Positions 1 to 64,000 of a DNA stretch of 64,000 nucleotides are shown here, one piece after another. The stretch covers positions 374,418,001 to 374,482,000 of the forward strand of contig OZ024741.1 of NCBI GenBank assembly GCA_964016885.1. Direction: 5' to 3'. This DNA comes from Eledone cirrhosa. Taxonomy: Eukaryota. The position numbers and the translations under genes are program-made. Below the pieces are notes generated by a model. That model worked only from the letters and a program-made list of their open reading frames with translations. It did no database searches and was not told where the DNA came from. The first letter of the stretch is position 1. Each line of letters begins with the position of its first letter.

Positions 1-1133
1 TCAAAACAAATACAAAAACGAAGTTTTTAGTTAAACCCTTATTTCAGGATGTTAGGAGTTATAATTTATAGGATTTTCATTGTTCTTTGGAATGTATCTC
101 TTTGATAGTTTTTCTTTTGTTAAATGATGACTTTTTGGTCTTCATTAGGTCTCTTCATATTGGTGAGCAATCTCTTCCACCTCCCTACAGTTTAACCCAC
201 TGATTCCCAAAGTTGGTGCTACCACCTCATGATGTGGTGGTTGGAGAGGGGCACTGAAAATTTCATGGGGCATTGGGGGGTGAGGGGGGGAAAAGGAGTA
301 AAGAATATAAATTGGCAGTTGCTCATAAAAGCTGTCACCTTTAGTTATTCAATAAGTACTTAAATAAAACTTTTAAAAATATTACAATTTAATTTTCACT
401 GCATGTCACAAGAGGCAAGTAAAGGGGTTCGCATTGAGAAGGGCATCCAACTATAAAACATAGTCTCAAAACATCTTGTGGCCATAAAAATGTTGATGAC
501 ATATAATTTTTTTATCAATTTTGCAGTGGAGAAAATATACCCTCTAAAATGAGGGCAGTACTCCAAAAAGTTTTGGAAAAAACTCTGGGTTGTCTCTTTT
601 GATACTTTACCACCCCTGGTTGTGTAAAACGAAATATTTATATTTATCTAAAACCCTTCTATCATAATTTGTAATCATATATATGCATTATTTCATTACC
701 ATATTTCTAAGGAAAAACACTGCCTATGATTTTCAAATAATTATGAAAATCAAGAATTTGGGACTTTGTAATATAACTAACTTTCTTAATATCAAGGTGG
801 TGTTTGGAGCATAACTTGACAAAAGTTTTAGGTTGTTAGTAAAATAACTTTTTAGTTTTTAAGCTGGTATTTGAAATAATGTTTTCTTTCATAAAGTTAT
901 GATGGAAGGTCAAAACCTAATATGATCACTCAGTAGAGTGTGGGAGTATATGTGAGATGTAAGCACCTAGCCCATCTCAGAGGTTTGTGACAACTTGTTA
1001 AATTTTGTTACTTGGGAAAGCAAACGTTAAATGGTCATAATGATGATGACTTTAAACCGGCCGTATCCAACCAGAATTCTTTCACCTCTTTCTATTCAAA
1101 CTAGTCGTTACTGGCTGCTCATACTTATGTTAA

Positions 1134-2587
1134 CCCTTTAGCATTCAAAGCGACAAAAACCGACAAGATTATGTCCCCTTTCATTTATTCAAACCGACAT
1201 TTAATACCACACGGAGATTTCCTTCTAAAAATAAACATTGACATCATCGAAATCTCGTCAATTCGAGATTACTGCGAGATAAAGCCCTTACGCGCGAAAA
1301 TTAACTCTTAGTATAGTTAAAGAACTTGCGATAACACGTGTTTTTAACGTTGAAAGTGTAATATGGCTTCCGAAAGTAGCGACAACGAATTTGAAGGTTT
1401 TACGTCCGACGACATTCGAGATCAAAAAGAAACAGAAGATAATATCAGTGATTTATCTTCAAACGAATCAGATATATTTATTTCTGATATATCTTATAAT
1501 GATGATAGTTACTTTGAAAGTGAAAGAGAAGATTTGACTGACACCATTGAAAAAACAGCAACGTGGTTGAAAGAAACATCGATACATGTTTCGGATTTTA
1601 CTGAAAATATTGGACCACAACTCACATTACCACCCGATGCTAAAGCACTGGATTATTATTTTTTATTTTTACCACAATCTTTCTTCGAAGTTGTGGCAAA
1701 TCGCTATGCACAACAACAAATTTCTAATATCGGAAAACCCGATCTGTTATGGCGTCCGACAGATTCTGCCGAAATGAAAGCGTTTTTTACCATAAATATT
1801 ATGTTTGGTATTAAACAATTTGCACGACTGTGGAATTATTGGAGTACTGATATAAGGTTTGGTGACCCTTATATATCTAGTATTATGGCAAAAACGAGAT
1901 TCATTAAATTAAACCAGTATTTGCATCTGGTTGATACTTCAAATGCCTCTGGTAGAAATGAATCAAATTACGACCCACTGTACAAAGTACGACCATTAAT
2001 TGAAATATTGTCAGAAAAAATTAAAAGTGTGTATAAACTTATATATTGGGAACTTTCTGTTACGTAATTTTACACCGTACATTTACAGAGTACATTGCCA
2101 ATATTATTTTGACTGGTGAAAAGGTTTTATACATTTTTTTCAATGAAAATATTTGCCTGGAATGTAGAGAAAGACTAAAACCGTGTACTGATTACACCTG
2201 CATTTTTAATTAATTCACCTGTTCAGAAAACTGCTAGAATTGATGGAAATCAGCATCTAGGTCATTATTGGATTTTTTTGCAACAAATCTAACAGATAAG
2301 GCAGATAAAGTTTAAATTTTTGTGTTTATCCATAAAATTATTACTTTTACACCTGTTAATTAATTTCACCTGCCCATAAAAGTCAAATTTAACAAAAAAA
2401 AATCAGGTAAAAATATAAATTGTAAATTATAGTTATTTAAACATCTACTGACAAAATTTCAAGTCTGCACATAGAAAATTAAAGTAATTACAAACATAAA
2501 ATTGATAACCCTCTTGAGTATAATTAAGTGAAAATAATGCGAATAGATGAACATGACATTTGACAATTCAATGTGAATGCTAAAGGG
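1134..2587 (+). mobile_element. Internally deleted piggyBac-family DNA transposon
   Basis: TTAA at 1130-1133 and 2588-2591; 14-bp TIRs CCCTTTAGCATTCA / TGAATGCTAAAGGG; encloses a transposase fragment. Confidence 0.9.
1363..2067 (+). pseudogene. Truncated piggyBac (PGBD4-like) transposase, N-terminal 234 aa
   Basis: Acidic N-terminus (EFEGF), W..T...EM.AF, NYWS, M...RF..L..YLH, DPLYKVRPL motifs; stops where the first catalytic Asp is expected. Confidence 0.85.
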
Positions 2588-3197
2588 TTAAGGTATTGTT
2601 CTCAAAATAAATGATATCAAAATCTTGTAGATTTGATATGTGAAATAAATTGGTTACCATGAAAATACGATAGTATATATAATGTAAATGCTAAAGGATT
2701 AAAACAAACAGCTTGAAAATGGTTTCTGGCGATTTGGTATCAAACTCAGTATATTCACATTGTACATAGAATGGATCCTATTTGTTTTATCTGATTTCTT
2801 TCCAGATGTTGAAGCTCTTCAATAATTATTACTCAGCTTATAATGGTATAACAGTTTACCTCAAGCATTAAAGAACCCTCTCATAGTGCAGTAATTGTTT
2901 ATCTGTCTTAGCTACTGTGCTATAAATGGCTGCACTTTATACACTGAATAGCTTACTAGGCAACTTCCTGGAATATACAATTGTGGTTCATTGAGATTTC
3001 AGCCTGTAGTGCTTGTGGAATTTAAGCACTTAAAGTGTTAGAGCACAAGTAGTTTGTTATGGCTAATGTTCTATTTTTGTGTACTTGTTTCCCTTGCTTC
3101 AAGTAGTGATAATTTATATTTAGATATGCTTTTAGTAGAACAGACATAGTCTGATTTACTATTATTGCAGACACAAATAAAAATATCAATATGCTTA

Positions 3198-3560
3198 CCC
3201 TTTCGTTACCATATTTCTAATGAAAGATTACTTATGATTTTCAATTAATGTTGAAAATAATGAAGAATTTGGAGGGATTTAGTAATATAACTAACTTTCT
3301 CATTATTATGTATAGAACATAATATAAAAACAGCTCTTACATAAAATTATGGTGTAAAGTTTTATTAGATAAATACAAACGCTTTAAAATAAACAGCTTT
3401 GTACCATAGAACAAGGAGCATTTTTATGTGGTTTGGTCAAACGGGTTAACCCTTTCGTGACCATATTTCTTATGAAATACATTACCTATGTGTTTCAATT
3501 AATTTTGAAAATAATCAAAAATTTAGTGAGACTTTGTAAAATAACTAGCTTTTCTCCCTA
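3198..3560 (+). mobile_element. Two tandem TTAA-type MITE copies (second partial)
   Basis: CCCTTTCGTTACC at 3198 ... GGG TTAA CCCTTTCGTGACC at 3443-3462; both continue with similar CATATTTCT...TTCAATTAAT sequence. Confidence 0.55.
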
Positions 3561-3870
3561 GAAATAAATTATTAAAATATCATTCTTCTTTAATCACTTG
3601 CATATGTTAGTAGTCAACTTAATGGGTTTTCTCTTATGCAAACGATTAATCTATCAAAATGTAAATTTCCCAATTTGTATGATGGTTCAGATCAGTAATC
3701 GTGGTATATATGGCATACCAATCATAGACTCCAAAAATTAAATACATTCAACGCCATTGCCATCATTATTAATGACACTGGTTTACTAGTTAATTTATAA
3801 AATGCAATAAATGTATCTTATTCTTTTTGCCTCTATTATTAACTGAGATTCAAATGTAATTTATTTTTAG

Positions 3871-4010
3871 GCGTTGGTGGCATTGAAGCAGAAGCTGTTA
3901 TGCTTGGTCAGTCAATCAGTATGGTACTTCCTAAAGTTGTTGGCTACAAACTGACTGGTGAACTTGATCAGTATACAACATCTACAGATGTAGTCCTCAC
4001 AATTACTAAG
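3871..4010 (+). CDS. ACO1: Cytosolic aconitase / iron regulatory protein 1, internal exon ([13 protein letters not shown]...VVLTITK)
   Basis: tttttag acceptor, gtaatt donor, 140 bp; conserved aconitase A/IRP sequence. Confidence 0.95.
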
Positions 4011-4042
4011 GTAATTCTTGCATTTCTATTACTTGTTTTTAA

Positions 4043-4272
4043 CCCTTTTGTTACCAAACCGGCTAAAACCGGCTCTGTATCTATGAAATAAAATCACCCA
4101 TTTTATAGGTTTCGTATTTAAATTAATATATTACAACATAATTTTATTTAAGAATCTTACATTAATTTACTATCTTAGTAATGAAATAATTGGTAATTTT
4201 AATAAATCCCTCAAAATTCTTTATTAATTAATTGAAATAGTGTATTTCATTAGAAATACAGTCATGAAAGGG
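4043..4272. mobile_element. TTAA-flanked MITE (piggyBac-type ends)
   Basis: TTAA|CCCTTT ... AAAGGG|TTAA with imperfect TIRs, non-coding. Confidence 0.65.
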
Positions 4273-5006
4273 TTAAATTATATGAAAGCATGTGGCTTAG
4301 TTGTTATGATCATAATTGTTGTGGGTTCAAATCTTGGACCAAGTGGCAGTTTGTATTCTTGAGAAAGATGCTTCATTTCATGTCACTTTTCATCATAGGA
4401 CTAGGGCGCTTATGATTAAAACACCCAAGAAACCCCCCTATAAGACATAATTTGTATTATAAATAGAACAAGCCTTGAAGTAAAAACATGAAAAATTTAT
4501 ACGAGGCAAAAATACGACTTATTTTTGATAAGTATACACTAAATATTTCACTAACTTCATTATTTCTTCTCTTCCTCTCTGTCTATAATTATCATCATTG
4601 TTTTTGCGTTAACTTTTCCATACTGGCTTAAGTTGGATGGGACTTTTTGAGGCAGTGTTTTATAGTGGGCTGCTTTTCTTGACACAAACCCTTTTAATTT
4701 CTTCTTATATGCAAGGATACAGTGTGCTTTTTCTAAGCCATATGCACGTGGCTTCACAATGTGGGATCCTAACCACGGCCTATATATATATATATATATA
4801 TATATATTTTTTTGTCAATCAAATATTATCAATCTCACACATATCTGTATGTGTAGCTAATGTACCTCTCTTCCTTTTTGTCTCTTCCATCTCTCTCAGC
4901 ACAGCCACTGCTTTCTCCTTTCAGTGTGACAGAAAGAAAAGAAAAGAACAAGCATACATTATTTAGCATTTTATATATTAAGATGTTCTCTTTTCATTCT
5001 TTTTAG

Positions 5007-5178
5007 CATCTACGAAGTGTTGGTGTTGTTAGTAAATTTGTTGAATTCTATGGCTCAGGAGTTGCCCAGCTTTCTATTGCTGATCGATCAACTATATCCA
5101 ATATGTGTCCTGAATATGGAGCTACTGTTGGTTATTTTCCAATCGATCAAATAAGCATTGACTATCTTCAACAAACCA
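5007..5178 (+). CDS. ACO1: ACO1 exon ([16 protein letters not shown]...[14 protein letters not shown]...QQT)
   Basis: ttttag acceptor, gtaag donor, 172 bp, in phase with neighbouring exons. Confidence 0.95.
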
Positions 5179-5294
5179 GTAAGATATTTGCCATTAATCC
5201 TATTTTGCAATATGCTTTCAATGTTGTATTTTGTTTTTTAATTATTTATAATATATTATATATATATATATATATTATATATGTGTATATTTAT

Positions 5295-5325
<31 letters not shown>

Positions 5326-5326
5326 C

Positions 5327-5678
5327 ACCCCCTACCCTATCCTCCCACTTCCACCAACACCTCCCTCTCTCTGTAAAGTTGGTACCACAACATCCAGTCC
5401 AAATAAATGAGATAATGAGATCGAGATCGTGTAGGTGTCACGACAAAAAAACACACAGTCCACGCTGTAATGTGGCCGTGTAGGTAACACGGTAAAAAGT
5501 TCCCAGTTTCACACTGTAAATGTGGTTGGTGTTAGGAAGGGCATCCAGCCGTAGAAAACCTGCCAGATAGTCCTATATGAGCGAGACACGGTCACCCGAC
5601 CAACCTTGCTGCAAGTGGGACAACTCCTGTCTAACCCATGCTAGCGTGGAAGATGGACGTTATACGATGATGATGATG
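5327..5678 (+). mobile_element. Diverged 3' UTR fragment of RTE family B
   Basis: GTGTAGGTGTCACGAC...GGAAGGGCATCCAG...CCCATGCTAGCGTGGAA...(TGA)n; TA repeat at the 5' side. Confidence 0.75.
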
Positions 5679-5889
5679 AATATATTATATCTGTGTGGTT
5701 TAGAAATTCACTTCTGAACCAAGTGATTTCAGGTTTAGTCCTATTGTGTAACACCTTGGGCAACTGTTGTCTACTATAGCCCCAGGTCATTCAACGCCTT
5801 GTGTGTGAACTTGGTACATGGAAACTATAAGGAAGCATATCATATATATATATATATATATACGATGATATTAAATAAATGGAAACTAT

Positions 5890-5986
5890 ATTTATAAAAC
5901 CATATTTATTCTATTATATATATTTCAAGGGTACCAAAACTTTGGTACGCTTTCATCAGATAAAATACAAAGTTTGTTTTATAAAT
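5890..5986 (-). ncRNA. Type I hammerhead ribozyme, family 2 copy 1
   Basis: Minus strand reads TATTTTAT-CTGATGA-AAGcGTACCAAA gt TTTGGTACcCTT-GAAA-TATATA-TA-ATAGAATA; outer stem ATTTATAAAAC/GTTTTATAAAT. Confidence 0.85.
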
Positions 5987-6435
5987 GTTGACATAACAAA
6001 GAAAAGATACCTTAATGGTTCAAGTTTTTCTTGGATAGTTTTCTTGGTTCAAGTTTTTCTTGACTATCCAAGAAAAACTTGAACCGTTAAGGTATCTTTT
6101 CTTGGTTATGATCATTTGTACATACATGATGAACATTTATATAATCATATCCTAGAAATAAATTAACATATATTTATCTTTAATTACTTCCATGTGTCAG
6201 TAACTAACTTAACCAATAGGATTTCTCTTATGCAAATCATAAATTTACCAAAATAGGAATTTCTCAATTTGTATGATTGTTCATATATCCAGTAATTTTA
6301 GTATTGATGGCACTGGTCCACGAGTAAAAGAAAAAAAACTGCACTGAGGCTGAATGAGATTTTGTTGGGTAAAAATTTAAAGTTCTCTCAAAGATATTTT
6401 AGAGCAAAGCTAAATATATATTCTTATATACAATT

Positions 6436-6765
6436 GTACTTGCTTCGGCAATTTGTTTTTGTTAGTTGTTTAACCTTGTAACACCCAAGGAGACGTAGGG
6501 GCGCCATATTAATATACAGTGTCTCTAATGTTTGTTTGTTTTTTAAACTTGGTGGAGCCCATCTACTCTCCAGGTCTGAATACAGCAGATTATTTTCCAG
6601 AGAAGGATAGAGAGTGAGAGAAAAGAAATGAGAAAGAGATATAGAGGAAGAATTGACCCCAGTAATGGCCTGTACATATACTAAAATCGGAATGATACAT
6701 TGATGATTAACATGGCCCCTGTGCAAGGACGACTTCACAAATTTGTGAAGTATCTCATTTTTTTT
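6436..6765 (+). pseudogene. U6 snRNA pseudogene split by a 221-bp insertion
   Basis: GTACTTGCTTCGGCA (6436-6450) plus GTACATATACTAAAAT...CATGGCCCCTG...GTGAAG...T-run (6672-6765); ACAGAGA box mutated to ACATTGA. Confidence 0.9.
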
Positions 6766-6766
6766 A

Positions 6767-6920
6767 GGCTGTGAATTGGCTGAGTCATTATGTTATCAGA
6801 TTACCTGCAGTGGTATTTATTCAGGCTTGCTGTGCTCTGAGTTCTAATCCTGCCATGGTCAACTTTGCCTTTCACCTTTTCAGGGTTGATGAATAAAGTA
6901 TCAGTCCAGTACTGGAGTCC
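6767..6920 (+). mobile_element. tRNA-derived SINE copy (degenerate)
   Basis: B-box-like GAGTTCTAATCC followed by GTCAACTTTGCCTTTCA...AATAAAGTA, shared with copies at 7800-8010, 14447-14656 and 43932-44760. Confidence 0.6.
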
Positions 6921-7118
6921 ATTCTTCCTCTATATCACTCTCCCAGTCCTTCTCTGGAAGATATCAGCTGTTCAGACCTGAGGAGAGAGATGGACTCTGT
7001 ATGTCACTATGGCACCCCTACAACTCCATCTGGAGTTACAAGTCTATACACTCATACACTCCATTGTCTTATGCGATTGTTCCATTTCACTTGTTCTGCA
7101 TAATTTTCTTCTTTCTAG

Positions 7119-7219
7119 ATCGTAATGAAGAGAATCTGTTATATATAGAAACATTCCTCAAAGCAAACAAAATGTTTAGGGACTATACTAACTCTGATGA
7201 GGATCCTATATATAGTGAG
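7119..7219 (+). CDS. ACO1: ACO1 exon (RNEENLLYIETFLKANKMFRD...DPIYSE)
   Basis: tttctag acceptor, gtaag donor, 101 bp, phase-consistent. Confidence 0.9.
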
Positions 7220-7449
7220 GTAAGTGGAAATATTTCTCTTTGGTTCATGTGGGATCCTTAGGTCAACCAATGCCATAAGTTAATATATATACTTGAATAT
7301 AAGTCGAGGTATATATGACCGAAAAAATTGATCGTAGAAGGTGGGGTATAGATTATTTATGGTGTTGATGTGTTCATCAATCAAGTTCTCAGTACTGGTG
7401 TAGCCAGTTACTAGGGTGTCATTCTAGATGTTTTCAGTTAGTTGCTCAC

Positions 7450-7592
7450 TTATTCATCGTCATGCGCAAAAAAGTTGCAGTATTGTGATGTTCAGTTCTT
7501 GATGTTGTCAGATTAGGATCTCCTTTGTTTGCTTTTCTTTTGCTCTCTCTCAACTGTGCCCTGAAGAATGGTTTTAGACAAGGAGTCGTTGA
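7450..7592 (-). mobile_element. Decayed RTE C-terminal fragment
   Basis: Minus strand encodes DSLSKTILQGTVE...SDNIK with stops, typical of the RTE ORF end. Confidence 0.55.
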
Positions 7593-7799
7593 AAGATACC
7601 AGGTGACTGAAAGCGGTTAGCACCAGGAAGGGCATCCAACTGTAAAATATTAACATAAAAAAAAACCCATGAGGGGTATGAAGTGTCATTGGGTCTGCAA
7701 GGCTAACTTTTGTGTAGGAGGGAAGATTGCCTTAATATGCTTGCTGTTGCATAATGTTGAGATTAAAATTACAGTTGGTGATGAACATTTATTATAATA

Positions 7800-8010
7800 G
7801 TTTCTGATTTAGACACAAGGCAAACAGTTTTGGTGGCAAGGAAAGTCGATTAAATCGACCCCAGTGTGTTACTGGTGCTTTATTTTATCGACCCCAGATG
7901 AAAATCAAAGCTTATTTCGGTGGGATTTGAACTCAGAATGTAAAGGGGCATGACTCTATGATGCAAAGCATGTTGCCCCAAGCTCGACTGATACTGCCAA
8001 GCCACCGCCC
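7800..8010 (-). mobile_element. tRNA-derived SINE copy
   Basis: GGGATTTGAACTC (reverse B box) and ATCGACCCCAG repeats shared with 43932-44760. Confidence 0.65.
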
Positions 8011-8109
8011 ATTTATTATAATGAAATTAATTTCAAATAATTGTAACATTTGTTGCAATATGTATGGTAATGTTTTTTTATTTCTATTTTTATTATTTTC
8101 CTTAAACAG

Positions 8110-8238
8110 TACTATGAATTAGATTTGAGCACAGTGAGTTCATGCTGTTCAGGGCCAAAGCGTCCTCATGACAAGGTACTAGTAAAAGATTTAAAAGAAG
8201 ATTTCGCCAATTGTTTGACATCACCAGTTGGTTTCAAG
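8110..8238 (+). CDS. ACO1: ACO1 exon ([21 protein letters not shown]...VGFK)
   Basis: aaacag acceptor, gtaaat donor, 129 bp; SGPKRP.D motif. Confidence 0.93.
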
Positions 8239-8740
8239 GTAAATTTTCATATTAAATCACCTTTACTTGATGTTTGTATTTTATTCTTTCAATATTGTGA
8301 GCTAAATAGAATTGTTGAGGCATACATCTAGTATGCACCTCCTTCCCCTCCATCACCTCCCTTTTTGTAACACACCACTCCTCACACTTGCCCCTAGATG
8401 CACCTCCCCTACCCAAGTCCCCAGCCCATACTTTAAAGAAGTTGTGTAGGTGTCATGACAAAAATTGCCCAGTAAAGTCGTCAGCTAGGTGTCACGACAA
8501 AAGCACCCTGTACACTGTACATGTAGTCGGCATTAGGAAGGGCATCCAGCCGTTAGAGACCAAGCCAAAATAAGTTCTATATGAGCAAAACAGTCATACA
8601 GCCTGGCTTGTCTCACAACTTGTCTTTAACATGGACGTTAAACAGCAATGATGATATATATAGTTGGTTGTATAGTTGGACATATCATCACGTTTTTACA
8701 TCTGCTTTTCCATGCTTGCATGGGTTGGACATATATATAT

Positions 8741-11700
8741 ATTATGATGTTCCCTGTTGTATTAGCGTTAAATTTTCCCTGCTGTATTAGCGATAAATTT
8801 TCGAGGGTTTCTCTTAGTAGTTTTTCATGACGTTATTATTGTTAATTTTACTGATGTAGTATTAACTTATTAACTTGGATATTTACCATGCGGTATTCTA
8901 ATCCTATTGTATCTCTCTGTTATTTACCATGCAACCCTCAGTTCCTACCCCCCCCCTCTCTATGCACTTCTTTAAGGCTTACTACCCTGTCTTTAACCTA
9001 ATTCATTCAATCTGAAAATATTGAAGAGATAAGACACTTTCCCATTCTTCTCTGCTAAAATGTATCACTAGAGCTGATTCCAATTTTTCCAGCCATCCAT
9101 CTAATCTACGAAGGTATTTTAGCCTACATATTGTCGTTAATATTATGATGTTCCCTGTTGTATTAGCGTTAAATTTTCCCTGCTGTATTAGCGATAAATT
9201 TTCGAGGGTTTCTCTTAGTAGTTTTTCATGACGTTATTATTGTTAATTTTACTGATGTAGTATTAACTTGGATATTTACCATGCGACCCTCAGTTCCTAC
9301 CTCACAATTTCCCTCCCCCCCACCCCCACACACCACCATAGTCTATTCGACCAATCAAACCTAGCATGCCATTTCCACTGCTGCTGCTACTACCTGCCTA
9401 ACTAACTCTCTCCTCCTCTGGCGCATCCCAACACACCCTGCCATTACCCCACCACCACTGTTCTTCTAGCCCTCAATTTTCCCACCGTTATGGATGGATG
9501 AGCTGGGAATACACGAGCAACTCTGAATCAATAGATGAAATATGAATCTGCGAGCTACCAAGCACCCACGTGAAGCGCCAACCCAGAGACCCTCCCCTAC
9601 GAGTGTCGACAAATGCCCAAAACTCCGAGTTGGTACCATCAATGTAGGCTCAATGAAAGGAAGAGCAGGAGAAATCGTAGAAATGCTAGAGCGAAAGGAA
9701 GTTGATGTATGCTGTGTGCAAGAGACTAGATGGAGAGGAGGGTCTGCTAGAGTCCTTGTAGGAAAAAGCCAGTGCTACAAATTTTTCTGGGTGGGAAATG
9801 ACGATGGGATGGGTGGTGTAGGTATACTATTAGCTGACAAGTGGGTAGATAAAGTAATCTCAGTGTACAGGGTAAATGCAAGAATCATTAAACTCAGACT
9901 AGTCCTGAATAAGACAATTACCACAATAATATCAGCTTACGCACCCCAATCGGGGCTGCCAGACGAACTTAAGGATAGGTTTTACGAGTCCCTAATACAC
10001 ACTACTGCTCTAACAGACGACAAGGACTTCCTAATCATTGCAGAAGATTTTAACGGACACGTAGGTAAACACTGCGACGGCTTCAATAGAGTACATGGAG
10101 GTCATGGAGTTGGCACAAGGAATGAGGAAGGATTCAGACTTCTAGAATTCTGCGACGCCAATGACATGTCGATATGTAACACAAACTTTAAAAAACCCGA
10201 CAACCACCTGATCACCTATAGATCAGGGGAGCACTCTAGTCAGTTAGATTTTATCCTCATCAGAGGACGTGACAGATGGACGGTCGTAAACACAAAAGCC
10301 TTCCCTAGTGAGGAATGTACATCCCAACATAGCTTAGTTGTCAGCGACCTCACGGTCAGAACTAGACGAGCCCTGAAACAGAGGCCAACCTGGAGAAGAA
10401 AGATCTGGAAGCTGAAAGTCCCCTCAACCAGTAACAGATTTAAAGATATTTTGCTCAACGCCTACGACAGTAAAGAAGAACAGATAGACATTTAACGTAG
10501 AAGAGAACTGGGAGTTCCTAAAAAATAACTTACTAGAGGCGACGGATGAGGTTTGTGGCTGGAGTAAGACCTCAAGCAGGAGGAGAGTGACTTGGTGGTG
10601 GAACAATAAGGTAGATGAAGCAGTCAAGGCCAAGAGACAGGCATGGAAAGAATGGAAGAACGGGGGGAGCAGGGTACATTACATAGAGACCAAGAGGGAA
10701 GCTAGGCGACAAGTATACTTAGCTAGGAGGGAAGCAGAGGATAGAAAATTCAAGCATGTTTTACAACGTGAGGACCAGAAACAGGAGGTATTCAAGATTG
10801 CGAGGCAGTGTGTCAGAGATAGTTGTGATGTCATTGGAGAGAAGTGTATCCGGAATGATAAAGGTGAGCTTGCCCTCACAAGTGCTGAGAAGAAAGATGC
10901 ATGGAAGAGTCATTATGATAGATTACTAAATGAGGAGAATGCATGGGAAGAAGAGACCCTACCCCACGTAGACCCTATAGAGGGACCAGCAGTACAAGTC
11001 AGCGGCAGCGTAGTAAGTAAGGCAATCAGAGATATGAAGATAGGGAAGGCAACCGGTCCATCGGGTATAGCTGCCGAGATGCTGAAGGCATCTGGGTCTG
11101 TAGGTCACACTATAACCACACGTATCGTTAACCAGGTAATACTAGAGGCGGCCATACCAAAAGATTGGTGCAGTAGCATCATTGTCAACTGCTACAAAGG
11201 TAAAGGCGATGCACTAGATAGAGGAAACTATAGAGGTATAAAGTTGATGGACCAGGTCATGAAAGTAACAGAAAGAGTTATAGCACAGCTGATTAGGGAC
11301 CGGGTGAATATAGACGAGATGCAATTTGGGTTTGTACCAGGGAAAGGCACCACTGATGCCCTCTTCCTTGTGAGGCAATTACAGGAAAAGTACCTAGCTA
11401 AAAGTAAGCCACTCTACTTGGCATTTGTCGACCTTGAGAAAGCCTTTGACAGAGTTCCACGTGCAGTAATCTGGTGGGCTCTTAGAAAACTAGGAGTAGA
11501 TGAATGGCTTGTGAAAGCGGTACAAGCCATGTATAGGGGAGCAGTCAGCAAAGTTAGGATTGGCAATGAGTATAGCGAGGAATTTAGCGTACAGGTTGGG
11601 GTCCACCAGGGCTCTGTTCTTAGCCCTCTCCTGTTCATCATAGTCCTGCAGGCAATAACGGAGGAGTTTAAGACCGGATGCCCATGGGAACTCCTGTATG

Positions 11701-12966
11701 CTGATGACCTCGCACTCATAGCTGAATCTATGGTAGAACTAGAGAATAAATTCCAAACCTGGAAGCAGGGACTAGAGAGAAAGGGCCTCAAAGTCAACAT
11801 GACAAAGACTAAGGTCCTTATAAGTAGACGAGAAAACAGAACCCAGATCCCCTCAGGGAAATGGCCTTGCTCAGTATGTAGGAAAGGTGTAGGTAGGAAC
11901 TCCATTCTCTGCCCCAAATGCAAACAATGGGTACACAAGAGATGTAGCGGGATCTCAGGAAGCTTAATTAAGAATGTAGGATTCACATGCAGCAGCTGTG
12001 CTGAAACAGCAAGCAAACAGCCACAGGAAACAAGTACCACTAATCTCTGGGAGGGCCCTGTAGAAACAGTAGACAGCTTCTGCTACCTAGGTGACCGAAT
12101 TAGCAACGGAGGTGGGTGCTCAGAAAGTACAATAACTAGGGTAAGAACGGGATGGAAGAAGTTTAGGGAACTACTACCACTGCTAGCTGCAAAAGGCTTC
12201 TCCCTCAGAATGAAAGGCAGACTGTATGATGCGTGTATCCGAACAGCGATGTTGCATGGTAGTGAGACCTGGGCGCTGAAGGTGGAAGACTTACGTAGAT
12301 TAGAGAGAAACGAAGCCTGCATGCTCCGATGGATGTGTAACAGTAATATACGTGAACGACAAAGCATAAAGGAATTGAGAGAGAGACTGAGCATAAGAGG
12401 AATCAAATGCTGCGTGCAGGAGAGGCGGTTACGCTGGTATGGACATGTGATGCGTATGAAGGATGACAGCTGCATAAAAAGGTGCAGAGCACTAGAAGTT
12501 GATGGAAACCGCGGAGTGGGGAGACCCAAGATGACTTGGGATGAGGTGATAAAAGCCGACCTTACCCAACTACACCTCTCAAAGTCAATGACACACGACC
12601 GTGACTTCTGGCGTCACGCAGTAATACAGGGTACCCGACCTCCCATGGGTACATGCTGAAGCATATAAACAATACCCCCCCACCCCCACCCCCCCGCAAG
12701 GTGGTCGTGGAGGTGCCACGGCAAAAAAGCACCCAGCCCACACTGTAAAGTGGACGTGTAGGCGCCACGAAAAAGCACCCAGCACTCACTGTAAATGAGG
12801 TTGGTGTTAGGAAGGGCATCCAGCTGTAGAAATCAAGCCAAATCAGTTCCTGTATGAGCAAGGCATGGTCAGCCGACCAGACACTGCCCACAACAGGACA
12901 ACCCGTCTAACCCATGCTAGCGTGGAAGAACGGGCGTAAAACGGTGATGATGATGATGATGATGAT
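8741..12966 (+). mobile_element. Full-length RTE-clade LINE, family A copy 1
   Basis: 5' UTR, APE-RT coding region, 3' UTR and (TGA)n tail; short (TA)n on both sides. Confidence 0.92.
9542..12659 (+). pseudogene. APE endonuclease-RT ORF of RTE family A, frameshifted
   Basis: TINVG, QETRW, YAPQ, DLEKAFD, QGSVLSP, YADD motifs; 2-bp deletion near 10487 relative to the copy at 37957. Confidence 0.9.
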
Positions 12967-13062
12967 ATATATATATATATATACTTTTATAATGATAGAC
13001 ACACACACATTTATATTTACATGTGTATGTAAACCCTTCCAAATTGACAAGTAAATGTTTAA

Positions 13063-13252
13063 CCCTTTAGCTATTATACTATATTTACTACTGTATTTTC
13101 GTGGTAAAGGCTTTATCTATATAATTATCTCACATAATATCGAATCTATGAGATTTTGAGAATAATATCTTAACATCAGTATGAATGGTCAGTTACGGCC
13201 AGTTTGAACAGAAAGAGATGAGAGAAATTTGGCAGGATACGGCTGAGTTAAA
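13063..13252 (-). mobile_element. TTAA MITE, reverse copy of the 17343-17555 family
   Basis: TTAA|CCCTTTAGC start; body is the reverse complement of 17343-17555. Confidence 0.65.
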
Positions 13253-13575
13253 ATCTATACATGTTATTAAATTTTTTACATTTGAAGAAAAGCAAAAATA
13301 TTCTGAGTAGCTACACAATATTAGTAGTCACACAATGTAAAGCAAAATATTCTAATATGGGAATATTTTTGCTAATGTGGTTTCATGAGATACAAGACAT
13401 CGTCACTATAACGTAAATCTTTACTCTAATACTACATATTTTCACAATGATCTGTTCACTATTAAGGATGCTATAAACATTTGAATTAACAAACCCATTA
13501 TTACAAATGTTCTGCTAACTCATTACAAGATGTTAAGAGTTCAGTTTCTTTTTATCTGTAAATAAAAAAATGTTA

Positions 13576-13765
13576 ACTATATACTTGAATATAAGCCACC
13601 CTCCCCTTTTTATGTCTAAGAAATGGAAAAAATCCAATCCCCATTTACAAGTCAAGGCAGCTAATCAACATATTATTTAGATGGAGTATATAAGCTGATC
13701 ATCTCCAATTTACCATCGATTCTTTTTGGCCACATATTCCTCGGATTATATTCGAGTATATACGG
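13576..13765. mobile_element. Tc1/mariner (Tc2/pogo-like) MITE
   Basis: TATATACTTGAATATAAGCC ... GGATTATATTCGAGTATATACGG|TA inverted ends. Confidence 0.5.
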
Positions 13766-13833
13766 TAATTAAAAATATAATTCAATGAATAAAGAACCAA
13801 TATTTAACCACTCCTTAAATTTCTGTTTTTCAG

Positions 13834-13981
13834 GGTTATCAAATTCCTGATGATAAATTAAATATAACCATTCCATTTGACTTTAATAATAAACAAGAAA
13901 CTTTAAGTCATGGTTCTGTTGTGATGGCAGCCATAACTAGCTGTACTAATACTAGCAACCCATCTGTTATGCTAGGAGCAG
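13834..13981 (+). CDS. ACO1: ACO1 exon (GYQIP...[24 protein letters not shown])
   Basis: tttcag acceptor, gttag donor, 148 bp; contains the first Fe-S ligand Cys (SCTN). Confidence 0.96.
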
Positions 13982-14816
13982 GTTAGTTTTAAGTTTTCGT
14001 TATTTGTGTTTTAAGATTAATAGTTACTTTACAATTCAGCAAAGTTTTCTAAGATAATTTTATATTTTTAGTTATTTTTGATGATTTTTTTTGTATAATG
14101 AACTTGATATTACTTTGATATTTAGTATTATTATGGTCGAGTGGTCAGCGATCAAACCAGCTCCCCCACCAGACCCTGATGTGGTGAGGAGGGTAAGTAG
14201 AATCCCAGCAGCACAAAAAACAAGAGCTGTTAAATGGTGGATGAACACATCATAATCAACAGCCATCCACCCTAACTACGAGTTAAATAGCCACCACACC
14301 AACCTTCAATTGGCCATGCATGGTGAGTAAGGTTACACCCTTGAAGGCATGACCAAAGCCAAAAGTGCTGGAAGTCAACCAGGGAGGTGTTCCTCTAACA
14401 GGAGTCAGAAGGCCCTGGATTGGATTGGATTATTATGGTTAGAGTCAAGGATTGGCAGAATCATTACAGCATTGGACAAGTTACTTTGCAGTATTTAGCC
14501 TGGCGCTTTACATTCCTAGTTAAAATCCTTCCGCAGTCAGCTCATCTTTCATCCTTTTGGGGTTGATAAAATAAAACACGCTTGTCTAATATTGATGTCA
14601 ATTTAATCAATTAATCCCTTGCCTCTAAATTTATGTCCTAGTGCCTATGTTAGAAACTGCTGAGATTAACTTTACTTTTCATCTTACCAGCATCAATTTA
14701 AATAAATAGACCTACCCGTCAGATATTTGGTCTTGTATCTATGTTAGAATCAATTATGATATTAAATTTATTGAATGAAAATTTAAGTTTTTTTTTTTAT
14801 CTGTTATTTTTTAAAG

Positions 14817-14952
14817 GTTTATTGGCTCAGAAGGCAGTGAAAGCTGGCTTAAGTGTACCTCCCTACATCAAAACTAGTTTATCTCCTGGAAGTGGTGTTG
14901 TTACCTATTACCTCAAAGAAAGTGGTGTTATACCTTATTTAGAAGAATTAGG
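14817..14952 (+). CDS. ACO1: ACO1 exon ([11 protein letters not shown]...[15 protein letters not shown]...LEELG)
   Basis: ttaaag acceptor, gtaag donor, 136 bp. Confidence 0.96.
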
Positions 14953-15064
14953 GTAAGTTTTATTCATATAAAGACAATATTTCTTTTAACAGGTTGTTTC
15001 CCTCTACATTCACTTTTCTTGGGCAAGTGTTTTCTAGTCTTCTACAAATATTTTGTGTGTGAAT

Positions 15065-15553
15065 ATGTTGATCTGGAGAAAGCTTTTGACAGTCCCCTGT
15101 GCCATAATCTGGTGGACTCTTAGAAAACTAGGAATAGATGAGTGGTTTGTGAAGGCTGTACATCTCATGTATAGGGGAGCAGTCAGGAAAGTTAGGATTA
15201 ACTATAGCAAGGAATTTAGCGTACAGGTTGGTGTCCACCAAGGTTCTGTTCCTAGCCCTCTCCTGTTTATTATCATACTGCAGGCTATAACAGAGGAGTT
15301 TAAGACCGGCTGCTCCTGTACACATGATCATACACTCACAGCTGAGTATGGCGGAACTAGAGAAGTAATTCCAAACCTGGAAGCATGGCCTATTAACAAA
15401 AGGCTTTAAAGTCAACCTGACAAAAACTAAAGTTCTAGTAAGTAGAAGGCAAGGCAAAGCCCTGATCTCCTTGGAGAAATGGCCTTACTCAGTGTTTAGG
15501 TAGAAATTCCATCTTCTGTCCCAAATGCAAACTATGGGTACACAAGAGATGTG
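15065..15553 (+). mobile_element. Older internal RT fragment related to RTE families A/B
   Basis: KLGIDEW...[17 protein letters not shown]...EFKTGC with frameshifts and deletions. Confidence 0.85.
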
Positions 15554-15991
15554 TAATTTTTTATCCATGAAAAAGATTTTCGCATTTTTCTAAGTCTTTC
15601 AACTCTGACCTGGAAATTTGGAACTCATCAAATTCGACTGTTAGAAAAAAAGACTATATGTGCTTATATCACTATTTATTATTGAATGGAAAATGAACAT
15701 TTACATTTGAAGGTTCTACATAAAACAACCTGGTGAATTAGTTATTTTAACTTTCCCAGAGGAAGGGGGATAATTTAAGGTGGAATAACATCGTGAAATT
15801 ATTCATTATGTAAAAAAAAAAAATAATGCAATAATGATTAACTGTCAGTTTCATCATCAGATACTTCACTGTATATGAAATAAATAGCACAATTTTCTTA
15901 TGAAAAATTGGTTATTATGAAGTTATTTAAAAATTTGTATATTCATCCATTTTAATTTAATAAGTAACAAACTAACATAGACCTTTTCTTT

Positions 15992-16760
15992 TGGTGTACC
16001 ACGGGGATCTATTCTTGGTCCCCTTTTGTTTGTTGCATATATTAATGACATAGGTGCCAACTTAAACAATGCCATAGTGCTGAAATATGCAGATGATATC
16101 AAGCTGTACCTTGAGAGAAAAAGGACAGATCCTGTATGCTATAGATCTTTCCTGCAATCAGACCTGGACACAATGCAGCAATGGATTACAGACTGGCAAC
16201 TCAAGCTGGCTGTGGACAAGTGTACCACCATGCATTTTGGGAGGAAAAACCTAGCGTTCACGTACTCCCTCCACAACACTAATGTCAAAAAGTCTTCTTG
16301 TGAACGTGGCCTGGGCATTATTGTCAACAGCAATTTGCATTGGACAAAGCACATCTCTAACATTGTCAAGAAAGCTGAGGGTGTCTTAGCCTCACTCAGT
16401 ATTGTCAGTATTGTCAGCCGCTCTCCAGCTATCTATTTAAAATTGTATATAGCTATGGTGCGTCTACACTTAGAATTTACATCACCCTTGCAAGCAGGGA
16501 AAAGCGGACATAAAATGATGATGATGTCTGGAACCCCTATCTTGCTCAGGATATTGATCTCCTAGAAACTGTTCAAAGATGTGCAATCAAATGAATACTC
16601 TCCATCAGACATCTACCATACTCTGAACGCCTTGCTTCCCTGGGCATGTATACATTAAAGCTCCGATGTCTGGCAACTGACTTGGAAAGATGGTTAATAA
16701 TCTTGTGGGTATCTACCAACAACAACCCTGAGCACCTTTTAGAATTCCATATGTCTAACA
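15992..16760 (+). mobile_element. Decayed CR1/L2-group RT fragment
   Basis: GVP.GSILGP.LF..YIND, YADDIKL, LGIIV, HLEF.SP-VWNP motifs. Confidence 0.85.
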
Positions 16761-17057
16761 TGTATGTATATATAAGGGTCAGAGTATACCAGTTGCAGCA
16801 AATGCTACATCGACACCCTTTATAAAAAAACTGGTGGGGATATTGTTTATGTCCTCCATAAACAACACCCTACGCAGTGTAGTGGTTTAACAAACATCAG
16901 CAGCATATGCCATGTTTAGAATAAAATATGGGTTAGCATCTGGAAGAATATCCAGCCATGAAAGATCTTGTCCTACACATGCAAGCATGAAAAAAAAGCA
17001 AATATAAAATCAGTGATGCTGATGCATTAAGATAATGTCTATATGTTTAATTTTCAG

Positions 17058-17142
17058 ATTTAATATTGTCGGCTATGGATGTATGACTTGTATTGGAAAT
17101 AGTGGACCATTGTCTGATGAAGTATCTGCAGCAATTGAAAAG
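17058..17142 (+). CDS. ACO1: ACO1 exon ([18 protein letters not shown]...IEK)
   Basis: tttcag acceptor, gtttg donor, 85 bp; contains the second and third Fe-S Cys ligands. Last exon found in the window. Confidence 0.96.
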
Positions 17143-17342
17143 GTTTGTTCTTTTTTTCCACTTCCAAATGATTGTTTCTTACCAATCTTTTACAAAGTGT
17201 TTACCTTTCTCCTATCAAGGTAAATTAACAAATTAGTCTAATGCCAGTTATAGACGTTAAAAAAATAAATTTATAACTGACACCTATGCTGGTTTAGCAG
17301 GGCCCTTACAAAGTTGTCACTTAGGTTTCTTGGATGCTTTAA

Positions 17343-17555
17343 CTCTTTAGCATTTAAACCGGCCATATTCGGCCAAAATTCTCTCACCTCTTTCTGTTCA
17401 AACCAGCTGTAACCAGCCACTCATACTTATATTAAGGTATTTTTCTCAAAATAAATAATATCAAAATCTCATAGATTTGATATTATGTGAGATATTATGT
17501 AAGCTTTACTGCAAAAATACAATAGTTTATATAGAGTAATGTGAGTGCTAAAGGG
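17343..17555 (+). mobile_element. 213-bp TTAA MITE with piggyBac-like ends
   Basis: TTAA|CTCTTTAGCATT ... AGTGCTAAAGGG|TTAA; ends resemble the TIRs of 1134-2587. Confidence 0.8.
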
Positions 17556-17860
17556 TTAATGATAGGGTGCCCCGAACCTATCATGAGAAACAGCACAAAA
17601 TAAAGTGTATTACTCAAGAGCACAATGCACTGCCTAGTCAAGAAATCAAACCCACAATATTATGATTGTGAGTCCTACACCCTAACCATTAAGCCACCAC
17701 ACCTTCAGTCATTAAGCAGTTATTGTTTTATTTTTAAATATATATATAAATGTAAATTATTTTCAATATTCAAATTATAATCTTGTCATTACCATATATA
17801 CATGTATAAGCTGAGAAATATGTGATAAAAAAATTAATTGTAAAAAGGTGACCCAGCTTA

Positions 17861-18056
17861 CAAGAGTTGGTTGAAAAGTTCATAGGCTGACCAAGTTATT
17901 CTCATGGAATGAACAAATGAGGTTTATTTTTCAACATAGTCCCTGTAAAGAAACAATGCAATTATTGAAAAGAAGAGTTGAAATTAATGCATGCAAGATT
18001 TCACAGCTCTAGCATCACCTCCATATTCAGCCTATGAACTTTTCCGCCAACTTTTA
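17861..18056. mobile_element. Mariner-like MITE
   Basis: About 30-bp TIRs CAAGAGTTGGTTGAAAAGTTCATAGGCTGA / TCAGCCTATGAACTTTTCCGCCAACTTTTA; TA on the left. Confidence 0.7.
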
Positions 18057-18061
18057 CATGT

Positions 18062-18300
18062 GGAAGCACATGGTCTACTCGTAAGGGTGTTGGAATTACG
18101 ATAAAAATGTTGTGGGTTTGATTCCTGAACTGGGTTGTGTTCTTGAGCAAAACACTTCATTTCACGTTGCTCCAGTATACTCAGCTGAAAATGAGTACCA
18201 GCAATAGCTGGGGGTTTAACCCTGCGACAGACTCTGTCGCTTAACACCACAGAAACCAGGATAAGCACTGGCCTGATGAGCCTCCGGGCTCAAGACTTTT
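18062..18300 (+). mobile_element. tRNA-derived SINE, second family
   Basis: Degenerate A box, B box GGTTTGATTCC, TTGAGCAAAACACTTCATTTCAC core; related pieces near 4290, 5700 and 17570 (-). Confidence 0.65.
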
Positions 18301-18510
18301 CAACATTTACTTAATAAAAGACATCAAAATATCTGGAATGATATAATAGTATCCCTCCAGTAATTTTCATGAATTAAAATGACAATATTTTAAAAACTTT
18401 TCTCATACACATAATGCACATATTCAAAAAAATATATCTGCAAGATATGCAATTTTACAGAAGTTACAAGGGAACAAATTGAGGTGGGAACAGTATACTA
18501 TAGTTATGTT

Positions 18511-18546
<36 letters not shown>

Positions 18547-19019
18547 TTAAATTGAGGTAGTACACTGTAGTTATGATAAATAAAGAAACTTACAAATATA
18601 CTGAAACATTGACACACACAAATTTATAATCATGAATAGACAGTGACATAGAAACACACATTTACAACCTCATCAATGGAAACAGACTTTAGATAGATAT
18701 ATAGATATATATGTAAATATAATAGTAATAATAATAAATTTGAAGACTAAAATCCAAAGAGGGCTCGATAAGGATAAATATATATCAAATATATAAGAAC
18801 CGTAGAGCAAATATTTATTAAAATAACAGATTAAAGTTTAAGCAAAGAATCGCTGCTTTCACCCTTAACGGGATCTTCTGAAAAAAAAAAAAAAGTCTGT
18901 GAACACAGAAATAAATATTTCGAAAAACTTTGCAGCGATTCTTTGATTAAACTTTAATCTGTTATTTTAATAAATATATATATATATATATATACGATAT
19001 ATTAACAAATGGAAACTAT

Positions 19020-19124
19020 ATTTATAAAACCATATTTATTTCATTATACATATTTCAAGGACACCAAGTTAAATTATGGTGTGCTTTCATCAGATAAAAT
19101 ATAATAAAGAGCAGTTTTTTAAAT
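19020..19124 (-). ncRNA. Type I hammerhead ribozyme, family 2 copy 2
   Basis: Minus strand reads TATTTTAT-CTGATGA-AAGcACACCA-10 nt-TGGTGTcCTT-GAAA-TATGTA-TA-ATGAAATA. Confidence 0.85.
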
Positions 19125-19296
19125 AAATATTGACATACCCTTAAAGAATGCGACCATTTCTGTTGGGAGCTCCCGGATAGTGGGGTTATAAATCTGTTTA
19201 TACTATTATGCAAATTTATTATTTTTTTTATTTTTTATTTTATTTTATTTTATTTTATATTGTATATGTACTTCAATTATACTATGTACTGTATTT

Positions 19297-19350
<54 letters not shown>

Positions 19351-19455
19351 GTATGTATGTATGTATGTATGTATGTGTATATGTATGTATGTATGTGTAT
19401 ATATATGTATGTGTATATATATGTATGTATATATATATGTATGTATGTGTATATG

Positions 19456-20664
19456 TTTTCTCTTTCTCTTAATTTCGAGTATATTTTTTTGACCGGCCAC
19501 CTTCCTGGTGGCAAGGTTGTAAAAGAAAAGAAATTGTCATCCCTTGAATCGCAAGAATGTTTTGCATATTTTGAAGGTGCCAGCTATCGCAGCCATTTGT
19601 AGACTATGAATTAGGGAGCTGCGCTTTTTGTCCGCAAATCCAAGTTCGGTCATACTTTGGTCCAAGCGGGTTGGTATATAACCCGTAGCACCAATAATGA
19701 TGGGTATGAAGCTAAAGGTGTATCTTGGATACTGGATTTGTAAGCTCCTCATCAATGGTCCGTAGATGTCCTCCTTCTCCTGTATTTTTCTGACAACGTT
19801 TACATCAAGTGGGCAGCTGATCTCCACAACAGAACACGTTTTCAATGTGTGGTCCCAAACTACAATATCAGGCCAGTTGTGCTTTAATTTGGTGGCAGTT
19901 TTTATTTTCAGGTTCCACCAGTATTCCTTAGTGCCATCTGTCTCAATATATTCTTCCTCGTTTGTTGTTAATTTTGTTTTCCGAAGTGCGTTCCAGATAG
20001 TTCTAGCTATCCCATCGTGTCTCATGGGGAGGTAGTAGCGAGATGACATTCTTTCGCAGCTGGCAACAATGTGGCTTACATCCTCGATCTTTGTTTTACA
20101 TAGCCTACATTTATTGTCAGCTGCTGGCCCTCCTCTTTTGTGCAGCAGATATTTGGTAGGGAGTTCTTGTTCCTGTATTGCATAGAGATATCCCTCAAGG
20201 TGTGATGTCATAAACTTGTTGGAACTCCATGCCAGGCTTTTTGAGTGGTTTATCCCCTCTATGGTCTGTGTTTTACGCCTCAAGTATCCATGCACAACTT
20301 TCTCTGTAAATTGGTCAATTTTTTTTTCTTGTTTGAACATTGAATAGGATCTTCCGATTTCTCTGGGTGAGAGATTTATATCAGGCTTTATTCCATATCT
20401 CTCCTCCAGATCAGTCGCTATTCTAATGATATTTTTTTTTTCATGCTCATAAACCTGAGCAAGATGGTCGCCAACCTTTTTCCTCTGGTGAAGGTGTTGC
20501 TTCAGTGTTACTATCCGGGTCTCATATGTTGTTAATATTGATTTTAGACCCCGGCCACCTTCCTTGCATGAGAAGTATAGCCTATCCACATCACCATTGA
20601 TGTTAAAGTTCCCAGTAACACTGAGAAGTTTTCGAGTTCTAACATCCATCTCACTTAGTTCTTT
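19456..20664 (-). mobile_element. 5'-truncated R4/Dong-like non-LTR element with restriction-like endonuclease
   Basis: Open frame 19537-20664 with GGRGL, CRLC..H...C knuckle, RHD, PDIVV and VVEISCP...K...Y; flanked by (TATG)n. Confidence 0.88.
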
Positions 20665-20699
20665 ATGTATGTATGTATGTATGTATGTATGTATGTATA

Positions 20700-21013
20700 T
20701 CATCATCATCATCAACGTTTAACGTCCGTGTTCCACGCTTGCATGGGTTTGGACGGGGGTTTTCCCACTTGAGGCAAGAGTGATTGTCTTGCTCGCATAG
20801 GACTATCTGGCGGGTTTTCTACAGCTGGATGCCCTTCCTAACACCAACCACATTTACAGTGTGGGGCTGGGAGGTTTTTACCGTGTTGCCTACACGGCCA
20901 CATTACAGCGTGGACTGTGTGTTTTTTGTCGTGACACCTACACGATCTCATTTGTTTCGGCCTGGATGTTGTGGCACCAACATAACTTTACATTGAAAGG
21001 GGCGGTGTGGATG
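20700..21013 (-). mobile_element. RTE family B, 3' UTR-only copy
   Basis: Near-identical to 24037-24355; (TCA)n tail. Confidence 0.9.
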
Positions 21014-24036
<3,023 letters not shown>

Positions 24037-27000
24037 TCATCATCATCATCATCAACGTTTAACGTCCGTGTTCCACGCTTGCATGGGTTTGGACGGGGGT
24101 AGTCCCACTTGAGGCAAGAGTGATTGTCTTGCTCGCATAGGACTGTCTGGCAGGTTTTCTACAGTTGGATGCCCTTCCTAACACCAACCACATTTACAGT
24201 GTGGGTCTGGGAGGTTTTTACCGTGTTGCCTACACGGCCACATTACAGCGTGGACTGTGTGTTTTTTTGTCGTGACACCTACACGATCTCATTTGTTTCG
24301 GCCTGGATGGCGCGGCACCAACATAACTTTACATAGAACGGGGTGGTGTGGATGGGGTGGGGGTGGCGGCGGGAGGGGTGTATTTTGTTAGAGATGCCTA
24401 CTGGCAAGGCGGGTCTTCTCTGTTACTGAGTACCGCCAAAGGTCCCGGTCCAGTGACATTGTCTTGGAAAGGTGTAAGTGTGTGAGGTCGGAGTTTATCA
24501 GCTCATCCCATGTTTTTCTAGGTCTGCCTATTCCGTGGCTACCGTCTATCTTTATTGCCCTGCACTTTGTAATACAGCTATCGACTTTCATGCGCATCAC
24601 GTGTCCATACCAACGCAGCCTTCTCTCGAGTAAACAACATCTGATCCCTCTTATCTCTAATTTTTTCCTTAGTTCGTTTATGCTTTGCCGTTCACGTATA
24701 TTACTGTTACACATCCAGCGGAGCATGCAAGCTTCGTTCCTCTCTAGTCTGCGTATATCCTCTGCACACAATGCCCAGGTCTCACTACCATGCAACATTG
24801 CTGTTCGTATGCAGGCATCGTACAACCTGCCTTTCATTTTTAGGGAGAACCCTTTAGCAGCTAATAGTGGTATAAGCTCTCTGAACTTTTTCCAACCAGT
24901 TCTGACTCTAGCTACAGTACTTTCAGAGCACCCTCCCCCACTGCTGATTTTATCGCCCAGGTAACGGAAGCTGTCCACTATTTCTATAGAACCCTCTGCG
25001 CAATTGAAAGAGCTAGTATTTTGTGGGCACTTGCTGCTACTTATTGCACCAGAACACCGGCCACATGTAAAGTCTATGTTCTTAGTTAGCTTACCTGTGA
25101 TCCCACTACATCTTTTATGCACCCATACTTTGCATTTAGGACATAAGATGGAGTTTCTACCTACGCCTTTCCTACATACCGAGCACGACCATTTCCCAGA
25201 AGGGACCGCCGCCTTGTTTTCTTTCCTACAAACTAGAACTTTGGTCTTAGCCAGGTTAATTTTAAGTCCTTTTGACTCTAGGCCGTGCTTCCATGTTTGG
25301 AATTTCTTCTCTAGCTCGGCCATTGATTCCGCTATGAGTGTCAGGTCGTCTGCGTATAGGAGTTCCCATGGGCAGCCTGTCTTGAACTCCTCTGTTATAG
25401 CCTGAAGGGCAATAATAAATAGTAGGGGGCTGAGAACAGAGCCCTGATGGACGCCAACTTTTACGCTAAACTCTTCACTATATTCGTTGTTAATTCTAAC
25501 CTTGCTGACTGTTTCTTTATACATGGCTTGTATAGCCCTCACAAGCCATTCGTCAACGCCTAGTTTTCTAAGAGCCCACCAGATAATGGAGCGGGGGACT
25601 CTGTCGAAGGCTTTCTCCAGGTCGACAAAAGCTAAGTAGAGGGGTTTACCTTTAGCTAGGTACTTCTCCTGTAGTTGTCGTACTATGAAAAGAGCGTCTG
25701 TGGTGCTTTTGCCTGACACAAACCCGAACTGCATTTCATCTAGATCAATTCTCTCTCTGATTAGTTGCGCTATTACTTTTTCCGTGACCTTCATGACCTG
25801 GTCGATTAATTTAATGCCTCTATAGTTACTCCTATCTAGGGCGTCTCCTTTACCCTTATAACAGTTAACGATGATGCTGCTATGCCAGTCCTTCGGAACA
25901 ACCCCATTCTGTACGACTTGGTTAACTATGCGGGTGACCATGGTGTGTCCCACCGTGCCAGATGCCTTCAGCATCTCAGCAACTATTTCCGAAGGCCCAG
26001 CCGCCTTACCAGTCTTCATATCCTTGATTGCCTTACTTATTATACTCCCCTCGACTAACACTGCTGGTCCCTCTATCGGGTCGATAAGGGGGAGACTGTC
26101 TTTCTCCCATTTATTCTCCTCATTTAGTAGCCTTTCATAGTGACACTTCCAAGCTACCTTCTTATCAGTGTCGGTGATGGCAAGTATGCCATCATCGTTA
26201 AGTACACACTTCTCCCCGACAATATCACGGTTTTCCTTGACGCATTGCCTGGCAATCCTGAACACCTCACGTTTTTGGTCATCGCGTTGTAGAACATGCT
26301 TGAACTTTCTTTCCTCAGCTTCCCTTCTTGCTAAGTACACTTCTCTCCTAGCTTCCCTCCTGGCCACTTGATAGTCTACTCTACTTCCCCCATCCCGCCA
26401 TACTTTCCAAGCCTGCTTTTTGGCCTTAATTGACCCCTCCACCCTATTGTTCCACCACCATGTTACTCTCCTCCTGCCTACAGGCCTGCTCCAGCCACAG
26501 ACTTCGTCTGTCGCCAACAGCAGGTTTGCTTTCAGAAATTTCCACTGTCCCTCTATATTGTCCGATTCTAGATGCTCTTCCTTACTGTCGAAAGCATCAA
26601 GTAATATGCTTTGAAATTTATTTCTGGCTGTGGGGTCCTTTAGTTTCCATATTTTCCTCCTGAGGATAGTCCTCTTCTGCTGTCGGGTGCGTCTCGTCCT
26701 GACTATGAGGTCGCTAATTATCAGTCTATGTTGGGAGGTGCATTCTTCATGGGGGAGGGATTTAGTGTTTACAACAGACACTCTGTCACGTCTTCTGGTA
26801 AGGATATAATCTACCTGGCTTGTGTGTTCCCCGGATCTATAGGTAATCAGGTGATTGTCACGTTTTTTGAAGTTAGTGTTACAGATAGTTAGGTTATTTG
26901 CATCACAGTATTCCAGAATTCTGGAGCCTTCCTCATTTCTAGTACCAAACCCATAGCCTCCATGGATTTCGTCATAGCCGTCACAATGTTGTCCAACGTG

Positions 27001-27146
27001 ACCATTTAGGTCGCCTGCAATAATTATATAGTCACTGTCAGATATTTGGGAGGTAGTTAGCAACAGTGTCTCATAGAATCTGTCTTTTATAGTGCCGGGC
27101 AGTCCGGATTGGGGTGCGTACGCAGATATTACTGTCACCGTAGTTC
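24037..27146 (-). mobile_element. RTE family B, 5'-truncated within APE, uninterrupted 916-aa frame
   Basis: ORF 24388-27138 with YAPQ, GDLNG, DLEKAFD, YADD and PHD-type Cys/His pattern; (TGA)n tail. Confidence 0.93.
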
Positions 27147-27238
27147 TATATATATATGTATATATATATGTATATATATATGTATATATATGAATATGTA
27201 TATATATATGTATATATATATGTATATATATGAATATG

Positions 27239-27279
<41 letters not shown>

Positions 27280-27298
27280 GTATATATATGTATATATA

Positions 27299-27331
<33 letters not shown>

Positions 27332-27482
27332 ATATATATATATGTATATATGTATATATATGAATATATATATATGTATATATATATATATATGTATATA
27401 TATGAATATATATATATGTATATATATATATATATGTATATATGTATATATATATATATGAATATATATATATGTATATATG

Positions 27483-27516
<34 letters not shown>

Positions 27517-27534
27517 TATGTATATGTATATATG

Positions 27535-27585
<51 letters not shown>

Positions 27586-27732
27586 GTATATATATATATG
27601 TATATATATGTATATATGTGTATATATGTATATATATGTATATATGTATGTATATATATATATATGTATATATATGTATATATATGTATATATATATATA
27701 TGTATATATATGTATATATATGTATATATATG

Positions 27733-27763
<31 letters not shown>

Positions 27764-27862
27764 GTATATATATATATGTATATATATATATGTATATATA
27801 TATATATGTATATATATGTATATATATGTATATATATATATATGTATATATATGTATATATG

Positions 27863-27893
<31 letters not shown>

Positions 27894-28325
27894 GTATATA
27901 TGTATATATATGTATATATATGTATATATATGTATATATATGTATATATATGTATATATATGTATATATGTATATATATGTATATATGGTATATATATGT
28001 ATATATATATGTATATGTATATATATGTATATATGTATATATATGTATATATATATGTGTATATATGTGTATATATATGTATATGTATATATATGTATAT
28101 ATGTATATATATGTATATATATATGTGTATATATGTGTATATATATGTATATATATATGTATATATATATGTATATATATGTATATATATATATGTATAT
28201 ATATGTATATATATATGTGTATATATATGTGTATATATATGTATATATATGTATATATATATGTATATATATATGTATATATATATGTATATATATATAT
28301 GTATATATATATATGTATATATATG

Positions 28326-28358
<33 letters not shown>

Positions 28359-28484
28359 GTATATATATATGTATATATATATGTATATATGTATATATAT
28401 GTATATATATATATGTATATATATATGTATATATATATATATGTATATATATGTATATATGTATATATGTATATATGTATATAT

Positions 28485-28548
<64 letters not shown>

Positions 28549-28599
28549 GTATGTATATATATATATGTATATATATATATATGTATGTATATATATATG

Positions 28600-28696
<97 letters not shown>

Positions 28697-28925
28697 GTAT
28701 ATATATATATGTATATATATATATGTATATATATATATATGTATATATATATATGTATATATATGTATATATATGTATATATATATATATGTATATATAT
28801 ATATGTATATATATATATGTATATATATGTATATATATGTATATATATGTATATATATATATATGTATATATATATATGTATATATATGTATATATATGT
28901 ATATATATGTATATATATATATATG

Positions 28926-28974
<49 letters not shown>

Positions 28975-28985
28975 ATGTATATATG

Positions 28986-29038
<53 letters not shown>

Positions 29039-29039
29039 G

Positions 29040-29072
<33 letters not shown>

Positions 29073-29139
29073 GTATATATATATGTATATATATATATAT
29101 GTATATATATGTATATATGTATATATGTATATATATATG

Positions 29140-29212
<73 letters not shown>

Positions 29213-29239
29213 GTATATATGTATATATATATGTATATA

Positions 29240-29286
<47 letters not shown>

Positions 29287-29295
29287 GTATATATG

Positions 29296-29348
<53 letters not shown>

Positions 29349-29357
29349 GTATATATG

Positions 29358-29446
<89 letters not shown>

Positions 29447-29636
29447 GTATATATATATGTATATATATATGTATATGTATATATATATATGTATATATAT
29501 ATATGTATATGTATATATATATATGTATATGTATATGTATATATATATATGTATATATATATGTATATATATGTATATATATATGTATATATATGTTATA
29601 TATATGTATATATATGTGTATATATATGTATATATA
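27147..29636. repeat. About 2.5-kb imperfect (TA)n/(TATG)n array
   Basis: Read directly from the sequence. Confidence 0.97.
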
Positions 29637-31630
29637 TCATCATCATCATCATCAACGTTTAACGTCCGTGTTCCACGCTTGCATGGGTTTGGACGGGGGT
29701 AGTCCCACTTGAGGCAAGAGTGATTGTCTTGCTCGCATAGGACTGTCTGGCAGGTTTTCTACAGTTGGATGCCCTTCCTAACACCAACCACATTTACAGT
29801 GTGGGTCTGGGAGGTTTTTACCGTGTTGCCTACACGGCCACATTACAGCGTGGACTGTGTGTTTTTTTGTCGTGACACCTACACGATCTCATTTGTTTCG
29901 GCCTGGATGGCGCGGCGCCAACATAACTTTACATAGAACGGGGTGGTGTGGATGGGGTGGGGGTGGTGGCGGGACGGGGTGTATTTTGTTAGAGATGCCT
30001 ACTGGCAAGGCGGGTCTTCTCTGTTACTGAGTACCGCCAAAGGTCACGGTCCAGTGACATTGTCTTGGAGAGGTGTAAGTGTGTGAGGTCGGAGTTTATC
30101 AGCTCATCCCATGTTTTTCTAGGTCTGCCTATTCCGTGGCTACCGTCTATCTTTATTGCCCTGCACTTTGTAATACAGCTATCGACTTTCATGCGCATCA
30201 CGTGTCCATACCAACGCAGCCTTCTCTCGAGTAAACAACATCTGATCCCTCTTATCTCTAATTTTTTCCTTAGTTCGTTTATGCTTTGCCGTTCACGTAT
30301 ATTACTGTTACACATCCAGCGGAGCATGCAAGCTTCGTTCCTCTCTAGTCTGCGTATATCCTCTGCACACAATGCCCAGGTCTCACTACCATGCAACATT
30401 GCTGTTCGTATGCAGGCATCGTACAACCTGCCTTTCATTTTTAGGGAGAACCCTTTAGCAGCTAATAGTGGTATAAGCTCTCTGAACTTTTTCCAACCAG
30501 TTCTGACTCTAGCTACAGTACTTTCAGAGCACCCTCCCCCACTGCTGATTTTATCGCCCAGGTAACGGAAGCTGTCCACTATTTCTATAGAACCCTCTGC
30601 GCAATTGAAAGAGCTAGTATTTTGTGGGCACTTGCTGCTACTTATTGCACCAGAACACCGGCCACATGTAAAGTCTATGTTCTTAGTTAGCTTACCTGTG
30701 ATCCCACTACATCTTTTATGCACCCATACTTTGCATTTAGGACATAAGATGGAGTTTCTACCTACGCCTTTCCTACATACCGAGCACGACCATTTCCCAG
30801 AAGGGACCGCCGCCTTGTTTTCTTTCCTACAAACTAGAACTTTGGTCTTAGCCAGGTTAATTTTAAGTCCTTTTGACTCTAGGCCGTGCTTCCATGTTTG
30901 GAATTTCTTCTCTAGCTCGGCCATTGATTCCGCTATGAGTGTCAGGTCGTCTGCGTATAGGAGTTCCCATGGGCAGCCTGTCTTGAACTCCTCTGTTATA
31001 GCCTGAAGAGCAATAATAAATAGTAGGGGGCTGAGAACAGAGCCCTGATGGACGCCAACTTTTACGCTAAACTCTTCACTATATTCGTTGTTAATTCTAA
31101 CCTTGCTGACTGTTTCTTTATACATGGCTTGTATAGCCCTCACAAGCCATTCGTCAACGCCTAGTTTTCTAAGAGCCCACGAGATAATGGAGTGGGGGAC
31201 TCTGTCGAAGGCTTTCTCCAGGTCGACAAAAGCTAAGTAGAGGGGTTTACCTTTAGCTAGGTACTTCTCCTGTAGTTGTCGTACTATGAAAAGAGCGTCT
31301 GTGGTGCTTTTGCCTGACACAAACCCGAACTGCATTTCATCTAGATCAATTCTCTCTCTGATTAGTTGCGCTATTACTTTTTCCGTGACCTTCATGACCT
31401 GGTCGATTAATTTAATGCCTCTATAGTTACTCCTATCTAGGGCGTCTCCTTTACCCTTATAACAGTTAACGATGATGCTGCTATGCCAGTCCTTCGGAAC
31501 AACCCCATTCTGTACGACTTGGTTAACTATGCGGGTGACCATGGTGTGTCCCACCGTGCCAGATGCCTTCAGCATCTCAGCAACTATTTCCGAAGGCCCA
31601 GCCGCCTTACCAGTCTTCATATCCTTGATT
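29637..31630 (-). mobile_element. RTE family B, 5'-truncated copy
   Basis: ORF 29989-31620 differs from the 24388 copy at only a few residues. Confidence 0.93.
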
Positions 31631-31640
31631 TATATATATA

Positions 31641-31670
31641 GCAGTTGAGCAGTTGAAGTATAAGGACGTG
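31641..31670 (+). promoter_or_regulatory. Putative internal Pol II promoter (Inr-like CAGTT, DPE-like GGACGTG)
   Basis: Both motifs lie in the first 30 bp of the element, as in jockey-type LINEs; spacing is about 6 nt shorter than canonical. Confidence 0.4.
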
Positions 31671-32057
31671 TTTTTACTTCTCTCCCTGAGTAAGCAGCAA
31701 GTCACACAGCCACAAAACAAAACCACAAGACAAAACCAAACAAACAAAAATTGATCGGTTAATACATTTACATACATCTATATTATTATATATTTGAAAC
31801 CACGTGTTTTCAAACTTGTGAGTACATTTTCCTTTAACTACAAATTATTATTATATACTTTCGTCTTTTCATTAACTTAATTAATTTCAAATAACCAGAA
31901 TATACATATATATATATATATACTCATATTTATATATATACTCTTCTCACTCACACACAAGAAAAACAAAAAACAAAAATAAATCAAAAAATAAATTTAA
32001 AAAAAATATATATATATTGAAATACTTAACTAAAACACACACACACTCAAAACTAGA

Positions 32058-32318
32058 ATGGCTAACCAGCAAAAATCCAAACAGAACTGGTCTGATAATG
32101 AAATCGACATTCTAATAAACACATGGCATTGCCTTTCCCAAACAGAAGACATAGATGCTTCATCTCTGAACGACATTGCTAAACGTACAGTTCAATTTTT
32201 GAAAACTCGATCTGAACAACAGATTCAAAATAAATTAAAGCAAATCGAAATTGCTTTTAAATTAATCAATAAACATTTGGATAAACTACGGTGTGTTTTT
32301 TCTTCTTCGAATGCTGTC

Positions 32319-32353
<35 letters not shown>

Positions 32354-32564
32354 ACGGCAACAACAACAGCTACAACAACAACATCAACAACAGCAACAAC
32401 AACAACGACAACAACAGTGTGAACCACTCCTTGATTCATCAACAATGGCCGATCTACTAAATGAAACTATTGACCCCCCCCAGTAGCCTCTGTCTCACAG
32501 CATGAAACGCCACATCCTTTCTCTGGCCCAGCAGTCCAATCATCACCACTGCCAACATCTCTGC

Positions 32565-32595
<31 letters not shown>

Positions 32596-33214
32596 AACAT
32601 TTTTGTCTACTGCTATGTCAAGGAATTTACCTTCTAATACCAGAACAAGAACTCTCCCTCCCACAGTCCACAAAGGTCGTCAAATCCTACCCAAACCATC
32701 ATCTACACCTCTCACAACACACACACCCACATACCCACCCACTCGAAACCCCATCATTTGCCGCTACTCTCTACGCTATAGAATATGTACGGATAGTGGC
32801 TGCAAATTCACCCATTTACCTAGGACAAAACGATCTATTCCCACAAACAGCCACCACCATAATACATACTCTAATTTAACACCAACACAACCACCAATAA
32901 CTCAAACAAGGAATCCACAAATCTGCCGCTTTTCCCTGCGAGACAGATTGTGTTTAGACCGGGATTGTCCCTTTACCCATCTCCCGGGGACCCGTCGGAC
33001 AAATGAAAAGAAAATTAAAAGCAAAAACAAAAACCATAACCTACATAAAAATAACCACTACCACAGTCACCAACAGTCTTCTAAACAGGAAACTTCTTCC
33101 TCTTTTTTAGCCATAATGAATCTGGCAAAAGAACTGGAAAAAAACATTCGAGCTATCACCCAGCACCACCCTCCACTATCACCCCACTGCACAAACTCCC
33201 ATTGCTGCCATTAA
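32058..33214 (+). CDS. LINE ORF1 (Myb/SANT-like, polyQ, two CCCH fingers), broken by a 1-nt shift at a C8 run
   Basis: Adding one C at 32474-32481 joins 32058-32486 to the 32603-33214 frame with no stop. Confidence 0.75.
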
Positions 33215-36200
33215 CAAACAAACAAATTAACAACACACCAAAACAATTAAAACCATCCACTCTCGCCTCTACATTTTTGCTTAACGCCCAAGGCATCAGC
33301 CCTTCCACCAATACTCAAAAATGGAAGATCAAATTCCTGGAGGACTGGATTGATGTCCATCCAAACCACATCCCTTTCTTCGTCCTCACTGAAACCCATC
33401 TCAGTAACCTCCACTTGGAAGCCGAGGTGAAAGTGAAAAATTTCAAAGCCATCCGTGCTGATCGCGCTGGCAGAAGAAAGGGCGGAACTGCCATTTATGT
33501 CCATAATTCTTTCTCAACAGAGGCTATGAACATATTCACTAATGGATACTGTGAAGCAGTCACTGTATTCAGTCAAACCAACAACCTATTAGTAGTTGGG
33601 CTCTATAGGCCACCCCAAACGCCTGTACCGTGCTTCAAGGAATGCCTCAACAGCATAAAGTGTTTCATCCAAGAGTGTCACCCTGACAACATCTTAATGA
33701 TGGGGGACTTCAACCTCCCCGGAGTTGACTGGTCCACAAACAGCCTGCCACCAGGTTCTTCTGCCTCAACCTCTGACAGGGAAGCTGTGGAATCGCTTCT
33801 TGACTTCATGGATGATTTCTTCCTATCCCAACTGGTGCTCGAACCAACGAGGTGCCACAAAAACGTCCTAGACTTAATTTTCAGCAATCACACTGACAAT
33901 ATCCACAATATTGCAGTGGAGAAAACTCTACTCTCTGATCATGACATGGTTCTCTGTGATCTGAGATTCCACCGTCCAATATACAAACCCAATGTCATCT
34001 CTCCTGTCCATCCGTTTGACGCTATGGATTTCCACAATGCAAACTGGGAAGCGATCAGTCATGATCTTGCACATGTCGACTGGTCCTTCACGCACACTCA
34101 TACACCCACTAACATCAAAAAGTCCTGGCAGACATTTGTGGACACTGTTACAAACATATGTGCTAAACACACCCCATTAAGAACTATAAACAAATCTAAG
34201 AGCAGAATCCCTAGAAATAGAAAAACGCTCATCAGAAAAATTAAGAGAACGAACAAAAAAATCAACAAGCTGAAATACTGTCAGCAGCAACACATCAACT
34301 TGACTGCCATTTCATCACTAGAGATTAAAAAACATAACCTCCAAAACAACATAATGTCCCTCATCAACAATCAGAGAAGAGCTGAAGAGGCCTGGGCCAT
34401 TGAGAAGATCAAACTCAATCCCAAAGTGTTCTTTTCATTTGCAAAAAAACACAAAATCACTGGCTCTACTGTTGGCCCTCTAATTGATGAAAATTGCACT
34501 CTTCAAGACAATGCTAAAACCATGGGTGAGATACTGCAGAAACAATACTGCTCTGTTTTCAGCAATCCTGATATGGCCGATCTGGGCTGTATCGGCGATG
34601 TTGCTCCCCATTACACCTTATCGGACATAACGTTTGGCGCCCCTGATGTCTTGGCGGCAATAAAGGAAATCAAGCATAATTCAGCAGTAGGTCCCGATAG
34701 GTTCCCTGCTTGTGTCTTGAAGGCGTGTCAACACCAACTTGCATCTCCTCTTGCCAATCTGTGGCGGAACTCACTGGATGCTGGATATGTGCCAGAAAAC
34801 CTTCTATCCCAGTCTGTTGTCCCAGTTTTCAAAAAGGGAAACAAATCCCTTGCCGTGAATTACCGTCCAATCTCACTCACCTCTCATATCATTAAGGTAT
34901 TTGAGAGAGTGGTGAGATCGCGAATGACCCACTTCCTTGAGAGTAACAATATGCTGAACTCCAACCAGCATGGATTCCGTAATGGAAGGGATTGCCTGAC
35001 GCAGCTACTGCATCACTTTGATGACATTTTGAGAGCCTTGGGAGAGGGTTCCAACACTGATGTTATCTACCTTGATTTCAGCAAGGCCTTTGACAGGGTT
35101 GATCATAACATTCTACTGAGAAAGCTGTCCAATATTGGTGTCACTGGAAAGCTGCTGCAGTGGATCAAGAGCTTCCTGTCAAACAGAACCCAACATGTTG
35201 TAGTTGAGGGAGTCAAATCAAGCCCAGCCAAAGTCAGTAGTGGGGTCCCACAAGGCACTATGTTGGGCCCACTTCTCTTCATCATCTATATTAATGACAT
35301 CACTGACATCATCAAACACAGCAACATTAAAATTTTCGCTGATGATTCCAAGCTCCAAAAGGTCATCAATGGCGTGGATGACCGGATAAGCCTTCAGTCA
35401 GACCTACTGGCTGTTACCCAATGGGCAGAAAAGAACAACATGTTACTGAACGAAGACAAATTCGAACTGATCCACTTTGGAAAAGAGGATGCTCTGAAAC
35501 TCCCGTACTCCCTTCCCTCCGGGGAAACTCTCGTGGCATCTAACAACATCAGAGACTTGGGAGTAACCGTGGACAGCAACATAAGCTGGACCACGCATAT
35601 AAGCAGCAAAGTTGACATGGCCCGCAGAATGTGTTCCTGGATCCTCAGAACCTTCCAGTCGAGAGATTCCCGCACCATTATCCTTCTCTTCTCTACTTTT
35701 GCCCGACCACACCTTGAATACTGTTGTCCACTGTGGTCTCCCCACACGAAACAAAGTATCATGAAACTTGAAGCTCCTCAAAGGGCAATCACGAAAAAGA
35801 TAGATGGAATGTCAGACCTTGACTACTGGGGTCGATTAGAAAACCTGAAACTTTACTCACTCCAACGTCGCCGTGAGCGTTATATTATCTGCATGATGTG
35901 GAAAATGTTCCATCATCACTGCCCAGATGGTGTTGGCATCGCCTTCAAGATACACCCAAGGCTTGGGCCCCGTGCTATCCGTCCCATTCAAAAATCTAAA
36001 TCGCAACTCATAACAACAATACGGCACAATTATTTCACCTCAATCGGCCCTGCTCTCTTCAACATCACACCAGGACACGTCAAAACAGAAACTGACCACA
36101 CAAAATTCAAGAAGTCTTTGGACAAATTCCTCCAAGTAATCCCGGACAAACCACCCACACCCGGATATGTCTCCGCAAACAGTAATTCTCTTCTCGAATG

Positions 36201-36222
36201 GGCCATGGGGCCCAAATCCTGA
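33103..36222 (+). CDS. LINE ORF2, APE endonuclease plus reverse transcriptase
   Basis: LNAQG, TETH, GDFN, SDH, DFSKAFD, GVPQG and FADD motifs; frame is open from 33085 with no ATG before the APE domain. Confidence 0.9.
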
Positions 36223-36310
36223 ATTGAAAGACTTCGCCAGGTGGTGCTATTAAGTTAGACATGGCCTGGGCCAATACTGGCCAAAACATTTCAAAGTTAT
36301 TCAAAGTTAT

Positions 36311-37205
<895 letters not shown>

Positions 37206-37317
37206 ATATATTTATTTACCATGTGTATTTATTTACCATATGTGTATATATATATTATTTACCATATGTGTATATATATATTATTTATTTACCATATGTG
37301 TATATATATATTATATA

Positions 37318-40300
37318 GTTATTTACCATGCGACCCTCAGTTCCTACCCCCCCCCCCCCCCTCTATGCACTTCTTTAAGGCTTACTACCCTATCTTTAAC
37401 CTAATTCATTCAATCTGAAAATATTGAAGAGATAAGACACTTTCCCATTCTTCTCTGCTAAAATGTATCACTAGAGCTGATTTCAATTTTTCCAGCCATC
37501 CATCTAATCTACGAAGGTATTTTAGCCTACATATTGTCGTTAATATTATGATGTTCCCTGCTGTATTAGCGTTAAATTTTCCCTGCTGTATTAGCGATAA
37601 ATTTTCGAGGGTTTCTCTTAGTAGTTTTTTCATGACGTTATTATTGTTAATTTTACTGATGTAGTATTAACTTGGATATTTACCATGCGACCCTCAGTTC
37701 CTACCTCACAATTCCCCCCCCCCCCCCCCCACCCCCACCCCCACACACCAACATAGTCTATTCGACCAATCAAACCTAGCATGCCATTTCCACTGCTGCT
37801 GCTACTACCTGCCTAACTAACTCTCTCCTCCTCTGGCGCATCCCAACACACCCTGCCATTACCCCACCACCACTGTTCTTCTAGCCCTCAATTTTCCCAC
37901 CGTTATGGATGGATGAGCTGGGAATACACGAGCAACTCTGAATCAATAGATGAAATATGAATCTGCGAGCTACCAAGCACCCACGTGAAGCGCCAACCCA
38001 GAGACCCTCCCCTACGAGTGTCGACAAATGCCCAAAACTCTGAGTTGGTACCATCAATGTAGGCTCAATGAAAGGAAGAGCAGGAGAAATCGTAGAAATG
38101 CTAGAGCGAAAGGAAGTTGATGTATGCTGTGTGCAAGAGACTAGATGGAGAGGAGGGTCTGCTAGAGTCCTTGTAGGAAAAAGCCAGTGCTACAAATTTT
38201 TCTGGGTGGGAAATGACGATGGGATGGGTGGTGTAGGTATACTATTAGCTGACAAGTGGGTAGATAAAGTAATCTCAGTGTACAGGGTAAATGCAAGAAT
38301 CATTAAACTCAGACTAGTCCTGAATAAGACAATTACCACAATATCAGCTTACGCACCCCAATCGGGGCTGCCAGACGAACTTAAGGATAGGTTTTACGAG
38401 TCCCTAATACACACTACTGCTCTAACAGACGACAAGGACTTCCTAATCATTGCAGGAGATTTTAACGGACACGTAGGTAAACACTGCGACGGCTTCAATA
38501 GAGTACATGGAGGCCATGGAGTTGGCACAAGGAATGAGGAAGGATTCAGACTTCTAGAATTCTGCGACGCCAATGACATGTCGATATGTAACACAAACTT
38601 TAAAAAACCCGACAACCACCTGATCACCTATAGATCAGGGGAGCACTCTAGTCAGTTAGATTTTATCCTCATCAGAGGACGTGACAGATGGACGGTCGTA
38701 AACACAAAAGCCTTCCCTAGTGAGGAATGTACATCCCAACATAGCTTAGTTGTCAGCGACCTCACGGTCAGAACTAGACGAGCCCTGAAACAGAGGCCAA
38801 CCTGGAGAAGAAAGATCTGGAAGCTGAAAGTCCCCTCAACCAGTAACAGATTTAAAGATATTTTACTCAACGCCTACGACAGTAAAGAAGAACAGATAGA
38901 GACATTTAACGTAGAAGAGAACTGGGAGTTCCTAAAAAATAGCTTACTAGAGGCGACGGATGAGGTTTGTGGCTGGAGTAAGACCTCAAGCAGGAGGAGA
39001 GTGACTTAGTGGTGGAACAATAAGGTAGATGAAGCAGTCAAGGCCAAGAGACAGGCATGGAAAGAATGGAAGAACGGGGGGAGCAGGGTACATTACATAG
39101 AGACCAAGAGGGAAGCTAGGCGACAAGTATACTTAGCTAGGAGGGAAGCAGAGGATAGAAAATTCAAGCATGTTTTACAACGTGAGGACCAGAAACAGGA
39201 GGTATTCAAGATTGCGAGGCAGTGTGTCAGAGATAGTTGTGATGTCATTGGAGAGAAGTGTATCCGGAATGATAAAGGTGAGCTTGCCCTCACAAGTGCT
39301 GAGAAGAAAGATGCATGGAAGAGTCATTATGATAGATTACTAAATGAGGAGAATGCATGGGAAGAAGAGACCCTACCCCACGTAGACCCTATAGAGGGAC
39401 CAGCAGTACAAGTCAGCGGCAGCGTAGTAAGTAAGGCAATCAGAGATATGAAGATAGGGAAGGCAACCGGTCCATCGGGTATAGCTGCCGAGATGCTGAA
39501 GGCATCTGGGTCTGTAGGTCACACTATAACCACACGTATCGTTAACCAGGTAATACTAGAGGGGGCCATACCAAAAGATTGGTGCAGTAACATCATTGTC
39601 AACTGCTACAAAGGTAAAGGCGATGCACTAGATAGAGGAAACTATAGAGGTATAAAGTTGATGGACCAGGTCATGAAAGTAACAGAAAGAGTTATAGCAC
39701 AGCTGATTAGGGACCGGGTGAATATAGACGAGATGCAATTTGGGTTTGTACCAGGGAAAGGCACCACTGATGCGCTCTTCCTTGTGAGGCAATTACAGGA
39801 AAAGTACCTAGCTAAAAGTAAGCCACTCTACTTGGCATTTGTCGACCTTGAGAAAGCCTTTGACAGAGTTCCACGTGCAGTAATCTGGTGGGCTCTTAGA
39901 AAACTAGGAGTAGATGAATGGCTTGTGAAAGCGGTACAAGCCATGTATAGGGGAGCAGTCAGCAAAGTTAGGATTGGCAATGAGTATAGCGAGGAATTTA
40001 GCGTACAGGTTGGGGTCCACCAGGGCTCTGTTCTTAGCCCTCTCCTGTTCATCATAGTCCTGCAGGCAATAACGGAGGAGTTTAAGACCGGATGCCCATG
40101 GGAACTCCTGTATGCTGATGACCTCGCACTCATAGCTGAATCTATGGTAGAACTAGAGAATAAATTCCAAACCTGGAAGCAGGGACTAGAGAGAAAGGGC
40201 CTCAAAGTCAACATGACAAGGACTAAGGTCCTTGTAAGTAGACGAGAAAACAGAACCCAGATCCCCTCAGGGAAATGGCCTTGCTCAGTATGTAGGAAAG

Positions 40301-41232
40301 GTGTAGGTAGGAACTCCATTCTCTGCCCCAAATGCAAACAATGGGTACACAAGAGATGTAGCGGGATCTCAGGAAGCTTAATTAAGAATGTAGGATTCAC
40401 ATGCAGCAGCTGTGCTGAAACAGCAAGCAAACAGCCACAGGAAACAAGTACCACCAATCTCTGGGAGGGCCCTGTAGAAACAGTAGACAGCTTCTGCTAC
40501 CTAGGTGACCGAATTAGCAACGGAGGTGGGTGCTCAGAAAGTACAATAACTAGGGTAAGAATGGAATGGAAGAAGTTTAGGGAACTACTACCACTGCTAG
40601 CTGCAAAAGGCTTCTCCCTCAGAATGAAAGGCAGACTGTATGATGTGTGTATCCGAACAGCGATGTTGCATGGTAGTGAGACCTGGGCGCTGAAGGTGGA
40701 AGACTTACGTAGATTAGAGAGAAACGAAGCCTGCATGCTCCGATGGATGTGTAACAGTAATATACGTGAACGACAAAGCATAAAGGAATTGAGAGAGAGA
40801 CTGAGCATAAGAGGAATCAAATGCTGCGTGCAGGAGAGGCGGTTACGCTGGTATGGACATGTGATGCGTATGAAGGATGACAGCTGCATAAAAAGGTGCA
40901 GAGCACTAGAAGTTGATGGAAACCGCGGAGTGGGGAGACCCAAGATGACTTGGGATGAGGTGATAAAAGCCGACCTTACCCAACTACACCTCTCAAAGTC
41001 AATGACACACGACCGTGACTTCTGGCGTCACGCAGTAATACAGGGTACCCGACCTCCCATGGGTACATGCTGAAGCATATAAACAATATGCCCCCCCCCC
41101 CCCCACCGCAAGGTGGCCGTGGAGGTGCCACGGCAAAAAAGCACCCAGCCCACACTGTAAAGTGGACGTGTAGGCGCCACGAAAAAGCACCCAGCACTCA
41201 CTGTAAATGAGGTTGGTGTTAGGAAGGGCATC
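37318..41232 (+). mobile_element. RTE family A copy 2, complete 5' end, 3' tail missing
   Basis: Near-identical to 8918-12819; ORF 37957-41073 has stops at 38041 (TGA) and 39007 (TAG); ends at GGAAGGGCATC. Confidence 0.92.
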
Positions 41233-41291
41233 TTAAGGCATATATATACATATACATATATATACACACATATATATACATATATATATAC

Positions 41292-41346
<55 letters not shown>

Positions 41347-41367
41347 CACATATATATACATATATAT

Positions 41368-42048
41368 ATCATCATCATCATCATCACCGTTTTACGTCCG
41401 TTCTTCCACACTAGCATGGGTTAGACGGGTTGTCCTGTTGTGGGCAGTGTCTGGTCGGCTGACCATGCCTTGCTCATACAGGAACTGATCTGGCTTGATT
41501 TCTACAGCTGGATGCCCTTCCTAACACCAACCTCATTTACAGTGAGTGCTGGGTGCTTTTTCGTGGCGCCTACACGTCCACTTTACAGTGTGGGCTGGGT
41601 GCTTTTTTGCCGTGGCACCTCCACGACCACCTTGCGGTGGGGGGGGGGGCATATTGTTTATATGCTTCAGCATGTACCCATGGGAGGTCGGGTACCCTGT
41701 ATTACTGCGTGACGCCAGAAGTCACGGTCGTGTGTCATTGACTTTGAGAGGTGTAGTTGGGTAAGGTCGGCTTTTATCACCTCATCCCAAGTCATCTTGG
41801 GTCTCCCCACTCCGCGGTTTCCATCAACTTCTAGTGCTCTGCACCTTTTTATGCAGCTGTCATCCTTCATACGCATCACATGTCCATACCAGCGTAACCG
41901 CCTCTCCTGCACGCAGCATTTGATTCCTCTTATGCTCAGTCTCTCTCTCAATTCATTTATGCTTTGTCGTTCACGTATATTACTGTTACACATCCATCGG
42001 AGCATGCAGGCTTCGTTTCTCTCTAATCTACGTAGGTCTTCCACCTTC
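41368..42048 (-). mobile_element. RTE family A, 3' fragment
   Basis: Reverse complement of the family A 3' end with (TGA)n tail. Confidence 0.92.
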
Positions 42049-42430
42049 TATGTATATATATATAGATGTATATATATATATAGATGTATATATATATATA
42101 GATGTATATATATATATAGATGTATATATATATATATATAGATGTATATATATATATATATAGATGTATATATATATATATATAGATGTATATATATATA
42201 TATAGATGTATATATATATATATAGATGTATATATATATATATAGATGTATATATATATATATAGATGTATATATATATATATAGATGTATATATATATA
42301 TATAGATGTATATATATATATATAGATGTATATATATATATATATAGATGTATATATATATATATAGATGTATATATATATATATAGATGTATATATATA
42401 TATAGATGTATATATATATATATAGATGTA
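42049..42430. repeat. Minisatellite [(TA)5-8GATG]n
   Basis: Regular units of about 16-20 bp such as tatatatatatatagatg. Confidence 0.9.
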
Positions 42431-42469
42431 TATATATATGTATATATGTATATATGTATATATATATAT

Positions 42470-42547
42470 ATCATCATCATTTCATCATTTCATTTTACGT
42501 CCACTTTTCTCTGCTTGCAAGGGTGGGACGGGAACTGATTCTGGCTT
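42470..42547 (-). mobile_element. Short RTE-type 3' tail fragment (third tail variant)
   Basis: Minus strand CCCTTGCAAGCAGAGAAAAGTGGACGTAAAATG...(TGA)n. Confidence 0.65.
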
Positions 42548-42700
42548 ATATATATGTATATATATATATGTATGTATATATATATGTGTATGTATGTATA
42601 TATATATGTATATGTATATGTATGTATGTATGTGTATGTATGTATGTATGTGTATGTATGTATGTATATGTATGTATGTATGTATATATATGTATGTATG

Positions 42701-42767
<67 letters not shown>

Positions 42768-43040
42768 GTATGTATGTATATATATATATGTATGTATATA
42801 TATATATGTATGTATGTATATATATGTATGTATGTATATATATATATGTATGTATGTATATATATGTATGTATGTATATATATGTATGTATGTATATATA
42901 TATATATGTATGTATATATATATGTATGTATGTATGTATATATATATGTATGTATGTCTGTATGTATGTATGTATGTATATATATATATGTATGTATGTC
43001 TATATGTATGTATGTATGTATGTATGTCTGTATATGTATG

Positions 43041-43122
43041 TTTTCTCTTTCTCTTAATTTTGAGTATATTTTTTGACCGGCCACCTTCCTGGTGGCAATG
43101 TTGTAAAAGAAAAGAAATTGTC

Positions 43123-43123
<1 letters not shown>
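43041..43123 (-). mobile_element. R4/Dong-like element, 3' UTR-only copy (83 bp)
   Basis: Near-identical to 19456-19539; embedded in (TATG)n. Confidence 0.9.
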
Positions 43124-43153
<30 letters not shown>

Positions 43154-43405
43154 TATATATGTATCCCAGTACAACCTGTCTCATGGTCGGGTCGTTGGCG
43201 ACTAAACTGGCAACCCCACCAAGGTTTATTGGTGAGGAGGGTGACTTTGGACATCCTGCAGGACTAAAAACAAAACCTGTTAAAGGGCAAAGGAGCTCTT
43301 AAGAGTCAATGGCTATCGAAAATCACCGGGAGAGATGTATGTATATATATATATATGTATGTATGTATATATATATATATATATGTATGTATATATATAT
43401 GTATG

Positions 43406-43440
<35 letters not shown>

Positions 43441-43445
43441 GTATG

Positions 43446-43479
<34 letters not shown>

Positions 43480-43481
43480 CG

Positions 43482-43515
<34 letters not shown>

Positions 43516-43931
43516 CGTATATATATATATATATATGTATGTATATATATATATATTTACTACATGGCCTTAACAGTTTTCCTAGTTTCTAGCATTACTA
43601 AACTATTTATGAGGCCAGTGTCTCTTTTCCTTTTCTTTTATTTTCTCCAGTCTTCTGGTGTTATTGGCACCCTCGTGTGTTCTTATACATTATGTACGTA
43701 TAATTTAACATTCATTTATTATATCTGAATCATCATATAACATATATAAGTTAGGCTGCATATGCCTCCACTAGAATGTAAAGAAATATAAACTACCCCC
43801 ATGCTATCCCCAAACCAAATAAACCGGAAGCTACAGGCTCAGCAATTAAATCACTGAGTAAATACAACTATTATCTAACATTGAACAATATAAAACTACT
43901 GAGTATGAATAGAATAAAGAAAAAAAAGGAT

Positions 43932-44760
43932 GATTTCTGCAATAGGCAGAAGGCCAGTAATTTGGGGGGAGAGGAAAGTCAATGAAATCGACCCCAGTGC
44001 ACTACTGGTACTTTATTTTATCAACCTCGTAAGGATGAAAAGCAAAACTAACCTCAGCACGATTTGAACTCAAACCTTAAAGGGTTGTAACTCTATGCTG
44101 CAAAGCATGGTGTTTGGTGCTTTACCGATACTGCAACTCCACTGCCCTAAATAAAGGAAAAAATGATAATGGTTTCTGATTTAGGCACAAAGCCAACAAT
44201 TTTAGGGGAGGGGAAAGTCGATTAAATTGACCCCAGTGCATTACTGGTATTTTATTTTTTCGACCCCATAAGGATGAAAGGCAAAACTAACTTCAGCAGG
44301 ATTTTAACCCAGATCGTAAAGGGCCGTAACTCTTTGCCACGAAGCAAGGTGTCCAACGCTCTACCGATACTGCAAATCCACCGCCCTAAATAAAGGAAAA
44401 ATAATATTAATACAGTGAAGTAATTGAATACAACAGAAAAAAGTAAACTTGATACAGTACATTCTTTACTAAACAGTTAATAATTACTGAGATATCTTAC
44501 ACAAATACCACTCACACATATTGTCCAATTTCCACAGAATGTGAATATTCTAGTGAATTATCAACTAAATGATATAATTGTTTCTACTTTAGGCACAAGG
44601 CCAGCAATAACCCAGTGCATTACTGGTACTTTTATTTTATCGACCCCGTAAGGATGAAAGGCAAAGTCAACCTCGGCGGGATTTGAACTCGGACTGTAAA
44701 GGGACGTAACTATGCTGGAAAGCATGGCGTCTGACCCTCTACCGATACTGCCAATCCACA
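43932..44760 (-). mobile_element. Cluster of three tRNA-derived SINE copies
   Basis: Repeated GACCCCAGTGCA.TACTGGTA...AAGGATGAAAGGCAAA...GATTTGAACTC...TACCGATACTGC at about 43932, 44171 and 44577. Confidence 0.75.
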
Positions 44761-45526
44761 TAATGGTCACATGTGCCTTCACGTGAAAGTAGCCAAAGTC
44801 AGTTTCCATCCCTGACAGCATCCTTACCCCACTATCTAGCATTCCAACCAAATGTCCACTCACCCTCCCCATGCTATGCTGAGCAAGCAATAATCTTTTC
44901 CACAACACAAATAGCATTAGTGATATATGCTCTTAGCTGAACTCAGCAAAACATAAAACCTCTCCTCATTTATAATGACACAAATGAATCAATGAAATAT
45001 AACAAACACTCACAATTGACTAAATTACAACAAATAAATCAAATAATATCAATTATTTTTAAAACATTTTATCAACCCTGATGCCGAGCCATCCAATACT
45101 CAACTGCTAGCTCAAAATAATCTAAAAATTTGTTTAAGTCTCTCTCCTCATGCCCATGCTATGACAAAAATGCAATATCAACATTTTATTTTATCATAAC
45201 CTTGTCTAAACATAGGTATTAACAATCTTTTAATCTCATTCACAAGAACCTTAACTCAGCTACTAATTCTACTGTACCTTAATACTTGGTTTGAAAACAA
45301 TATAACCCATTATTTTGTTAATACAGTCGGAGACAAAGGACATCTAAGCTACCTCAAAACTTTAGTCTTATTGTAAACGTTTGTCATGACAGACCCATTG
45401 CTCCTTTCAATAGTAACAACTAAATAGTTATTAAAGTTATTAACATTGAAACCACTGACCACAAAATTATTAGGATAAATTCTATGCAGTAAATCCATAG
45501 GCCTGGAACAAAAATATCACATATAT

Positions 45527-46114
45527 ACGTGATGCGCATGAAAGTCGATAGCTGTATAACAAAGTGCAGGGCAATAAAGATAGATGGTAGCCACGGTATA
45601 GGCAGACCTAGAAAAACCTGGGACGAGCAGATAAACTCCGACCTCACACACTTACACCTCTCCAAGACAATGTCACTGGACCGAGACCTTTGGCGGTACT
45701 CAGTAACAGAGAAGACCCGCCTTACCTAAATACATAGTTAGACCTACTACAGCCAGTAGGCATCTCTAACAAAATACACCCCGTCCCACCACCCCCACCC
45801 CATCCACACCACCCCCTTCTATGTAAAGTTATGGCGGTGCCACGCCATCCAGGCCGAAACAAATGAGATCGTGTAGGTGTCACGACAAAAAAACACACAG
45901 TCCACGCTGTAATGTGGCCGTGTAGGCAACACGGTAAAAACCTCCCAGACCCACACTGTAAATGTGGTTGGTGTTAGGAAGGGAATCCAACTGTAGAAAA
46001 CCTGCCAGACAGTCCTATGCGAGCAAGACAATCACTCTTGCCTCAAGTGGGAATACCCCCGTCCAAACCCATGCAAGCGTGGAACACGGACGTTAAACGT
46101 TGATGATGATGATG
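45527..46114 (+). mobile_element. RTE family B 3' fragment (subfamily ending KTRLT)
   Basis: C-terminal coding end, 3' UTR and (TGA)n tail. Confidence 0.92.
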
Positions 46115-46272
46115 TATGTATGTATATATATATATATATGTATGTATGTATGTATATATATATGTATGTATGTATGTATATATATGTATGTATGTATGTA
46201 TATATTTATGTATGTATATATATGTATGTATGTATATATGTATATATGTATATATGTATGTATGTATATATG

Positions 46273-46306
<34 letters not shown>

Positions 46307-47151
46307 TGTATGTATGTATGTATGTATGTATATATATATGTATGTATGTATATATGTATGTATGTATATATATATGTATGTATATATATATGTATGTATG
46401 TATATATATATGTATGTATGTATATATATATGTATGTATGTATATATGTATGTATGTATATATATATATATGTATGTATGTATATATATATGTATGTATG
46501 TATATATGTATATATGTATGTATGTATATATGTATGTATGTATATATGTATGTATATATATATATATATGTATGTATATATATATATATATGTATGTATG
46601 TATGTATATAGATATGTATGTATATATATATGTATGTATGTATATATATGTGTATGTATGTGTATGTATGTATATATGTATGTATGTATGTGTATGTATG
46701 TATGTATGTATGTATGTATGTATGTATGTATATATATATATATATGTATGTATATATATATATGTATGTATATATATATATGTATGTATATATATATGTA
46801 TGTATATATATATATATATGTATGTATATATATATGTATGTATATATATATATATATATGTATGTATATATATATGTATGTATATATATATGTATGTATG
46901 TATATATATATATATATGTATGTATATATATATATGTATGTATATATATATGTATGTATATATATATGTATGTATATATATATGTATGTATATATATATA
47001 TATATGTATGTATATATATATATATATGTATATATATATGTATGTATATATATATATATATATGTATGTATATATATATGTATGTATGTATATATATATG
47101 TATGTATGTATATATATATATGTATGTATGTATATATATATATATGTATGT
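46115..47151. repeat. (TATG)n/(TA)n array
   Basis: Read directly from the sequence. Confidence 0.95.
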
Positions 47152-48316
47152 ATCATCATCATCATCATCAACGTTTAACGTCCGTGTTCCACGCTTGCAT
47201 GGGTTTGGACGGGGGTAGTCCCACTTGAGGCAAGAGTGATTGTCTTGCTCGCATAGGACTGTCTGGCAGGTTTTCTACAGTTGGATGCCCTTCCTAACAC
47301 CAACCACATTTACAGTGTGGGTCTGGGAGGTTTTTACCGTGTTGCCTACACGGCCACATTACAGCGTGGACTGTGTGTTTTTTTGTCGTGACACCTACAC
47401 GATCTCATTTGTTTCGGCCTCGATGGCGCGGCACCAACATAACTTTACATAGAACGGGGTGGTGTGGATGGGGTGGGGGTGGGGGGGGGGGGTGTATTTT
47501 GTTAGAGATGCCTACTGGCTGGAGTAGGTTTTACTATATATTTAGGTAAGGCGGGTCTTCTCTGTTACTGAGTACCGCCAAAGGTCTCGGTCCAGTGACA
47601 TTGTCTTGGAGAGGTGTAAGTGTGTGATGTCGGAGTTTATCAGCTCGTCCCAGGTTTTTCTAGGTCTGCCTATTCCGTGACTACCGTCTATCTTTATTGC
47701 CCTGCACTTTGTTATACAGCTATCGACTTTCATGCGCATCACGTGTCCATACCAACGTAGCCTTCTCTCGAGTAAACAACATCTGATCCCTCTTATCTCT
47801 AATTTTTTCCTTAGTTCGTTTATGCTTTGCCGTTCACGTATATTACTGTTACACATCCAGCGGAGCATGCAAGCTTCGTTCCTCTCTAGTCTGCGTATAT
47901 CCTCTGCACACAATGCCCAGGTCTCACTGCCATGCAGCATTGCTGTTCGTATGCAGGCATCGTACAACCTGCCTTTCATTTTTAGTGAGAACCCTTTAGC
48001 AGCTAATAGTGGTATAAGCTCTCTGAACTTTTTCCAACCAGTTCTGACTCTAGCTACAGTACTTTCAGAGCACCCTCCCCCACTGCTGATTTTATCGCCC
48101 AGGTAACGGAAGCTGTCCACTATTTCTATAGAACCCTCTGCGCAATTGAAAGAGCTAGTAGTTTGTGGGCACTTGCTGCTACTTATTGCACCAGAGCACC
48201 GGCCACATGTAAAATCTATGTTCTTAGTTAGCTTACCTGTGATCCCACTACATCTTTTATGCACCCATACTTTGCATTTAGGACATAAAATGGAGTTTCT
48301 ACCTACGCCTTTCCTA
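47152..48316 (-). mobile_element. RTE family B 3' fragment (subfamily ending KTRLT)
   Basis: ORF 47542-48264 plus 3' UTR and tail. Confidence 0.92.
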
Positions 48317-48682
48317 TATGTATATATATATATATGTATGTATATATATATATATGTATGTATATATATATATGTATGTATGTATATATAAAAACAAATA
48401 ACGAAACGGAATTAAATTTCGTTTCGTTTGTAACTCACTTTTGTATGACTGACGCTTAAACAATTAAGTTAAAAATGTACATCCACATATGTATACTGAA
48501 ATACTAGTATGCATATGATTACACACACGTATACATATGTAGATGTACCGAGTTTTTCACTGGTCACTTTACTGTGAGTGTCCAGCTATTCTGTATGTAA
48601 ACACACAGACAAACCGGTTTTTAGAGTCATACAGGTTTTTGAGGAAACACCTTTCCTCTATTCTACAGAAAGCCAGACAAGG

Positions 48683-48727
48683 AATATTGAACTAGTTTCG
48701 ATGTTGTTACATCTCATCAGCAATATT
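48683..48727 (-). ncRNA. Type I hammerhead ribozyme, family 1
   Basis: Exact reverse complement of 49033-49077. Confidence 0.88.
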
Positions 48728-49032
48728 TACCTATCTTCCGGCCTCTCTAGAGAATCGTAAAAGCACATATCGTTATATGCTTTTTCTATGAAAATTAGTA
48801 GTGGGCAGACTAACTTGCATAGAGCGTAAGTACGTACCGGTTCAACGGAGACGATAAAAACAAATAACGAAACGGAATTAAATTTCGTTTCGTTTGTAAC
48901 TCACTTTTGTATGACTGATGCTTAAACAATTAAGTTAAAAATGTACATCCACATATGTATACTGATTTTCATAGAAAAAGCATATAACGATATGTGCTTT
49001 TACGATTCTCTAGAGAGGCCGGAAGATAGGTA

Positions 49033-49077
49033 AATATTGCTGATGAGATGTAACAACATCGAAACTAGTTCAATATT
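49033..49077 (+). ncRNA. Type I hammerhead ribozyme, family 1
   Basis: AATATTG-CTGATGA-GATGT aaca ACATC-GAAA-C TA G-TT-CAATATT; stem I can extend across 49005-49100. Confidence 0.88.
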
Positions 49078-49861
49078 CCTTGTCTGGCTTTCTGGAGAAT
49101 AGAGGAAAGGTGTTTCCTCAAAAACCTGTATGACTCTAAAAACCGGTTTGTCTGTGTGTTTACATACAGAATAGCTGGACACTCACAGTAAAGTGACCAG
49201 TGAAAAACTCGGTACATCTACATATGTATACGTGTGTGTAATCATATGCATACTAGTATTTCAGTATACATATGTGGATGTACATTTTTAACTTAATTGT
49301 TTATGTATATATATATATGTATGTATATATATATGTATATATATATGTATGTATATATATATGTATGTATATATATATGTATGTATATATATATGTATGT
49401 ATATATATATATGTATGTATATATATATATGTATGTATATATGTATGTATATATATATATGTATGTATATATATATATGTATGTATATATATATATGTAT
49501 GTATATATATATGTATGTATATATATATATATGTATGTATATATATATATATGTATGTATATATATATATGTATGTATATATATATATGTATGTATATAT
49601 ATATGTATGTATATATATATATGTATGTATATGTATATATATATATGTATGTATATGTATATATATATATGTATGTATATGTATGTATATATATGTATGT
49701 ATGTATGTATATATATGTATGTATGTATGTATATGTATATATATATGTATGTATGTATGTGTATATATGTATGTATGTGTATATATATATGTATGTATGT
49801 ATATATATATATGTATGTATATATATATATGTATGTATGTATGTGTATATATGTATGTATG

Positions 49862-49892
<31 letters not shown>

Positions 49893-50039
49893 ATATATGT
49901 ATATATATATGTATATATGTATGTATATGTATATATATGTATATATGTATATATATGTATGTATGTATATATATGTATATATGTATGTATGTATATATAT
50001 ATATGTATATATGTATGTATGTATATATATGTATGTATG

Positions 50040-50092
<53 letters not shown>

Positions 50093-50093
50093 G

Positions 50094-50153
<60 letters not shown>

Positions 50154-50187
50154 TGTATGTATATATTTGTATGTATATATATGTATG

Positions 50188-51403
50188 ATCATCATCATCA
50201 TCACCGTTTTACGTCCGTTCTTCCACGCTAGCATGGGTTAGACGGGTTGTCCTGTTGTGTGCAGTGTCTGGTCGGCTGACCATGCCTTGCTCATAGAGGA
50301 ACTGATCTGGCTTGATTTCTACAGCTGCATGCCCTTCCTAACACCAACCTCATTTACAGTGAGTGCTGGGTGCTTTTTCGTGGCGCCTACATGTCCACTT
50401 TACAGTGTGGGCTGGGTGCTTTTTTGCCGTGGCACCTCCACGACCACCTTGCGGTGGGGGGTGTGGGGGCATATTGTTTATATGCTTCAGCATGTACCCA
50501 TGGGAGGTCGGGTACTCTGTATTACTGCGTGACGCCAGAAGTCACGGTCGTGTGTCATTGTCTTTGAGAGGTGTAGTTGGGTAAGGTCGGCTTTTATCAC
50601 CTCATCCCAGGTCATTTTGGGTCTCCCCACTCCGCGGTTTCCATCAACTTCTAGTGCTCTGCACCTTTTTATGCAGCTGTCATCCTTCATACGCATCACA
50701 TGTCCATACCAGCGCAACCGCCTCTCCTGCACACAGCATTTGATTCCTCTTATGCTCAGTCTCTCTCTTAATTCTCTTATGCTTTGTCGTTCACGTATAT
50801 TACTGTTACACATCCATCGGAGCATGCAGGCTTCGTTTCTCTCTAATCTACGTAAGTCTTCCACCTTCAGCGCCCAGGTCTCACTACCATGCAACATCGC
50901 TGTTCGGATACACGCATCATACAGTCTGCCTTTCATTCTGAGGGAGAAGCCTTTTGCAGCTAGCAGTGGTAGTAGTTCCCTAAACTTCTTCCATCCCGTT
51001 CTTACCCTAGTTATTGTACTTTCTGAACACCCACCTCCGTTGCTAATTCGGTCACCTAGGTAGCAGAAGCTGTCTACTGTTTCTACAGGGCCCTCCCAGA
51101 GATTGGTGGTACTTGTTTCCTGTGGCTGTTTGCTGCTTGCTGTTTCAGCACAGCTGCTGCATGTGAATCCTACATTCTTAATTAAGCTTCCTGAGATCCC
51201 GCTACATCTCTTGTGTACCCATTGTTTGCATTTGGGGCAGAGAATGGAGTTCCTACCTACACCTTTCCTACATACTGAGCAAGGCCATTTCCCTGAGGGG
51301 ATCTGGGTTCTGTTTTCTCGTCTACTTACAAGGACCTTAGTCTTTGTCATGTTGACTTTGAGACCCTTTCTTTCTAGTCCCTGCTTCCAGGTTTGGAATT
51401 TAT
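50188..51403 (-). mobile_element. RTE family A 3' fragment, duplicate 1
   Basis: ORF 50487-51350 plus 3' UTR and tail. Confidence 0.92.
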
Positions 51404-51632
51404 GTATGTATATATATATATAATTTGGTATGTATGTATGTATGTATATATATATATGTATGTATGTATATATATATATGTATGTATGTATATATATATA
51501 TGTATGTATGTATATATATGTATGTATGTATGTATATATATATATATATGTATGTATATATGTATGTATATATATATATGTATGTATATATATATGTATG
51601 TATATATATATGTATATATATATATATGTATG

Positions 51633-51665
<33 letters not shown>

Positions 51666-51957
51666 GTATATATATATATGTATGTATATATATATATGTA
51701 TGTATATATATATATGTATGTATATATATATATGTATGTATATATATATATATATGTATGTATATATATATATGTATGTATATGTATATATATATATGTA
51801 TGTATATGTATATATATATATGTATGTATATGTATATATATATATATGTATGTATGTATGTATATGTATATATATATATGTATGTATGTATATGTATATA
51901 TATATGTATGTATGTATGTGTATATATGTATGTATGTGTATATATGTATGTATATAT

Positions 51958-52023
<66 letters not shown>

Positions 52024-52400
52024 GTATGTATATATATATGTATATATATATGTATGTATATATATGTATATATGTATGTATATATATATGTATATATGTA
52101 TGTATATATGTATGTATATGTATGTATATATGTATGTATGTATGTATATATATGTATATATGTATGTATATGTATGTATATATGTATGTATGTATGTATA
52201 TATATGTATATATGTATGTATGTATATATATATATGTATATATGTATGTATGTATATATATATATGTATATATGTATGTATATGTATGTATGTATATATA
52301 TATATGTGTATGTATATATATGTATGTATATATATATGTATGTATATATTTGTATGTATATATATATGTATGTATATATTTGTATGTATATATATGTATG

Positions 52401-53616
52401 ATCATCATCATCATCACCGTTTTACGTCCGTTCTTCCACGCTAGCATGGGTTAGACGGGTTGTCCTGTTGTGTGCAGTGTCTGGTCGGCTGACCATGCCT
52501 TGCTCATACAGGAACTGATCTGGCTTGATTTCTACAGCTGCATGCCCTTCCTAACACCAACCTCATTTACAGTGAGTGCTGGGTGCTTTTTCGTGGCGCC
52601 TACATGTCCACTTTACAGTGTGGGCTGGGTGCTTTTTTGCCGTGGCACCTCCACGACCACCTTGCGGTGGGGGGTGTGGGGGCATATTGTTTATATGCTT
52701 CAGCATGTACCCATGGGAGGTCGGGTACTCTGTATTACTGCGTGACGCCAGAAGTCACGGTCGTGTGTCATTGTCTTTGAGAGGTGTAGTTGGGTAAGGT
52801 CGGCTTTTATCACCTCATCCCAGGTCATTTTGGGTCTCCCCACTCCGCGGTTTCCATCAACTTCTAGTGCTCTGCACCTTTTTATGCAGCTGTCATCCTT
52901 CATACGCATCACATGTCCATACCAGCGCAACCGCCTCTCCTGCACACAGCATTTGATTCCTCTTATGCTCAGTCTCTCTCTTAATTCTCTTATGCTTTGT
53001 CGTTCACGTATATTACTGTTACACATCCATCGGAGCATGCAGGCTTCGTTTCTCTCTAATCTACGTAAGTCTTCCACCTTCAGCGCCCAGGTCTCACTAC
53101 CATGCAACATCGCTGTTCGGATACACGCATCATACAGTCTGCCTTTCATTCTGAGGGAGAAGCCTTTTGCAGCTAGCAGTGGTAGTAGTTCCCTAAACTT
53201 CTTCCATCTCGTTCTTACCCTAGTTATTGTACTTTCTGAACACCCACCTCCGTTGCTAATTCGGTCACCTAGGTAGCAGAAGCTGTCTACTGTTTCTACA
53301 GGGCCCTCCCAGAGATTGGTGGTACTTGTTTCCTGTGGCTGTTTGCTGCTTGCTGTTTCAGCACAGCTGCTGCATGTGAATCCTACATTCTTAATTAAGC
53401 TTCCTGAGATCCCGCTACATCTCTTGTGTACCCATTGTTTGCATTTGGGGCAGAGAATGGAGTTCCTACCTACACCTTTCCTACATACTGAGCAAGGCCA
53501 TTTCCCTGAGGGGATCTGGGTTCTGTTTTCTCGTCTACTTACAAGGACCTTAGTCTTTGTCATGTTGACTTTGAGACCCTTTCTTTCTAGTCCCTGCTTC
53601 CAGGTTTGGAATTTAT
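52401..53616 (-). mobile_element. RTE family A 3' fragment, duplicate 2
   Basis: Same endpoints and flanks as 50188-51403, offset 2213 bp. Confidence 0.92.
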
Positions 53617-54048
53617 GTATGTATATATATATATAATTTGGTATGTATGTATGTATGTATGTATGTATATATATATATGTATGTATGTATATATATGTAT
53701 GTATGTATGTATATATATATATATATGTATGTATATATGTATGTATATATATATGTATGTATGTATATATATATATGTATGTATATATATATGTATATAT
53801 ATATGTATATATATATATATGTATGTATATATATATATATGTATATATATATGTATGTATATATATATGTATGTATATATATATATATGTATGTATGTAT
53901 ATATATGTATGTATGTATATATATATATATGTATGTATGTATATATATATATGTATATATATATATGTATGTATGTATGTATATATATATGTATGTATGT
54001 ATGTATGTATATATATATGTATGTATGTATGTATATATATATATATGT

Positions 54049-54210
54049 GCGGCTCAGTAGTTACCGATGATGTTGATCTTTTCTTCTTTTCGGGTTATAG
54101 CTACTGTCGCTCAGAGAGTGGGATTGGTTCAGTGCACAGTCTTTCCTCACTTTAAAAATATTCGTCACGCACAGGCATTGCACGAGTGCATTAATAATTA
54201 TTAATAGTGT

Positions 54211-54245
<35 letters not shown>

Positions 54246-54280
54246 TATTATTACTTTTTTTTTTTTTTTTTTTTTTTTCT

Positions 54281-54315
<35 letters not shown>

Positions 54316-57300
54316 CCAATTCAATGATGTTCCAGAACAATGTAAACGAGATAATTGCCAATTTGGGTTCTGGAACAAAAAAGATCATTGGCAATAAGGG
54401 CAGGGGCCCCAAGTTATCACAACCTGGGCCCGCCCGTCATCGTGCCATTGTAATAGAGCCAAACAGGGCATTTAGTCTTGGCTGCTGGAACGTACGGACG
54501 CTGCTTGACAGGGATTCTTTGGAGCGTCCTGAACGAAGGACCGCTCTTGTTGCGAAGGAGCTTCGACGTTACGATCTTGACATCGTGGCTTTGTCTGAGA
54601 CGAGGTTAGCTGGAGATGGTCATCTTACGGAATTTTGTGGAGAATATACATTCTTCTGGAAAGGAAGAGATGAAGGAACCAGAAGAGAGGCTGGGGTAGG
54701 ATTTGCTGTTAAGACTGTACTGGTGAATAAATTGGAAGAATTCCCAGTGGGGATTAGTGAGCGTCTTATGTCCATGAGAGTTCCGCTGGACAAGGGAAGA
54801 TATGCTACCCTGGTGAGTGTGTATGCTCCAACTATGAATTCTGTCGATGAAGAAAAACTGTCCTTTTACCATGCCTTGAAAGGTGTTTTAAGAAACATCC
54901 CTCAGGCAGACAAAGTCATCGTGCTTGGTGACTTTAATGCTAGAGTGGGTAGGGATTTTAACACATGGAATGTAATCGGAAGGCATGGGGTGGGAAAGTG
55001 TAACAGCAATGGTATGCTCTTGCTGCAGATGTGTGAGGAGCTGGATCTGTGTGTTACCAACACCATGTTCCAACAAAAGAACAAATTCAAGACCACATGG
55101 ATGCATCCTGCATCTAAGGAATGGCATCTTTTGGACTACGTCCTAGTCAGGATGCGTGACAGACAGGATGTGCGGTGTGTTCGTGTTCTTCGTGGAGCTG
55201 AGTGCTGGACGGACCACCGCCTGGTACGCGCAAAAGTGAATCTAATCACCAAACGTAAAATCCGGGCTCCTGGTGTTACCCTGCCCAAAAGATTGAATGC
55301 TGCTCGTCTTAAGGATAAAAATGTGAAGAGGACATTGGAAGAAGAGATGCAGGCTGCAGATCTTGGTGAGGATTGGCCGACCCTTAAAAAGTCGGTTTAT
55401 GATGTAGGCAGACGTGTTCTGGGATTGGTGCAGAGAAAACATCAGGACTGGTTTAATGAGAAAGATGTGCATATAGATGACTTGTTGGCTGATAAGAGGC
55501 GCGCTCTGTCACGCTACTTGACGGCAAGACCACAGGAGAGGAATACGTTGCATGAGGAGCTCAGGGATGTAAAATCACGTGTTAGGCGGAGTCTTTCTCA
55601 GATGAAGGATCAGTGGTGGAGTGAGAAGGCTGGTGAGATACAAACTGCGTCTGATTGCAATAACACAAAGCTGTTGTACAGTCTCTTGCGTGAGGTTTAT
55701 GGACCGTCTTCTTCTCTGGTGACACCGATTCGCAGCAAGGATGGCAAAGAACTTCTTCGTGACTCACAGGGAATTCTACGAAGGTGGCGGGAGCACTTTG
55801 ATGATCTTTTGAATCAGCCATCTGTCGTCAGTGAAGATTTCCTCAATCTCATTCCGGAAAGTCCTGTGAAAGTAGCTCTCGCAGAGCCTCCGACACTTGT
55901 GGAGGTTGCAGTGGCTATTTCGAAGCTGAACAGTGGAAGATCTCCAGGTATGGATGGCATACATGCTGAGCTCCTACAATATGGTGGTGAGAGACTCCTG
56001 CAACATCTTCACTCTCTGTTTGGAGGGATATGGGCTAATGAATCCGTGCCTGAGGACTGGAGAGATGCAGTAATGGTGGTCTTGTACAAGGGAAAGAGTA
56101 ACAGGAATGATTGTGGGAACTACAGAGGTATATCATTGCTTTCTGTCGTGGGGAAAGTTTTATGTAGGGTGCTTCTGGACCGTCTGCTGACACACATTGC
56201 AGATTGTGTCCTTCCTGAAAGTCAATCTGGTTTTCGTGTTGGACGCGGCACTACTGATATGATCTTCTCAGCTAGACAGCTCCAGGAGAAGTGCATTGAA
56301 CAGGGCTTGGATCTGTATCAGGTTTTTGTCGATCTGACAAAGGCTTTCGATACTGTCAACAGAGATGCATTATGGAAGGTTCTCCAGAAACTTGGTTGCC
56401 CTGATAAGTTCCTTGCTTTAGTTAGGTCTTTCCATGACGACATGAAGGCTTGGGTTAATGTCGGAGGTAACATGTCGGAGCCTGTCTCAGTAAAAAATGG
56501 AGTGAAACAGGGGGATATTCCAGCACCGACCCTGTTTGCCATATACTTTGCAATGGTTTTCTGTGTTGCATTCAGGAATTGCGAGCATGGTGTTTACATC
56601 CGATATCGAACCTCAGGCAGCATATTTAACATCAGGCGCTTTGCTGCGAAGACAAAAGTATTTACATCAGTCATAAGAGACCTCTTGTATGCAGATGATT
56701 GCGATCTTGTAGCGCACACAGAGAGTGATATGCAGCACATTTTGAATGTATTTTCTGACGCTTGCACTGCCCTGGGTTTGACTGTCAGTCTCAAGAAAAC
56801 CGTCGTCATGTACCAACCTGCACCTGGTAGGCAGTACACTGAACCAAACATCTATGTATATGGCAAACGACTTGGAGTGGTTGATCAGTTTGTCTACCTG
56901 GGAAGCACTGTCAATCGATACGGCAACCTTGACAGTGAAATCTCACTTAGGATTAGGAAAGCAAGTGATGCTTTCGGAAAGCTAGAAAGGCGACTCTGGG
57001 GTCGGCGAGACATATGCAGGAGGACAAAGGTAAAGGTGTACAGGGCATGTGTACTCTCTTGTCTTCTTTATGCCTGCGAGACCTGGGTCACATATCGACG
57101 CCACCTTAAGCAATTGGAGCGTTTCCATCAGATGTGTCTCAGACGGATACATGGCGTTCGCTGGAGGGACCACATCAGTGATGTCGAGATTTTGGAAAGC
57201 TCTATGTGTGACAGTATAGAAGCTCTTGTGCTTAAGCAGCGACTCCGTTGGAGTGGTCACCTTGCCAGGATGAAGGATTCTAGAATACCAAAACAACTCT

Positions 57301-57979
57301 TCTATGGAGAGTTGGTTAAAGGAAAACGACCGCCACATAAACCAAAAAAGAGGTATAAGGATTCCTTGAAGGCCTCTCTGAAAGACGCTAACATCTCTGC
57401 TGATACATGGGAAAATATTGCTGCTGATCGTAATAAATGGAGAAAGACTGTATATGAGGGAAAAGTTGCCTTTGAGGCATCTCGAATCGCACACGAGAAA
57501 GTAAAGCGGGACGTGAGGAAGGGTATTGCTGTTGCACTTCCAGACGGCGAGGGTCCTCCTATGTTTCTGACATGCAGCGTCTGTGCGAGACTCTGCCTAA
57601 GCAAAGCTGGACTCGAAAGTCATCTTCGCAGTCATAAAGTAAGACCAGTGGTTGACTACCAGGCTGCTGTTGGAGATGCTACTCATCATGCTTGCCAAAC
57701 ATGTGGTGGAGAATGTAAATCAGCAGGAGGACTCAAGCGACATGCAAAAGTACACGAACTCCAACCACAGCCGACTATTCCCAGTAAATGTTTTGGTTGC
57801 CGACTCTGTGCAAGACATTTTGGATCATTGGCTGGGCTAAAAAGCCACATTCGATCGCAGCACTGTTAGTTGCTATCGTGTGTTTGTGTGTGTGTGTGTG
57901 TGTAGATATGCTTATGTGCGTGCGTGTGTGTGTATATATATATGTATATTATTGTTGTTGTCGTTATTATTATTATTGC

Positions 57980-58010
<31 letters not shown>
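54049..58010 (+). mobile_element. Full-length RTE-BovB-like LINE
   Basis: Structured 5' UTR, one intact ORF, (TG)n/(TTA)n 3' region; 3' boundary approximate. Confidence 0.88.
54324..57869 (+). CDS. APE-RT polyprotein with three C-terminal C2H2 zinc fingers, 1181 aa
   Basis: WNVRTL, RPERRTA, SETR, GDFNARVG, TDH, DLTKAFD, YADD; three CxxC...H...H motifs. Confidence 0.93.
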   Translation: MMFQNNVNEIIANLGSGTKKIIGNKGRGPKLSQPGPARHRAIVIEPNRAFSLGCWNVRTLLDRDSLERPERRTALVAKELRRYDLDIVALSETRLAGDGHLTEFCGEYTFFWKGRDEGTRREAGVGFAVKTVLVNKLEEFPVGISERLMSMRVPLDKGRYATLVSVYAPTMNSVDEEKLSFYHALKGVLRNIPQADKVIVLGDFNARVGRDFNTWNVIGRHGVGKCNSNGMLLLQMCEELDLCVTNTMFQQKNKFKTTWMHPASKEWHLLDYVLVRMRDRQDVRCVRVLRGAECWTDHRLVRAKVNLITKRKIRAPGVTLPKRLNAARLKDKNVKRTLEEEMQAADLGEDWPTLKKSVYDVGRRVLGLVQRKHQDWFNEKDVHIDDLLADKRRALSRYLTARPQERNTLHEELRDVKSRVRRSLSQMKDQWWSEKAGEIQTASDCNNTKLLYSLLREVYGPSSSLVTPIRSKDGKELLRDSQGILRRWREHFDDLLNQPSVVSEDFLNLIPESPVKVALAEPPTLVEVAVAISKLNSGRSPGMDGIHAELLQYGGERLLQHLHSLFGGIWANESVPEDWRDAVMVVLYKGKSNRNDCGNYRGISLLSVVGKVLCRVLLDRLLTHIADCVLPESQSGFRVGRGTTDMIFSARQLQEKCIEQGLDLYQVFVDLTKAFDTVNRDALWKVLQKLGCPDKFLALVRSFHDDMKAWVNVGGNMSEPVSVKNGVKQGDIPAPTLFAIYFAMVFCVAFRNCEHGVYIRYRTSGSIFNIRRFAAKTKVFTSVIRDLLYADDCDLVAHTESDMQHILNVFSDACTALGLTVSLKKTVVMYQPAPGRQYTEPNIYVYGKRLGVVDQFVYLGSTVNRYGNLDSEISLRIRKASDAFGKLERRLWGRRDICRRTKVKVYRACVLSCLLYACETWVTYRRHLKQLERFHQMCLRRIHGVRWRDHISDVEILESSMCDSIEALVLKQRLRWSGHLARMKDSRIPKQLFYGELVKGKRPPHKPKKRYKDSLKASLKDANISADTWENIAADRNKWRKTVYEGKVAFEASRIAHEKVKRDVRKGIAVALPDGEGPPMFLTCSVCARLCLSKAGLESHLRSHKVRPVVDYQAAVGDATHHACQTCGGECKSAGGLKRHAKVHELQPQPTIPSKCFGCRLCARHFGSLAGLKSHIRSQHC

Positions 58011-58223
58011 GAATGCCATGGTTGACGGAGGCTCGGCTCTGTAAGGTATAGTAATTTTTAACCGTTAAAACAATTGTAAATTGTTTAAAACTTGAACCAA
58101 ATTGTTGATAAAGACACCCTCCTCCTCGTGAGAGGGGTCTTTCTGTCCGTTATTTGGCCCTTCGGGGTTAAATAACCAGTTATTGGGGTTTTGTACCCAA
58201 AATTTCATTTTAAACAAAAAAAC

Positions 58224-60320
58224 ATGGCTACCAAAAAGAAATTTCATACGTCACTCCCACTCATTCCGTCTTCTTCTTCCTCAATCATCACTACAGCAGA
58301 GAGAAGATTGTCTCTCTCCCTCCCTTCTTTAAATGTGTCTCTCTCCCTCCCTTCTCTTTCGCAAGTGACGAAAGAAAAGAAAAGTCTCGTGCAAAGCGTG
58401 CAAGGTTTCTCCACGACGACGACGACAGCGACGAAACAGGTGTGCGGGAAATACGAAAACCCAGTTCATTCGTCTGACGTCAGGAATAATAGCAGTAGCA
58501 GCCGTAATAACAACAGCAACAGTGACAATGAAAACAACAGTAGCAGCCGCAACAGCATCACCAGCAGCATAAACAACAACAGCATTAGCAGCAGCAACAC
58601 CAACAACAACCACAGCAACAGCGGCGGAGGCAGTAGTCGTAGTACCTGCAGCAACAACAAAAGTACCAGCAGCTCTGACGACAACAACAACAGCAGAGAA
58701 AAACCAATCTCATTTGCAGGTATTGCGAAAAATTTGGAAACAATCCTCATAACAAATGAGGAATTAGAGGAAGCGAAGAAGATGGTGACAAAGAACGGAC
58801 ACCGAGCAATCTGCAAGGCAGCGAAAAATTTTTTCGAAACCCAAGAGCACTGTACGGTCACGTACCGTACAGTAAGTACAAAATCCCGTAGGGTGGAAAG
58901 AGCCACAGAGGCCCAAATACAAAAAGCCTTGGGGTCTGTGTGGCAGCGGAAAACGCACATCACCCGAGGCAAAAAATATGCCACCGTAGACGTACTTTTT
59001 GCCACACCCCAGGAGGCAAAGGCCCAATCAGTAGTGACCCTAAGGAGCGAGGAAATGGTGTTGGTGCCCTCCTACTGTGGGCAAAAAATTGTGAGGGTCA
59101 AACTGACCCACGTCCCCCCCGGAATGACCCCTTCTTGGCTGGCCGCGTCTGTCCTCGTCGGAATCGAGGACAAAACAACTGTACTGCAAGTACAGAAAAA
59201 AGTAAGAGAAGATTGGGTCGGCTCCTCCATTGAGATGCTAATCCAAACCAACCAGGAGTGCATCGAAGCTATCCCAGATGTGATAGACTTCGATAACGGC
59301 ACTCAACTGCCCATAAGTGTTGAGGGCAAACGCCCGAAATGCTTTCGGTGTGGATCGAAGACTCACCTCAGGGCCTTCTGCAACGAGAAGACCCTGAGAA
59401 AGGAGAAAACCCCCCTCCTTCCGAATCCGGCTCCACGGCTACCAGCAACAGGACAAGCGGCAACCAGGAACGATAGGTCCGTGGCACCCATACCCACGCC
59501 ACGGAAATCAAAAACAGCAGCAGCAGTGGAAATATTAACAACAACAACAGCAATACCAAATGCAGCTGCAACAGAGACTCCAGTGCAAACATCACCAACA
59601 ACAACAAGTGAAAGAGTGGAGCTGGTACCCCTCCCCGACCTCACAGAATCAGACATGGAGTGTGAGGTGGGAGAGGGATGGCAAAAGGTCGCAAGAAGGC
59701 ACAAACGCAGAAGCAGCGCATCGTCGCCTTTGAAAAGGGAGGAAAGAAATGAGAAAAGGGTAAAGTCTACTGCAAAGAGACCCACAGCAGCAACAACACC
59801 AACACCATCACCACCCACACTAGCACCACCATCACCACCGGCGACAACCCCACCGCCAACAACACCTTCAACACCACCACCACAAGCACCAACATCGCAA
59901 ACACAACAACAAAACACACACACCCAGCAACAACGACAAGAAAATAGCAGAACCACACCCCACCCCCAGAAAAACAAATGCACGGCAATAAATACACACA
60001 ACAAGAAACTAATGACTTACATAATTGAACACACAGACATTTCACAACAGGACTACATAATACCAGCACCAATCAAAACGCCAACTAACATAAGACTGCT
60101 AAAAATAGCACAGAAACAATACACAAACATTAAAACGAAATTCCCCAACGCAGTTGGTGATTTCAGGGACCTAGGAGGAACCATCAATCGAAGAGTATAC
60201 TCAGACATTCTCTTAGAAGAGCCGACGACCAGCCGAAGGGACGATTCAACGGTCCCTTCACCAGACGATCAAGTGAAAAGGGATGTAAAAACCATCCCTC
60301 CTCTACCAAAAGTACGGTAA
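58224..60320 (+). CDS. Tx1-type ORF1 with CCHC zinc knuckle
   Basis: ATG at 58224; VEGKRPKCFRCGSKTHLRAFC; Ser/Asn- and Pro/Thr-rich tracts; GWQKV..R motif. Confidence 0.85.
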   Translation: MATKKKFHTSLPLIPSSSSSIITTAERRLSLSLPSLNVSLSLPSLSQVTKEKKSLVQSVQGFSTTTTTATKQVCGKYENPVHSSDVRNNSSSSRNNNSNSDNENNSSSRNSITSSINNNSISSSNTNNNHSNSGGGSSRSTCSNNKSTSSSDDNNNSREKPISFAGIAKNLETILITNEELEEAKKMVTKNGHRAICKAAKNFFETQEHCTVTYRTVSTKSRRVERATEAQIQKALGSVWQRKTHITRGKKYATVDVLFATPQEAKAQSVVTLRSEEMVLVPSYCGQKIVRVKLTHVPPGMTPSWLAASVLVGIEDKTTVLQVQKKVREDWVGSSIEMLIQTNQECIEAIPDVIDFDNGTQLPISVEGKRPKCFRCGSKTHLRAFCNEKTLRKEKTPLLPNPAPRLPATGQAATRNDRSVAPIPTPRKSKTAAAVEILTTTTAIPNAAATETPVQTSPTTTSERVELVPLPDLTESDMECEVGEGWQKVARRHKRRSSASSPLKREERNEKRVKSTAKRPTAATTPTPSPPTLAPPSPPATTPPPTTPSTPPPQAPTSQTQQQNTHTQQQRQENSRTTPHPQKNKCTAINTHNKKLMTYIIEHTDISQQDYIIPAPIKTPTNIRLLKIAQKQYTNIKTKFPNAVGDFRDLGGTINRRVYSDILLEEPTTSRRDDSTVPSPDDQVKRDVKTIPPLPKVR

Positions 60321-60355
60321 GTGGTCTTTCCCATCTTTTCCACTCTATTTTAAAC

Positions 60356-63300
60356 ATGACCTCACTCAGAATAGGCAGCATAAATGCGCGTGGCTTGGGG
60401 TCGTCATGGAAGCAGGGTCACCTGCTCAACGACCTCAGGTCACTAAACATAGATGTAGTGGCCATCAGCGAGACCAGAATCTCCGAAGCACGGGCCTTCG
60501 TACCGATCTTCGGCGGCTACGATGTGTACGCATCTCCCAGCCGTCCTGGATCGGGTGGAGGAGTTGCTGTGCTTTTTCGGAGAGGTTTGGATCTCGCCAT
60601 ACGGGCCATCTTCCTGGACCCAGAGGGTAAGCTGGTGGTGCTGGACGTGACCAGCGGAGACGGGCAAGCTTTCAGGCTAGTGGCCGTCTATGCCCCGACA
60701 GGAGCAGGGCGGCCTGATTTCTTCCGGCGTCTGGAGACCTTTCTTGGAACGTCCCGCTCTTTAGTGTTAGTGGGCGACTGGAACGGGATCTTAGATGCAC
60801 GCTGGGACTGTGTGGGATTAGCGGATAGGGGTGGAGGGTGCAAGAGCCTCACCAACCTGCTCAGGCGTTTTGAACTGTCTGACAGGTACCGATTGGATTT
60901 CCCGAATGTGCCAATGTGGACTTGGACAAACCGCATAGGGTCATCCAGATCATATCTAGATAGAGTATTTTGTAGGGAAATAGATAGGTCTAGCATAGGC
61001 TGTCCACAATTCAAGATAGTCAGCTACACGGACCACAAATTCGTGATCTGTGTGCTTGACTTAGATAGGCTTCATAGACGAGGACCCGGCTACTGGAAGC
61101 TAAACGCGTCCTTACCAGCGCGCAAGGCCTACAGAGACCGGATTAGCGAACTAGTTAAGCGGGCGTTGACGGGGGCCATCGTCAACAACAAGTGGTGGTT
61201 TGCTCTGAAAAGAGCGATTAGAATAGAATCGATTAGGTTTAGTAAGGCTTTAGCAATAGAGAAAAATAGAGCAGAGGGAGAACTAGTTAGAAAATTAGAC
61301 GAGGCGCTTAGCAAAGGCATTGCGACCGACGTGCTTGCGGCGAAATTGGCCCTTGACCAATTCTTCAATGCAAAGCACGAAGGCTGCGTTGTCAGAGCTA
61401 GGGTGCGTGCTCTCAGACACGAGGGGACGAAAGCCGTTCAATGGGCCCGAGTGGCGGAGGCACGTCGTGGCAACAAAGCCACGATCCGGTCTTTGGTGGA
61501 CCACGACGGGCGCATACTACTCGATCCCGGGCAAATGTGTGAAGCTTTTCAGCGACACTTCGCTCAGCTGTTCGGGGGCAGCGGGGGGCCGGGTAGAGGG
61601 ATGGACTTTAGTGTCTACCTCGACGGACTGCCGCGGCTCTCGGCCACTGAGGCGAAGTGTTGCGAAAAGCCGATAACAGCCGCTGAAGTAAGGGAGGCAA
61701 TGACTGGCTGCACAAGGGGTAAATCGCCTGGTTTGGATGGTCTGCCCTATGAACTTTACGTACAGATGCCAGACTTGTTCGGAGGCCTCTTGGCGGACGT
61801 CTACTGCAACTGGCAACAGAACGGGAGAATTCCCAGTTCTGTGAGCCGAGGAGCGGTGGCACTGCTGAGAAAGGATCCGAACAAGGGGGATAACATAGAC
61901 AATTTCCGGCCCATAACTCTGCTAAACACAGAGTTTAAGATTTTGGCCAAGGTGCTAGCAAAGAGGTTGGCGCTTGTCGTTGGTGGTCTGGTGGGAGAGG
62001 CGCAGACATGCGCCATTCCCGACAGATCCATCCACGACAACCTCCACCTCATGCGATACATCGTAGAGAGGGTAGCTAGGGAACCTGGCACGGGTGGGTC
62101 CTTGATCAATTTAGATCAGTCGAAAGCTTTCGATAGGGTCGACCATCGTTACCTAGCGGCAGTCCTGAGGGCGGCTGGCTTTGGGCCCGTCTTCAGAGGC
62201 TGGATCGCTGCCATGCACAGCGACATCTGCTCTGTGGTGAGAGTGAACGGTCACCTGTCGGAACCGTTCAACATCATGCGCTCGGTCCGCCAAGGATGTC
62301 CCCTCTCGTCCCTCTTGTACGTATTGACTCTCGAGCCATTACTGCACAAACTGGAGACGTTGAGGGGAGTCCCGCGCGAACTAGGATGCGGAAGATCCGT
62401 GTCAGCATATGCGGACGATGTCACCGTAGTGGTGTCGAACGCCAAACACATCGAGGCGATCGGCACTACACTAAGAGAATACGAAGCGGTGACAGGAGCA
62501 ATGATCAACCAGGAAAAGTCAGTGGGCCTGCAGCTCGGCACCTGGAGAGGCAAGTCCATGCCGTCCAACAGCGTCGTCGGGCGCTGGACGGACGGACCGG
62601 TTAAATTGCTAGGGGTCTGGTTCGGTCCGGACCTCCAGACGGACAAAAACTGGGACGAGGTGACGAGCAGGGTGGCTTCTCTCACCCAGAAATGGGCGGA
62701 GAGGAAGCTATCCCTGAAAGGTCGAGCGGAGGTGGCTAACGCGTACATCGCGTCTGTCATCTGCTACCGCCTAACCGTCGTACCTTGTCCTAAGCCTCGC
62801 CTGACTGCGCTGGAGCGTTTGCTCTTTCGCTTTTTGTGGAAGGGACGTGCTCCGATGGTCAGGCGGTCCATCTGTTGTCAACACCCGCTACGTGGAGGGC
62901 TGGGCATGCCGTGGCTGATGATGCGCAGGCACGCGCTCAGGCTACGACATCTCCACCTCTTCCTCGACGGTGATCAGGTGTGGTCGCCGTTTGCTAGACG
63001 CGTTTTTCCCCAGCTCGTTTCCTTGACGGAGCTGCAGTCCTGGGTCAAGCGAAGACCGAGAGGGAGCGCCTGGAGACTGGAATGTCTTCAGGCGCTCACA
63101 GCCCTCGACCAATCGGGCAATGTGATCGGTGGAAACTCCACCTTGGCGTTCTATAGAGGATTAGTGGAGGGGAAGAGCGACGACGTACTTGGGGAAACTC
63201 TAGGCGTCGACGAAAATCAACTAGCCAATCTCTTCGGAAGAACTTTCGGGCCAGGGCCTATGGACAACTTCCAGAAATCTCTGGCCTGGCAGTGCTACCG

Positions 63301-63775
63301 AGGAGCCTTGCCAGTTCGGGATAAACTCTACAGGCATGGAGGTGCCGTCAGCCGGGCATGTCCGAGATGCGCGCAGGGCGACGAAACCGTCCTGCACGCA
63401 CTCGTCCAGTGTCCGAAAATTGCTGACTTGTGGGTTTATGTCGAACACCTGCTGTCGCGTTTAGGACGGATCCAGCTATCATCTGAGTCTATCGTGAGGA
63501 TTGCCCCGCCCTCCTCCTTTAGCCGGGAAGGGCAGGCAGTTTTTATCTGTCTGGTGGCCATGGCGAAAGAGATAGTATGGTGGACACGTTTGAAAGGGCT
63601 GAAGACGAGCACTTACCTCTTCGGTGATGCTCTGATTGACTTTTTCAAATTTCATTTGAAAAGGAAAATCAGAGTAGAGAAGGAAGTGCTCTCTTCCCAG
63701 CATTTTGTTGAAAGATGGGTGAGAGAAGCAAGAATGGCCCGAGTGAATGGGCCGACTCTGAGTATATATCTGTAA
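60356..63775 (+). CDS. Tx1-type ORF2, APE-RT with C-terminal zinc motif, 1139 aa
   Basis: SINARGL, SETR, GDWN, GYWKLN, DQSKAFD, VRQGCPLS, YADD, CPRC...ET..H....C. Confidence 0.93.
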   Translation: MTSLRIGSINARGLGSSWKQGHLLNDLRSLNIDVVAISETRISEARAFVPIFGGYDVYASPSRPGSGGGVAVLFRRGLDLAIRAIFLDPEGKLVVLDVTSGDGQAFRLVAVYAPTGAGRPDFFRRLETFLGTSRSLVLVGDWNGILDARWDCVGLADRGGGCKSLTNLLRRFELSDRYRLDFPNVPMWTWTNRIGSSRSYLDRVFCREIDRSSIGCPQFKIVSYTDHKFVICVLDLDRLHRRGPGYWKLNASLPARKAYRDRISELVKRALTGAIVNNKWWFALKRAIRIESIRFSKALAIEKNRAEGELVRKLDEALSKGIATDVLAAKLALDQFFNAKHEGCVVRARVRALRHEGTKAVQWARVAEARRGNKATIRSLVDHDGRILLDPGQMCEAFQRHFAQLFGGSGGPGRGMDFSVYLDGLPRLSATEAKCCEKPITAAEVREAMTGCTRGKSPGLDGLPYELYVQMPDLFGGLLADVYCNWQQNGRIPSSVSRGAVALLRKDPNKGDNIDNFRPITLLNTEFKILAKVLAKRLALVVGGLVGEAQTCAIPDRSIHDNLHLMRYIVERVAREPGTGGSLINLDQSKAFDRVDHRYLAAVLRAAGFGPVFRGWIAAMHSDICSVVRVNGHLSEPFNIMRSVRQGCPLSSLLYVLTLEPLLHKLETLRGVPRELGCGRSVSAYADDVTVVVSNAKHIEAIGTTLREYEAVTGAMINQEKSVGLQLGTWRGKSMPSNSVVGRWTDGPVKLLGVWFGPDLQTDKNWDEVTSRVASLTQKWAERKLSLKGRAEVANAYIASVICYRLTVVPCPKPRLTALERLLFRFLWKGRAPMVRRSICCQHPLRGGLGMPWLMMRRHALRLRHLHLFLDGDQVWSPFARRVFPQLVSLTELQSWVKRRPRGSAWRLECLQALTALDQSGNVIGGNSTLAFYRGLVEGKSDDVLGETLGVDENQLANLFGRTFGPGPMDNFQKSLAWQCYRGALPVRDKLYRHGGAVSRACPRCAQGDETVLHALVQCPKIADLWVYVEHLLSRLGRIQLSSESIVRIAPPSSFSREGQAVFICLVAMAKEIVWWTRLKGLKTSTYLFGDALIDFFKFHLKRKIRVEKEVLSSQHFVERWVREARMARVNGPTLSIYL

Positions 63776-64000
63776 ACTAAAGGTGGAAAACTGGGAGAGG
63801 GCACTTGCCTTGGTGGTCAGGGTCATTGTGGCTTTTTACTGGGCTTTCTCCACAAATGTCCCTCCGAAGTCTCCCCCCTATTGGGGAATTTTTCATTGTT
63901 ATTTTCATTGTTATTTTTGTTACATCCTCTGTTTTTGTTTTTTTACACGCAGAAATGCCCATTTGTACCGTCCTGCATTGTCCTGCACTGTCCTTAATGT

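Follow-up and report, generated by a model that had tools for sequence, protein, structure and literature searches.

A covarying type I hammerhead motif at the truncated ends of a Penelope-like retroelement in Eledone cirrhosa

The 64,000-nt stretch of the Eledone cirrhosa genome analysed here (the window; contig OZ024741.1 of assembly GCA_964016885.1) contains two related hammerhead motifs, and the one under study, copy 2, very probably belongs to the truncated end of a Hydra-clade Penelope-like retroelement. As judged from sequence, the stems and core of this type I hammerhead are likely to have been selected in successive master elements, inserted copies being left to decay without constraint, and the ribozyme would be conditionally active. 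It is important to stress that the covariation described below supports the fold and lends no support to cleavage.

Two window copies and their parent element

A sequence-only reading of the window had drawn attention to copy 2 as a second member of the family represented by copy 1, with the same junction to TA-rich DNA and the same core. Both copies indeed end in ATCG followed directly by (TA)n, and the shared core can be read directly on the minus strand, where both motifs sit; strand was absent from that reading. Aligned over 166 columns (E 2.5e-42), the two regions share 82.5% identity. The two paired swaps it had described in stem II are also real, copy 1 having G-C at pair 5 and U-A at pair 6 where copy 2 has A-U and C-G, as are the different stem II loop (6 nt in copy 1, 10 nt in copy 2) and the shift of the stem I wobble with pairing kept, a lone U.G standing at pair 4 in copy 1 and at pair 3 in copy 2. 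A further difference, at the centre of stem III (UA in copy 1, UG in copy 2, the segment being self-complementary either way), had escaped it. The fourth position of stem II is a C.C mismatch in both. Copies 1 and 2 could not by themselves show covariation, and they lie several steps apart, their two stem II swaps having no single-step origin. The positions of these features are collected in Table 1.

Table 1. Positions of the hammerhead copies and neighbouring features in the window
Feature	Position	Strand	Basis or remark
Copy 2: 3' end (pseudo-LTR), 5'-truncated, from a Hydra-clade Penelope-like element (assigned on sequence)	18995..19226	-	match to L064
Type I hammerhead motif, copy 2	19037..19101	-	sequence, motif scan, pair lists
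Stem I, copy 2	5' strand 19101-19094, 3' strand 19044-19037	-	
Catalytic core, copy 2	CUGAUGA 19093-19087, GAAA 19056-19053	-	
Stem II, copy 2	19086-19077 / 19066-19057	-	10 positions
Stem III segment, copy 2: self-complementary 8-nt palindrome AUAUGUAU	19053-19046	-	
Predicted cut, copy 2, after AUA	19045/19044 boundary	-	
Conserved terminal segment, copy 2; 25-nt search anchor	19007..19031	-	44,753 exact genome matches
Target (TA)n tract of the copy 2 insertion, at its short 3' end	18974..18994	.	sequence
Probable inverted 5' piece of the copy 2 insertion; 3' UTR sequence, partly microsatellite-expanded	19250..19450	+	
Copy 1: 5'-truncated end, another subfamily of the same Penelope-like element	5863..6039	-	core from 5959
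Inverted 5' piece of copy 1	6059..6120	+	90.6% over 64 columns
Host cytoplasmic aconitase gene, seven exons (aa 264-563)	3882..17142	+	

Copy 2 matches the 3' end of an ORF-bearing locus, L064, with 91% identity over 261 columns, the L064 ORF lying upstream, and the two are 97.8% alike over the hammerhead motif; copy 1 matches locus L058, which has RT-EN upstream, at 96.6% over 203 columns. In L064 (copy-2 type) and in L058 and L059 (copy-1 type), RT and GIY-YIG sequence is found 1.1–1.4 kb upstream of the hammerhead. Hammerheads of the copy-2 type are linked to an ORF in L064, L074, L076, L081, L089 and L100, and those of the copy-1 type in L058 and L059. The probable inverted 5' piece of copy 2 resembles L064 positions 1874-2073 in opposite orientation (about 70% over 211 columns, the best part 81% over 63), a match weakened by low complexity.

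The complete element has a unit of about 4 kb with a 3' UTR of 1.1–1.5 kb, and six loci (L103, L104, L105, L106, L107 and L109) preserve the order hammerhead, ORF, 3' UTR, hammerhead, that is, an ORF between two pseudo-LTRs. Frames of 738–746 aa, encoding RT plus a GIY-YIG domain at the C terminus, are open in L103, L104 and L105. All three ORFs scanned contain RWR (RSR in L103), DKT, YRDD, a CxCx5C linker, CxxC-E and CxH, and none of the three contains a CxxC..H..H pattern. A Pfam search of the ORF, including that of L103, matched no family, and its best database relatives are unnamed proteins 32–48% identical to it. The single ORF joining RT to a C-terminal GIY-YIG endonuclease, as read from motifs, is that of an EN+ Penelope-like element, and so are the pseudo-LTRs, the inverted 5'-truncated arms and the optional tail. 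The Hydra clade is defined, in the available parts of its description, by an RWK-like motif, DKT, a CxCx5C linker, CxxC/CxH around the catalytic E and N, and no CCHH (PMC8557442). Insertion into (TA)n, another mark of the clade, is found here too, and on its motifs the element is assigned to the Hydra clade, the references having been compared by eye. Naiad identity was rejected on the C-terminal position of the endonuclease, and non-LTR retrozyme identity on the lack of tandem units, the copies being ragged 5'-truncated ends of an ORF-bearing element.

The family is large. In the 3.0-Gb genome the 25-nt terminal motif has 44,753 exact matches and its reversed control has 0, and the pattern of core plus stems III and I has 35,118 exact matches, again with 0 for the reversed control, which bears out the earlier argument against a chance AT-rich match. 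Contigs of four sequencing runs (kind unknown) contain family variants, an observation with no bearing on expression. Other Penelope-like families have inserted near family copies at L034, L046, L047, L062 and L066, the one at L047 with a hammerhead of its own. The (TA)n tract of copy 2 also houses a separate small inverted-repeat element (window 18811-18977), the sequence of which flanks L034 and L049 too.

Both window copies are antisense to the aconitase gene, a nearby exon of which is 91% identical to the cytoplasmic aconitase of Octopus bimaculoides. An aconitase intron contains copy 1, and copy 2 lies 1.85 kb after the last exon found; since aconitase aa 564-928 were not found within the 64,000-nt window, copy 2 is probably intronic as well. 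Window positions 9539-63775 contain long TATG tracts and several ORFs of LINE type (APE-RT, in some cases with PHD or zf-RVT), and their presence past the exon that ends at aa 563 suggests either an intron of more than 46 kb or a broken gene. An aconitase intron also holds a U6 snRNA-like copy (6662-6764, plus strand) that scores 68.5 bits in Rfam, above gathering, has several changes and is probably a pseudogene. A second, unrelated hammerhead family is present as an inverted pair at 48667-48738 (minus) and 49022-49093 (plus), with a weak Rfam HH9 match of 36.5 bits, below gathering.

Pairing and core conservation across the family

An unbiased sample of the family was taken as the first 100 listed matches to the 25-nt terminal motif, picked regardless of the hammerhead. 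The whole motif is held by 91 of these copies; the 9 partial copies were left out, as were 5 with internal deletions, and the 86 remaining copies plus the two window copies form an alignment of 88 rows, referred to as A1. Its filter (at most 3 changes in the stem I 5' strand and core) introduces a mild bias, and the invariance of the terminal segment in A1 is a product of its use as the selection anchor.

The covariation that the sequence-only reading had anticipated does appear in this family-wide alignment. The named structure pairs in 94.4% of 1,764 cells, as against 39–53% in controls with slid partners, and its covariation score is 0.185, as against 0.025–0.110 for the slid partners. Stem II pairs 2 (A-U 38, G.U 5, G-C 32), 5 (A-U 45, G.U 4, G-C 24) and 6 (U-A 50, C-G 26) switch Watson-Crick type, and two-sided covariation within the helices is seen at these three and at one stem I pair. 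Almost every stem I change is a purine transition facing U, a type that easily preserves pairing. Three of five whole-structure measures beat all 500 shuffles, which ignore ancestry; the other two, pairs with two-sided change (369/500) and further pair types (500/500), do not rise above them. As a side observation, A versus G on the RNA strand accounts for many of the differences between lineages (A1 columns 49, 58, 59, 64, 97, 104 and 105), and changes in the reverse direction also occur.

The catalytic core is almost constant. Columns C3, U4, G5, A6, G8 and A9, G12, A13, A14 and A15.1, and U16.1 and H17 are each invariant in 85–88 of the 88 rows. N7 is a core position that is free to vary in hammerheads; here it takes all four letters (U57, G13, A12, C6) and is the sole core position at which group majorities differ. 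Three helices surround the core, stem I being open-ended and stem III having 2 bp in the monomer and 8 bp in a dimer. The structure has its irregularities: among the 78 distinct rows, pairing in stem II is missing at pair 8 in 19 and at pair 1 in 9, two of the stem II pairs do not form in entire lineages, and a bulge occurs in 19/86 rows. The closing pair 10.1-11.1 is A-U in 67/78 distinct rows and so departs from the usual G10.1-C11.1, a feature that is common in hammerheads and not strict.

Insertion ends, predicted folds and the place of cutting

The target of family copies is (TA)n; each stops at either of two fixed points, and an inverted 5' piece is often present. Sixty-one of the 100 sampled copies stop about 50 nt past the cut site, next to (TA)n-like DNA, and the other 39 carry on through a tail, about 90 nt long, made up of the beginning of the 5' UTR. 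Because 96 of the 100 read across the predicted cut site, with sequence from both of its sides, cut RNA ends do not define insertions. Four sampled copies begin downstream of the site, one of them (L118) possibly at the site itself, and no pile-up of 5' junctions was found there, with at most 1 in 100 sampled copies.

Several smaller features of the ends can be recorded. Inverted arms beside ORF pieces in L077, L079, L085 and L086 start within 1–2 nt of the base of stem II, which may reflect polymerase stalling at the hairpin or microhomology; the 9 partial copies in the unbiased sample show no such pile-up of 5' ends. A hairpin of the form ACUC-(11–16 nt)-GAGU-GC lies a few letters past the short end in 36/39 run-on copies (L111-L191 tails), and one of the form GCUC-(10 nt)-GAGC-GC lies past the tail end in 8/10 full-length 5' ends (5' UTRs of L102-L109); these counts record presence only, and the two hairpins may mark the two start sites.

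Folding programs give a mixed picture. An Rfam scan matched no hammerhead model at copy 1 or copy 2, even at E 10, and RNAalifold run on A1 returned, in place of the hammerhead, a different hairpin without two-sided change. This hairpin, in which GAAA pairs with the terminal segment, was considered as an "off-switch" and rejected, its probability being at most 0.12 in all 12 single sequences. Stem II folds alone in all 12 representatives. In every one of the 12 the cut-competent monomer fold lies 0.7–4.9 kcal/mol above the minimum because the A/U-rich stem I slips. The folds also predict that the first half of the terminal segment lengthens stem I outwards. A dimer in which the palindromes pair gains an 8-bp stem III, entirely Watson-Crick in copy 1 and with a tandem U.G in copy 2, and its predicted energy with one active site is -13.7 and -15.0 kcal/mol, as against about -7 for the monomer fold.

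These observations suggest a mechanism in which the monomer would be a poor cutter, since its stem III is a bare 8-nt palindrome, and in which a pair of hammerheads within a single transcript would join through their palindromes and cleave after AUA, probably with help from the element's protein. Reverse transcription would start 50 or about 140 nt downstream of the cut site and read through it, so that the templates would be uncut or re-ligated RNA, with ends not made by cutting.

An alternative, which we consider unlikely, is that selection keeps the fold as a platform where the element's protein binds or starts, cutting being vestigial and unneeded for spreading. The read-through of the cut site in nearly all sampled copies, with L118 at most starting there, fits such a platform, and so does the stem II mismatch carried by the lineage with the fewest private changes (23/86 rows; 0.09 singleton letters per row); hammerhead mutants of an anole element, in the accessible parts of that study, likewise showed no change of insertion in vitro (PMC11167929). 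What counts against mere binding is the pattern of constraint. Endonuclease-region DNA is only about 67% alike between lineages whose catalytic core is unchanged, the free position N7 apart, and stem III remains palindromic throughout; a constant core combined with a palindromic stem III is better explained by catalysis, and a conditionally active hammerhead is the reading we prefer.

Lineage-level switches and comparison with known hammerheads

An unrooted tree of ORF DNA could be made for 26 of 28 linked copies, two ORF pieces being too short; its forks are in places weak, 8 of 23 inner branches being starred. It arranges the hammerheads as a ladder of copy-1 type, bulged type, copy-2 type, U-A with pair 2 G.U, pair 2 G-C, and long-loop types, such that hammerhead types map onto ORF lineages and alter one letter at a time. 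On this tree pair 6 switches twice and pairs 2 and 5 once each, giving at least four separate switches.

Amplified G-U intermediates exist for three switches, those of pairs 5, 2 and 6. The pair 5 G.U subfamily has 887 copies, and pair 2 is G.U in 64 of the first 100 listed among 1,888 (hand count), or about 1,200 copies. For pair 6 in the copy-2 background the genome-wide counts are C-G 3,834, U-A 1,888, U.G 76 and C.A 153. The loop AACAU is shared by 33 (about 30) of the U.G copies, and by hand count 16 of these make up the two arms of 8 inverted pairs; a private upstream letter marks 13/20 fetched AACAU U.G loci as against 0/13 C.A and 0/7 U-A loci. In a tree with pairs 2 and 6 masked, for which 39/60 loci were long enough (the 21 left out are 5'-truncated), 9/10 U.G rows take a place between the C-G and U-A groups, and all C.A rows (6/6) are nested within the Watson-Crick groups. 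For pair 6 a route through C.A was considered and set aside, as C.A copies scatter and have no diagnostic letter of their own; overall there are more C.A than U.G copies, 153 as against 76, and there may have been a small C.A master.

The sequence-only reading had placed selection on structure in the source lineages, and the distribution of changes fits that placement. Of 35 changes private to one insertion, 22 break pairs and 13 keep them, and the core is hit 10 times; at the lineage level 13–14 of 17–18 stem changes keep pairing and 4 break it (hand count), a difference with a Fisher p of 0.008 for 14/4, or about 0.01 (hand count). Excluded from the lineage changes were one core variant found in two insertions and a G>A change at pair 5 found twice in each of two groups, the latter likely representing recurrent CpG decay.

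It could be argued that the covariation reflects shared ancestry and easy transitions in A/U-rich DNA, without selection on structure. The counts are of copies, not events, and only four two-sided switches of stem II are available; related sequences can beat every shuffle, pair-breaking lineages exist, and RNAalifold misses the hammerhead fold. This explanation is nevertheless very improbable. Every resolvable switch goes via G-U and none via an amplified A.C or C.A state, pair-breaking is far commoner among private than among lineage changes, slid partners pair much less often than the true ones, and the core moves at N7 alone. Hardly worth entertaining is a non-autonomous retrozyme or RNA-replicating circle family that owes its variety to RNA-to-RNA copying: most copies are short and lack an ORF, RNA-level steps have been suggested for such motifs (PMC4209133, in its accessible parts) and animal retrozymes have been proposed as derived from these elements (bioRxiv 10.64898/2026.07.22.740005, likewise in part), but tandem units are absent, 5' ends are ragged and often inverted, and hammerhead types track ORF lineages one letter at a time.

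Comparison with published systems, which in each case extends to the parts of the papers available, places the present hammerheads of a Penelope-like element in familiar company. The Hydra clade includes Hydra-1_Obim of Octopus bimaculoides, which has a hammerhead (Craig et al. 2021, PMC8557442). The element shares with the clade its C-terminal GIY-YIG, RWx and DKT, CxCx5C, the lack of CCHH, the (TA)n targets and a canonical hammerhead with a short palindromic stem III, and with the Hydra-1_Obim hammerhead a stem II that begins with an A-U pair; it differs from Hydra-1_Obim in hammerhead sequence (compared by eye), in its greater length, in its clear pseudo-LTRs and in its tens of thousands of copies (PMC8557442). 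As in other metazoan Penelope-like hammerheads, the palindromic stem III fits a dimer model (Cervera and De la Pena 2014, PMC4209133). Unlike the minimal hammerheads described there, ours have A10.1-U11.1 where those have G-C, their stem I is long and stem II is not preceded by a fixed extra letter. Covariation in such families had already been stated in the same paper; what a lineage tree resolves here in addition is the succession of changes, together with the G-U intermediates, and this argues against a need for the RNA-to-RNA steps considered there (PMC4209133).

Poseidon of Anolis carolinensis is similar in having two internal start sites, copies with or without a tail, uncut RNA as the main template and a hammerhead in the pseudo-LTR (Frangieh et al. 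2024, PMC11167929). It belongs to another clade, its tail is 30–40 nt as against about 90 nt here, and protein-assisted cutting has been shown for it, whereas the present element is known from sequence alone (PMC11167929). Watson-Crick switches via G-U and two-step compensation are known from structured RNAs (PMC6961544, PMC5381666), and that compensation ordinarily runs via G-U is textbook knowledge; the difference here is that the intermediates survive as countable subfamilies in one genome. Literature searches, which were short on subscription papers, yielded no account of this family and no report of a retroelement ribozyme with amplified wobble intermediates. The motif, the clade, its occurrence in octopus and covariation as such are thus already published, and the record of intermediates is a modest addition.

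A more ambitious reading treats the family as a within-genome fossil record of a ribozyme crossing fitness valleys, each resolvable switch passing through a transposition-competent G-U master with countable output and the core staying fixed despite read-through insertions. We regard it as possible at best and somewhat doubtful. If it were true, cutting would be under selection even though the cut RNA is afterwards re-ligated to give a circular template, and the natural variants could probe both the role of Penelope hammerheads and the cost of wobble intermediates.

What hammerheads do for Penelope-like elements is a standing question, one in vitro study having found them dispensable for insertion in the parts of the report available (PMC11167929). 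The family adds evolutionary evidence, in that fold and core have been kept over many master lineages despite templates that were probably uncut or re-joined, and its ladder of natural variants can be used for testing hammerhead function. With about 45,000 motifs in this one genome, some of them intronic, the hammerheads could also matter to the host if they are active when transcribed in sense.
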